Positions 1 through 64,000 of a DNA stretch of 64,000 nt are shown piece by piece. A program made the position numbers and the translations under genes. The stretch lies in the NCBI RefSeq assembly GCF_046119375.1, contig NW_027362772.1, positions 65,906,001-65,970,000 of the forward strand, written 5' to 3'. Source of the stretch: Phyllobates terribilis. Its lineage: Eukaryota. Every line of letters begins with the position of its first letter. Positions within the stretch are counted from its first letter, which is position 1. The notes beneath the pieces are model-generated. The model was not told the DNA's origin, searched no databases, and was given only the letters and a program-made list of their open reading frames with translations.

Positions 1-533
1 ACCCCCACTTTTATGTAACGTGCTGGAGTGCTGAAGACGAGTGCTGCGCCCCCACGACCACCGCCCTGCGCCAAGTTACACTAGTCACCAGAGATACATA
101 GTCTCAAGCTGGCTGGGTTTGCAAAGCATGATTTCTCTAAAAATCCTGCATTTCAGAGTAAAACATACATGGCTGCAATAACGCAGTCGGTGTCGTGGTC
201 CTGATGGCAGGAATCAGTTGACATGATGGTTTTTATTTTACCATTTTGTCCAGCTTCTTTTAGCCATTTGAGGGAAGTAACCTCTGTGTGTCTATCCATA
301 TGAATCCGTAATCATACGCAGACACAGTATGGCTCCTATAGACTTCTGTGAGTGTCATATTACAAGTCAGTATGGTACGGAGCTGTAATACCACGTGCTT
401 AGTCATATTTTGGGGTCAGGCCCAAAAGATTTGTAAACTGAGCTAGATTTATTAATAACATATGCCATTATTTTGCCATAAAATATTGGTGTAAAGTATG
501 TCAGCCAAGGTTTGGTGTAAAGAAACCTTTTTA

Positions 534-843
534 CTAGTGATGAGCGAGTATGTTTTGCTAACCTTTTCGCCGAGTATGCTCGAGCGAGCACCGAGTATTT
601 ACAGCTGCTCGGTGATATGTTTGAATCACTCCCGTGTGCATGATTTGCGACGGTTTGACAGCTTTAATACATGTGAGGAATGTCTTCTTCTTATACATTC
701 CTCACATGTATTAAAGCTGTCAAACCGTCGCAAATCATGCACACGGAGTGACTCAAACATAACACCGAGCAGCTGTAAATATTCGGTGCTCGTCCGAGCA
801 TACTCAGTGAAAGGCTTAACAGAACATACTCGCTCATCACTAG
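534..843. mobile_element. Palindromic MITE (CTAGTGATGAGCGAGTATG...CATACTCGCTCATCACTAG)
   Basis: Long terminal inverted repeats plus inner inverted arms; a partial relative ends at ~7520. Confidence 0.75.
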
Positions 844-1074
844 TTTTTACTATATCTAACAGGATTTGCTAAATTTCTCGCACTGTGGTCAATTTTAGGT
901 AGTTACTGCCTGTCTGGTCTAGTTTAAAACATGAATTGAGAACAATAAATTGGTCTTAAACAGAGTGACATTGATTTGGGACGGACAATGGTTTCAATGG
1001 TTGAAGGAAAACTGAGGGTGAAACCAACACAACAGACCTCATTTATCAAAACAAAGAGGAAAAAAGCCCTGTAT

Positions 1075-1159
1075 CCCATAGCAACCAATCAGAGCTCAGC
1101 TTTCATTTGCTAAACTGCTGTGGAAAAATGAAAGCTGCGCTGTGATTGGTTGCTATGGG
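1075..1159. repeat. Short imperfect palindrome, MITE remnant
   Basis: CCCATAGCAACCAATCAGAGCTCAGCTTTCATTT mirrored by AAATGAAAGCTGCGCTGTGATTGGTTGCTATGGG. Confidence 0.65.
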
Positions 1160-1479
1160 CCTGTTTTCATGTTAGATTATTAGGCCTAAAGTGAAGACCA
1201 GGCCTGGGGAGATTGTTATATGACACCTTAGAGAAAATATATGTATCATGCACTGCCTCCATTGCTTTCTGCATGAGATATAACACAGTGTACGGGGTTT
1301 TATCCACAATGAAGACATTCGGTTGTTATTGCATCCTGTTGAAATAAAATGGGATCATCCGATAGAAATCAAATGTGTTTCAGTAAAATTCAAGAGCAAA
1401 TCGTTCTAAAGTCCTGATTTTTTATGGAATTTTTCCTTGAACAGGAAAATGAAGAGGTCGGATTGGGTTTTCTTTTTAA

Positions 1480-2656
1480 CCCCTTCATAATCTATGATGT
1501 ATGGATACGTCATAGGTCGTGTCCCGGTATTTGATGCGGGCCCCGACGCTGAGCCTGCATCTTTTCAGGCGCGTGACAGCTGATCTGGTCAGCAGTCATG
1601 TTCCCCTAAAAGCCGCGGGTGGAATCACGATCCACCTGCGGCTGTTAACGTGTTAAATGACGCTGTCAATCTATGACAGCGTAATTTAACTCGCGCTAAC
1701 CGGAAGCGCGTCACAAACCCCGTCCATTGTCGCCCCTGTCACATGATCACGGGGCACAGATAGGTTGGCATGACAGCTGGGGGTCTGCAGAATAGGAGAT
1801 GATGATTTTTGCTACACATAGCAGGGCTGAAACCCTGCTATGTGTAGCATAGGTGATCGGAGTCTCCTAAGGAGACTCTTGAAGCATATAAAAATTTTAA
1901 ACAATATTGAAAAAATTAAAAAAATATAAAAGTTCAAGTCAACCCCTTTTTTTCCCCATTCATAATAAAACAATAATAAATAAATAAAAAATACACATAT
2001 TTGGTATTGCTGTGTTCAGAAATGCTCGCTCTATCAAAATGCAAACTACAGTACATTAATCCGATTGGTAAACAGCGTAACGAGAGAAAAAATCAAAACA
2101 CCAGAATTACGTTTTTTTGGTCGCAATAAAATGCAATAACGGGCGATCAAAACATTGTATGTACCCTAAAATTGTATCAATAAAAATGTCAGCTCTGCGC
2201 CCAAAAAATAAGCCCTCACCCGGCCTCAGATCCCGAAAAATGGAGATGTTATGGGTCTTGGAAAATTAAGCCATTTTTTTTCTATTTTTTCTTTCACCAT
2301 CACCACTTAAATAAAAAAGAACCTAAACATGTTTGGTCTCTATGAACTTGTAATGAGCTGGAGAATCATAATGGCAGGTCAGTTTTTTTTTTAGCATTTA
2401 GTGAAAAAAAAAAAAAACAATTGTGTAATTGCACTTTTTTTGCAATTTCACCGCACTTGGATTCTTATGACTGTTTTCCAGTGCACTATATGGTAAAATC
2501 AATGGTGTTGTTCAAAAGTACAACTCATCCCACAAAAAAAAAAAACAAGCCCTCATACGGCTATATTGACAGAAAAATAAAAAAGTAATGGCTCTGGGAC
2601 GAAGGGGAGCAAGAAACGAAAACGGAAAAAATGGAAAAACCCAAGGTGTGAAGGGG
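1480..2656. mobile_element. Non-autonomous piggyBac-like element
   Basis: TTAA|CCCCTTCA ... TGAAGGGG|TTAA (TTAA at 1476-1479 and 2657-2660); no transposase ORF. Confidence 0.7.
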
Positions 2657-3885
2657 TTAATAGTAATTGTTATTAGGGGATTTTGCCAACGTTTCGAGGG
2701 ACTGGGTTTAAATCATATTTGCCAACTTTTTTGGCAAAGTTTTAAATCGTTTTCCATAACCACACTTCTTTACATGGTACACCCCCTCCGCTCTTTATTT
2801 GCTTTAACCCCATCCACACCTCTTCCATACCCCCTATATTGGTGGGTCAAAAAACGTTGCATTTCAGAAGGCAGGGTTGCCAACTTAATTTTCTAATTTT
2901 TCTGGACAGCCTATCAAAAATCAAGGACAGACAATATTTTTTGTGGTGAGAGGGGGCAGTGGGATGTGGAGTTGATCTTTTGATTCATTTATTTTTTTTA
3001 ATCATGCTCATATCATAGTGTTTAATAATGTCTATTCATGCTAAGGGGCTCTTGATGTAGTAAGTCCCATGGAGATTATACCAATGGATTAGGTTTAATC
3101 ATGTTCAAAAGGGATATTATCATGAATTATATGTAATAATTTGATTAATTTCTTATTACATTATCATATTTATGCACTTGCACTTTTTGTATATATTAAT
3201 TTTGATGTCTATATATAGTATTATTCATGATAGTATATTAAGCACTTGCACTTTTACATATTCTTATCCCTTCGACCGTGTTCTATTACAGACAAACACA
3301 ACTGAGTTTTATTATAGTCAAAAATATAGTGACATGGCTCCACTAGTATCTTTTTTATGAGACATAATATATAATCTATACATGGATCCATATCTGACAT
3401 ACCTTCTACTCCCCTCATTTGAGCTTCATTTTTAATTTTTCAGTCTTGTTATATGTTTTTTTTAATTTGTTTATGTCTGTGCCTTTTTGTGTTTTTATTT
3501 AATTGTCATAATAAAAAATAATATTTTATATGATCGTTTGTGTCCGGTGAATATCTTTATTAGGTTGTTGACATTTTTTGTGGACCCATTGGAAAACCAT
3601 AATAAATAATTTTGAGTATAAGTGAGAAATGTTAACTGTACAGCCCATAATTCTTATATAGAGACATTAGCAGTATTCATTTTAAACTGTAAATTGATGG
3701 TTATTAGAGTTAAAACAATCTGTATAAGTTTCTTCAACTTAAAAAAAAATCATTGATGACTAAAATTTTTTTTTTTTTACAAACAAGGCAAAAAGGGTCC
3801 TATTTTTACAGACTATCCTGAAATTTCTGGACTGTTGGCAACCCTGCCAGGAGGTAACAGCAGGGAGGTTTACCATCTCTTCCAT

Positions 3886-3908
3886 TTAGTCTCCAAGAGA
3901 GACCGGAG
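3886..3908 (-). CDS. Gene 1 putative terminal exon: internally deleted copy of the c-type C2 exon, reads (S)PVSLGD*
   Basis: Intact acceptor GGTTCACAG (ends 3909) and upstream intron match those of the 10911 and 26664 exons; CTCCGGTCTC is joined directly to TCTTGGAGACTAAATGGA; TAA at 3888-3886. Confidence 0.5.
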
Positions 3909-4545
3909 CTGTGAACCAGAACATAACCTCCTGTTACTAAACTCTCCATAAAATGACATTTTTAGGCAAAAATTAGAATATGAGGAGCTGCAATTGTTTT
4001 CAGTACCAAACACCTAACATGAAATCAATATCCACCCTTGAACACCAGAAAATAAGTTTACAATCATATTATAAATTCATCCATATTTCTTTATAGCAGT
4101 CAGAGCTCATTTTTTATCATATAATGCTCCAAATTCCCCGCATAGACTTCCACTACCTGCAGTCACCACTAAGGGGGGGCTGATGAGATTACTGTACACT
4201 CTGATACTATTGGGTTCAGTATTCAGTAAGCTCCTGAGCTCCCCCTAGTGGTGGCAGCAGGCAGGTAGTATGGGATTGTTTGACTCTTTGCCCATATTGG
4301 AGATTTAGAGCTTGAGATTTAGAGCTCAGTATTAGAAAAAATATATATATTTTTTACGAAAATAAAATTCTGAAACTAATAACAATATAGTGTTAAAAAT
4401 TGAATCTTTATAAAAGTTCCAGCATTTTTAGAGGTATTCTCTTCAAGAAGCATATGATTTAGGGCATAAATAAACTGCTTATTATTAGTATTTACTAACA
4501 TTATTTATTTATTATTGTATATATTCTTATACTTTAGATACTCAC

Positions 4546-4830
4546 AGGCCAGGTTGAGGTACAGTCTACTGCTGTTTTCACTGTTTATCCAGTTTTTAGC
4601 CGTACACATGAAATATCCATTATCCTTAGCATATATAGGGCTTATTATGAGTATGGAGTTATTTAGGGTGAGCTGGTATTGGGGGTCCTGCGGTAATTCT
4701 GCTCCATCCAGACTCCAGGAGTAAGTGACATCTGTACCATTAGATGAACACCTTAAGGACACAGAATCCCTTCCCGGCCACAGTAACAGGTCCGATGTGT
4801 TACTGGTCATGGTTACTGCAGATACAGGTA
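4546..4830 (-). CDS. Gene 1 Ig C2 exon b3 (VPVSAVTMTSNTSDLLLWPGRDSVSLRC...GYFMC...LNLA)
   Basis: TTGTCAG acceptor, GTGAGT donor, 285 nt, phase 1/1, C-W-C Ig pattern. Confidence 0.9.
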
Positions 4831-7800
4831 CTGACAAGAGAGAATATTGGATTAATATTCACTTAGAGATCATCTTACTATTGCCTGTACTCCAGCAACA
4901 TGTTACATGAAATCCCAAGATCTGCAGTATAACATTTAGTATTTGGTTTATTTTTCAGTTCTTCCGAGTGTAAGAAAGTCCTTAGTGAGAGCAGAAAGAT
5001 CCGAGAAGACACTGTCTGTAGACAATCCTTCTTTGAAACAGAGGTTTATTCAGAGAAGCGCAACGAAGCAGGTACTGAAGGCAGTGAGCTAAACACGCAG
5101 ACATGCGCAGGTGTCCAGACAAGCATAAAAATCTGGCGATGGTCTGGTGATGGTGTGGTCCCAAACAACAGTATCAGGGACTTTTTATACATAGTTAGAC
5201 AAAGAAAACGACATACTGCGGAAAAGTACTATGATTGAGCACAGGATGGGAATAAATGCTTTGTTCCTGATGTGTTTCCTTGTGGGCTGTAGTATTGGTA
5301 ACCAGCCACAAGATGCCACTGTCTAGAATGCAGATGAGAGGTAAAGTTTGCCAATAGCATTGCAGGCATTTAGGGCAGTGAGAGAGTTAACTATGTATGA
5401 GGACAGCCCACAGAGGGTGGGCACTTTAGGAAATCTCTGATTAGTTTTCCAGGAGAAAGAAGTGAAGAGTAAGTATTGTATAGTACCTGGGACAGGCCAA
5501 ACAGGCTCTGTATACTGGCTGCTAGTGTAGACGTGGGCCCTGTATCTCAGACAGTGGATCACCAAAAAGAGAAGAATCTCTCCCCAAAAGTCCCCTTAGC
5601 CGGCCTCGGAACCTCAAGAGAATCATTGAGGACCACGGGGAACATTCTGTCTGCAGGCTGCAGAAGAATTTAGGACTCAAGTCTAGGACATGGGGAGAAT
5701 AGGATCCGGATATACTGTCACTGGTGAGGAAGATTTTCTAGGGCTAGAGAACAAGGCAACAGAGATGCTTCACCTAAATTGGAAACCAGGGCTGAAGTTA
5801 TGTCAAGTACCTGTGGGAAAGATGACAACCCGTTGGGCCTTATCCTTTATTTCTGCCTGTAAATATTGTAAATATTCCTACTTCCCAAGTGAAGTCCCAG
5901 TTATTGTTATGAACCTTGTGTCTTCTGAATTCAATGCTGCCCTGGTTCCAGAAGAGAAATGCCTGGAGAAAGACGCAACCGACTGGTCAGAAGTAAGTGG
6001 AAAACACCACATGCACCGCAGCACATCAGAGGGACGACACATCTTGTCTGTAAGGTGTCAGAGCGAGTATGAGCTACAGCTTGCCCACGACTACCTCGCT
6101 GGGGTACCTTGCATTTGGCGTAGTCGGCAGCATGTGAGCTCCTCGCATGAAGAAAATGGGGAAGAGTCAACTCAGAACACAGAAGGGAAAGTATGGGAAC
6201 GCATGCAGCCCAAGACGGCGGCCCGAAGCATGGATTCCAAAATGGTGAAAGTGGCGGTAAAGAACAGGAAAAGAACCGCATATCGGGGGAGTGGACGGCG
6301 CCCGAGAGCATGAAAAGGTGTCCAGCCCCTACGAAACAAACTGAAAAACTGACTGGAAGCATTATTTGCTATCCAAGCAACAACCTTTTCACACTTCTCT
6401 GGCTTCAAGAGTGGCGTTCTGCGATCCCCTAGAAATTGAGACAGGAAGGTAGGTGGACATGATGTGAGTGTTTGTTGTGCTCCTTCAGCAGGCACAGTTT
6501 CATCTTGTCCAAGGTCTTGGCCTCTGTGTGCACCATCAGCATCACGTCCACTTCACCGTCCCTTGCACCGTGCCTTGCCCATTTTAAATACAGTATAATC
6601 TTTTGCAGCTTGCAAAAAAAAATCTGGATTAATACCGCAGTATTTGATCACATCTGATGACCAATTCTTTTGTTCTTTTGCCCAGTGACTATATTGCGAT
6701 GCTATTGGTCAGCGAACAAGTGTGAATATATTTTGGACACACAAGTAGCAGACTTTAAATGGAGTATAATATTTTGCAGCTTGCAAAAAAAAAAACAGGA
6801 TTAATACCGCAGTAATATTTGACCACCTAAGATGATGGACAAGTTTCTCTGCTTCCACAATACAGCAATGCTATTCAAATCAACCAAATCTGGCTTTATG
6901 CTGCTAACAAACAAATGGAGCAGTAAAAATGGTGTATTATATTGCTTTTCACCAAAATTAGCAGGGTTAAGAGCAAAAAGAATATTATCAGCCCTGATAT
7001 CTAGGGCTATTGATTGGAGTTCCAGCAGCAGAAAGAACGTGCAATATTCTGTACTATACTAGGTCTCCACAAACTCCGCCTCACTAATGCTATCTGCAGT
7101 ATTAATATTTTTTCAGAATTAGTCCTTACAAGGACTGTTAGTGTAGATTAATAATAGTGGTGTGGAATCTCTGTTTAAAACAACCGCCAATTCTCTTCCT
7201 CGTTGAGCTGAATCTCTCCCTACTCTGTGTCTTTGATCAGTAGACTGTGACGAGCATAGGGTCACCAGTTCTTATATAGACCTGATGACGCTATGCGGCC
7301 AGACCATCACTGTAATGTTACAACCAACGTGGCTACAGCATTACAGTGACTGTCAGACAATCCCTGCATAGTAATTGGCTGCCTAAAATGCGCCCAATAT
7401 GCGAGGGGGGGACTAGAGCTCCCGCACGAACATTGAAAAAATACTCGCTGAGCACCGAGCATCTCGAGCACTGTGATACTCGGGCGAGTAACAAATAGTG
7501 GAGAGCACGCTCGCTCATCACCAAAGTCCATCCCTATGTCTTTATAACAGTCAGAGCTCATTTATCATACAATGCTAAAATTCCATGCAAAGACATGCAC
7601 TACCTGCAGTCACCACTAAGGGGAGCTGAAAAGACTATTGCATATTCTGACACTATTGGGTTCAGTATGCAGTAAGCTCCTGTGCTCCACCTAGTGGTGG
7701 CAGCAGGCAGGTAATATGGGATATATTGATCAGTATTATAAATAAAATAAAGTGAATTTTGCAACTAAAAATAGAGTGTTTCAAAAAATTTACGTTTTAA

Positions 7801-7938
7801 AAATGTTCCTGCATTTTTGGAAGAACTTTCTTCTAGAAGTACGGGATTTAAGGCATAAATAAACCTCTCATTATTAGTAGTATTTGCTAGGAGTATTTAT
7901 ACTATTATTATATACATTTTTATCATTTAAATACTCAC

Positions 7939-8223
7939 AGGCCAGGTTGAGGTACAGTTTGCTGCTGTTTTCACTTTTTATCCAGTTTCTAGCCTTACAC
8001 ATAAAATATCCATTATCCTTAGCAGAGATCGGGCTTATTATGAGTATGGAGTTATTTAGGGTGGGCTGGTATTGGGGGTCCTGCGGTAATGCTGCTCCAT
8101 CCAGACTCCAGGAGTAAGTGACATCTGTACCATTAGATGAACACCTTAAAGACACCAAATCCCTTCCCGGCCACAGTAACAGGTCGGATGTGTTACTGGT
8201 CAGGGTTACTGCAGATACAGGTA
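7939..8223 (-). CDS. Gene 1 Ig C2 exon b2
   Basis: TTGGCAG acceptor, GTGAGT donor, 285 nt, near-identical to b1 and b3. Confidence 0.9.
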
Positions 8224-8298
8224 CTGCCAATAGAAAAAAAAAAAATTTAATATTCATATAGAGAATCATACCAGTGCATGTGTTCTTGAAACATGTTG

Positions 8299-8400
8299 CA
8301 TCTGTACCATTAGAGGAACACCTTAAAGATGCAAAGTCCCTCCCCGGCCACAGTAACAGGTCGGATGTGTTACTGGTCAGGGTGACTGCAGATACAGGTA
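8299..8400 (-). pseudogene. Partial (5' third) duplicate of the b exon with its own acceptor, in frame with exon b2
   Basis: TTTGCCAG acceptor; VPVSAVTL...RCSSNGTD, then homology stops; frame stays open through 75 nt into exon b2. Confidence 0.8.
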
Positions 8401-8531
8401 CTGGCAAAAGAGAATATTGGATTAATATTCACATAGAGATCATCATACTAATGTCTGAACTCCTGGTATATGTTACATGAAATCCCAGTCATGTCTTATA
8501 TCGTTCTTCATCCTGGTCTTTCAAGTACATG

Positions 8532-9095
8532 TGTCACGGGTGTGTCAGAGGTGACAGTTGCCCTGCAGTGGTTTGCAGGAGATCTCCACGTTTGTCAATG
8601 CAGACAGCTGCCTAGATAGGAGGCTGTGTTTAGGACCCAGCGACTACCTCCCTTTAGTCTGGGTGTATATATACCTGGTGTGTCTAGGTGGGCGTCGCCG
8701 GTTATACTCATTTCTACTTGGAACTTGGCTGAAGCAGCATCACGTCCTCTCTGGAGCCTTGAGGCCGTGTGCCCTGTTGGAGTTCTTCTAAAGCTGAGTT
8801 GTTATCCCCCTGTGTTGTTTTCCCCTTTTGTCTTTAGAGTGCTAGCGGAGGTTGACTAGTGCTCATCTCCTTCCACCCCTCGCTATACCGTTACACCAGG
8901 GATAGTAGGACGAGGTACGTGATTGGCGACAGCTGCGGAGGCTGTATAGGGACATTAGGGGAAGACAGGGTGACGCTAGTCCAGATTAGGAGGTCAGCTC
9001 TTCCCCCTTTCCCTAGTGTCTGTGCTCCCTTTCCCCTCTTTGTTGCACTCACACCTGGTGTAACTCTCTGTGTTGCACTTACACCTGATGTGACA
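8532..9095 (+). mobile_element. Solo LTR, family A (TGTCACGGG...GTGACA)
   Basis: TG...CA ends, 5-bp TSD ACATG on both sides; homologous to copies at 28376 and 35942. Confidence 0.85.
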
Positions 9096-9474
9096 ACATG
9101 ATTACTACACCAATCACTTGATCACCTAGGAATACAACCCGGGGTCACCGTCCATCAACCGCCTACAAATCAATCAGTTAACCCACCTCCACCATCCATT
9201 TAAGGTCTTTCAGGAAGAGGCTGTGTGAACCATATTATTTCCATAACCATAATCCCTTCCTGTCTACACTCCACATCTCTTTTGAACTGACTCCACGCTC
9301 CTTCCAATCCAACTACATGGATGAAACCTTCCAAAAGATTTTCATTCCCGGAGATATTAGGAGGATTCAACATATTACCATGATATTTGTCTTTCTGTAG
9401 TCCATGAAGTCTTGCTATTTTCTGGAAATCTCATAGAGTTGGCAGATATTGTCTAAATTGAAGAACATTCTCAC

Positions 9475-9747
9475 CTGATACAGTCAGACTCAAGGAGTCG
9501 CTGGTGTTAGAACTTCCAGGATTCTGAATGGTGCAGGTGTAGGACCCACTGTTGGCCTCAGATATTGGGGTGAAGTCCAGGAATGATCCCCTGCAGATCA
9601 CACTCTGAGAGCAGATAATCTTCTGACCATCACGGTAGAAAGTATAAGAAGTCACATTCTGACTTCCGGCATCACACCGGAGGGTCACATTGGTGCCATC
9701 AACAATACGATCAGAGATTATACTGAGAGATGGTACAGTTAGGTCAG
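9475..9747 (-). CDS. Gene 1 Ig C2 exon a2 (DLTVPSLSIISDRIVDGTNVTLRC...SGSYTC...LTVS)
   Basis: CTTTTAG acceptor, GTGAGA donor, 273 nt, phase 1/1. Confidence 0.9.
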
Positions 9748-9884
9748 CTAAAAGCAGAAAATAAAAAGATGAAAGGATTATTCACAAAAACAATATTCTA
9801 TATAGTCCGCCGTATTATTGAAAACAAAAAATAGAAAAAAAGGAAAATCTAGAAGATTTTATATATATATACTGTATATATACA

Positions 9885-10425
9885 GCATTGAACATGTCAC
9901 CAATTTTCTAAATAAATATATTTCTAAAGGTGCTATTGACATGAAATTCTCACCAGTTGTCGGTAACAACCCATCCAATCCACACAGGAAAAGATGTCTA
10001 TAAATTATGTAATAATAAGAAATGACACAGATAAAAAGTATTGAACACATGAAGAAAGAGAGGTGCAAAAAGCCATGAAGAGTCATGACACCAGCTGAAA
10101 TCTATTAGTAATTAGAAAGCAATCCTGCCACTTAGTAAAAAATAATATCAGCTGGTTCAACTGCTGGCCTATAAAAAGGTGTCTCATTACCAAGGTGCTA
10201 CAAAAGAAGCATCTCATGATGGGTAAAATCAGTGAGTTGTCTCAAGACCTTCACAACCTTATTGTTGCAAAACATACTGATGGAATTAACAGACAAATTT
10301 CTAAACTATTGAAGGCTCCAGTGAGCACTGTTGGGGCCATAATCTGGAAGTGGAAAGAACATCATAAACCGGCCATGACCAGGTTCTCCCCACAAGATTT
10401 CAGACAGAGGAGTGAAAAGAATTCT
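9885..10425 (+). mobile_element. Tc1-like transposon 5' fragment
   Basis: TA|CAG start, Tc1-type TIR sequence, decayed transposase N-terminus MGKISELSQDLHNLIVAKH...VSTVGAIIWKWKEH from ~10218. Confidence 0.75.
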
Positions 10426-10617
10426 GCTGAAAGCTGAAATCTGCAGCAGATTATGGACCCAGTCACAGAAACAGAAAAAGCACAGCTTAGTGAACAGAAG
10501 TATCTGCCAGAGGTTCACATCTCTTCTATAGAAAACAAAGAAGGAAGATGACCAGAAGTTCAGAGCTTAAATTTTCAGTGGAAGAAAAACTAAACCATAA
10601 TATCTCATATTACTTAC

Positions 10618-10911
10618 GTTCTAATGTCAAGGTCAGCGCATTGCTGGTCTCGCTATTCACCAAGTTGGATGCTGTACAGGTGAATGGTCTGGCGTCATGC
10701 CTGGAGACGGGGCTGATGGTGAGAGTGGAGTTTGGAGGAGAATCACTCTGAATTATGAAGTATAGAGGGTTTGAGGACACTGGTTCTCCATTTAGTCTCC
10801 AGAAGAAGGAAATGGCTGAACCCTGAGCTGAGCAATGGAGAGACACCGAGTCCTCTCCTGCCCAGAGCACCGCTGATGTGTTACTGGTCAACGTCACTGC
10901 CGAGACTGGAG
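10618..10911 (-). CDS. Gene 1 Ig C2 exon c1 (PVSAVTLTSNTSAVLWAGEDSVSLHC...PFTC...LTLE)
   Basis: TTCACAG acceptor, GTAAGT donor, 294 nt, phase 1/1. Confidence 0.92.
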
Positions 10912-11645
10912 CTGTGAACCAGAACATAATGTCCTATTACCAAACTCTCCATAAAATATGCAGAATATGAGTAATTGCAATTTTTTTCAAACTGGAAGCC
11001 AATGTTAAGCCTTGAACACCATGAAATACATTTCTAATCATATTGTAAGACCATCCACATTTTTAGTGGTCAGAGCAAATTTTTTTTATCATACAATGCT
11101 CTAGATTCCTAAAAAAATGCACTACATGCAGCCACCACTAGGTGGAACTGAGGAGCTTACTACATTCTCTGTTGCTACTGGGTTCAGTATGCAGTAAGCA
11201 CCTGTGCTCCCCCTAGTGGTGGCAACAATCAGGCTGTATGTTTTTGTTTAACTCTATGTTCAGTATTAGAAATATATATATATATTTATATATATATAAA
11301 TCCAAAAGAACAAAAATAATAAGTGACCAGATATACCTAATTAAATAAAGAACCTATAGATGTGAATCATGGTCAATATAAAATAGACATTTATTGAAAA
11401 ATTCATTATGAATTTTTATATTGACCATGATTCACATCTATAGGTTCTATATATATATATATGTATAAGAATTTAACATTCTGAAACTAATAACAATATA
11501 GTGTTAAATAAAATTGAACCTGTATTTTTGGAGGTATTCTCTTCTAGAAGCACAGAATTTAAAGCATAAATAAACTCCTTATTATTAGTATTTACTAACA
11601 TTATTTATTTATTATTGTATATATTCTTATCATTTAGATACTCAC

Positions 11646-11930
11646 AGGCCAGGTTGAGGTACAGTCTACTGCTGTTTTCACTGTTTATCCAGTTTCTAGC
11701 CGAACACATGAAATATCCATTATCCTTAGCAGAGGTCGGGCTTATTATGAGTATGGAGTTATTTAGGGTGAGCTGGTATTGGGGGTCCTGCGGTAATGCT
11801 GCTCCATCCAGACTCCAGGAGTAAGTGACATCTGTACCATTAGATGAACACCTTAAAGACACCGAATCCCTTCCCGGCCACAGTAACAGGTCGGATGTGT
11901 TACTGGTTAACGTGACTGCAGATACAGGTA
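11646..11930 (-). CDS. Gene 1 Ig C2 exon b1
   Basis: TTGGCAG acceptor, GTGAGT donor, 285 nt, phase 1/1. Confidence 0.92.
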
Positions 11931-12546
11931 CTGCCAATAGAAAATATCAGATCAATATTAGACAGAGCATGTAGAGGGTTATGGAGGGTTTAACCTCAAA
12001 TAATTTTGGACAACCGTTCTCAGGATCGGTATGTGCTCCAGCAGTCGGACCACTCCCAATCACAAAAAGTGGACACCACCATGATTACATGATTTTGTAT
12101 TTGCCTACAGTGTGAGCCATTCAGTTTCAGTTAAGGGTAAGTGCAGAATAAGTTATTATTAGTGAATCCATTTGGCTTCTACAGCCTCTAATTATCACAG
12201 TACATAGCAGACTGCAGAATGAGTTACCAGTGAATCCATCAGTAAGATCATTCTGAAAGCATGGTCTGTAACCCTTATTTCTCTCCTGTCCTGAGTTCTT
12301 AAACTGAATTATGACCACATGAAGGTTAATTTGATGTGGTCAGCTGGCCATAAATGAGCTCTATCACCCTTATCTCTCTTCAGTCCTGAACAACCTCTGA
12401 GCTGATTTATGACATGTTGACCACATCAAAGTTCAACTTTCATATGGTGATATATCCAAAGTTGCTCAGGACAAAAGCGAGATAAAGGTTATAGACCCTA
12501 CCAGTGTCGGACTGGGGTGCCAGTAATATCAACTCAAGGGCCCCAC

Positions 12547-12930
12547 TTTCACGGGTGTGTCAGATGTGACAGACAGTCGCCCTGCAGTTGGTTTCAGGAG
12601 ATCTCTTTGTTTGACATTACAGACACCTTCTTAGATCTGTCTTACTGTCTTTAGTTGTTAGAGGATACTGACTAGCGCTCACCCCCCCCCCCTTACCTAG
12701 CCAGGGCCTAGCTCTAGGGTGATACAGGGTTTTAGGTTCCTAATTGGCGATTGGTGAGAAACCAATATAGGGATGGAAGGGAAGACGGGGTGATATCAGA
12801 TCAGCCTAGAAGGTCTACACTAACAACTAAAGACAGCAAGTGGAGACAGATCTAAGAAGGTGTCTGTAATGCCAAACAAAGAGATCTCCTGCAACCAACT
12901 GCAGGGCGACTGTCTGTCACACTCGTGACA
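12547..12930. mobile_element. Fold-back derivative of LTR family A
   Basis: 5' LTR sequence forward (12547-~12815), then the same 5' ~110 bp inverted (~12821-12930, ending CGTGACA). Confidence 0.75.
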
Positions 12931-13714
12931 TCGACTTTTCAGCTACATGCAAATATGACTTTATCCTCGTTCACAAAATTTTAGAGCATAAACTGCAGAG
13001 GGGCCCACCGGAGGATTCTCTTATGCTCCTGTGGGCCAGTCCAAGCCTGGACCCTACAATCTTAACAAGCTTACAAATTGATTCACTTGTATCTCACTCT
13101 GCATTCTGCTATGTACTGTGATACGTAGTAGCTGTAGAATCTACATTTTTCTATAGCAAAAAGGCATTTTAGCCAAAATGACAAGCATTTAAGAAAAAAA
13201 TTCCCCAAATGAGTCCTTATCTTTTAATTCTTAATTTCAAAGGGTTTATCATGATTTATGAGAGAAGTAGCACCAATAGATGGCACTAAAGAGACAGCTT
13301 TCTTTCTTCTAGAGGAGAGCTAGTTAGCATACCTATTCTCCCAGAGATAATTGCTTGCCCAACAAGATTTAAAGCCGATGTAATCTGTCAGATTCTAATG
13401 CTAACCACCCATTGTTTGTAATAATTGTGTGATGTGAATTGATTAAACGACTAAACGGTGTTTCCAAAAATGCTCGTTCTTTGTGCATGGTGTCTAAGGG
13501 GTAACATTCTCCTTGTGGAGAGTGACAAGCCAAGCCTGGCATGTCAGAGTGAGGAGACTTATAAGCCATGCATTCTCCTTTAAGAAATTAAATATGTAAA
13601 TTATCTCTTCAGAGAAGAAGAGAACTAGAACTCTAGTCCCACCTATTGGAAGCAGCGATCCTAAAAGTCAATATCGACTCTTTAACGAGCCTGGCAATAT
13701 GACATAGGAAAAAA

Positions 13715-13795
13715 GCCAAACCAGAATTTCAATTTGCAGACACGATGTTTCGGGTGTTGCCCTTCATCAGTGCAAAGTATGAGATCTGATTTGGC
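13715..13795 (-). ncRNA. Type I hammerhead ribozyme motif, copy 1 (core intact)
   Basis: UUUGCA-CUGAUGA-A-GGG CAACA CCC-GAA-ACA UCG UGU-C-UGCAAA; GUC cleavage predicted between 13739 and 13738; stem I extends through an internal loop to GCCAAA/UUUGGC. Confidence 0.85.
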
Positions 13796-14060
13796 TCAGT
13801 GAGAGGCTCTGGACTGGGGTATAAGGGGTAACGTTTCTCCTTATAGAGAGTAACAAGCCAAGCCTGGCTTTTCAGAGTGAGGAGACTTATAATCCATGCA
13901 TTCTCCTTTGGGAAATTAGATATGCAAATTGTCCCTTCAGAGAAGAAGAGGACTAAAACTCTAGCGCCACCTATTGGAAGCAGCGATCCTAAAATTCAAT
14001 ATTGACTCTTTAACGAGCCTTGCAATATGACGTAGGAAAAAAGCCAAACCAGAATCTATA

Positions 14061-14105
14061 TTTGTAGACATGGTGTTTCGGTGTGTTGCCCCTCGTCACT
14101 GCAAA
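14061..14105 (-). ncRNA. Hammerhead motif copy 2 (C3-to-G, probably inactive)
   Basis: UUUGCA-GUGACGA-GGGG CAACA CACC-GAA-ACA CCA UGU-C-UACAAA. Confidence 0.75.
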
Positions 14106-14897
14106 GTATGAGATCTGATTGGCTAGGTAAGACTCTCTGGACTGGGGTTTAAGGGATAACTTTTCTCCTTATGGAGTGACAAGCCATGTCTGTCATGTCA
14201 AAGTGAGGAGACTTATAAGCCATGCATTCTCCTTTTTGGAAATTAAATATGCAAACTGCGTTCTTTGTGCATAAAATCATTTAGGGGAGCAAAAAAGTTC
14301 TCGTTCAAGTTTCAAAAAATTCTGTAATGTAAATGGCAGTTGTTTGCTCGGTCAACGCTTTGACTGACAAAAACGAGGAGTGGAAATTCAAGTCCTAAAT
14401 ATGATTGTTTGTATTCCAAGGCAATAGTTCAGTTTCAGTTAAAGCATTGGAACGAGCACCATATTCGCAGATGGAGCGAGAACATATTCGTAAATAGCTA
14501 AAAAAAAAATTTGCTTTGTGCATTCAATTAAATATTCTTTGTAGAATATTAATGGAAAAAGTTTGTATAATACTTTATGAATTCATGCATTCAAAACAGT
14601 TAGTATCACTTATGGGATTTGAACTTTGAAAACATCTACATTTCAGTGTCTGTGTGATCACAATGCTTGATGGTACGATATAATGATCGTTCTTTAATCA
14701 TTCATTCTTGATTCTCATACTATCTAAACACTAGTCTGACATTGTTTACTGGTCGTGGTCAAATCGTTCACCATCTAATCGATTATCTGCTCGTGTAAAT
14801 GAACCCTTACTATGCAAAGAGAGATGGCAGTCTCCACAAGGAAAATATTACCCCCCAAAGCAGACAATCCATATGTCTGTTATAAAAATAACAACTT

Positions 14898-16510
14898 TAA
14901 AAAAAACAAAAATAAAAGCAAACACACAAACAAAATACAATAAAGTAACAACATAGAGTTTGCAAAAAAAAATACAAAACAAACAAAAAACACAGTAATA
15001 ACATAGAATTTACAAAAAAACAAACAAAAACAATAAAGTAATAAAATAATTTATAAAAACAAAAACAAAACAAAAAACAAATAATAAATGTTACACACAC
15101 GCCGCTAAGTTCAGATAGGGCGAGAGGGGTTTTATGAATTCTTTGGAATCCTGGGGGAACCGTTACTCAGGGCGACCATAGGCTGCAGCTTCTCTCAGGC
15201 ACATGATAGATTCCATTGCTGACCAGACACATCTGACAAGAGTCTTTTCAACAGTTTAACAGTGGAATTTAATCTAAAGCACGGCCAGTGCAATTCAGGG
15301 ATATTACAGCAACAATCTTCATTACAGCACAGTCTGTGCTTCTTGAGCAACCGGCTCCAGTAACAATACAGTAGTTTCTTCACAAGGCACAGTATTACAG
15401 TCTCTTCAGTAGCATAATTCAGCATAGATTAGATCTCTTAGCAGCACACTTCTATGCATACACAACCACAGGCTTTTCCTTCACAAGGACTCAATAGTAC
15501 ACAGCATTCTTTATCCTGCATGGAGATGGGGGGTTGATGAGGGAGATGATCCCTGTGACACAATTCCTTTCAGTCCTTATCTTCCTGCCCGATAATACTC
15601 TGCACTGTTAGTTCAGGGAGTTTATCTGACCTGTGTTTTGTTTCTCTCCTGATCTAAATCCAGTTCAGTTGCCTTCTGTCAGATCCAGATAACACACCAC
15701 CTTTCTCTTCGGCTTCAGCCAGACAACAATAACAAGTTCCTCACAGTCCCCCTGGGGCTCTGCTGAAACACTACCTGTCTCCTGTAACTGTGTTAACTCC
15801 TCTAGTTGCTGGATGCTTCTGAAGCACAACACTCCCTGTCTCCTGGGCTTGTGTTAAGCCCTCTAGTTGCTGGATGCTTCAGAAGCACAACACTCCCTGT
15901 CTCCTGTGCTCGTGTTAAGCCCTCTAGTTGCGGAATGCTTCTGAAGCACAACACTCCCTGTCTCCTTTGCTTGTGTTAAGCCCTCTAGTTGCTGGATGCT
16001 TCTGAAGCACAACACTTCCTGTCTCCTGTGCTTGTGTTATTTGTAACAGTTGCTGGATGCTTTGGAAGCAACAGCACTACTTCAGTATGTCACATAAAAT
16101 AATGACATAGAATTTACAAAAAACAAAAACAAGCAAACAACAAACAATGAATACCTTAGAATTTAAAAACAATAAAAATAAAGTAATAACATAGAATTTA
16201 CAAGAAAAGAAAGCAAAACAAACAAAAAACAATAAAGTAATAACATAGAATTAAAAAAAGCAAAAAAAAACATGCAAGCAAAAAACAAAGTAATAACATA
16301 AACTTTACATAAAAAGAAAACAAAACAAAGAACAAACAATAAAGTAATAACTTCGAATTTACAAAAAAAGTAAAGAAAACAAACAAAAAATCATAAGCTA
16401 ATGGAATTTACAAAAAAAAGAAAAGGAAGCCAACAAAAATAATAAAATAATAACATAAAACTTACAAAAAAAAAGAAAACAGCAAACAAACAAAGTTTAC
16501 CAAAGATACA
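14898..16510. repeat. A-rich degenerate tandem repeat (AAACAATAAAGTAATAACATAGAATTTAC-like) split by an LTR-like insertion
   Basis: Same motif recurs on both sides of 15089-16094. Confidence 0.7.
15089..16094. mobile_element. Solo-LTR-like element with an internal ~60-bp tandem array
   Basis: TGTTACA...TGTCACA ends, TAAA on both sides (weak evidence in an AT-rich flank); CACAACACTCCCTGTCTCCTG...GCTTCTGAAG repeated ~15780-16070. Confidence 0.6.
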
Positions 16511-16587
16511 AACTTTAGATTCTTAGTGGATCATTGTATCATCATGTATAAAGGGGCATAAAAGTTATAGCAAAAGTATGTGCTCAC

Positions 16588-16860
16588 CTGCTACAGTCAC
16601 ATTCTCGGAGTCGCTGGTGTTGGAGCTGACAGGGTTCTGGATGGTGCAGGTGTAGGATCCACTGTCGGTCTCAGATATTGGGGTGAAGTTAAGGAATGAT
16701 CCCCTGCAGATCACGTGCGGCTCAGAGCAGATTGATTTCTTATCACGGTAGAAAGTGTAAGTGGTCACAATCTGATTCCCGGCATCACACCGGATTGTCA
16801 CATTGGTGCCATCAACAATACGATCAGAGATTATACTGAGAGTTGGCGCATTTAGGAAAG
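16588..16860 (-). CDS. Gene 1 Ig C2 exon a1 (FLNAPTLSIISDRIVDGTNVTIRC...SGSYTC...VTVA)
   Basis: CGTTTAG acceptor, GTGAGC donor, 273 nt, phase 1/1. Confidence 0.92.
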
Positions 16861-17554
16861 CTAAACGGAGACAAAAAAAAGGACGTTATAAAAAACTAAT
16901 ATTACATAATATAATCATCTGATGGTATCTATGTGTTCTGACAGGAGAAAAATTTTTATCTTCCTTCTTCCAGCTCCTTTCGGCTGATTTATGACCACGT
17001 AAAGGTCATGTAGACATCCGTGAAATACAGTCCGAGCACTGACCACAAAATACGGACTGGCCGAGGGTCTACTAACCCAAACTCAGCAGCCTCATCTACA
17101 GAGGGAGACATACTGTTGGCGCAACCTGTGCCGGGGCCAGTCCATGCATTGCTATATGTGCTAGGACCATATTTCATAGACATCTACACAAGCCCTTAAG
17201 CTGAACTTAATGGTCATAAATCAGCCGAGAAGAGTTCAAAAGAAGGAAGATAAATGTTAAAAACGTTCCCATCCGAAGTATCTGACTGACCGATTCTATA
17301 GATTCTGATCGAGGCTATAGAAGGCAAACACCGCAAAATGTATAATAAAACACAATTGAAAAAATTATTATTACCTAAAAATACATCCATTTAAGTAAAA
17401 AAAGGTTGTTGTTTTTTTCTAACCAGAAACAGTGCCACCCTTTCCTACAGGTCGTATCTGGTATTGCAGCTCACTTGAATTTGTTTTTAATCTAATACGA
17501 GCCCTTTAAGTTACATTTTAACATCTGTAATTAAAAAAAAATAAAATTACTTAC

Positions 17555-17887
17555 AGTAGAGTTTGAGATCATAGGCGATGATTTCAGTGATGAATGTATT
17601 TTCATTAAACACATAGAGACTATAATGTCCTTCATCCGCGAACGTCAGATTGTCCAGTCTCAATGTCTCATTCCTAAACAGCTGAGTTCTGCCCCTGTAC
17701 TGAGGATGGTACTCGGGAACACTACCAGGATTGACCTCAGCAATCACAGTGACATTTCCGGTCTCCCCCAAGACCCACGTTATGCGATATTCATCAGGGA
17801 GGTCGACAAATACATCAAAATCCACCGATCCTCCAAAAGTTCCATTTAACGACAAGGTAGGTGTAGGTGTTGCCAAACCTGTGTGCA
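17555..17887 (-). CDS. Gene 1 N-terminal IgV-like exon without cysteines (CEACAM N-domain-like)
   Basis: CTTTCAG acceptor, GTAAGT donor, 333 nt; YRGRTQLFRNETLRLDNLTFADEGHY V-set motif. Confidence 0.92.
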
Positions 17888-17967
17888 CTGAAAGTAATAG
17901 AAAAGGAAAAGTTCGGTATAACATATCCTATAAAGTATCTTCTATAAAGGGCTTCTCGTTCTCTTAC

Positions 17968-18019
17968 CCTGACTGAAGATAAATATCATCCAGCAGAGAG
18001 GGATCTGGCCATTGTCCAT
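17968..18019 (-). CDS. Gene 1 leader exon MDNGQIPLCWMIFIFSQ(V)
   Basis: ATG 18019, hydrophobic stretch, CAG G|GTAAGA phase-1 donor, 80-nt intron to the V exon, continues VHTGLA. Confidence 0.8.
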
Positions 18020-18469
18020 TTGTTTGCGATGTTTTCAGCTCGGTGTTTCTTGGAGATTATATGCACCAGGTAGCTGTGCACACACTAAATACTACACACC
18101 AGGGTACTGCTCATATATCAACCTCATAATATTACCAAACTTCTAACTTGGCTCCAGATCCCACCAGCTGGTGAAATGAGGTACTGCAATAAATAAATAT
18201 TACGAGTCACAGGCGGCGTGAGGTGATGCAAAAAATGTCCAAGGATGAGTCAACTTTTATCATCGACTATAAGCCACTCTCTGCTTTTGCAGATTGTTGA
18301 GTCTAAGCTTTCACGGTCTAATTATTGGACAGGATTAATCTATTCTATCTGTGTTCTAGGATCAATAAATGAGGGCTGCGTTAGTGTATATTGGGTCCAA
18401 TATTGATCAAGTAATAGCATGATACTATGACAATATACAGTATAGTATCATTTATATCCAGTAATTAAA

Positions 18470-19100
18470 GGGTTAGTCCACAAAAAACAAGTTATTCCAT
18501 ATTTACTTGATAGGGGATAAGTTGCTGATCACTGAGGGTCCAACGGCTGGGAAAGGAATCAACTTCTGCTCCATTCATTGTCTATGGCACTGTCAAGCTA
18601 ATTACATCAACCCCATAGACAGTGAATGGAGTAGAGGCTTAGCATGCACATCTCTGCTCCATCCATTTCGGACAAGGTTGCAGAACTCCTTTTCCTGTGT
18701 TCCAGAGCCATGTTTTCAGAATCACTGGGGGGTCCCAGTGGCCTGACATCCAGCAATCAAGTCCCCCAAAAATCATGATATTTTTCTATCCATTTGATAG
18801 GGGATAACTTGCTGATCACTGGAGATCCAACAACTGGGACCTCAATTGGTCCCAAGAATGGGGTCAACCTCTGCTCCATTCATTGTCTATGGTACTGTCA
18901 AGGTATTTCCATCAACGTCATAGACAATGAATGGTGTAGAGGCTGAGCATGCGCATCTCTGCTCCAACCATTTCGGACAAGACTGCAGAACCCCTGTTCT
19001 AGAGTTCCAGGGCCTCGTATTCTGCGATAGCTCGGGGACCCACCAGTTCGACCTCAGCAATCAACAAGTTTTCGCCTATCAAATAGAAAGGGAATAACTT
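18470..19100. mobile_element. TTAA-started MITE with an internal ~300-bp tandem duplication
   Basis: GATAGGGGATAA...CTGCTCCATTCATTGTCTATGG...CATCTCTGCTCC occurs twice (~18509 and ~18796). Confidence 0.55.
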
Positions 19101-19355
19101 GAAGTTTTGGAAATAACTGTGGGAGTGAGCATGTGTGTAACTAGAGATGAGTTAACTCAAACTGTAAAACACCAAAATTCATGTCCCCATTGCCTTCGGG
19201 GTTCGGGTTCAAGTTCTGGTAGAGTTCTGGTACCCTAACCAAACTTTGGACTAAAGTTCGGTTGAACCCGACGAACCTGAACATCCACGGGTCCACTCAT
19301 CCCTATGAGTAACTTCTCGTTAGTATGAACCTCCTTGACAAAATCGTGTTTACAT

Positions 19356-19790
19356 CCTTACTTAAAGGGGATGTACATCCAAGGCAAAAATATTGTTCTA
19401 TAGGATAGGTCATCAATATCGGATCGCTGGGGGACCAACACTCATCAGGTCCAACAGTCGGCAGAAGTGCAAAGTGTAGAGAACTAGAAGATTACAGTCT
19501 GTAGTGACTTGGGTTTGGCTTGAGTGGTGCAGCTCAGCTCCCATGCACTTCAATGGGAACTGAGCTGCAGTACCTGAGAACGGCCACTACACAGTGTATG
19601 GAGCTGTGAAATTTCGGCTCCACTCACCTCTATAGTTCTGGTGGATGTGGGAACTGCTAACAGCTGATCAGTGGAGGTAACAGGTGTCAGACCCCTACCA
19701 ATTTAATATTGATGACTTATTTTAAGGTTCTCGACAATCTCGTTAGATAGGATATCTATCTAGTTATGTAGCAACGTGTCTACTGCCCCT
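19356..19790. mobile_element. T2/Kolobok-type MITE
   Basis: TTAA|AGGGG ... CCCCT|TTAA with inner inverted arms. Confidence 0.65.
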
Positions 19791-20101
19791 TTAATGCTTG
19801 AGAATTACTCTGATTTGAAATTTAGAAGTTTGGAAAAGTTAAATAACTACTCTTATTGGAGCTGTAAAGTCTTACTGGTTGTCATCCAGGATCCTCCCAT
19901 GTAGGAACATTGGAAATGGTTGGGGATTCTAATTTTAGGATGTTCTTTACATAATTCCTACTTTAGGTGTGTTTTTGGCAGGGATCACATGGACGTCACA
20001 GTCTAATCTTTTACTAGAAAAATTCATTCCACATCTTAATCCTCAGACTACAGAACTTGAAACAAGACAAACTACTAGCTGTGCCCTGGTGCAGAGACGC
20101 A

Positions 20102-20162
20102 ATGGAGAGAACCCCGAGATATCCGCTTATCTTCCCAATTTTCACACTTCTGGTGGCTTCGG
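20102..20162 (+). CDS. Gene 2 leader exon MERTPRYPLIFPIFTLLVAS(G)
   Basis: ATG 20102, hydrophobic core, TCG G|GTAAGA phase-1 donor. Confidence 0.85.
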
Positions 20163-21159
20163 GTAAGAATTCCCTCATATGTCCACAGAGATGAGTTTTT
20201 GAAGCAGAAACAGCGAAAACTCTCCAAATCCTTCTCCAAATCTCAAAACTCCTAAAAACGTTGAGTTTCCGTTCAATTTCTGGTCCAGAAACTCATCAAA
20301 AAGACTCTGTGTGCACATAGCCTATGTCTGTATTGTGTTGGAAAATGTTTATTTAACCTGCCCTTGTATCAGTAGCGGAACTTTTTGCTGAGTTTTCGGA
20401 CCAGAAACTGAACAGAAACTCTAAGTTTTTGAAAAGTTTTGAACTTTGGAGAGGTTCCACATCAGTTTCTGTTCCAAAAAGTCCTCAAAACTCTCTGTGT
20501 GCACATAGCCTTTGTATGGCGTCCCCTTCAGACTTATGATGTAAATTTGATCCCATTTTCAATGACTCATTCGAGGTAAGAATGGCTTTGCGGATTTATA
20601 TTACAAAGGGAGACCATGCTGGAATATCTTAAAGGGATTTCATAATTAAAACATTGAAATAATACATTGATAATGGTAATTAATATTGAGGACTGGCTGT
20701 GGCAAGAGGGATTTATATCCTTATATAATAGTAGGCACGCTTTGCATTCTATAATTTGACACATTCCTATTGAGCTTTTTTATTTTATTTTGGACATCCC
20801 TTTTTAATTAAGCAGGGTCTCTTGCACAAATCACAGGTCTGCTACTGAGACCCCTACATGCTCAGATGTTATTCCCAAATGGAGATTTGAGAGAATATAA
20901 GGCATTATAATGGGCACCAGGGACCCAAAAAATTAATCAAGGACTGTTTTTGTTGGCTTCTGTCTTTTGAGCTAAGATAGTATAGATGTGTTCCCCAACT
21001 GTTCCCCCAGTGGCGTAACTAGAGTCCGATGCGACCCGGTACGAAATTTAGACCTGGGCCCCCACCTACATGTTTTACAGATGCTTGGTCCCTTGTAGCA
21101 TTCTAGATCCTATAAAGACATATGTGTTCTCCCCCTCGTATAATAATGTCCCTATCCTT

Positions 21160-21850
21160 GCCTCATCCTGTAATAATGTTCTTCATCCCAGGCACCTTCC
21201 TGTAATAACGTTCCCCATCCTAGGTCCCTTACTGTAATAATGTCCCTAATCCTGGACTCCTTCCTTTAATAATGCCCCCCCATCCTGGGCCCCTTCTTGA
21301 AATAATGTCCCGATCCACGGTCCCTTCCTGTAATAATGTCCCCCATCTTTGCTTCTTCCTGTAATAATGTCCCTCATCCTGGGCCCCTTCTTCCAATAAT
21401 GCCCCCCTCCCAGGTCCCTTCCTGTAATAATGTCCCCAATCATGGGTACCTTCCAGTAATAATGTCCGTAATCCTGGGCTCCTCCTTTAACAATGTTCCC
21501 CCATCCTGAGCTCCTTCCTGTAATAATGTCTCCCTTCCTGAGTCCGTTCCTCTAATAATGTCCCCAATCATGGGTGCCTTCCAGTAATAATGTCCCTAAT
21601 CCTGGGCTCCTCCTTTAATAATGTCCCCCCATCCTGGGCCCCTTCCTGTAATAATGTTTCCCTTCCTGGGTCCATTCCTGTAATAATGTCCCCAATCATG
21701 GGTGCCTTCCAGTCATAATGTCCCTAATCCTGGGTCTCTTCCTGTAATAATGTCCCTAATCTTGAGTGTATTGCAGTAATAATGTCCCTAATCCTGGTCT
21801 CCTTCCTTTAATAATGTCCCCTCATCCTGGACTCCTTACTGTAATAATGT
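21160..21850. repeat. ~32-bp minisatellite (CCTGTAATAATGTCCCCCATCCTGGGCCCCTT) in gene 2 intron 1
   Basis: About 20 degenerate tandem units. Confidence 0.85.
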
Positions 21851-22484
21851 GGAAGGCACGCCAATGTCGGGCATGGCGTGACGTGCAAGCTAATGTCATC
21901 TACCGGCTTATCATTGGCCGGGAACGTGTATTGCAGGGCAGAGAACAATGTTGCAACCATTGTTATCTATATTTCTCTGATGATAGTAAATTATCTGGTC
22001 AAATGGTCACAAATACATACAGGTACACACAGACAGTTTACTCTTATCCAAAATAAGGTAGACTTTAAGTTCTGCCCCAGTTTAGCCCAGGAACATCTAT
22101 TTTCATGCAAATGTGAATAAACCTTGCCCCTGAGGTTTGCAGGACAATTCCAACAAAAAAGGGACAGTCGTTACCCACATAGTTATATTCCAGTGACTTT
22201 TATGCAAATTACATTACATATCATACCGGATGAATATACTAAATATACTAAGGAGGGAAAATATAAAAACAGGCCATGAGTTGTCTACAAGAACAAACTC
22301 CTTATTCTTTGACTTTATAATTGCCTGGGAGAAAAGAGTTGAAAATCATAAAATGTGTATATTTTAATTAAAACATATAAGGTAAAATGAATTAAAATAG
22401 AGAAAGCATGAACTGATGCCTATGGCAAACAATATGATTCTAGACCTTCATAAAGACTCCTTTTTTTTGTATTTTCTGTTGTAG

Positions 22485-22811
22485 GCTTAGTGACTCCAGT
22501 CATTTCTATGGAGCAGGTGGATGGGATGTTGGGACATTCTGTGGATTTCAAAATTCCCATTACCTTACCTTCTCAGTACAGAATAGACTGGAATTGTGGA
22601 CACACCGGGAAAGTTATTGTAATTGCGAGACTGACGTCTAGTGGATCTCCGCAGTACAATCCTCTCTATAAAGGAAGGACTGAGCTGATGGAAAATGGGA
22701 CTTTGAGACTGAACAACGTCTCCTTTGCTGATGAGAGCACGTATAAAACAAAAGTGTTCAATCCCGTAACGTTCAATTCCTACGTTCAACGCTATCAGTT
22801 GACCATCTACT
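22485..22811 (+). CDS. Gene 2 N-terminal IgV-like exon lacking the canonical disulfide
   Basis: GTTGTAG acceptor, GTAAGT donor, 327 nt; YKGRTELMENGTLRLNNVSFADESTY. Confidence 0.92.
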
Positions 22812-23630
22812 GTAAGTATTTATTTTACTCTAGTTTTAACTCAATCAAATCTCTAAACATGTACGTTGGCCCCGGGGCTAGCCGAAAATGTCTCTATGTT
22901 TGGATGTTCCATAAGCGGTCAACATGGTTGGAGGAAATACTCTTCATTGCAGGGGCCCAAGTTTGATGACAGATTTGTCTGATATATTTTGTTTTCAAAC
23001 ACATTGTGAGGGATTCTAGAGCTAATGGTGGGTGGTCTGCCATTTATAGGCCCCTTCAATTAGCTGGAGAACAAAGCAGCCATAAGGAGGATCTCTAACT
23101 TAAAGCATGTGTTCTTCTCTGTTCACTTCTGAATTGAGAAGCAAGTGGGTCATTCATGACCATCAGGAATTGTCTACCTGTCCCAATTATTAGAATAGGA
23201 CAGGAGCACAACACCGACCAATCGTGAACCGGCCCAGCAGATATCAGTAGACATATCGTCACTGGTCCCACTCACTTCTCAATGCGGAATTGACAAGACC
23301 GACTACATCTGGGCAATATCTAGACAGTCCATTGATTTCAATAAGTGCCATGTAATTCTCTATTTGCCCTCTGGAGGCACTGCAGAAATATGAAATACTT
23401 GCTGCTGAATTTTTATGTAGATCAAAGGTAATGGCTAAGAGTCCATGCAACAGGACACCATGGAGGGCATCTTTGAGGAAAAAAGAAAATATTGCAAAGT
23501 AGATGACCCAATCAAGTGCAGTTACATTGGCTTTTGACTATAAAATAAAGGGCTTTTTAGAAAAGGTTAGTTTAATTTTACTTTTGTTCTATCTTGTTCT
23601 CAGCCACATTTATGTATTTTTTTTATCTAG

Positions 23631-23909
23631 CTAAACTTACTACCCCGGCTCTCATTCTCAACCAAAAGAGTCCTCTTATTAGTGGCACAAATGTGACCCT
23701 CCGGTGTGATGCCGAGAGTCAGACTGTGACTTCTTACACTTTCTACCGTGACGGTCAGAAGATTATCTGCTCTGAGCCCCATGTGATCTGCAGGGGATCA
23801 TTCCTGGACTTCACATCAATAACTGAGCACGAGAGTGGATACTACACCTGCACCATCCAGAACCCTGTCAGCTCCAACACCAGCGACTCCATAACTGTGA
23901 CTGTATCTG
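23631..23909 (+). CDS. Gene 2 Ig C2 exon a
   Basis: TATCTAG acceptor, GTGAGT donor, 279 nt. Confidence 0.92.
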
Positions 23910-25008
23910 GTGAGTGTTTGATAAAAAAAAAACCCTGTAAGAGATAAAAAACCCATCCCTGTTTGTTCATCGTAGCGTGATTGGACAGAGAACAAGCCAA
24001 AATAATGCTGACACCATACTTAAATGGGCTATCCAAGATAAAAAAAAATGTCTAAAATCAGTGAATGTGTGAAGACAAAAATAACCAATTCTTATTAAAA
24101 CTTCTGATGTACCACCTTCCCCTTACTTTTCTCTACTTTTTTTTTACATGTTGAACATCGATCGATGCTGCCAAATACTGGTCTACAGTCTTGAGCCATA
24201 AGTGTTGGCATGACCATGGACTCCATATTTTTTTTAGTTTCTCACCTCCTGGAAAACCACTTTAATTAAACCTATCTTTCTAAGGGCTTCGAACTGTAAG
24301 AGTTCTCATTGTTGTATATTCAAGCTTCCATCGTAGGCTATCACAAACAAAAAAATAATGCACTGAATCCCATTTTTTAGCAGTCAGAATAATCCTGGTA
24401 TAAAGCATTAGACTCCCACTAGAGGATGTTCTGGAAGTCTTAAGGTTGCCATACCGATGGGATGGCTGTGAGCCGAATGATACTTCGGCCAATTGTGGCT
24501 ATCTCGGCCAGCTATCCCATAGACAGGAATTCTCGTTCGGTTGAGCAGTCCTGTATTCTCAATGAGAACTACCACCAGAAATGTCTGGCCGCAACTTACC
24601 TCCGCGAGAACGAAATGATCAGCTGCCCAAATTTGGATATACCAGATCAATTCAAAATATCCCCTGACAATAATTTGTCTGGGCCCCCCATAAACATTAG
24701 ATAGTCTGCCCAACCCATCAATATCAACAGGTTCAGTCAAAATTAATCTATTATACAGTATGTGAGGGCCCTTAGATCTGGTTTTTGGAAACAGGTCAAG
24801 TCACAACCATGTTCATGAGGTCTTGAAGAGGACAAGTCCTTTTAACGGTAACAATGGTGCAGTAATTTCCTACTGTGATCAATTAGTTCTCTAAAACTAA
24901 AGCATAGTCCCATATTTTCCTTACCTTTACTGCGGCCTATGTAACTCAGTAAACCAATGATAAGATATAGTTTGTTTTGTCATCTCAACATACTTTTTTT
25001 TTTTGCAG

Positions 25009-25290
25009 TGCCGGTCTCTTCTGTAACTCTTACCAGTAACGCATCAGAATTGCTTTGGCCTGGAAGAGATTCAGTGTCTCTACGTTGTTCAGCACGCGGT
25101 ACAAATGTCAGCTACTCCTGGAGTAGGGAGGATACACCACTGCCAGAAAATTCCCGATATCATCTCTCCAAAAATAACTCCATCCTCATCATTAACCAAG
25201 TCTCCTCTGCTGACACCAAACTCTTGACATGCAAAGCTTCAAACTGGGTAAACACGGAGACCAGCAACCAAGTGGACTTTAACTTTGCTT
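25009..25290 (+). CDS. Gene 2 Ig C2 exon b
   Basis: TTTGCAG acceptor, GTAAGT donor, 282 nt. Confidence 0.92.
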
Positions 25291-26663
25291 GTAAGTATGA
25301 AAATTTTTCACATCTTTGAAAATTGTGGACAAGTACATAAAAAAATGAATAATTAAGACAAGAAATCCAAACCATTGGGCATAATTAACATGACTACATG
25401 TAAAGGAGAAAAGTCATCCAAACCCAATTATTTTGGTTGAACCGTTTTATCTTATATGTATGGGGGAATGTTTCATCTTCCGATGGCAGATGTTGAGATA
25501 TGGCTAGATCAGCATGTCGAATTTTGACAATCTCATCCTTTATTTTTATGGGAGATAAGCTAGAGGTTTCTGGCTGGTGATTATTCACCTCTTTCCATTG
25601 GGGTTCCTTGCACACCTGACCAAGCTTGGCGTGTATGCTTATGGGAGTTGGGAAACAGGTATTGAAGGTGATGGGCTATCTTAGGGTGAGAAATCAAATG
25701 ATGTCTTGGCTGTGAAATAATCCTCATTGTCCTTAGCTTTAATACTTGGTTATCAAATAGAAGTTAAGACACAGTATGTTCATTCCCCCATACACTACAG
25801 ATAGTTTTTGGCCGAACAATGGGTTGGTTGGCAGCTTTCTCGCCAACTCTCCGACAGACAGAAGCGATTGCTCTGCTGAGCTCCCTGAGTTCTCTACAGG
25901 AGAGTGGTTGCTAGACACCTCTGGCGGCAAATTATTTCTTAGAGAACAAAAGGATCAATCATCCAAACTTGTACTTGCCTTATCCTTATTTCCTCAAGGC
26001 ATCATCTGTCTGGAGAGAGTTTGGGGGCCCCATACACATTTGACTGCGGGCCAAATCCTGTTGATATCAGGGGATTCTCTCAATGTTAGTCTAATGTGTA
26101 TGGGACTTTAGAATCCCAGACTCCATTGTTTAATTACATGTTGCTCCATTGTTCTCAAGGAATAATGGTGATGTCCATTTGATCCAGAATTTCTTTTGAA
26201 AAACACCTAGTTGTCCTACTTGGTTGTTCCTTAAAACAGTGATAATAAAGAAACCTTTAATGTTCTGATGTTGAGATGACCAAAGAGTCAAAATACTTGG
26301 CCAATTTTGTTAAGATTTACCATCAAAGACTTTAGATTGCCTTATTTGGCATTGTCACAACATTTTTTTTCAGACCCGTAGAGTATGATATTGGTGTATC
26401 ATGATCATGATCATGACAACATCGTTGGTCATGATCATGGTAGATAGGATTTTACGCTCTTATTTTCATCTAAGTTATGTGCACTTCATAGGTTACATCT
26501 TAGGTACAGTCTGAATATTATATAACAGTATTAAGCTGTTACCTTCTCATTACAGCAGTGATGTTATCAAGTACCACATCAAGAGAGCTCTGGGCTGCAA
26601 TTACTCATATTCTGAATATTTTATGGAGAGTTTGGTAATAGGAGGTTATGTTTTGGTTCACAG

Positions 26664-26957
26664 CTCCGGTCTCGGCAGTGACGTTGACCAGTAACACATC
26701 AGCGGTGCTCAGAGCAGGAGAGGACTCGGTGTCTCTCCATTGCTCAGCTGAGGGTTCAGCCATCACCTTCTCCTGGAGACTAAATGGAGAACCAGTGTCC
26801 CAGAAGTCACCATATTACATTACTCAGAGTGATTCCCCTCCAAACTCCATTCTCACCATCTCACCCGTCTCCAGAAATGACACCGGACCATTTACCTGTG
26901 AAGCATCCAACCTCCTAAACAGTAAAACCAGCAATGAGCTCAACCTTCTTCTGAACT
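26664..26957 (+). CDS. Gene 2 Ig C2 exon c
   Basis: TTCACAG acceptor, GTGAGC donor, 294 nt. Confidence 0.92.
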
Positions 26958-27073
26958 GTGAGCATCTGAATGTGTTTTGACTAAATGTTTGTAATAACCA
27001 CCCAGAAAGTATTTTATTGTGAAAAATTGGCATGACTTACCATGGTCTAAAGTGCTTCTTTTCTCTCTCGCAG

Positions 27074-27316
27074 GGTATCCTGAAGGGGGCATTGCATGTA
27101 TTTCAAATCCCTATGACACTAGATTACAAATCTACTGCTCCTGGCCAGGAGGACAACCTGCAGCCAATGTGACCATGATATTTAATAACATAGCAACAAT
27201 GGGGCAGAATGAAGTAACCAGAAATGTGCCTTTTGGTCAAAAGATCCAAAAATCATCAAACCTTACCTGCATTGGTAATCACCAGCAGAAGAGATTTTCT
27301 TGCACTTTAATTTTCG
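27074..27316 (+). CDS. Gene 2 short four-Cys Ig exon d (YPEGGIAC...YCSWPGGQPAANVTM...LTC...FSC)
   Basis: CTCGCAG acceptor, GTAAGG donor, 243 nt; paralogous to the 48487-48735 exon. Confidence 0.88.
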
Positions 27317-27783
27317 GTAAGGAGTTAGTAGCCCGGCTTATAAAATGCTCATTTTTATTTGAAGATTATACTACCATTTTGGTGCAGATTTTTTAAAGTA
27401 ATCTCATCAGAATCATCGGGTCTAGGAGATTTATTTAATTCTGTATGCAGCTTGTACTGTTAAATCTGCACAAATCATTTTGCACTGTGTATTCGGACCG
27501 TACAGGAAGGAAGAGCTTTTTTTTCAAAATGGCCGCCTTTAATAAAGTTTTTCCAAATAAAATAGATAACGTCAACATTTAGACATATAATACAAACATC
27601 ATTTATCTCACACAAACTTTCTCTACGATTGAATATGATAAAGCTAAAATGACATACATGAGACATTTCTTTTAATTCTGTACTTTTAGACTACAGTCAA
27701 CAATCAGCCATAGAGAAGTGTAAATGATCATAGAGACGTAGGACTATTCTAGGTGAATGATGACTACATTTTTTTTCTTTCAG

Positions 27784-27848
27784 GGATCCCACGGTTACCC
27801 AAGGGTAAGGATAAAACTGTGACTGCAGTAACGGAAGGAAAGAACTGA
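27784..27848 (+). CDS. Gene 2 putative terminal coding segment GIPRLPKGKDKTVTAVTEGKN*
   Basis: Strong acceptor TTTCTTTCAG; in-frame TGA 27846-27848; AATAAA at 28186. Confidence 0.6.
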
Positions 27849-28060
27849 AGTCCTGCCATACCCCCAGGTTCTACCAGCTTGGGCCATGCGGTGCCATTTC
27901 CCCAACGATATACCCACCGATATAGAACAGATTAATTACCGGCAAAGTCTATTCATTTTACAGCAGGTCTCTGAAGACGACTGATATATAAATGTAGTGC
28001 ATGTAGTGCAGGATGTGTTTGGGGGTTTTACCCATGTTTCCTGAGTGACAAGTGAAGTGA
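27849..28060 (+). pseudogene. Decayed remainder of Ig exon e
   Basis: Frame-broken SLFILQQVSEDD / IYKC / VVQDVFGG motifs, stops, TGTAGTGCA duplication. Confidence 0.6.
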
Positions 28061-28375
28061 TATTTTTAGATATTGGAGGGATATATACTGTAGATACTAG
28101 AACTTATAGTTTGTATATTTTATCACTGTCACTAAAATGTATTTCCTGAAATCTGATCCAAACAAATTCTGGGTATATGGATTACAATAAAACTACTTTT
28201 TCTCAAGTTGTAATGGTCTAGGCTGTTCATGAGCTACACACTGTGCTGACTATTATCATACCTCCCAACTTTGAAAGATAAGAAAGAGGAACACATACTG
28301 CGTAGCATACCAGAGCAAAAGAGTACACATAATATGACACCCACACAATAGATTCCGCCATGCATAGTATGATGC

Positions 28376-28945
28376 TGTCACGGGTGTGTCAGATGTGACA
28401 GACAGTCGCCCTGCAGTTGGTTGAAGGAGATCTCTTCATTCAGCATTACAGACACCTTTTTAGATCTGTCTCACTTTAGGACCCAACGGCTACCTCCCTC
28501 TTGCTGATTAATACCCTGGCCTGGGTGTTTCAGTTTGCAATAGAGAGGGGATGGTGATATTCACAAGACCCTTTGTGAAAGCTTGGAGCTGTTGCAGTCT
28601 GCTTATTTCCTCTCTGGTGCTAAGAGGCCATGTGTGTAACTTCTCTGAAGTCGGCTCAAGCTAAGTTACTTCCCCCGTGTCTGTCTCCCCCTGCTGTCTT
28701 TAGTTGTTAGTGGAGACTGACTAGCACTCATCCCCCCTTCCCTAGCCAGGGCCTAGCTCTAGGGAGATAAAGGGTTTTAAGTTCCTGTTCGGCGATTAGT
28801 GAGCAAGCAATATAGGGATGATAAAGAAGTCAGGGTGATATCAGATCAGCCTAGGAGGTCTCCACCCCCTCTTTCCTTAGTGTCTGGGCTCCCTTCCCCT
28901 CATCCCTTTGTGTTGCACTTTGTCTTTCCTACACTGTGCGTGACA
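28376..28945 (+). mobile_element. Solo LTR, family A
   Basis: TGTCAC...GTGACA, 5-bp TSD GATGC. Confidence 0.88.
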
Positions 28946-29091
28946 GATGCCCTCACAGATCCCCACACAAAGTATGATGCTCCCACAGATCCCCATACAT
29001 AGAATGATGCTCCAACATATCCTCACTCACAAAATAATGCTGCCACAGATCCCCAGACACAGTAAGATTCCCCACAAATCCACACACACAG

Positions 29092-29810
29092 TGTTAAGCT
29101 CCACTAAGGAGCCAGATGGTGCCTGGAAAGACAGATGGGAAGGGAAGCACTGCCACTAAGGAAAGATATGAAGAGTAACCCCTAAACCTTACCCTGCGCA
29201 GCCCTGAGCTCCCCGTCATTCCTAGATGGGTTATTTCACCCCGTGCAGCGCATGCGTTCCTATCCCTGTCTTTCCCTGGGTATGGCCCTGGCTAGTGCGG
29301 GGGGGGGCAGCAGTAAAATTAGTCCTGCTCTCTGATAAATACACAAAAGGTAAACAGAGAAGTGTAAAAGAAACAAACATCGCTCAATGTGCACTCCGAC
29401 AACATAAAGGTGTAAAGGTAGGATGAGGAAAACCAAATAGGAGATAAGGTAAAGAAAGACACCCAAACAAACTTCCAAACAGATATCTCCACAGAGGTCT
29501 CCTAGATGACCTTTCTTCATACGGCTCACACCTACTGCTCCAAACCAGGTTATAGCAAGCTATCACTGGCAACTATACAAGCTAAGAGGTGAGTATTTAT
29601 ATTGGAGGAGAGTGGAGAAATCAGAACAGCTGAGGTAGCTCAGGACAGAGAGCTCTAGGAGATAAATAGAACTGTTTAACCCTTGAAACATCAGAGCAAG
29701 GAAAATCTGCACAGCTAACTGGAAGGCAAAGCAGATCCAACCAGTGCAAGTGTATGTGTAGCCAGACGCCATGATCTTCAAACCCTCTCTGTCACGGTAT
29801 CCCCATAACA
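29092..29810. mobile_element. LTR-like insertion
   Basis: TGTTA...TAACA ends inside the minisatellite; no matching TSD. Confidence 0.5.
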
Positions 29811-30931
29811 CCTGGTATGATGCTCCCACAGAACCCCCAAACAGTATGATATTCCCACAGATCCCCCCACACGTTATGACGCTCCCACAGATCCCCACAC
29901 ACAGTATATTGTCCCCACAGATTCCCACACACTGTATTTTGCTCACATGGATCCACACACACAGTTGGATGCTCCCAAAGATCCCTAAACACAGTATGAT
30001 GCCCCCACAGATCCCCACACACAGTATAATGTCCCCACAGATTCCCACACACTGTATTATGCTCACACAGATACACACACATAGTAGGATACTCCCAAAG
30101 ATCTCTAGACAGAGTATGATGCCCCCACAGATCCCCACACACAGTATGATGCTTTCACAGACTCCCACACACAGTATGATGCACCTGCAGAGCTCCACAC
30201 ACAGTATTATTCTCCCACAGATCCCCACACACAATATGATGCCCCTGTAAATCGACACACACAGAATGATGTCCCCACAGATCCACAACCACAGTAAGAT
30301 GTGCCCACAGACCCCCACACATAATATGATGCCGCCACAGACCTCAACACGTGGTATGATGTCCTTAAGGACTCCTAACCCACACACAGTATTATGCCCC
30401 TAAATTCCATTCTACCACATACAGTATGATACCACCACAGTATATTCTCCCACAGTCATCGATGCACGGTACAATGCCCCCACAATATGATTCCCCTACA
30501 CACAGTATGATGCACTCACATATCCCTAAATACAATATATAGTGCATTGTGAAAGTATTTGGCCCCCTTGAACTTTTCTACCTTTTGCCACATTTCTGGC
30601 TTCAAGCATAAAGATATAAAATTCAAATTTTTTTGGGAAGAGTCAACAACAAGTGGGACACAATCGTGAATTGGAATGAAATTTATTGGATATTTTAAAC
30701 TTTTTTAACAAATTCAAAACTGAAAAGTGGGGCGTGCAATATTATTCGGCCCCTTTACTTTCAGTGCAGCAAACTCACTCCAGAAGTTCAGTGAGGGTCT
30801 CTGAAGGATTCAATGTTGTCCTAAATGACTGGTAATGATAAATAGAATCCACCTATGTGTAATCAAGTCTCTGTATAAATGCACCTGCTCTGTGATAGTC
30901 TCAGGGTTCAGTTTCAAGTGCAAAGAGCATC

Positions 30932-33126
30932 ATGAAGACCAAGGAACACACCAGGCAGGTCCAAGATACTGTTGTGGCGAAGTTTAAAGCCGGATTTGGA
31001 TACAAAAGATTTCCAAAGTTTTAAACATCTCAAGGAGCACTGTGCAAGCGATCATATTGAAATGGAAGGAGTATCAGACCACTGTAAATCTACCAAGACC
31101 CGGCCGTCCCTCTAAACTTTCATGTCGAACAAGGAGAAGACTGATCAGATATGAAGCCAAAAGGCCCATGATCACTCTGGATTAACTGCAGAGATCTACA
31201 GCTGAGGTGGGAGAGTCTGTCCATAGGACAACAATCAGTCGTACACTGCACAAATCTGGCCTTTATGGAAGAGAGGCAAGAAGAAAGCCATTTCTCAAAG
31301 ATATCCATAAAAAGTCTCGTTTGAAGTTTGCCACAAGCCACCTGGGAGACACACCAAACATGTGGAATAAGGTCCTCTGGTCAGATGCTTTACGATATGT
31401 TTGGCGTAAAAGCAACACAGCTCATCACGCTCAATACACCATCCCCACTGTCAAACATGGTGGCAGCATCATGGTTTGGGCCTGCTTTTCTCCAGCAGGG
31501 ACAGGGAAGATGGTTAAAATTGATGGGAAGATGGACGGAGCCAAATACAGGACCATTCTGGAAGAAAACCTGTTGGAGTCTGCAAAAGACCTGAGACTGG
31601 GACGGAGATTTATCTTCCAACAAGACAATGATCCCAAACATAAAGCAAAATCTACAATGGAATAGTTAAAAAATAAACGTATCCAGGTGTTAGAATGGCC
31701 AAGTCAAAGTCCAAACCTGAATCCAATCGAGAATCTGTGGAAAGAGCTGAAAACTGCTGTTCACAAACGCTCTCCATCCAACCTCAATGAGCTTGAGCTG
31801 CTTTGCAAGGAAGAATGGGCAAGAATTTCAGCCTCTCGATGTGCAAAACTGATAGAGACAAATGTAGCACCCTGAGGATTCGGCTGCTACAGGGGTATTG
31901 CACCTCAACCCAGAGGTGTGATATTCCACTCCCGGGTAAGGAAGGAGTGTGGAACTGAGCTCAGATAGACTGCATGCACTACATACATCCCATTCCAGAG
32001 GAGCAGGCCGACGGTACTCCCACTTAGAAATGTGCAGGTACAACCGAGCCTGTTCCTGGCTGGAGTGGGAGGGGGGTGGTACATCCCATGTAGTGTAGGG
32101 GCAGATAGGGGGAGCAGTCTGGGTAGTGATAGGAGCTCATTGGGTGCTGGTCACCTGAGCTCACACATAGAGGGATATATAAGGAGGGCACCAACTTAGA
32201 TCAGGGTCAGACGCTGAGAACAAGTCAGTTGGAGAGGAGGGAGAAGGAAACAGCAGCCCTGGAGAGAGAGAGAGGAGAAAGAAAAGAGAAAGACCCAGAG
32301 GGGGAAGACTGAAGGGACCCAAGAACCCAAATTAGAGCACCGGGTGAGGAGTCAGCAAGAGGGTACCGGAACCCAAGCTGGTGGGGGCAAAGACATTCCC
32401 CAGCCAGAGACCGGAGACCGTGGGCAGTGTCTGTCACGGTCACCCACCACATTCACCCCGAAGGCACACCACATGAAGGGTCAGGGAACCCAGGGCCAAG
32501 GGTGTCCCAAAAGAAGGCCCGAGGGAGCTGGACCTAGGTGAATCACTGGTGGGGACGGCTGAAGAAAGGACAGAGGGAGAGCTCAGGGCCACGCTCTGGA
32601 CTTGTTTGGGGGTTGGCCGGATCCAGGACCTGGTGGACGCAGCACGGCTCGGGTGGTCACTAGCAGCTGGAGTGACCAGTACAACATCAGCAGTAAGTAA
32701 ACACCCTTAACTGCACAACCCGAGTCTGTCTTCATTGCCGGCTGCATCGCACCACCACAACCCCCATCCTCTGCGCCTGTCCCCTCTGAGGCTATACCCC
32801 TCCCGTTGGGGGTTATCTCACCAAGCTGCGCACCCACCATCAGCCTCAGCGGACCCTGCTGCAGCGGCGGCCACAGTGACCGCATCACAACGAGTGGCGT
32901 AGTCGACACAAAAGAACTTTAGCAACATCTGTAGAACTGCCACATCACACTGAGCTTGACGCCCTGGGCACGGGACCGGGTCACAGCCGCTCGGAGACTA
33001 CAACCCCCCATCTGATCCGGTGCCGGGTATTCCCCTCAAAAAGGAATATGTCCCAGGGGGCGCGTCACATACCCCAAGCGACTTGCAGCTGTAATCGCCG
33101 CAAAAGGTGGTGCTACAAAGTATTAA
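30932..33126 (+). pseudogene. Tc1 DD34E transposase pseudogene
   Basis: MKTKEH start, [29 protein letters not shown]; frameshifts, stop at ~31663, interrupted by an LTR at 31863. Confidence 0.9.
31863..33069 (+). mobile_element. Solo LTR, family B, inserted in the Tc1 transposase
   Basis: TGTAGCACCCTG...GGCGCGTCACA; Tc1 sequence GAGACA|TACCCCAAG resumes after it; TATATAA at ~32176; TSD not clean. Confidence 0.75.
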
Positions 33127-33408
33127 CTCAAGGGGGCCGAAAAATATTGCACGCTCCTCTTTTCAGTTTTGAATTTGTTAAAAAAGTTTAAAATATCCAA
33201 TAAATTTTGTTCCACTTCACGATTGTGTCCTACTTGTTGTTAATTCTTCCCCCAAAAAATCTGAATTTTATATCTTTATGTTTGAAGCCAGAAATGTGGC
33301 AAAAGGTAGAAAAGTTCAAGGGGGCCAAATGCTTTCACAATGCACTGTAATACCCTCACAGATTCCCACACACTGTATTATGCTCACACAGATCCCCACA
33401 CAAAGTAG

Positions 33409-34758
33409 TGTGACGCCTCAAAGCCTTCTGTAAGCCCTTTACCCTGGGAGATGGGGGACTCGGAGCCGGGTCCTGTGATGGAGAGATGGGGTGCAGCCGT
33501 GGCCCAGTCCCGCTCCGTGCCCAGGGCCGTCACATTAAAAAAAGAGATGGTATGGGCTTATCCGGGTTGAGTGGCTGATTACGACTACGCCACCTGTAGC
33601 ACCTGGTGAAGGCCACCAGCGCTGCTGTAGTCCGCCGAGGCATGGTGTTATGGCAGTCAAAGTTGTTACTACTCCCCACAGGTGGAGCAGGGCCTCAGGG
33701 CAGCGGGACAGGATGGAGGGGGTAGTAGTCCAGGTGGTCTGGTACTGCGTAATGCGGTGTAGTGCAGAATAAAGAGTCCAGAGGCCATAGGGGTGAACTT
33801 CCAAGGCTCTACTCACATAAGAGATGGCAGTAGGAAGGCGACTCCCTGCTCCTCGCGGAGTTCTGCGGTCACCAGAGACGAAGGGGTCCGACAACCTCCT
33901 AGTAAGTCCAGTGTTCAATCAGGACCACGCACCAGAGTGTTCCTAAACTACAGACCGGGTTCTTTCCTGTCGGTGTGTGTGTAGATAGGCCGGGTCTCCC
34001 TCTGAACTCCTCTCAGAAAAAGGGCACCGGTGGCAGCTCCGCTCCTTCCGATACCCGGTGGGATCCTCAGGGCCTACCGGGCTTTCCCGACCAGGACATG
34101 GAGTAGCAAGGTCGGGTGTCGGGGGCCGGTACCCCTCTTGCAGCCCGACTCCCTCTGAGTATATCAGGTGGCGAGGACAGGTGGCGTACACCGCTCTGTC
34201 TGCATCCTCCCTGGGATCCATTTGCTATGGAGCTACACTCTTAAGCTCCGGGCCTTCTTGATCATGGTCCTTGACCGGGCTGAGACATACATTATCTGCA
34301 GCCTGCCCCTCGACCCAAGGCCAGGGTACGAGGGCCGTGTCTCCCTCCGCTGCAGGCCCACACAGGATCCACGTTCAGCGTGGGAGATCACACGATAAGG
34401 AACAAAGAAGCATCAAAAGACCATGAACCAAGATGGCTGTGTATTAAATATGAATTATTAAGTGTCACTAGAATGTGAGTCCTCCACCCTCACCCACTAA
34501 ATGGTTCCCCTATCTCTTGGTTCCCTAGTCTCCCTGCAACCAGGAGGGCAGCACCTAGTGCATTCTAGCCCCCTCTGGTGGGAGAAGTGTGGTGTTGGAT
34601 GTGAAGGAAGGGTCCTGTCCATCGCACTGTTCTTACCTCAGAGGAGGAACACTACACTCCATTAGAGAAGTGCAGCATCCCTGTGGCGGTCGAACCCTCA
34701 GGGGCGCCACATTTGAGTGTAGTGTTCCTGTGGCGGTCGAACCCTCAGGGGCGCCACA
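33409..34758 (-). mobile_element. Solo LTR related to family B, opposite orientation
   Basis: TGTGACGCC...GGCGCCACA, 4-bp TSD GTAG; shares GTGCCCAGGGC(C)GTCA and GACTACGCCAC segments with the reverse complement of the 31863 element. Confidence 0.78.
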
Positions 34759-35941
34759 GTAGGATGTTCCCACAGATCCTCAGACACAGTATGCTGCCCC
34801 CACAGATCTGTACATACAGTATGATGCTCCCATGGATCCCCATTCACAGTATGATGCCCCCACAGACTCCCACACACAGTGTTATGCCCCCACAGACTCC
34901 CACACACAATATGTTGCACCCGCAGATCCCCACGCACAGTATGATGTCCCTAGCAACCCACAAGCACAGTATGATGTCCCCACAGACCCCCACATATAAT
35001 ATGATGTCTTCACAGACCTGAACATGCAGTATGATGTCCCGACACACACACAGTATTATGCCCCTACATTCCATTCTACCACATACAGTATGATATCCCC
35101 ACAGTACATTTTCCCACAGTTTCCTATACACAGAATAATGCCCCCACAGTAGGATTCCCCTACACATAGTATGATGCACCAAGTTTCCCCCACCTGCAGT
35201 ATGATGCCCAGATACATTAAGATGCCACCAGTGTCTACTGTAAGAATATAAAATAGCACTAGTGGCAGGTGTGATAATTGCAAAATGACTACTGCAATTT
35301 TGTTTTTTAACAAAAATGTAATGTGAAAAATAAAATTTCAGAATTTTTTAAAAAATACATGTAACACAAAAGAATGATTTAAACCATAGGACATTTTCAA
35401 TAATAGCTGCCATTACGTAAAGTGGTTCAAATCACAGATGTACATGTGTGCTAAAAATTTTTGATGGCAATATCAACAAATTGCAATGTGTAAATGCAAT
35501 CGCTCGATGCTCCGACAATTGAATCATCCATCAAGATTTCAGTGTCTTCCTTCTGTGCTATGTGGGTACAAATACATTCTCATCTCTATTTTGAGGAATT
35601 GCCAAATCTGAACACTCATCATTTATTGTTTTTTTCAAAACCAGTACAAAATAGTTGTGGGTTGCAAAATTGATAACCTACATTAATTGTCAAAGCAAGT
35701 GGCGCATGTGTCATAGGCCTGCCTATAACAGCAGCGATTGGAACTAGCTCTGATCGCTGCTGTTCAACCAATCAATTTCTGAGAGTGACATTTCAGTGTT
35801 GTGATCCAGGGGAACCTATGTTGCGACACCCATCATTCCTCCATGATGAAATCGGGGTGCCAATGTGTTGTTATGGCAGTCGGGGCGTGCTGAAACTTTC
35901 TATTGTCACTATATTGGTACTCCTGGAATGCCCAACCCAGG

Positions 35942-36490
35942 TGTCACGGGTGTGTCAGATGTAACAGACAGTCGCCCCGCTGTTGGTTGCAGGAGATCTT
36001 CTTCGTTTGGCATTACAGACACCTTCTTAGATCAGTCTCACTCTAGGACCCAGCGGCTACCTCTCCCCTGCTAATTGCCACCCAGGCCTGAGTGTTTAAG
36101 TACTTCCTGTTTGCTATAGGGAGGAGCCAGTGATATTCACATGACCCCTTGTGAAGGCTTGGAGCTGTTGCAGTCTGCTTACTTCCTCTCTGGTGCTAGG
36201 AGAAGCTAAGTTACTTCCCCAGTGTCTGTCTTCCCCTGCTGTCTTTAGTTGTTAGTGGGGACTGACTAGCGCTCATCCCCCTTCCCTAGTCTGGGCCTAG
36301 TTTTAGGGAGATACAGGGTTTTAGGTTCCTGATCGGTGATTGGTGAGAAACCAATATAGGAACGGTAGGGAAGACAGGGTGATATCAGATCAGCCTAGGA
36401 GGTCTCCACTTCCCCCTTTCCTTAGTGTCTGGGCTCCCTTCCCCTTATCCCTTTGTGTTGCACTTTGTCTTTCCTACAATGTGCGTGACA
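35942..36490 (+). mobile_element. Solo LTR, family A
   Basis: TGTCAC...GTGACA, 5-bp TSD CCAGG. Confidence 0.88.
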
Positions 36491-37193
36491 CCAGGATTAT
36501 AATATAGAGTACAAGTAGTCAAACAATCGCAGGTTCAAGTCCCATAGTGGGATTTACAATCCAAAAAAAATAAAAATAAAAATAATAAAAATAAAAAATT
36601 AACAAAAGTTTGAATCACTTTCCTTTTCCCTGTCTGAAAAGAGAAAAAAAGAGAAAAAAACACAAAAATGTAGGCATAGTTGCTATTGCCTTGTCCATAA
36701 AAATACGATCCATCAAAGTGTAATATTGATTAGGCCACGTGGTAAATTTTGTAGAGAAAAAGACATGTTAAAATTGCCATTTTTGAATCACTGCCCTTCC
36801 CGCTAAAATGGAAGGACAGACTCGTGCACATGACTGTAAATTCAGACGAGCGCTATCTGTCATTTTTCCTTTCCATACAAAAAAGTAATAAAGTGGAATA
36901 GTAGATCTTTTTTTGCGGTCCATTCAAGTTTCAAAATTTGTAAGAGATTTTCGAATCTTCTGGAAAGAAGGATTATATGAAATAATTATTTCCGAAATTT
37001 TAAGTTATGCCTTATGCATATCCCATATACATAGAATAAAGGAAAATTTAGTGATCGCTTGGGGTCTGACCACTGGGGACCTGGTACTCGTATTCTATTG
37101 AGCCTTGTCTTGAATGGAGGTGAACACGCTCAACCTTCAATCCATTCATTGTCTACGGGACTGTCAGAGAAAGCCTAGCCCGGTGTTCAACTA

Positions 37194-37652
37194 CAACCCC
37201 TGGCAAAAATTATGGAATCACCGGGCTTGGAGGATGTTCATTCAGCTGTTTAATGTTGTTGAAAAAAAGCAGATCACAGACATGGCACAAAACTAAAGTA
37301 ATTTCAAATGGCAACTTTAGGGCTTTAAGAAACACTAAAAGAAATCAAGTTAAAAAATGTGGTACTCAGTAAGGGTAATTTTTTTCAGACCAAGCAGAGG
37401 GAAAAAATTATGGAATCACTCAATTCTGAGGAAAAAATTATGGAATCACCCTGTAAATTTTCATTTCCAAAACTAACACCTGCATCAAATTAGATCTGCT
37501 CGTTAGTCTGCATCTATAAAGGAGTGATCACACCTTGGAGAGCTCATGCACCAAGTGGACTGACATGAATCATGGCTCCAACACGAGAGATGTCAATTGA
37601 AACAAAGGAGAGGATTATCAAACTCTTAAAAGAAGGTAAATCATCACGAAAG
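37194..37652 (+). mobile_element. Tc1-like 5' fragment (IR/DR type)
   Basis: TA|CAACCCCTGGCAAAAATTATGGAATCAC; AAAAATTATGGAATCAC occurs three times; MAPTREMSIETKERIIKLLKEGKSSR then truncates. Confidence 0.75.
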
Positions 37653-39284
37653 TTTGTCCTTTTTTCAAGTGTTATACTTTGGAAAAAACATTTAAAAAGT
37701 TTGAACTGTAAGGAAAACTGATCATTTTATTCTCGATCTCACTCGCTTTTACCTTCTGGCTCGAACTTGTCTCCTGATCACCATCTCAGTATCTGTGATG
37801 AGAAGGGTTAATGGAGTTCGCTCCTTGAGTTCAATGTAAATATCATGGTTTAATCTTCTTGAAATTCCTTAACCTTCTCTGCCTCTGACAAACCCATGGG
37901 GTGTGGTAAGAGTTTGCTTACAAGCTCAGCCAGAGCTTTAGGTCACATCTGAGTAAAGGGATAAAGATATAACCAATCATCCCAGAGTTCTGTGTCCTTC
38001 ACAAAAAGTTCTGACTACCTAAGAATGCACAAGAGAGGGTCGTGAAATGTGATTTACACAAATTTCTTATAATAGATCATAAGAAAAAAGAACTTTTCGA
38101 CCAAGACTAAGGGCAATACAATTTTCTGCAAAGTGAAGGATTGATGTGAAGAAATTAGAGTTGAGCAAAGAGGTCTTCAGGATCCTAGTCTAGTGCCTAC
38201 ATTGGTTTGTCCATAGTCTTTGAATCTCTACCAACCTGACGGCATCCCAGATGACTCTTCTGAGAAGAAGTCTTGGCATGACCTCAAATTACGCCACAAC
38301 TTTGATCCCACTCCAGGCTTATCAAAAAAGCCACCATAGATGCCATGCAGGGCTCTGGATTTCCAACTTGGCCAATGGACAGGGGTCCTAAGAAATATTT
38401 TTGCTCAACCTAGATGTAATTTTATCAACCATGGTGCAGATTAAGTGGCTGTACAAAATTATTGGTTGTCATATCTGCAAAATTACCGTATGTGGGCACA
38501 GAACTAGTATAGCTCAAAACGCGTCACATGGTGACATCTCATTGGCATCAATCTATCTGTGTATCAATTTTTCATGAATTAATCTATCATAAAGTTTGGA
38601 TTTTATGTATGTGCTGGATGGCTAAAGCCGTGAGTTCTTGAAGTTTCCTCAAGTCCCTGAAGAGCTTGTGCGCTCCCATGATTATCAAGCAAACTCTGAT
38701 GTAATCTGGGCATTTTTGTGAAGTTGCACAGTGTAATACTTCATTTCCCCTCTGGAGGTGCTGTAGGGGAATTGATCACTTATTGTTAGGTATTCCCACA
38801 GATCACAGCTGATCAATCATGATCCAAGCAGCCGGACCTTTCCAACAAGTAGGGATTGTCCAAAGCCCTTTAATTCATAAATACTAGATATACGGTAGTA
38901 TTCTTCGAATTGTATGTTTTTTGGCTGCCGGTGAAGCCTCATTTCCTGATATGTGACTGAGAAAGACATGTAAAAAAAATTCCAAAATGCAAAAGGAAAA
39001 AAAAAGTTTCAAGAAAAAATTAAAGGATAATAGTTATTATTACAAATACAACTTGATATAAAAAATTGTTTATTATTCAGTCCGAAATAGATTTCTACTG
39101 AAATGCATGGCATGTACCCAATCTACATATTGCTCCTTCCTCGGAAGCTGTTATGTATGATAAATAGAATATATACAGATCATCGTTGCCTTTCGGAGTA
39201 TTATATGTCAGGAGCTTGGTGCATAACTCCCAGTATTACCTAATAAAAGCCATTCATAATGACCAGGGCAAAGAAATCCAGTGC

Positions 39285-39431
39285 GACCAGTCCAATCCCA
39301 GCTTTTATTGTGTCTGGTGCTCAAAGGGTCTTCATGTTTAGGGTCAAAAATCTCTAATGGTTCTTCAAATTTACTAACACTGGACTGCAGGGTGAAATTG
39401 GGAGGATTGACCTGTTCTCTTCTGGTGAGTC
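39285..39431 (-). other. Candidate last exon of gene 3
   Basis: Strong acceptor CTTCTCTTTATTTTCAG; AATAAA at 39309-39304; link to gene 3 is inferred. Confidence 0.35.
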
Positions 39432-39706
39432 CTGAAAATAAAGAGAAGTTTACATCAGTGTATGAGCAGGTGACGCGGATAAATGAGGCAGTAGAAATAC
39501 AAATCAGTACAGCATTTATTACGGATTATGTTCCCTTTTCATCATTTGTATATAAAATTGTAGGTGTTTTCACACTTTAGTGAAAAAGGGTAGTATTCAC
39601 ACAAGTTCCTCTTTGAAATGAATAGGTGTTGCCGAATTACCAGAGGGGACCCAATCAATCAGTGTTTCATGACACAACCTAGTTACCTACCTTCATCAAT
39701 TGAATC

Positions 39707-41980
39707 ACTTATATTCTGTATTGTACTCCAGAGCTGCACTCACTATTCTGCTGGTGCAGTCACTGTGTACATACATTACATTACTGGTCCTGTACTGATC
39801 CTGAGTTACATCCTGTATTATACTCCAGAGCTGCACTCACTATTCTGCTGGTGCAGTCACTGTGTACATACATTACATTACTGATCCTGAGTTACATACT
39901 GTATTATGCTCCAGAGCTGCACTCACTATTCTGCTGGTGCAGTCACTGTGTACATACATTACATTACTGATCCTGAGTTACATCCTGTATTATACTCCAG
40001 AGCTGCACTCACTATTCTGCTGGTGCAGTCACTGTGTACATACATTACATTACTGATCCTGTACTGATCCTGAGTTACATCCTGTATTATACTCCAGACC
40101 TGCAATCACTATTCTGCTGGTGCAGTCACTGGGTACATACATTACATTACTGATCCTGAGTTACATCCTGTATTATACTCCAGAGCTGCACTCACTATTC
40201 TGCTGGTGCAGTCACTGTGTACATACATTACTGATCCTGAGTTACATACTGTATTATGCTCCAGAGCTGCACTCACTATTCTGCTGGTGCAGTCACTGTG
40301 TACATACATTACATTACTGATCATGAGTTACATCCTGTATTATACTCCAGAGCTGCACTCACTATTCTGCTGGTGCAGTCACTGTGTACATACATTACAT
40401 TACTGATCCTGTACTGATCCTGAGTTACATCCTGTATTATTCTCCAGAGCTGCACTCACTATTCTGCTGGTGCAGTCACTGTGTACATACATTACATTAC
40501 TGATCCTGTACTGATCCTGAGTTACATCCTGTATTATACTCCAGAGCTGCACTCACTATTCTGCTGGTGGAGTCACTGTGTACATACATTACATTACTGA
40601 TCATGAGTTACATCCTGTATTATACTCCAGAGCTGCACTCACTATTCTGCTGGTGCAGTCACTGTGTACATACATTACATTACTGATCCTGAGTTATATT
40701 CTGTATTATACTCCAGAGCTGCACTCACTATTCTGCTGGTGCACTCACTGTGTACATACATTACATAACTTATCCTGAGTTACATCCTGTATTATACTCC
40801 AGAGCTGTACTCACTATTCTGCTTGTACAGTCACTGTGTACATACATTACATTACTGATCCTGAGTTACATCCTGTATTATACTCCAGAGCTGCACTCAC
40901 TATTCTGCTGGTGTAGTCACTGTGTACATACATTACATTATTGATCCTGAGTTACATCCTGTATTATACTCCAGAGCTGCACTCACTATTCTGCTGGTGC
41001 AGTCACTGTGTATGTACATTACATTACTTATCCTGTACTGATCCTGAGTTACATCCTGTATTATACTCCAGCGCTGCACTCACTATTCTGCTGGTGCAGT
41101 CACTGTGTACATACACTACAGTACTGATCCAGAGTTACATCCTGTATTATACTCCAGAGCTGCACTCACTATTCTGCTGGTGCAGTCACTGTGTACATAC
41201 ATTACATTACTGATCCTGAGTTACATCCTGTATTATACTCCAGAGCTGCACTCACTATTCTGCTGGTGCAGTCACTGTGTACATACATTACATTACTGAT
41301 CCTGTACTGATCCTGAGTTACATCCTGTATTATACCCCAGAGCTGCACTCACTATTCTGCAGGTGCAGTCACTGTGTACATACACTACAGTACTGATCCA
41401 GAGTTACATCCTGTATTATACTCCAGAGCTGCACTCACTATTCTGCTGGTGCAGTCACTGTGTACATACATTACATTACTGATCCTGTACTGATCCTGAG
41501 TTACATCCTGTATTACACTCCAGAGCTGCACTCACTATTCTGCTGGTGCAGTCACTGTGTACATACAGTACATTACTGATCTTGAGTTACATCCTGTATT
41601 ATACTCCAGAGCTGCACTGACTATTCTGCTGGTGCAGTCACTGTGTACATACATTACATTACTGATCCTGTACTGATCCTGAGTTACATCCTGTATTATA
41701 CTCCAGAGCTGCACTCACTATTCTGCAGGTGCAGTCACTGTGTACATACACTACAGTACTGATCCAGAGTTACATCCTGTATTATACTCCAGAGCTGCAC
41801 TCACTATTCTGCTGGTGCAGTCACTGTGTACATACATTACATTACTGATCCTGTACTGATCCTGAGTTACATCTTGTATTATACTCCAGAGCTGCACTCA
41901 CTATTCTGCTGGTGCAGTCACTGTGTACATACATTACATTACTGATCCTGAGTTACATCCTGTATTATACTCCAGAGCTG
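39707..41980. repeat. 86/97-bp minisatellite, ~25 copies
   Basis: GTATTATACTCCAGAGCTGCACTCACTATTCTGCTGGTGCAGTCACTGTGTACATACATTACATTACTGATCCTGAGTTACATCCT, with or without an 11-bp TGATCCTGTAC insert. Confidence 0.95.
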
Positions 41981-43089
41981 AGATTCAGCAATCCTAAAAT
42001 GTTTTCCCCACTTTTGCAATGTAAACTACATAGGAGGCTACACTGATAACTGGTCAGTGTAAAGCCTGTTACTTCTGTCAATGATAAATTGTTAGGGGAA
42101 CTTGCTGACTTTTTCAAGTAACAATCAGCAGAATTGTGAATGCAGCTCTGGCTATGACTCAGAATCAAATCAACGTTGCTCATATAATGTATTTACAAAG
42201 TGACTTAACTTTTTAGGTAGACTATAATTGTATAACTGGCTTTGGAAGGTGGACGTATGTGTTAGCATTTCAAAGCCTCTAATAGTTTGCAGAGCTTTTT
42301 TGAGGTTCTCCACCCCAATCACATTCTTGAACACGTGAATTTAATTAGGACCTAAAAGTATTATTTCAGCTCTTGGCGGTTTCTAGTGCAATGTTAAGGC
42401 AGACTGGTTGCTGAGGATGCTTCGTCATGCGCGTCCCTATGGGGTTTAGTGAGTGCCCGCTTCCCCTTTAAGTACACAATCCAGCCTTGTGACACCACTT
42501 TCAGGATGGGATTACCCGCCTACAATATTTGCTTTTTATACACAAGTTTTAATCCAGGCTTATGAATAAGATTTGTAAAAACAATGAGGTTTTTCCATTT
42601 GCAAGAAAAAAAGTCAATTGGAATAATCTGTTACGTTCCTAAATGTTCTGCTACCCTCCCTAAACATGTCCTCTAATGTATCATGGCATCTGCATAGAGT
42701 TTAAAGGGGTTGTGTCCTCAGGACAACTGCGTGTATATGTGTGTATTTGGGAGTAAAAATCATTTTTCCCATTGGGTTTCATTACATTTTTTGGCTTTTA
42801 CAGGCTCTTTCTCTCCCTGATCATTATTGTTTAAATCAGTTGAGAAGAGCTGAGAAAAAGACATAAAATGGTTACAGTTTCCCTATAATACCATCAAAAT
42901 GAGCTCACTGATGGATTCTCAGTTAACTCGCTATGCAGTTAGCAATAGACAATGTAACACAGTGGCTATAGAAGGCAAACGGTGCAAACTTTTTCAAGTA
43001 AAAATAATTTTTAGCCCGAAATAAATGTGTTTAATAAAATAAATGTCATCAAAAGTGGACAACTCCTTTAGCTGGAATCTGTTATAGTG

Positions 43090-44220
43090 TCATAGTATAG
43101 TCGGAGGAGCTGAGCAGGTTAATATATAGGTTTATGGGAAATTATTCAATATAATTTGTAATTATGTCCGTTTTTATGTTTAGGAGTCAAGAGGCCGGTT
43201 CTACTTAGCATAAAGGAGGAGTCAAGCTGATTAATATATAGGTTGATGGAGATTATTCAGCATAATTTGTAAATATGCTAGTTTTTATGCTTAGGAGTCC
43301 AGTGGGCGGTCCTACTTAGTATAAAGAAGGAGGAGTCAAGATGATTAATATATAGGTTTATGGGAAATTATTCAGCATAATTTGTATTCATGCAGGTTTT
43401 TATGCTTAGGAGTCCAGTGGGCGGTCTTTCTTAGTATAAAGGAGGAGGAGTCAAGCTGATTAATATATAGATTTATGGGAAATTATTCAGCATAATTTGT
43501 ATTCATGCCAGTTTTTATGCTTAGGAGTCCAGTGGGCGGTCCTACTTAGTATAAAGGGGAGGAGTCAAGCTAATTAATATATAGATTTATGGGAAATGAT
43601 TCAACATCATTTTTAATTATGCCAGTTTTTATGCTTAGGAGTTCAGTGGGCGGTCCTACTTAGTATAGAGGAGGAGGAGTCAAGATGATTAATATATAGG
43701 TTTATGGAGATTATTAAGCACAATTTGTAGTTATGCTAGTTTATATGCTTAAGGAGTCCAGTGGGCGGTCCTATTTAGTATAAAGGAGGAGGAGTCAAGC
43801 TGATTAATATCTAGGTTTATGGGAAATTATTCAGCATATTTTGTAATTATACTAGTTTTATGCTAAGGAGTCCAGTGGGCGGTCCTATTTAGTATAAAGG
43901 AGGAGGAGTCAAGCTGATTAATATCTAGGTTTATGGGAAATTTTTCAGCATAATTTGTAATTATACCAGATTTTATGTTTAGGAGTCCAGTAGGCGGTCC
44001 TACTTAGTACAAAGCGGGAGGAGTCAAGATGATTAATATATAGGTTTATGGGAAATTATTCAGCATAATGTGTAATTTTACCAGTCTATGTTTAGGAGTC
44101 CAGTGGGCGGTCCTACTTAGTGATTAAAGCTATCAGTGCTGTCATACAAGGAAAGCTGTCAATCACTGATTAGGACCGCCCATAGGACTCCTAAGCATAG
44201 ATAGAGCAAGGATATAATTT
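43090..44220. repeat. ~115-bp tandem array, ~9 copies, ending in an inverted unit fragment
   Basis: TTAGGAGTCCAGTGGGCGG at 43291, 43406, 43521, 43635...; inverted GGACCGCCCATAGGACTCCTAAGCAT at ~44173. Confidence 0.9.
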
Positions 44221-44795
44221 GATAATTCCCTTTAGCCCTCATGCATTTATGTCAGAGAAAAAAGAGGCAACAATGTACAGTATATTAGACAAACCCCTCT
44301 AACAGTGGATGAACATTTCTAAAAGATCTGAAGATTTCTGAAAAAATTCTAGTAATTCCAGTGTTGCTGTATCAAAATATATGGAAATTGGTGCAACTGT
44401 CGCTAGTCACTACTGGGTATTACCTAGCACCAGGATTGCTAAACTTGAGAATCAGGTGGGCTAAGGATACTTTCTAACGTCTGACATCTGAAAGATGGAC
44501 TTCCCCTTTAAGAACAAAAAACAAGGCATGATACATATTTATTAGTCATCTGTCTACTGGATTAAGGTTCTGTAATATTTGTTCTTCGTATATAAACCTT
44601 AATCCGGGGTTAAAACTGATTCATAAGAGCAAAGAGGATTTCTATTTGAAACTTGAAATGTCAAGGGAAATCACCTGTTACATTCCAAGATGTTCTCTTA
44701 CACTCCCTTTACAACTCCTGGGGCCAAGTTTTTGTGTCATTGTATATACAGGACATTTATAGAAAGGGAGCTATTCCAAGAGCGCTTTATAGATT

Positions 44796-44970
44796 GCCAA
44801 ATCAGATCTTCTGCTTTGTACTGATGAGGGGCAAAAACCCTACAAGACGTATTTGAAAATAGTGTCTAGTTTGGCTTTAATTCTAAGATATGTAGCAAGG
44901 CTTGTTAAAGGGTCGATATTGACTTTTAGGATCGCTACTTTCTATAGGAGTTCTTGTTCTCTTCCTCTCT
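44796..44970 (+). mobile_element. Decayed partial retrozyme unit
   Basis: GCCAAATCAGATCT..CTTTGTA-CTGATGA-GGGG CAAAA ACCC (GAAA lost), then GCTTGTTAAAGGGTCGATATTGACTTTTAGGATCGCTACTT matching the other units. Confidence 0.75.
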
Positions 44971-45016
44971 GCACAAACTATTTACATCATCTGTGAATGG
45001 AATGGCAGATCTTCAC

Positions 45017-46138
45017 TGTTACACACTTGCCCCAGGTCCATGGTCTGCTCAACTCTCTTGTGCTCCACGCTGGGCTTTGCAAGTAGCCCGGTGTGCTCAC
45101 ATGTGATCCTATACCTGAGTCTATATAAGGTTCACCAAGACACACACCTGTGCCTTGGTATTAAGAGTTTTAGCTTGTTTGTGACCACGATATTATCAGT
45201 ACCTGTCTGTGGTCTCCAGGACCTTTGCTACCTGTCTGTGGTCTCCAAGACCTCTGCTACCAATTTGCAGTATCCAGGATTTCTACTACCTGTCTGAGGT
45301 CTCCAGGACCTTTGCTACGTGTCTGTGGTCTCCAGGACCTCAGCTATTTGTCTCGGGTCTCCAGGACCTCTGCTACGCTCTTCGGTCTCCAGGACCTCTG
45401 CTACCTGTTTGAAATCTTCAGAACCTCTGCTACCTGTTTGAAATCTCCAGGACCTCTGCTACCTGTCTGCAGTCTTCAGGACCTCTAATATCTGTTTGAT
45501 GTCTCCAGGACCTCTGTTATTTGTCTGAGGTCTCCTGGACCCATCTGCGATTTCCTTGACCTTTGCTACCTGTCTGCAGTCTCCAAAATCTTTGCTACCT
45601 GTCTGTGGTCTCCAGGGCCTCTGCTACCCTCTGCGGTCTCCAGTATCTCTGCTATCTGTCTACGGTCTCCAGGACCTCAGCTACCTGTCCATGGTCTCCA
45701 GGACCTCTGCTACCTGTCTTGGCTGTCTTTGGTCTCCAGGATCTCAGTTGCTTGTCTGTGGTATCCAGGACCTCTACTACCTGTCTGTGGTCTCCTGGAC
45801 CTCTGCTACCTGTCTGTGGTCTCCAGGACCACTGCTACCTGTCTTTGTTGTCTTTGGTCTCCAGGATCTCTGTTGCCTGTCTGTGGTCTCCAGGACCTCT
45901 GCTACCTGTCTGTGGTCTCCAGGACCTCTGCTACCTGTCTGTGGTCTTCAGGACCTCTGTTACCTGTCTTTGCAGTCTTTGGTCTCCTGGATCTCTGTTG
46001 CCTGTCTGTGGTCTCCAGGACCTCTGCTACCTGTCTGCATTTCCAATGTGCCTAAACTGTCTTCTGCACTGACACCCAAGGCCCTGGTGCCCATCCATAC
46101 CTGGCTTAGTGCATCCACCTCATCTACAAAGCCTAACA
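45017..46138 (+). mobile_element. Solo LTR with an internal 29-bp VNTR
   Basis: TGTTA...TAACA, 5-bp TSD TTCAC, CTATATAAG at ~45121; ACCTCTGCTACCTGTCTGTGGTCTCCAGG array ~45197-46040. Confidence 0.85.
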
Positions 46139-46267
46139 TTCACCATGTCGGGCAGAACAGTAACAGACAGGATAGTGAAATAAGTCTTCACGTCTGTTGG
46201 AAGATGGTTGAAGGTGATAAACTCAATGAACATTACGATGACTGCTCAAATGGATGCTCAACTTACT

Positions 46268-46371
46268 CTACTTTTTCTTTACGATAAAAAATACAGCGAC
46301 TCCAATGAGGACGACTCCGGCCAACACTCCAATCACGATTCCAGCTATCGCACCACCACTAAGTCCAGAAT
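46268..46371 (-). CDS. Gene 3 transmembrane exon SGLSGGAIAGIVIGVLAGVVLIGVAVFFIVKKK*
   Basis: GTTACAG acceptor; GAIAGIVIG-type TM helix; in-frame TAG 46270-46268, then A|GTAAGT. Confidence 0.88.
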
Positions 46372-47185
46372 CTGTAACTAATACACAAAAGTCAAACACA
46401 TTAGAAATATTATGGGATACAAAGAATTGTCCAAAATTGTTCTGCTCTCATCGGTCAACTTTTGGCTTTTAGGGCAACCACAGTCTAATGTTTATTGAAG
46501 GCTCCCTAATCTCACGCAACAAATGATGCCAGGGTTAGGTTTCCAATTTTCCAATCGTTTGGCCGACATTAATTTGTATGGGGGACTTTATTGTACCGAT
46601 TTTTTTTCTTATATTTTTCTCAATTTTTTTATTTTTATTGGCACTTTTTCACTGAAATGTACTGATATCTATTTATATTTCTGAATTATTGTACCAATTT
46701 TTTTATTTGTAATTCTAATATTAGTTTTTGGAGCAGAAACTGAGCAGAAACTAAGCAGAAATTTTCCAAAACTCCTCCTTATCTCAAAACTTCTCAAAAA
46801 CGTTGAGTTTCCGCCCAGTTTTTGCTCTAAAAACTTAGCAAAAACACTCAGTGTGCACGTCGCCTAAGGCTCTGTGCACACATCGCGTTTATGCCTCGTT
46901 CTTCCTTTGTTTTTTATCTGTTTTTGCTGTAAAAAAAACAGCATTTTACTGTCTCAGCAAAGTTTACGTTTTTCAGTGAAAGCTGCTGGCCAACAAAAGA
47001 ATGACAGCAAGCCCACCAGTGCACCAAACAGGTTTTTTGACAGAATATTTACGTCATCAGAGCAATCAAATGGTAAGTGCTACTGCTTTTTTTCAAATGC
47101 AGTATTCCCATGGGAGTAGTATAAATCTGGATGCAGTCATGGTTGCAGGTAGTATGCAATGGAAAAAAATGATAATATCTCTCAC

Positions 47186-47482
47186 CTTGTGACACATCAA
47201 GTTTAAACATGAAGCTTGTACTCCCGATAGCAGTCTTAGCAACGCACTCATATGTCCCTTTCTCATTAGAAGTCACTTCAGAGATATGAAGATTGGAAAT
47301 AGAACCGTTAGACTCAATTTTGTATTTCCCTCCCGTTATGAGAGGGACAGAGTCTGGATTATGATGGAACCATGAAAACTGAGCATAAAATCCAGATTGC
47401 AGATTGAGTGTCAGGACTGTGGCCTCTCCTTGCTTCACTGAGGTTATAGTATTGTTTATGTTATCCGTAGACAGTGGTCGTT
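47186..47482 (-). CDS. Gene 3 Ig exon e (ERPLSTDN...AQFSWF...ISNLHISEVTSNEKGTYEC...LDVSQ)
   Basis: TCAACAG acceptor, GTGAGA donor, 297 nt; B-strand Cys replaced (VLTL). Confidence 0.9.
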
Positions 47483-47559
47483 CTGTTGAAAAAGCAAAAA
47501 GTAATTGTAGTAAATACCTTTCTATTACCATAAATTCAAGGCAGATGTATCATAAAAAA

Positions 47560-47876
47560 GCCACTGCAGCTCCTTTAAAGTTGAAGTTCACTGCAGCTCC
47601 TTTATTGTTGCCATCACTGCAGCTCCTTAAATGTTGCAGCCACTGCAGCTCCTTTTATGTTGAAGCCACTGGAGCTCCTTAATTGTTGCCATCACAGCAG
47701 TTCCTTTATTGTTGCCATCATATCAGCTCCTTAAATGTTGCAGCCACTGCAGCTCCTTAAATGTTGCAACCACTGCAGCTCCTTTAACGTTGAAGCCACT
47801 GCAGCTCCTTTATTGTTGCCACCATTGCAGCTCCTTTATTGTTGCCGCCACTGCAGCTCCTTTAATGTTGCTGTAG
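47560..47876. repeat. ~24-bp minisatellite CACTGCAGCTCCTTTATTGTTGC
   Basis: About 12 degenerate units. Confidence 0.8.
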
Positions 47877-48486
47877 ACAAAGCACTATCCTTTGCTATCA
47901 GACATATGAAAATGAAATAGCCCAAGGATTGCACAAACCTTCAGAAAAGTAAAGTCCTCCATAGGTAGAGTGCTACCCTTCATGCAGCGGCAGAACTGAA
48001 TTGTAGACTTCAGGAAACTTAGAGTGGGACTTAAACCTTGGTCACACAGAGTTTTTAAGCAGTTTTTTTAGTAGCTTCTCTCTGAAATCCTTTAAAAAAA
48101 ACGACTTCAAAATCACTTGTAAAGCTTTTCTAATTCATTTCTATGAGAAATTCAATTTTTGGAACTTTTTTTCCTGAAGAGGTTTTAAAAAATGCACGTT
48201 GGTAAAAACAAAATGTATGTTCCTTCTTTGAGGCAGATCCTGAAGGAAACCTCTCTAAACTAGGAACTGTCCAATAAAAAGGCTGCAAAAATCATGTCAG
48301 GAAAAAAACGCTTCCAAAAATCTTCAAAACTGCTTCAGGAAATTAAAAACTCTTACAAAATCTCTCTAGAAAAATGCATTTCTTGAAGTGGTTTTCACTT
48401 GAAAACTTGAATGCCTCAAAAAGCTCTATTTGAACATACCCTTAAAGCTATCAGCAAGTTTCTCCCACAGTATATAGAAAACTTAC

Positions 48487-48735
48487 CGATAGTAATGTTA
48501 CAGCTGGAGTTTGCTCTCACGTGGACACCTTCACAGAGTAGAGTTATTGGGTTGCCATCTCCTGTTGGGGGAACATCCCTCATCACTCTGTTGTTTGCAG
48601 TTTCTTTAGTAGCATTAAAAATCATAGTCACTTCAGCTGCAGGTTGGCCACCCACCCAGGAGCAAGATAACTGGATGGATGAAGCATTTTTATCAGACTG
48701 GATACTGCAGGCAATATCTAATGGATCCGGAGACC
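48487..48735 (-). CDS. Gene 3 short four-Cys Ig exon d (SPDPLDIAC...LSCSWVGGQPAAEVTM...LLC...SSC)
   Basis: CTTGCAG acceptor, GTAAGT donor, 249 nt. Confidence 0.9.
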
Positions 48736-48824
48736 CTGCAAGATGACAAGATGTTTTAATAGTAAATTGCAATCTGTGGTTCTATTTTTTCTAAATTTTG
48801 TAACAATCAATTTCTGTAGAAGCA

Positions 48825-49802
48825 TAGTGAGCAAGCTCTGAGTCATGTGCAGACGTCTCTGTGCAGGAGTGTAGTGAGCATGCTCTGGGTCATGTGCAGA
48901 CTTCTCTGTGCAGGAGTGTAGTGAGCATGCTCTGGGTCATGTGCAGACGTCTCTGTGCAGGAGCGTAGTGAGCATGCTCTTTGTCATGTGCAGCAATTTC
49001 TGTGCAGGAGCGTAGTGAGCATGCTCTGTGTCATGTGCAGACGTCTCTGTGCAGGAGTGTAGTGAGCATGCTCTGGGTCATGTGCAGACGTCTCTGTGCA
49101 GGAGTGTAGTGAGCATGCTCTGGGTCATGTGCAGACGTCTCTGTGCAGGAGTGTAGTGAGCATGCTCTGTGTTGTGCAGAAGTCTCTGTGCAGGAGTGTA
49201 GTGAGCATGCTCTGTGTCATGTGCAGAAGTCACCGTGCAGGAGTGTAGTGAGCATGCTCTGAGTCATGTGCAGATGTCTCTGTGCAGGAGTGTAGTGAGC
49301 ATGCTCTGGGTCATGTGCAGACGTCTCTGTGCAGGAGTGTAGTGAGCATGCTCTGGGTCATGTGCAGACGTCTCTGTGCAGGAGTGTAGTGAGCATGCTC
49401 TGGGTCATGTGCAGAAGTCACTGTGCAGAAGTGTAGTGAGCATGCTCTGTGTTGTGCAGAAGTCTCTGTGCTGGAGCGTAGTGAGCATGCTCTTTGTCAT
49501 GTGCAGCAATCTCTGTGCTGGAGCGTAGTGAATATGCTCTGTGTCATGTGCAGAAGTCTCTGTGCAGGAGTGTAGTGAGCATGCTCTGGGTCATGTGCAG
49601 ACGTCTCTGTGCAGGAGTGTAGTGAGCATGCTCTGGGTCATGTGCAGACGTCTCTGTGCAGGAGTGTAGTGAGCATGCTCTGGGTCATGTGCAGAAGTCT
49701 CTGTGCTGGAGCGTAGTGAGCATGCTCTTTGTCATGTGCAGCAATCTCTGTGCTGGAGCGTAGTGAGTATGCTCTGTGTCATGTGCAGAAGTCTCTGTGC
49801 AG
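48825..49802. repeat. 47-bp minisatellite, ~21 copies
   Basis: GTAGTGAGCATGCTCTGGGTCATGTGCAGACGTCTCTGTGCAGGAGT; period 47 (48871 to 48918). Confidence 0.95.
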
Positions 49803-49962
49803 GGAGAAGGAGGAGGAGGGAGGATCATCCTGCTTGATAATGAAATGTTGGTGACTACAGATGACCCCAGTGTACACAGGGCATAATGACTATGAACATA
49901 TGCAGTGAATTTATTGTCCTCACTGGCTGTTATGGGTCCACATTACACACAGTAGAACTTAC

Positions 49963-50247
49963 AGGCTAAGGTGAGGTTGAGAGCATTGCTGGTCTTATTG
50001 GTGTCAGAGGCTGTACAGGTAAATGATCCCGTGTCATTTCTGGAGACGGGGCTGATGCTGAGATTAGAGTTTAGACCAGTGCTCTCTGTAGTGATGGTAT
50101 ATCGACGATCATTGGGCAGAGCTTCTCCATTCAGTTCCCAAATGAAAGTGTCATTTACAAGAGTTGTGCATTGAAGAGAGACAGAATCTTCTCCATCCCA
50201 GAGCAACGCTGAGGAGTTACTGGTCAGATTTACTGCGGTGACTGAGG
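49963..50247 (-). CDS. Gene 3 Ig C2 exon c (SVTAVNLTSNSSALLWDGEDSVSLQC...GSFTC...LTLA)
   Basis: GTAAGT donor, 285 nt; acceptor is a weaker AAG (TTCCTCTATCAAG). Confidence 0.85.
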
Positions 50248-50939
50248 CTTGATAGAGGAACCAAAAACAGAAAACAGTCATAAACTTAGCGCGGAGTCGG
50301 CATCACAGACATATTGCACTTTTCTTCACGTTTCCTGATATCAATTATTCTAAAGCAGCCGGCGTACTTCTATAGTCATCTCATACAGATAGGGCGTCTT
50401 AAAGTGGTTGTCTACACATCAGCGGTTGTCCTGGAGCCCAGCAGATGCACTTCCTACTTGGGTTTGACATAGGACAGATTTTCCAGTGTCGGCACATGGC
50501 CATTGAGATGGGAAAAAATAGCTGTGTGAAGGGGGCTAGCCGACTGGCTCATTTCAATGTCAAATCCCTTTTCTGCCATAGGCAGATGTTTGAATTCAAT
50601 TAATCGGTTTCCAATCGTTACACGCATCCATGATCATGTGCCGGCACAAGATTCCAAGCCAGAAATGGAGCTGCAAGGACATCGGGACGTCTTTCTTAAT
50701 TCTAGTATATTAGTAAGTTGTATATATTTCAATTCTAAACATATATGAAGAATGTTTTTATATACCTGAAAAACTCCTTTAATACAAGTCTGTGAAGCAT
50801 TGAGAGGCAATAACCACCTAATTATACTGTACGTGGCTACTGGACTCTAACATGGAAGTGACATAGACTGCAAGATATGCAAAGTGGGAACATCTCAGAC
50901 ATAAGCTAAATTCTGCAAAAAGATAAAAAAGGCATGAAA

Positions 50940-51965
50940 TAGGAAGGAAGGAAGGAAGAAAGAAAGAAGGAAGAAGAAGGAAGAAAAGAAAAAGAAAAAA
51001 GGAAGAAAGAAAGAACAAGAGNNNNNNNNNNNNNNNNNNNNNNNNNNNNNNNNNNNNNNNNNNNNNNNNNNNNNNNNNNNNNNNNNNNNNNNNNNNNNNN
51101 NNNNNNNNNNNNNNNNNNNNNNNNNNNNNNNNNNNNNNNNNNNNNNNNNNNNNNNAAAGAAAGAGTGAATGAANNNNNNNNNNNNNNNNNNNNNNNNNNN
51201 NNNNNNNNNNNNNNNNNNNNNNNNNNNNNNNNNNNNNNNNNNNNNNNNNNNNNNNNNNNNNNNNNNNNNNNNNNNNNNNNNNNNNNNNNNNNNNNNNNNN
51301 NNNNNNNNNNNNNNNNNNNNNNNNNNNNNNNNNNNNNNNNNNNNNNNNNNNNNNNNNNNNNNNNNNNNNNNNNNNNNNNNNNNNNNNNNNNNNNNNNNNN
51401 NNNNNNNNNNNNNNNNNNNNNNNNNNNNNNNNNNNNNNNNNNNNNNNNNNNNNNNNNNNNNNNNNNNNNNNNNNNNNNNNNNNNNNNNNNNNNNNNNNNN
51501 NNNNNNNNNNNNNNNNNNNNNNNNNNNNNNNNNNNNNNNNNNNNNNNNNNNNNNNNNNNNNNNTATAAAGAAGGAAAGAAAGGGAAAAAGGAANNNNNNN
51601 NNNNNNNNNNNNNNNNNNNNNNNNNNNNNNNNNNNNNNNNNNNNNNNNNNNNNNNNNNNNNNNNNNNNNNNNNNNNNNNNNNNNNNNNNNNNNNNNNNNN
51701 NNNNNNNNNNNNNNNNNNNNNNNNNNNNNNNNNNAAGATTGAGAGAAAAAGTAAAGATAGAAAGAGAGAAGGAGAAAGGAAGGATGAAAGAACAAAAAAA
51801 GAAATGGAAATGAAAGAAAGAAAAAGAAGAAAGAGAAAGAACAGAAGAAAGTAAAAAAGAAAGAAAATGAGAGATGGAGAAAGAAAAAAAAGAAAACGGC
51901 AGAGAGAGATGAAGAACGGATGAAACAAAGAAAGAAAGATAGAAAAAAAGAAGAGAGATAGATAG
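50940..51965. repeat. Purine-rich (AAGG/AAAG) simple repeat with three N runs (~51022-51736)
   Basis: Directly visible; the X-rich ORFs here are artefacts. Confidence 0.9.
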
Positions 51966-53769
51966 CAAACATCCTTCAATAAAACATAGATATTTATTCC
52001 ATGCCCAAGGACTATGACGTTTTGGCTCAGTGTTAGAGCTGATGTGCCGCACACCTTGGGCATGGAATAAATATCTTTCTACATTTTATTGAAGGACGTG
52101 CTGCCTCCAATTTTTCTACTTGCACTTTGGGATCTGATTGCCTGCGGATCTGGAGGTTTGCACCCGCATTGGTGGATTGATGCAGCTTTGTTGTTTTCTT
52201 TTTACAAGATAGATATTCAAAAGTGGATAGCATCGTTATAAACCTTTTCTGGTAAATGCTCATAAATGGTTAATCAGTTGTTTAATGGAAAAAGGTTAAA
52301 AATGTATTTTTGGCAGAATGACAAAAAAAACTAATTAGGTCCTTTTAATTGTCCTCTGGACACAGCGTCCTGGATATTTTTAAAGGCAATTTGCTTTATC
52401 TTATGTAAATATGGTATACAGTGAAGTATACGAGCAGATGGCTTTCTGCGCTTTACTACCCGGACAGGACAGAGCGCAGTTCCATCAGCAGCAGTGAATT
52501 ATAGGCCATAAAACTGGGTAAATTGTTTGTCTTCTCATAAAACTCACACAAGACAGCTGAAAGGGTTTTTCCTAATTCAGGCAGAGTTTATTATAAGTGT
52601 CGGAGTCTCAACTTTTCAAATAGGACTGCACCTATTGGAAAAATGATGGTCTAAGGTGGTCTACAAAGTGGTGTATGCATGGAGGGGTGGTTGTGAATGT
52701 TCACCTCTCTCCATTGAATTATATGCTATGGTAGATACAGAAGCGGCTGAGCAAGGTCACTTTGGATATGTCAAAGTTGGAAAAACCCTTTAAAATTACA
52801 GGGAAGTTTTGAAGCAGAAGTCATTACATCTACAGAAAACACATTTCAGGTAAAGTCAAGACCTTACAGAAGACCACTGATCAAGTGGTACCATCGTATC
52901 CCTGATGTGAAGACTACATATAACTGTTGGCTGAATGGTTATATGGCGAAAAGCTATCACCCTTGATGTCCTAATATCAAATATATGGTCAGCATTGGCA
53001 AGGAGGAAAACAGAGAATCAGCCAAAAACCCAACTTGTCCAATTTTTGTATAGATGGCTGGAAAATATGACCTAGATGGAGGGTCTTCTGAAAGACGTGT
53101 TCTTTTAGAGAGGTTCTCTATAAAAACTACATGAAAAAAAGTATTTTCTTTGAAAGAGAAAAGCAGGGTATAAAATTAGGTTATTTGACCAATATCAATT
53201 CCACACATGTTGACCACCTCCAGTAGACCATTTTTGACCACCAACATCTATGATAAATAAGTAATCCAGTAGATAGAGAATGGTGTTTCCTTGGTTAATC
53301 CAAATGCCCGAAAGTACTTAAGAAAATATTTAGTCTCTTAAAGTAACATGTAGTAGGTTCCTACTTACCTAAAGTAGCAAAAAATAAAGTCATGAAGGTG
53401 CAAACTTGATTGAGATTCATCGTTGGTTGGGAAATGATGTTCTAGTGTAAGGAGCGTCACAGCATCCCAGGTTTTATACGGCAACTACATCTAAAATGTT
53501 TAATAATTAACTCGACAGCCCGGCTGTATTCACTTTTTCCTGTGATAAGCTCCTCGACTATTGCAACTCACTAATACAACATCTATCAGAAACTGCTTAT
53601 TACACAAGTTGACCAATCATGATGTCATTGGAATCATATGCCATTTTGCTGTCATTAAAGATATTTTAATTTACGCAAGTCAATTATTTTCCAAGTGAAT
53701 TTATCTGACTCTATTGGAATTCAATTAATTATAAAATGTGAAAACATTTTTTTTAAAAAATATTTAAAT

Positions 53770-53945
53770 TTGCGAGTCCTCAGTGGTTGATACTTTTTAA
53801 TGGCTAACTGAAAAGATGGTAACAAATTGCAAGCTTTCGAGACTATGCAGGTCTCTTCATAAGGCTAAAATCAACTAGCCTGATGAAGAGATTTGCGTAG
53901 TCTCGAAAGCTTGCAATTTGTTACCATATTTTACTGGCTAACACG
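53770..53945. mobile_element. Penelope-like inverted terminal remnant with two minimal hammerhead motifs
   Basis: 52-bp inverted arms 53816-53867 and 53876-53927; plus arm CTGATGA-A-GAGAT TTGCGTA GTCTC-GAAAGCTT. Confidence 0.65.
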
Positions 53946-54638
53946 GTACAAGAATATATATTTTCCCTATATCAAAACATTTTTTGGAATTTCAAAAATT
54001 AAAAAAACATTAAACAACATTATTTTTTGCAACTCATTTAATCATTTGCCTTAAGGTCTAAAATATATATAATTTAATTAAATTAGAGCTGGGTATCATG
54101 GCTTATCGAAACAGTAATCTCAGCTAAAATAATGTAAAACTAGTCTAACACACCTGGCTGAGATATAACTAACAAAGTTTAAGTAGGGCTACTTAACAAT
54201 AAGTAGAAACTCAGGATTTATATTTAATAGTAAGCCTATTTATTAAAAAAAAACTTTTTTCCCATGGTTTTTCTCACTAATCATGATGTTTGATTGTATC
54301 GAGGTCTCTTGTAGATATCTTAACTCATGCCTGTGACATGCATGCAGCTGCACAGGGAACAGTCTTGCATTCTCTCTTGGGCTTTACTCGTAAATCTACT
54401 AATTTCCAGGATCAACCTCAAAGTTTGGATTGATCTATATAATTATCGTCTCTAAGTAATGTGATTTATCCAGAACTGTGATCTAGCCTACGTTATTCCT
54501 GGGTAAAGAATGTAGTTGTTAAAATGTGGATGAGGGTGGTAATGCATTGGCCAAGATAATCAGAAACTCATAATATATCATAAAAGAAGGGACTTTTCTG
54601 CAACCCAATCATTCCACAGGGGGACCTCTGGACTTTAA

Positions 54639-55029
54639 AGGGATGGTCCGGGACTTTAACATTGATGGCCTATCCTTACGACAGGTCATCAATGTACTGT
54701 ATATTTGGTTGAGGTGTGACACCTGGCACCCCCACTGATCAGCTGTTCCTGGTGTCGGCAGCGGCCAAAACTGCTCAGTTACAGAGCTGTATAGCCCAAC
54801 TCCATCAATAGAATAATGGCCACGGCCAAGTACTTCACATCTACCCACTATTGATCTGAACAGGGGGCAGATGTGCAGTACCCAGCCAATGTCATTATAC
54901 AGTTCTGTCCAAAACCCGACATCGAGAATAGTTGATTGGCAGGGCTACTGGGTTTTACACCCCCACCGATCAGACTCTGATGACCTATCCTAAGGATCAG
55001 CCATCAATGTTAAATGCCTGACAAATCTT
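54639..55029. mobile_element. T2/Kolobok-type MITE
   Basis: TTAA flanks; inverted arms TTAACATTGATGGCCTATCC / GGATCAGCCATCAATGTTAA. Confidence 0.6.
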
Positions 55030-55639
55030 TTAAAATTTGTATAACACAACAACCTGATGACCCAAAGAAAAAATCAATTTTCAGTTTATCAGCCAATTTG
55101 TATTAATTTTGTATCTACTTCTGACCCCACGCTGTCCTCATAAGACCTGCATCTTTAATAAGTTTTCTGTGATTTAACTTGAAGAAGTGATTCCAAGCTC
55201 CTTTTGTAAAGTGCCCACAAGGACCCATCTTGTGTCCTCTCCCTCGGCTAAGTCGCTTTCATTAGTTAGGGCTACTACCAAGCCCGGCATCAGCATGCGC
55301 CGCACCTGGGCAAGTGCCAGGGCTCTGAGAAGGCGGGGGGGCCAACTCGCCGTCGGGCTATGGGACCCCGGAAAGCAGTGCCAGCGTCCGCCCTCCCCCC
55401 CGCTTGCTCAGGGCCCGGCAGCCGGCACAATACTTACCTCTCCCTGTGCCTCCGCAGCAGGTCCGGTCTCTTCCGCGGCTGCTGCACTGTGACATCTCAG
55501 GTCAAAGGGCACGGTGGCGTCTTTCCACCGCGCCCTCTCCTGAGCAGTCACAGCGTAGAGTGGGAAGACGGCGGCGACGATGAAGAGTCTAGAGCAAGTG
55601 AGAAGGGAGGTGAGTATTTGATTTTTTTTTATGTATGGA

Positions 55640-56095
55640 GGCATGGGGCATTATGTGGGGGGGGGGGCAAGTGACATCCTGCATGGGGCATTATGTGGGG
55701 AGGGAACAGCCTCCATGGGATATTATGTGGGGGGGAAACAGCCTGCATGGGGTATTATGTGGGGGGCACAGCCTGCATGGGGCATTATGTGGAGACATAG
55801 ACTGCAGGGGGCGTTATATGGGGGCCAGTATTCTGTATGGAGCTTTATATGGGGGCCAGTATCCTGTATGGAGCATTATATGGGGGCCAGTATCCTGTAA
55901 GGAGCGTTTTATGGGGGCAACTATTCTGTATGGAGCGTTATATGGGGTCCATTATTCTGTATGGTGCAATATATGGGGCCCATAATACTGTTCGAAGGAC
56001 TATGTGGGGTCCATTATACTGTATGGAGGACTATGTGGGGGTCATTATTCTATATGGAGCAATATGTGGGGCCCATAATACTGTATGGAGGACTA
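55640..56095. repeat. ~30-bp minisatellite (TATGTGGGGCCCATTATACTGTATGGAGGAC-like) inside a MITE-like element (~55265-56322)
   Basis: Degenerate tandem units related to the 62930 array. Confidence 0.75.
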
Positions 56096-56933
56096 TACTG
56101 TCCGGTCTGCACTGTGCGCTGCGAGGATTCGCCGGTTTCTGAGCTATTGTAGAATTTAATATAGATATTGCTCATGTAGTGTAAGAAGTTAAATCTTTGG
56201 CATTGTACTATATATATATATTTCTCTGCGGTATCTGTGCGTCATGAATCATGGTATGTGTTAAAGGGACCCACTGAGACTCTTTCACCCGGGGCTCACA
56301 GAAACCTGGAGATGGCCCTTACTACTACTCCTTTGGATTCAACTGGGCTACACATGCAGTGTAGTTTACCATGCACACCCACTTAATTTTGCCCAATTTA
56401 TCAAATTCCCTCTCTCTACCAAACACCAAAACAGTGAACAACATCATGGTGTCTTCCATCCTGGAATTGCCAAGATATACGACATACTAGCACCAACAAG
56501 GTAACTGAATTGTGTCCTCCTCCTAGTCATCTTGGAGACTGCCATGGCTCTAAAAGGAAGAGAACCACCACCTTGAAAATACACTGTGCACAAGAATAAC
56601 AATCGAACGTGTTATACACACTCAATTACATAACACAACTGTCACATCTTCTTCATCTGCATCTGGTCCAGCGACATCTACTTCAGTCACCAGGTGCTAC
56701 GATATTCACTCTGCGGGTAACACTTTTGATAGAAGAGGCCTTATAGCCAGTATCTCTGAACTGTGCATATGCTGTTCAGCTAGGTTTTAGTTTAGCTGAG
56801 TCTACCGGTTCTACTCAGCCAGGGTAATGGGTGTGTGTGTTGTCCAGCAGCCTAGAAGGTGTAATAAGCTGCGCCAGTGGGACAATACCACACCCTACTT
56901 AAACTCCAAGCATTTTGCTGATGTTGCTATATA

Positions 56934-58580
56934 CAGTCATATGAAAAAGTTTGGGCACCCCTATTAATCTTAAGCTTAATGTTTTATAAAAATTGGTGTT
57001 TTTGCAACAGCTATTTCAGTTTGATATATGTAATAACTGTTGGATACAGTAATGTTTCTGCCTTGAAATGAGGTTTATTGTACTAATAGAAAATGTGCAA
57101 TCTGCATTCAAACTAAATTTGACAGGTGCATAAGTATGGGCACCTCACCAGAAAAGTGACATTAATATTTAGTAGATCCTCCTTTTGCAAAAATAACAGC
57201 CTCTAGTCACTTCCTGTAGCTTTTAATGAGTTCCTGGATCCTGGATGAAGGTATTTTTGACCATTCCTCTTTACAAAACAATTCCAGTTCAGTTAAGTTT
57301 GATGGTCGCCGAGCATGGACAGCCTCTTCAAATGATCCCACAGATGTTCAATGATATTCAGGTCTGGGTACTGGGATGGCCATTCCAGAACATTGTAATT
57401 GTTCCTCTGCATGAATGCCTGAGTAGATTTGGAGCGGTGTTTTGGATCATTGTCTTGCTGAAAGATCCATCCACTGCGTAACTTCAACTTTATCACTGAT
57501 TCTTGAACACTATTGCCAAGAATCTGCTGATACTGAGTGGAATCCATGCGTCCCTCAACTTTAACAAGATTCCCAGTGCCGGCATTGACCACACAGCCCC
57601 AAAGCATGATGGAACCTCCACCAAATTTTACTGTGGGTAGCAAGTGTTTTTCTTGGAATGCTGTGTTTTTTTGCCACCATGCATAACGCCTTTTTGTATG
57701 ACCAAACAACTCAATCTTGGTTTCATCAGTCCACAGGACCTTCTTCCAAAAAGAAATAGGCTTCTTCAAATGTGCTTTTGCATACCTCAGCCGACTCTGT
57801 TTGTGCGTACTTGCAGAAACGGCTTCTTTCGCATCACTCTCCCATACAGCTTCTCCTTGTGCAAAGTGCGTTGTATAGTTGACCGATGCACAGTGACACC
57901 ATCTGCAGCAAGTTGATGCTGCAGCTCTCTGGAGGTGGTCTGAGGATTGTCCTTGACTGATCTCACCATTCTTCTTCTCTGCTTTCTGATGTTTTTCTTG
58001 TCCTGACACTTCTGGCCTTAACAAGAACTGTCCCTATGTTCTTCCATTTCCTTACTATGTTCCTCACAGTGGAAACTGACAGGTTAAATCTCTGAGACAG
58101 CTTTTTGTATCCTTCCCCTGAACAACTATGTTGAATAATCTTTGTTTTCAGATCATTTGACAGTTGTTTTGAGGAGCCCATGATGCCACTCTTCAGAGGA
58201 GATTCAAACAGGAGAACAACTTGCAAGTGGCCACTTTAAGTAGCTTTTGTCATGATTGCATACACCTGGCTATAAAGTTCAAAGCTCAATGAGGTTACAA
58301 AACCAAAAAAAGTGCTTTAGTAAGTCAGTAAAAAGTAGGCAGGAGTATTTAAAACAAGAAAATGATAAGGGTGCCCATACTTATGCACCGGTCAAATTTT
58401 GTTTGAATGCAGATTGCACATTTTCTGTTAGCACAATAAACCTCATTTCAAGGCAGAAACATTACTGTGTCCAACAGTTATTACATATATCAAACTGAAA
58501 TAGCTGCTGCAAAAACACCAATTTTTATAAAACATTAAGCTTAAGATTAATAGGGGTGCCCAAACTTTTTCATATGACTG
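56934..58580 (-). mobile_element. Full-length young Tc1-like transposon
   Basis: TA|CAGTCATATGAAAAAGTTTGGGCACCCC ... revcomp|TA; ~215-bp near-perfect TIRs; 1647 bp. Confidence 0.95.
57162..58171 (-). pseudogene. Tc1 transposase with at least two frameshifts
   Basis: MGSSKQLSNDLK..., VLWTDETKIELFG, FQQDNDPKH, WPSQYPDLNIIEHLW; shifts near 57970 and 57325. Confidence 0.9.
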
Positions 58581-60296
58581 TACGTATTGTGCTTGGAAAT
58601 TACATGGATCTTGGTGTTTTGCTTGTATTCTGAATCCTGATATAGATTCGGTTTGTGCCCTGACTTCTTCATATTCTGTAATTGTCCTCTATCCTGAAAG
58701 AGGCCTGTTTGACAACATTCTGACTGACTACATGGTATCTAACCCAGACTATTAATCAGATTTTGGCTTTGGTTTTCTGATTCTCGCCTTGTTTTGTCAC
58801 TCCAATTACTGATCTTTCTAGCTAGACTACTGTTGCCTCCAGCTTGCTCCTCCGGCCAGCAGTCACTCTGTGAAAGCTAACCAGGGGACCATGTTGAAGT
58901 CCAAATCCCTGTATAAAGCAAAAATGGTGATGGAGACATTTACTCTCGGATATCCCAGTCTGAGTGACTAATGCCAAGTCAGTCCCTTTGGAGGTAATGG
59001 CCTCTGACAGACTTTACACTAATATTAAAAAATATGTTTGTAATGTTGGTGGGTAGTGATCCTCCAGGCTTACCCTGGAGGGGCATGACTAAGCAACTAC
59101 CTGGTGTTCACTGAAGCCTTTGGTGGTGAGGTTAGGCTTGGGGGCAGGTAGTCGCCAGGTGCCACTTAAGGGCAGCACCTGAGGCTGCGGCAGCTGACCG
59201 AAGTGTCATAGGCTCATGTACGTGGTAAGGTGGTGCAAGACAGATGTGAAGTCATATGGTCCGAGGTCGGGGCAGGCAGCACAGGATCAGAAAACGTAAC
59301 CGAGGTCAGAAGGAGAAATTTCATGCAGGACGGCTAAACAGGCCAGGTCCTAAATGGTAAGCTGGATACAGATGGTTGCATGCACAAAGACTGACAAAGC
59401 AGAAACCATGTTCGAGCAAGGAATGGTGGGTGGAGATGCCTAAAATAGGCCCTACTGGCAGAAGATAGGCCGGGGAACCAAATCTCTGCAGGACACAGCA
59501 GGGTTAAATTCCCGCATAGACCAGCTACGTCCCCTAGGGCCAGATGGATTCACATGCAGCAGCTACACAAAGTAGCACCTGAAGAAACCAATTCAGCCAC
59601 ATGGCTTGCCATGAGGAGACACCACACAGTGAGGAGGGGGGGCGATAAGTGTACACGCTAGTTGCCGCCATGACAATGTTTTATTAAAAAAAATAACAAC
59701 TGAATTGAGAGGAATCTCCTCCATATCATACATAATAACTAGAGCTAATGCCAGCACACCACAATTAAAATGGTGGATAGAAGCCAGATTATTTGGTCTA
59801 AAAAGCAAGTCATACATAATATAAGAGGAAGTAGAAGAACATTATTATATGTCGGAGAAACTAGGAGGTGGCGGGCATGATTTCATATATCCACTGGAGT
59901 TTTCGTTGACGGCAATTCCAACTCTCTTATGCCCCGGATGTGTCCTTCATAGAGCCAGTTGGTTCAATGCAACTTGAATTCAGTGTTCTAGAAATATATA
60001 TTTATTGAAATATTTAAAATATATTTTATAGAATTAAACTTTATGAAATTCAAAGGTCCAAAAATGTACAATTTGATTTGCATAAATTGAAAAAAAAAAT
60101 ACCTGCCATCATTTTACAAGTTACAGAAGATTTTATCAGCCACAGAAGGTTTAGATGACCTCAGGCATGGCTGCATGGGCTTCTCCATAATGCCTTGCAT
60201 CTATTACATTGTATAGTGCAGCCAATCAGGATGGACTATCATAGCCTGTTCAAAAGCCTTGGTAGGGAATGCAGCAGTCATCTTAAGAGTTAAAGG

Positions 60297-60722
60297 GCTT
60301 GTTAAAGGGTTGATAATGACTTGTAGGATTGCTACTTCCAATAGGTGGCACTAGAATTCTAGTCCTCTTCCTCTCCGAAGAGACAATTTGCATATTTAAC
60401 TTCCCAGAGGAGCATGCAAGGCGTTTATCCACGTACTGGCATGCCAGACCTGGCATGCCACTGTCCATAAGGAGAAACCTTACCTCTTAGGTCCCAGTCT
60501 TAGCATCTCACCCAGCCAAATCAGATCTCATACTTTGTACTGACGATCGGCAATACCCCGAAACAGCGTGTCTACAAATTGAGATTCTGATTTGGATTTT
60601 ATCCTAAGTCATATTTCAAAGCTTGTTAAAGGGTTGGTAATGACTTGTAGGGTTGCTACTTCCAATAGGTAGCACTTGAGTTCAAGTCCTCTTCTTCTCT
60701 GAAGAGACAATTTGCATATTCA
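60297..60722 (+). mobile_element. Retrozyme-like insertion, ~1.3 units (period 324)
   Basis: GCTTGTTAAAGGGTT at 60297 and 60621; homologous to the reverse complement of 13489-14258; possible TTAAGAGT flank duplication (60283, 60724). Confidence 0.82.
60515..60596 (+). ncRNA. Type I hammerhead motif, copy 3 (stem II damaged)
   Basis: UCAGAUCUCA-UAC-UUUGUA-CUGACGA-UCGG CAAUA CCCC-GAA-ACA GCG UGU-C-UACAAA-U-UGAGA-U-UCUGA; predicted cut after 60572. Confidence 0.8.
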
Positions 60723-62929
60723 TTTAAGAGTGTTACAAGCTATGGAGAAGACCTTAGAGCTCACAACTCAGCAATAGAAATAAGAAGAGAAAGCCCTTAA
60801 ACATTAGACAAGTACTCCAGACAGTAATGTGTTATGCAACTTCAGAAGTGAATTAGATGAGAGAAATAATCTGGGAATAGTATAGAAATTCAATTGATAG
60901 GGGAAGTGAGAAAGAAAGCAGAAGTTTCAGCAGCAGCTGTGCCAGACTCAGTGGGATTGATTAGTGACATGGTCGAGCTGGCATCTGTCCTGCTGCACTT
61001 CAATTACAATTGCACATTTTTTCTTCATTCTTAATGCACTAGAAATCAGAAACAAGATAGCACAATAGTTTAAAAAAAATCTGAAATTAGTATCAGAGAC
61101 AGACTTCATGCTTGTTACAATTGACTGTACTGAGTTTTTCTTATTTCTTGAGCAATCATTGTTTTGAAGAGAAATAATTGATTCTTTTAAATACAAAAAA
61201 AAAATTCCCCACAATCCAAACCCTTTAATTGTGACTGTCTATCTCAAAAAGTGCGCATGGCACCAACAATATTCTTTGTGCATTGATTTTACTAGTCATA
61301 TTTTACATCAAAATAGTGCCCTGTTGCAGATGTTACTTTTTAGATGTGTACTTATCTAGCATTTCTTCATATGTCATTTTTGGTCAAGGGGTTGAATTTT
61401 GTTAAAGAAAAAACAATTGGAAAAAAAAGTAGACATTAACTGTGCATTTCCATTTTCGCACTCCTGTTTTATTAATCCATATTTACAACAATACATGTTA
61501 CATCTATAGTGCGGCCTGCTGCCACATGTTGCATTCTGTATGTTTACCTACCTACAATTTCTTGTTGTGTCATTTTTGGCAAAGGTTGAAAAATTGGGAT
61601 TGAAAAGATAGTCAAAAGTTAATAATAGTGTTGTAAAAAATGTATGGTAAAAGAAAAAGTGGTAATGGTATGGTAGTGAAAATAAAGCCCCATACCATGG
61701 TAAGAATGTGGTAGCCGCTAGCAGCAGAAGCGCCACCATCATTGGCACCAGCCATCCAATCAGTGGTATTACTGAATGCACAGTTAGCTTCCTTTTCCTT
61801 TGACAAGTGTATTAGTGTGGAGGAAGTTATGGAATATAAGGCACATCACTAGTCTCAGTCACAGCAGTTTGATGTTACCTCTGACAGTGACACCGTCTGT
61901 TTAAGTCAATGTTCTGCAAAAGAATGGTCGGTCTAATCACACATGACTAAAAGGGATAATTTTTGGACCAGTTTTTAATTTTAATTGACATGAAAAGTTG
62001 GTCAATGTTCTGTGTTATTAAATCGAGTGTTGGTTACAACCGGATTACCATCTGTTTCTATGGTGAGGACACTTTGACATTACTAAGGCTTAGTTTGTAT
62101 TAAAAAGCTTGAAAGGGGTTGGATACAGATGTAGGAAAATTCAGAGTGTCACACACCTCTTTTCAAGACAATTGGAAGCATTGAACTAGATCGATTTGTT
62201 GCAAATCAAATTTTTGAAAAATATTGTTGAACCCTGGGAAATTTGAGTTTCAAAACATTTGAGCATTTCTAGCCCTTTAGAACATGTGTTGTGCAGAGAC
62301 ACACTACACAGATAATATTAGACATAGCTTCCCTTTGTGTAAAAAGTATGATAAATATAATTAAAAAACCAGCAATTATCTTTTAAAATACTTAAAACAC
62401 TATTTTTTTCATCAAAAATAATATAAAAAGCTGATACATTTCCTTTACATTGTTCCAATACTTTCAGACAACTTTTCATAGTTAATGTGATAAAGAGAAA
62501 ATCTGTCTATCACATTTAAAAATTATTTTATCTTACCCCCCCAAAAAAAATCACTCTATGACCCCCACTAGGTGTGTCTCCTCTGTATAATGTGCTTTCT
62601 ACTGTCTGTTGTCAAGCAAAATTGTCCATTTCCTGTTCTCAAGTGTAGTTTCACTGAAGCAAACTACAGGAAGTGGGAGAAAGTCTTAGGCTCCTTAAAG
62701 AAAGTGGGGGAGCGTCTTTGTCTCTCTACAGGAAGTGGATCTTTGTCTCCTTAAAGGAAGTGGAGGAGGGTCTGTGTCTCTCTACAGGAAGTGGATCTTT
62801 CTTTCCTTATTGGTGGTGGGGACGAGCCTTTATCTCTCTATAGCATATATGTCAAACTCTGGCCCATGTGCCAAATCTGGTCTGCGGGGTGGTTATTTAG
62901 ATGTGGCCCGTGACACCAGAATCGCCACC

Positions 62930-64000
62930 CCTATGTGGGGCCATTATTCTGTATGAAGGACTGTGTGGGGCCTATTATTCTGTATGGAGGACTATGTGGG
63001 GTCATTATTCTGTATGGAGAACTATGTGGGGCCCAGTATACTGTATGGAGGACTATGTGGGGCCCATTATTCTGTATGGAGGACTATGTGGGGCCCATTA
63101 TTCTGTATGGAGGGCTTTGTGGGGTCATTATTCTGTATGGAGAACTATGTGGGGCCCATTATACTGTATGGAGGACTATGTGGGGCCCATTATTCTGTAT
63201 GGAGGACTATGTGCTGCCCATTATACTGTATAGAGGACTATGTGGGGTCCATTATTCTGTATGGAGGACTATGTGGGTCCATTATTCGGTACAGAGGACT
63301 ATGTGGGGTCCATTATTCTGTATGGTGGACTATATGGCGCCCATCATACTGTATAGAAGACTATGTGGGGTCCATTATACTGTATGAAGGACTATGTGGG
63401 GCCCATTATTCTGTATGGAGGACTTTGTGGGACCTATTATTCTGTATGGAGGACTATGTGGGGCCCATTATACTGTATGGAGGACTATGTGGGGCCCATT
63501 ATACTGTATGGAGTACTATGTGGTGCCCATTATTCTGCATGGAGGACTAGGCTTGGCCAATTATTCTGTATGGAGGACTATGTGGGGTCCATTATTCTGT
63601 ATAGAGGACTATGTGGGGCTCATTATACTGTATAGAGGACTATGTGGGGTCCATTATTCTGCATGGAGGACTATGTAGGGCCCATTATACTGTATGGAGG
63701 ACTATGTGGGGCCATTATACTGTATGTAGGATTATGTGGGGCCCATTATTCTGTATGGATGACTATGTGGGGCCCATTATTCTATATGGAGGACTATGTG
63801 GGGCCCTTTATTCTGTATGGAGGACCATGTGGGGCCAATTATTCTGTATGGAGGACTATGTGGGGCCATTATTCTGTATGGAGAACCATGTGGGGCCCAT
63901 TATTCTGTATGGAGGACTATGTGACCCCCATTATTCTGTATGGAGGACCATGTGGGGCCCATTATTCTGTATGGAGGACTATGTGGGGCCCATTATACTG
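62930..64000. repeat. 31-bp minisatellite running to the window end
   Basis: TATGTGGGGCCCATTATTCTGTATGGAGGAC, more than 30 units. Confidence 0.95.

Follow-up and report, generated by a model that had tools for sequence, protein, structure and literature searches.

The element described here occupies 770 bp on the minus strand of the window (the whole 64,000-nt stretch analyzed), at 13489..14258. A repeat scan of the window returned a tandem at 13488-14255 with a period of 328, 2.3 copies, and 87% matches, in agreement with the tandem unit of ~328 bp proposed in a preliminary description; the bounds given there coincide exactly with those of an insertion, which is flanked by a perfect 14-bp target-site duplication (TSD) at 13475..13488 (left copy) and 14259..14272 (right copy, both plus strand). 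With unit positions counted from the predicted hammerhead cut, the insertion runs from position 136 at its 5′ end to ~251 (site B, below) at its 3′ end, for 2.3 units in all: a 5′ partial unit (14067..14258, minus strand; positions 136-328; 88% identity to the family majority), a nominal cut-to-cut monomer (13739..14066, minus strand; 93%), and a 3′ partial unit (13489..13738, minus strand; positions 1 to ~251) that runs past site A and stops at site B. Residue N17 falls at 13739 and 14067, giving the 328-nt monomer claimed earlier.

The insertion has split an older, unrelated interspersed repeat (13381..14560), whose remains flank it at ~13381-13474 and ~14273-14560. Seven paralogues of this host repeat were fetched. 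In four (L032, L033, L034, L038) the flanks adjoin and the 14 bp are present once; another (L035) comes close to this empty-site arrangement; and the retrozyme unit is found in none of the seven. The anatomy is thus that of an insertion at staggered nicks. No ORF of at least 150 aa was found over 13489-14258, and no PLE (Penelope-like element) protein match within the 64-kb window, as would be expected of a non-autonomous element. The pieces of the insertion have four variants in common, each of them rare elsewhere in the family.

Two other family members are present in the window, both on the plus strand: a decayed copy of 1.3 units with a broken core, its 3′ end at site A (60296..60720; position 148), and a more decayed fragment ending near site A (44786..44987). 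Elsewhere in the window, open frames at 22454-22963 (plus strand) and 47052-47549 (minus strand) contain immunoglobulin V-set and I-set domains and are probably exons of Ig-superfamily genes, and a Tc1/Tc3-type transposase fragment lies at 31186-31662 (plus strand).

Hammerhead motifs at the window locus

Hammerhead copy 1 (13715..13795, minus strand) reads CUGAUGA and GAAA, with a 3-bp stem III, GUC, and a 6-bp stem I with a long extension, and so has everything that defines a type I hammerhead (core CUGANGA, GAAA, UH, stems I–III, stem I open); cleavage is predicted between 13739 and 13738. It scores 105.3 bits, not an independent value since the family model was trained partly on this copy. 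Copy 2 (14043..14124, minus strand; 83.7 bits; nominal cut 14067/14066) lacks the type I core through a C3>G change, with further mismatches in stems II and I, and is presumed dead, the C3G change being reported to abolish cleavage (PMC11167929). The core had been described as present in each unit; this holds for copy 1, but not for copy 2 or for the third, partial unit, which is without a hammerhead. Similarly, the extra A reported after A9 in copy 1 is there, but it arises from G10.1>A together with loss of one C from the 4-bp G/C stem II of the family, leaving 3 bp and an unpaired A. By comparison with other copies it is decay of stem II rather than a family feature. With C3>G in the upstream hammerhead and a mutated stem II in copy 1, the locus has only one plausible ribozyme and probably cannot release a monomer.

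The 81-nt copy 1 region (13715-13795) folds better than expected (z −4.75), with none of 200 shuffles folding equally well, and a scan for core plus stems matched the window once, at copy 1, and 100 block-shuffled windows not at all. The active core is absent from the minimum-energy fold of copy 1; considering secondary structure only, the active fold lies 7.2 kcal/mol above the ensemble for copy 1 and 4.2 for a young copy. The suggested Rfam search did not bear out the motif: there was no hammerhead match in the window at the gathering threshold, nor on 13300-14500 at E ≤ 10, and an intact relative reached 15.1 bits on RAGATH-1-hammerhead, below the cut-off of 56.3. A search of the genome with RF00163 was blank, with an uninformative control. 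A match to whalefall-1 (21.9 bits, cut-off 37) was taken as chance.

Copy number, subfamilies and conservation

Querying the genome with the unit yielded 6,734 candidates, the best other copies among the 40 scored being 85–90% identical. Exact matches number 5,562 for a pattern of core plus stem I, 700 for core plus stem II, 4,183 for a mid-unit 19-mer, and 513 for one 40-nt young hammerhead, with no match to the reversed control in any case. The family has the structural properties of a non-LTR retrozyme, a class established in axolotl and newts (PMC7229834): a tandem unit within 150–450 bp that carries a single type I hammerhead, absence of coding capacity and of LTR structure, and a TSD (14 bp) longer than 4 bp.

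A younger subfamily with a 332-nt unit includes arrays holding up to six pattern-matching hammerheads (L099). Its units in array L100 (G000:C1:129892849-129893885) are 97–99% alike (two of them 99.4%) and ~82% like the window unit; those in L099 differ by 6–14%, with indels in common. Two consecutive intact motifs, the rule for an “active” locus in a recent preprint (bioRxiv 10.64898/2026.07.22.740005), occur in both of these arrays and not at the window locus. An older subfamily, ~75% identical to the unit and with a different loop 2, was seen adjoining a younger copy (L008:1-1075).

Among 32 aligned hammerheads, stem II contains one base pair (G-C in 15, C-G in 16), and the stem I extension two, in which both partners have changed; these amount to only about three events, in an alignment whose rows were partly picked for an intact core. 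Of the stem positions in the alignment, 92.5% are paired in register, and 19–44% when slid. Of 51 hammerheads in the window subfamily, 15 retain the complete core and 24 retain G12, which lies within a CpG; from its context, loss of G12 reads as CpG decay. Conservation is 96% at core sites outside CpGs and 91.5% elsewhere. Compensatory pairs between subfamilies and a core conserved above its surroundings argue that source copies have maintained the ribozyme, which then degenerates once a copy is inserted. The earlier proposal of a non-coding, hammerhead-bearing mobile family is supported, by copy number, TSDs, the empty site, covariation, and the lack of an ORF.

The repeat is covered, mostly at <95% identity, by contigs from four sequencing runs (three organism codes; that three of the runs are RNA is a guess), with joints going back ~300–330 nt. 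Joints of this kind also arise from genomic tandems and are therefore no evidence of transcription or circles.

Insertion ends and Penelope-like elements

The 3′ ends of family copies are not at the hammerhead cut: 121 of 134 scored fall at site A (~148 nt after it) or site B (~251). The first two samples had 32 at A and 16 at B, of 56 (p 1e-30); the third, picked by a motif outside the hammerhead, had 55 and 18, of 78. No sequence likeness was found between the two sites. The 5′ ends are scattered. Of the 79 copies in the third sample, 55 extend across the cut, 27 are longer than one unit, and 8 longer than two; six start near the cut, which is not a significant pile-up (p 0.26). A TSD was scored at 29 of 57 loci (0–4 with swapped flanks) and at 31 of 79 (0–1 swapped), leaving about half of the copies without one by the score used.

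An inverted 5′ piece is present in 47 of 136 copies (21/57 and 26/79). Both ends were scored in 44 inverted copies: the combination is AB in 20, BA in nine, AA in one, and BB in none (Fisher p 7e-7, using windows of 130-170 for A and 235-265 for B that were chosen after inspection of the data and broadened for this count); the other 14 have one end outside A and B. The two cDNAs of an inverted insertion would accordingly begin at different fixed sites, one per target strand. L1-type twin priming is not known to yield A/B-paired inversions with long overlaps. Before the counts, L016, L022, and L024 were left out of the first samples, L120, L121, L123, L124, L138, L142, and L147 out of the third, and L196 out of the inverted-copy count; the duplicate pairs L139/L186, L193/L196, and L200/L201 stay among the 79.

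Rare variants are common to units of one direct array at 6.5% (31/480), vs. 2.3% between loci. Such sharing is consistent with a single template, be it a circle or a homogenized array, and also with later gene conversion. In one inverted insertion (L193, duplicate L196) both arms are ~307 nt, as if two cDNAs had been made in step; at other loci they are unequal. Two differently built insertions (L136, L170) have their TSD start in common and 87% identical upstream flanks, either because one site in a repeat was used twice or through duplication followed by deletion.

PLE hallmarks (PMC8557442, PMC3846280) include 5′ truncation, partial tandems, inversion of a 5′ copy, and a one-ended tail; all are found in this family, together with TSDs. 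An anole PLE protein, predicted to be a dimer, is reported to cut both strands and to initiate cDNA synthesis at two points within the RNA, which delimit the “tail” (PMC11167929). Sites A and B, the paired inversions, TSDs, 5′ truncation, and partial tandems are best read as the work of a PLE reverse transcriptase/endonuclease (RT/EN).

GIY-YIG PLEs are many in this genome, with a zinc-finger-like linker that assigns them provisionally to the Neptune/Nematis type. In the family of the PLE found at locus L205, copies end either 0 to +21 or −97 to −113 from one junction, the same ~100-nt spacing as between A and B, although the query stopped at the B-like site, so that direct B ends are enriched in this count. 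Six of eight independent inverted insertions of this family pair both ends, and none repeats one end.

L205 itself (L205:1224-8766; G000:C1:170948500-170958499) is a 7.5-kb block within one 12-bp TSD, comprising an inverted retrozyme piece that ends at A, 1.5 copies of a Neptune-type PLE (one truncated, one full but frameshifted), and a retrozyme unit that ends at B. The PLE was identified by tblastn (32% over 421 aa, E 8e-62) and by motifs read by eye; Pfam found neither RT nor GIY-YIG in the three ORF pieces. It lies at unit position 242-246, next to site B and with the inversion junction ~20 nt away, and is joined by a 4–5-nt overlap where a normal TSD would be expected, which favors a template switch in one event; the retrozyme unit resumes on its far side, so that a later nested PLE insertion would also fit. 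From the arrangement of the junctions, a single-event composite of retrozyme and PLE RNA is the somewhat likelier origin.

Further observations on the PLEs of this genome include variant minimal hammerheads in Neptune-type 3′ repeats (L055, L058, L060, L209), with core bases altered as judged by eye; the CUGANGA scan misses these. Across L209-L237, several of them duplicates, many 5′ ends of the L205 PLE family cluster around that family's own variant hammerhead, ~613–660 nt upstream of the B-like end, unlike those of the retrozyme, which do not cluster at the cut. Two further PLE families (L041/L057/L058 and L042/L063/L065) apparently have two 3′ ends ~90 nt apart, the longer one near a splice-donor-like motif. 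The tblastn matches beside L074, L103, L110, L139, and L186 were dropped, as they arose from a non-PLE tail of the query L068.

Mobilization and relation to known systems

The window copy is probably an old insertion, no longer active, whose non-LTR retrozyme family is non-autonomous and mobilized in trans by a PLE, likely of the Neptune clade. In the proposed sequence of events, intact tandems would be transcribed and the multimers cut by their hammerheads to 328–332-nt monomers, which would be ligated to circles; self-cleavage in young arrays and circle ligation are both putative steps. To judge from the insertion anatomy, an endonuclease nicks both target strands, 9–17 nt apart. Reverse transcription, putatively by a Neptune-type RT/EN dimer, would begin inside the RNA at A on one target strand and B on the other. 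As the insertions show, it passes the cut site, often continues beyond one unit, and halts at scattered places. Where both cDNAs are long, an inverted A+B element results; otherwise a direct one, like the window copy. The inserted copies then decay neutrally, as the window copy has done.

On the best reading, the template for the PLE enzymes would be a circular or multimeric retrozyme RNA. A more specific version, in which one RT/EN dimer on a single circular retrozyme RNA nicks both strands and starts cDNAs at A and B, ~100 nt apart, and in which L205 is a single-event retrozyme/Neptune chimera, is offered tentatively, at somewhat less than even odds. If it is true, the genome itself would point directly to the enzyme behind the movement of animal retrozymes, and the one-ended PLE tail would be accounted for as an obligatory asymmetry.

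The same enzymes might instead copy an uncut, linear multimeric transcript, with the hammerhead dispensable for spread and circles uninvolved; the template is then the sole difference from the explanation preferred here. Anole PLE hammerhead mutants are reported to insert normally, with uncut RNA as the main in vitro substrate (PMC11167929), and the divergent L099 units with their common indels look like copies of a mixed array. The stem covariation and core conservation, however, indicate a ribozyme kept in source copies, and the rare variants common to units of one insertion, along with the two nearly identical L100 units, also count against this alternative; exclusive use of a linear template is considered rather unlikely.

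It is improbable that there is no separate retrozyme at all, the unit being the pseudo-LTR (pLTR) of an undiscovered autonomous PLE and its copies 5′-truncated or solo pLTR products. The insertion anatomy is, after all, PLE anatomy, the genome is rich in GIY-YIG PLEs, and 21 PLEs are reported to match Xenopus retrozyme families (bioRxiv 10.64898/2026.07.22.740005). What lies upstream of the units here, though, is another unit or unrelated flank, and pure arrays reach six units. PLE coding sequence is near few of the fetched copies (L117, L133, L195; L067 among GIY-YIG loci), never in pLTR position; the unit occurs in one of 30 GIY-YIG loci, there as a separate inverted insertion; and the native PLE junction in L205 is without it. 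No RT plus GIY-YIG ORF framed by the unit was found in the loci searched, and no parent PLE whose pLTR shows homology to the unit among the 30 GIY-YIG loci (a family model was run over 26 of them). Neither 11 PLE 3′ regions (best p 0.01, for a 48-nt AT-rich match) nor the L205 PLE (p 0.87) aligned convincingly with the unit, so that derivation of the retrozyme family from any PLE seen is not supported by these comparisons.

A satellite-like repeat growing by local unequal crossover, or one moved by a LINE, with the hammerhead as a relic, is most improbable and for the dispersed copies largely refuted by the empty site, TSDs, and 3′ ends: local amplification from a PLE terminus has been proposed (bioRxiv 10.64898/2026.07.22.740005), some arrays are heterogeneous, and G12 is kept in under half of the copies, but loss of G12 is CpG decay, TSD-bounded partial tandems with fixed internal 3′ ends fit neither crossover nor L1-type twin priming, the junctions printed have no poly(A) tail, and crossover does not suit A/B-paired inversions with long overlaps.

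The element class is already published, and the window copy is a fossil, ordinary as a locus. According to the same preprint (bioRxiv 10.64898/2026.07.22.740005), retrozymes are present in all seven amphibian genomes sampled, Xenopus families included, and a PLE origin and PLE-driven mobility are proposed for them from co-occurrence and pLTR homology; only one of nine Xenopus retrozyme dimers cleaved, which tells against the mechanism preferred here. The present family may already be in its supplementary tables. A term search of its main text found no “tail” and no discussion of inverted retrozyme ends, and a literature search, mostly at title and abstract level, turned up no description of retrozymes with fixed A/B ends or paired inversions. 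The present analysis adds the insertion anatomy of the family, a useful mechanistic signature, although the tail at one end is itself long known for PLEs. In the literature examined, the enzyme moving animal retrozymes has hitherto been argued from co-occurrence and terminal homology. The signature described here, two fixed start sites with one per target strand, can be counted in insertions, and the retrozyme has it in common with a Neptune-type element that resides in this genome. Both retrozyme mobilization and the PLE dimer model become directly testable, given young copies and a natural RNA of 332 nt whose start sites are mapped.

Compared with known systems, the family resembles axolotl Rtz_331/Rtz_353 and newt satellite 2 (PMC7229834) in its ~330-bp non-coding tandem unit, GC below 50%, TSD of more than 4 bp, and thousands of copies, and the salamander retrozymes described there also have a type I hammerhead with a 6-bp stem I, 4-bp stem II, and weak stem III. 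Stem III is here 3 bp with a 3-nt non-palindromic loop, in contrast to 1–2 bp and a tetraloop in the salamander type, and copies are mostly dispersed, at 0.3–2.5 units; the likeness noted is one of architecture. Xenopus and other vertebrate retrozymes are similar in unit size (amphibian mean 316 bp) and in occurring as monomers, dimers, and multimers, but some in Xenopus have pLTR homologues (bioRxiv 10.64898/2026.07.22.740005), whereas none was found for this unit.

With the EN+ PLEs Neptune and Poseidon, as described in PMC8557442, PMC3846280, PMC4209133, and PMC11167929, the family has in common partial tandems, 5′ truncation, an inverted 5′ copy, a tail at one end, 8–17-bp TSDs, two internal RT start sites, and a repeat-borne hammerhead. 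It differs from them in being without an RT/GIY-YIG ORF and in its canonical rather than minimal hammerhead. Its tail, at ~100 nt, is longer than the 30–40 nt of these elements, but matches that of the Neptune-type family in the same genome.

Follow-up and report, generated by a model that had tools for sequence, protein, structure and literature searches.

The closest described relatives of the element analysed here are the amphibian non-LTR retrozymes, namely Rtz_331 and Rtz_353 of the axolotl and satellite 2 of the newt. As described (PMC7229834; PMC7761336), they consist of non-coding tandem units of approximately 330 bp with a G + C content below 50%, occur in very high copy numbers, contain a type I hammerhead with a canonical core and a weak palindromic stem III, have neither LTR nor PBS or PPT, and, where target-site duplications (TSDs) are present, have TSDs longer than 4 bp. 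A model in which retrozyme circles are copied by a borrowed reverse transcriptase (RT), with Penelope-like elements (PLEs) as candidate helpers, is stated in two papers (PMC7229834; PMC7761336). A preprint (bioRxiv 10.64898/2026.07.22.740005) describes vertebrate retrozymes as dependent on PLEs, with a mean unit length of 316 bp in amphibians and with dispersed monomers, dimers and multimers; it argues from co-occurrence and from homology to pLTRs, and prefers tandem growth in place that starts at a PLE terminus. The RT of the PLE PAc starts internally at two sites and extends both strands, and needs neither homology nor hammerhead cleavage (PMC11167929). PLE insertions can form partial tandems, carry inverted arms that are 5'-truncated, and have optional tails (PMC8557442). 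PMC7229834 and Li et al. (2026) call it open which helper serves the retrozymes of animals and how priming takes place on an RNA that lacks a usable 3' end.

Here, a 770-bp insertion in a 64-kb window of the Phyllobates terribilis genome (the window being the whole stretch of 64,000 nucleotides analysed) was characterised together with its relatives in the assembly. The insert is old and decayed and belongs to an abundant non-coding repeat that contains a hammerhead motif, a non-LTR retrozyme; by its sequence the unit falls into a known class with a predicted hammerhead of type I. Its likeness to the axolotl units, as compared here, is one of architecture, and the family is described from DNA. 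The class, the circle model and PLEs as candidate helpers have already been published; the copy in the window is a decayed relic, and the map of insertion ends presented below is mechanistic evidence. The parts used of the amphibian retrozyme papers (PMC7229834; PMC7761336) hold no such map, whereas two fixed starts, inversions joining them and TSD lengths are described here. No publication with such a map for retrozymes turned up in a literature search; subscription papers may contain one, as may the supplements to Li et al. (2026).

The insertion and its target site

The insertion occupies positions 13489–14258 of the window and interrupts an older dispersed repeat, below called the host repeat. 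Unit positions are numbered from 13489 on the plus strand.

13374–13488, no strand: left part of the host repeat, interrupted by the insert
13475–13488, no strand: left TSD copy, 14 bp, CGTTCTTTGTGCAT; its plus-strand 3' end is the putative primer of the first-strand cDNA
13489–13816, minus strand: unit 1, the RNA-3'-most, 328 bp, beginning at the fixed site A (GGTGTCTAAGGGG on the plus strand)
13489–13502, minus strand: site A, a family-wide fixed RNA-3' end, unit positions 1–14, about 247 nt 3' of the predicted cut
13584–13599, minus strand: site B in unit 1, a family-wide fixed end, unit positions 96–111, AATATGCAAAT-like on the plus strand
13733–13776, minus strand: type I hammerhead of unit 1, core CUGAUGA...GAAAC...GUC intact, recognised by eye and pattern
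13817–14145, minus strand: unit 2, 329 bp, 87% alike to unit 1
14061–14105, minus strand: second hammerhead, in unit 2, degenerate; core C3 reads G, with mismatches in stems I and II
14146–14258, minus strand: partial unit 3, 113 bp, with a 5'-truncated end at about unit position 113–115
14259–14272, no strand: right TSD copy, 14 bp, CGTTCTTTGTGCAT, an exact match
14259–14809, no strand: right part of the host repeat, continuing 13374–13488

The insert consists of the repeated unit alone, with no unique middle and no RT plus GIY-YIG open reading frame (ORF), and has a G + C content of about 0.42 in its region. It encompasses 2.34 units (770/329), and TRF reported a period of 328 with 2.3 copies and 87% matches. 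Read directly, its ends show no poly(A), TIR or LTR; a search for inverted repeats found none that pairs the ends, and PBS and PPT are absent as judged by eye. Cuts are predicted on the minus strand at 13739/13738 and 14067/14066, corresponding to unit position 251, so that neither insert end (unit positions 1 and about 113–115) lies at a cut; across the family, 1 of 154 ends falls within 8 nt of it. Site B is located about 147 nt 3' of the predicted cut, and the 770-bp copy does not end there. The initial annotation, which had described about 2.35 units, the lack of poly(A), TIR and LTR ends, ends away from the ribozyme cut and an exact 14-mer on both sides, was accurate in all these respects.

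The hammerhead of unit 1 has a stem I of UUUGCA/UGCAAA, a stem II of 3 bp and a weak, near-palindromic stem III. The C3G change seen in unit 2 abolishes cleavage in PAc (PMC11167929). Searches of the window with Rfam gave no hits at gathering score and no hammerhead family at E ≤ 10, and the hammerhead call therefore rests on the pattern and on conservation across copies, the core columns being 88–100% constant in the older subfamily to which the window copy belongs. The sub-threshold Rfam matches, such as one to whalefall-1 (21.9 vs. 37 bits), were taken as chance. Minimum free energy folding of the isolated hammerhead did not yield the active shape; the natural cut-to-cut monomer folded as a circle gave a z-score of −2.9 against 60 shuffles. 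The units differ by 6–8% from the commonest letters, and with decayed units and a broken second hammerhead the 770-bp copy itself is likely dead.

In the 64-kb window, CGTTCTTTGTGCAT occurs exactly twice, both times on the plus strand. In a chance control, an exact match of at least 14 nt was found in 59 of 5000 random pairs of 40-nt segments, the 64-kb window being rich in tandem arrays. Paralogs of the host repeat were searched for empty sites carrying a single 14-mer, as had been proposed for verification. Among 28 paralog rows, from which the window's own was excluded, both flanks were matched in 18, of which 16 lay at distinct places. The flank matches overlapped by exactly 14 bp in 14 of these 16, which hence hold the 14-mer once; of the remaining two, one has a 5-bp insertion and one another element at the site. 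The 14-bp repeat is a true TSD, for which the paralogous empty sites are a stronger control than the chance estimate. The perfection of the pair is unremarkable, since a perfect 14-mer pair has a probability of about 0.18 of surviving 6% divergence. Contigs assembled from sequencing runs agree with the junctions without differences, one run (X1, which may be the source sample) covering both and one from another study (X5) the left junction; none of the contigs of eight runs joined the flanks across the insertion, and no empty allele was seen among them.

In one host-repeat paralog (L141, at about 654 and 1501), another insertion, about 0.85 kb long, directly follows the position of the 14-mer, be it by chance or because the site is favoured. 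The host repeat of the window is itself flanked by two older unit fragments at 14825–14854 and 13273–13357, oriented opposite to the insert and corresponding to unit positions of about 9–39 and 78–161 (local scores of 44 and 48, compared with maxima of 29 and 40 for shuffled sequence). This arrangement suggests three nested layers: an old retrozyme, the host repeat within it, and the 770-bp copy within the host repeat.

Two further relatives are located in the window:

60296–60720, plus strand: related copy at 60.3 kb, 425 bp or 1.29 units long, about 80% alike, oriented opposite to the 770-bp insert
44796–44992, plus strand: older partial relative, 72–75% alike, beginning at about site B, with a decayed hammerhead core

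For the 60.3-kb copy, about 1.3 units and ends different from those of the 770-bp insert had been noted. Both observations hold, but the ends are not random, as the copy begins at the family-wide site B (60720). Its TSD is tentative (8 bp, TTAAGAGT, at 60283–60290 and 60724–60731). Unrelated tandem arrays, whose periods range from 26 to 177 bp, are also numerous in the window, at 39709–41980, 43119–44121, 45200–46037, 48825–49803, 62931–64000 and elsewhere.

Insertion ends across the family

The 10.6-Gb assembly was searched with the full unit, which contributed 29 loci, and with two 91-bp mid-unit queries, which contributed another 48. After 13 of 90 rows had been dropped as duplicates, 77 non-redundant loci were obtained, which are the best hits among thousands of candidates and not a random sample. 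The insertion ends of the family are not free: on the RNA-3' side there are two fixed sites inside the unit. In hammerhead sense, 55 of the 113 RNA-3' outer ends of the 77 loci lie at site A and 38 at site B, together 93. In the subset of 48 loci from the mid-unit queries, 27 ends at A and 28 at B out of 72 compare with an expected 10% (p about 1e-39, for windows chosen after inspection of the data). The 5' ends are scattered, with 4 of 41 located within A or B; a mild pile-up near positions 94–114 (7 of 41) is confounded by the choice of queries. The start junctions show no excess of microhomology (mean 0.28 nt vs. 0.41 under the null, 43 junctions).

Head-to-head inversions, in which both outer ends are 3' ends, make up 36 of the 77 loci. 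Where both ends could be classed (n = 22), 19 inversions pair A with B, two A with A and one B with B (p = 4e-4). Run lengths exceed one unit in 44 of 94 runs and two units in one; the longest run seen has about 3.2 units. A few near-identical internal duplications occur (L049 and L060). An all-versus-all comparison of the flanks revealed no upstream ORF common to the loci. Sequence of the family is also present in one run guessed to be RNA, which says nothing on expression.

TSD-like repeats with a score of at least 9 flank 30 of the 77 loci, compared with 7 of 600 mismatched flank pairs, and are 9–18 bp long; a few of those counted lie at a distance of 8–17 nt from the mapped ends and could have arisen by chance, and the other 47 loci have no clear TSD. 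In the younger subfamily, 16 of 39 loci have TSDs vs. 8 of 500 mismatched pairs (14 of these 39 loci are also among the 77). The proposal of target-primed retrotransposition with long, variable TSDs is borne out by these counts. The suggested tabulation of genomic copies gave variable TSD lengths and unit numbers, with RNA-3' ends at A or B and scattered 5' ends, which is not the pattern of fixed ends and constant short TSDs named as typical of DNA transposons.

Penelope-like elements of the genome

The genome was searched for GIY-YIG domains with the Pfam profile, and 30 of the loci found, together with 28 out of 33 further hits, were examined; of two GIY-YIG protein queries, 30 of 150 matches each were examined, with tens of thousands of candidates genome-wide. 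EN+ Penelope-like elements are present, with GIY-YIG ORFs above the Pfam cut-off and hammerhead-like motifs after the stop codon. One locus (L110) has a YIDD motif and a Cys-rich linker, the former of which we take to be RT-like. In a comparator GIY-YIG family whose 3' repeat includes a canonical hammerhead, 34 of 39 3' ends fall on one or the other of two sites separated by about 43 nt (eight rows at the reference edge were excluded as another repeat), and several loci have one end of each class in opposite orientation. The retrozyme and coding GIY-YIG elements of this genome have a common two-site end geometry.

This geometry resembles PAc/Poseidon of Anolis, in which two internal RT starts lie downstream of the hammerhead, both strands are extended and no primer homology is needed (PMC11167929), as well as EN+ PLEs with their 5' truncation, partial tandems, inverted 5'-truncated copies and optional tails (PMC8557442). 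Unlike EN+ PLEs, the retrozyme has no ORF, its sites A and B are about 100 nt apart in place of the 30–40 nt of the published PLE tail, and it matches none of the PLE ends examined. A search of 116 distinct GIY-YIG loci, a small part of the tens of thousands of candidates, yielded no helper whose end is homologous to the unit, and alignments of three PLE 3' regions to the unit were no better than shuffles. A likeness in an AU-rich motif between site B and PLE ends, seen by eye, was discarded since shuffled alignment gave no support. Only 2 of the 116 loci hold the unit, both as TSD-flanked insertions, and the apparent PLE linkage at L119/L179 and L240 was rejected for this reason: L240:1856-2051 is a younger-subfamily copy that ends at site B and has a 14-bp TSD, empty paralogs and an internal deletion, and L179:7391-7824 is a younger-subfamily A/B inversion with a 12-bp TSD. 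In contrast to the preprint on PLE-dependent retrozymes (bioRxiv 10.64898/2026.07.22.740005), no pLTR homolog was found among the loci examined here, and the anatomy points to multi-unit insertion in one event.

Template and mechanism of insertion

The non-integer unit number had initially been taken as a sign that the RT ran repeatedly round a circular monomer. As proof it fails, because a fixed start combined with 5' truncation yields the same if the transcript is an uncut tandem; what favours the circle is the sharing of private variants. In the younger subfamily, the distance is 2.7% within an insertion vs. 3.9% between loci, eight locus-private variants occur in at least two units vs. 0.8 by permutation (maximum 5 in 300), and marker pairs are both-minor in 39 and one-minor in 22 cases, compared with expected values of 12.6 and 94.2. 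Pairs in opposite orientation share markers as well (7 vs. 2). The window copy has rare letters common to its three units at positions 86 and 92 and to its two full units at 128 and 222. No column distinguished terminal from upstream units in 249 and 154 tests (best p = 0.003). In the older subfamily of the window, distances within and between loci are equal (11.5% each), private variants are borderline (6 vs. a mean of 1.5 and a maximum of 6) and marker concordance is weak (17/149 vs. 9.8/154.9). Among the locus-marker cases of the younger subfamily, 29 are uniform and 20 mixed, five of the latter at one site that is never uniform; the mixed cases imply that some insertions contain unlike units. 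The sharing of private variants by units of one insertion favours one re-read monomer, and given priming of the Penelope type we lean towards a circular template for the 770-bp copy.

The Penelope-type helper and its start sites could also have served an uncut linear tandem transcript (or a multimeric circle), with the unit number set by 5' truncation, a possibility that we regard as real but less likely. It accords with PAc, which inserts uncut RNA and whose insertion is left unchanged by hammerhead mutants (PMC11167929), with the unlike units of the 20 mixed cases, with the shortness of most runs, and with the slow cleavage expected from a weak stem III. However, locus-private variants in all units of an insertion require re-reading of a monomer or homogenisation, position-specific variants are missing, and a purely linear path would presumably only shorten the arrays over generations. 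Tandem units can duplicate in place, and insertion of a monomer-sized copy followed by local tandem duplication or homogenisation by gene conversion would also account for common variants and for the few near-identical duplications at L049 and L060. This course of events is nevertheless improbable: the excess of shared variants is no larger in the old subfamily (0.0049 vs. 0.0027 per site) than in the young one (0.0049 vs. 0.0011), which argues against accumulating conversion; each unit of the window copy is as far from its fellow units (11–13%) as from other loci, and the units hence are as old as the burst; and the arms of inversions have markers in common, too.

For the RT, the initial annotation had offered a LINE or Penelope as lender. 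A borrowed enzyme fits, and Penelope-like rather than LINE origin is indicated by the two fixed RNA-3' sites, the head-to-head inversions and the same geometry in the GIY-YIG family; insertion by internal priming of the Penelope type is very probable. TSDs of 9–18 bp and 5' truncation do fit target-primed reverse transcription by LINEs, a search with RVT_1 found abundant, unclassified LINE-like RT matches, and SINE-like copying from the RNA 3' end by a LINE RT/endonuclease, with twin priming as the source of inversions, might be considered. Yet the copies have no poly(A) or simple-repeat tail, start at two fixed internal sites and not at one defined 3' end, and have inverted arms that begin at the other fixed site and not at random. 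With the identical geometry of the GIY-YIG elements and neither insert end at the ribozyme cut, this explanation is largely refuted. Even less can be said for a DNA transposon or MITE, to which only the one fixed class of ends would correspond, given the lack of TIRs, the variable other end and the variable TSD length, or for a chance 14-mer beside a satellite, which conflicts with the single 14-mer in the empty paralogs; both are refuted.

The preferred reading, to which we assign a probability of roughly 0.7, is that the 770-bp insert with its 14-bp TSD was produced by a borrowed Penelope-like RT/GIY-YIG protein that started at a fixed internal site and probably went twice round a circular monomer. 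Source copies with two working hammerheads would be transcribed, cut into 329-nt monomers and ligated to circles, as published for the axolotl, with cleavage likely occurring in dimers because stem III is weak. The helper would nick both DNA strands 9–18 nt apart (14 nt for the window copy), and a nick would prime cDNA inside the RNA at A or B, here the plus-strand 3' end at 13488 at A. The RT would then have passed the cut site twice before stopping at about position 115, and joining to the other nick and fill-in would leave the 14-bp TSD. Priming from both nicks, in most cases from one at A and from the other at B, would give a head-to-head inversion. With internal priming, no free 3' end is required, and a circle thereby becomes workable as template.

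We further propose, tentatively, that a dimeric Penelope protein might grip one 329-nt RNA circle at A and B, prime from each nick and roll round the circle. Its helper would recognise the shape of the RNA, because no PLE end of like sequence was seen. If true, direct multimers and A/B inversions alike would come from one circular molecule, as would the shared private variants, and the copies would prove at the genomic level that a circRNA was reverse-transcribed into an animal genome by a rolling-circle mode.

To the questions of helper and priming, the end map offers a testable answer, namely a Penelope-type protein that primes inside the RNA at two named sites. The A/B pairing of the inverted arms is relevant, too, to how the second strand is made in Penelope transposition, a step that is still unsolved. 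The abundant comparator GIY-YIG family (L229:1790-2370 and L211-L240), of which L237 is a head-to-head inversion of 2.3 kb, is a good set for studying second-strand priming in PLEs. Many distinct GIY-YIG families have variant minimal hammerhead-like motifs that end in GAAACGCGT and are located 150–350 nt past the coding end (L092, L107, L110, L155, L158, L163, L170, L175 and L248). Another family, with open stretches of 555 amino acids, recurs every 140–150 kb or so on several contigs (C12, C73, C190 and C315), as if it were part of a giant tandem repeat.
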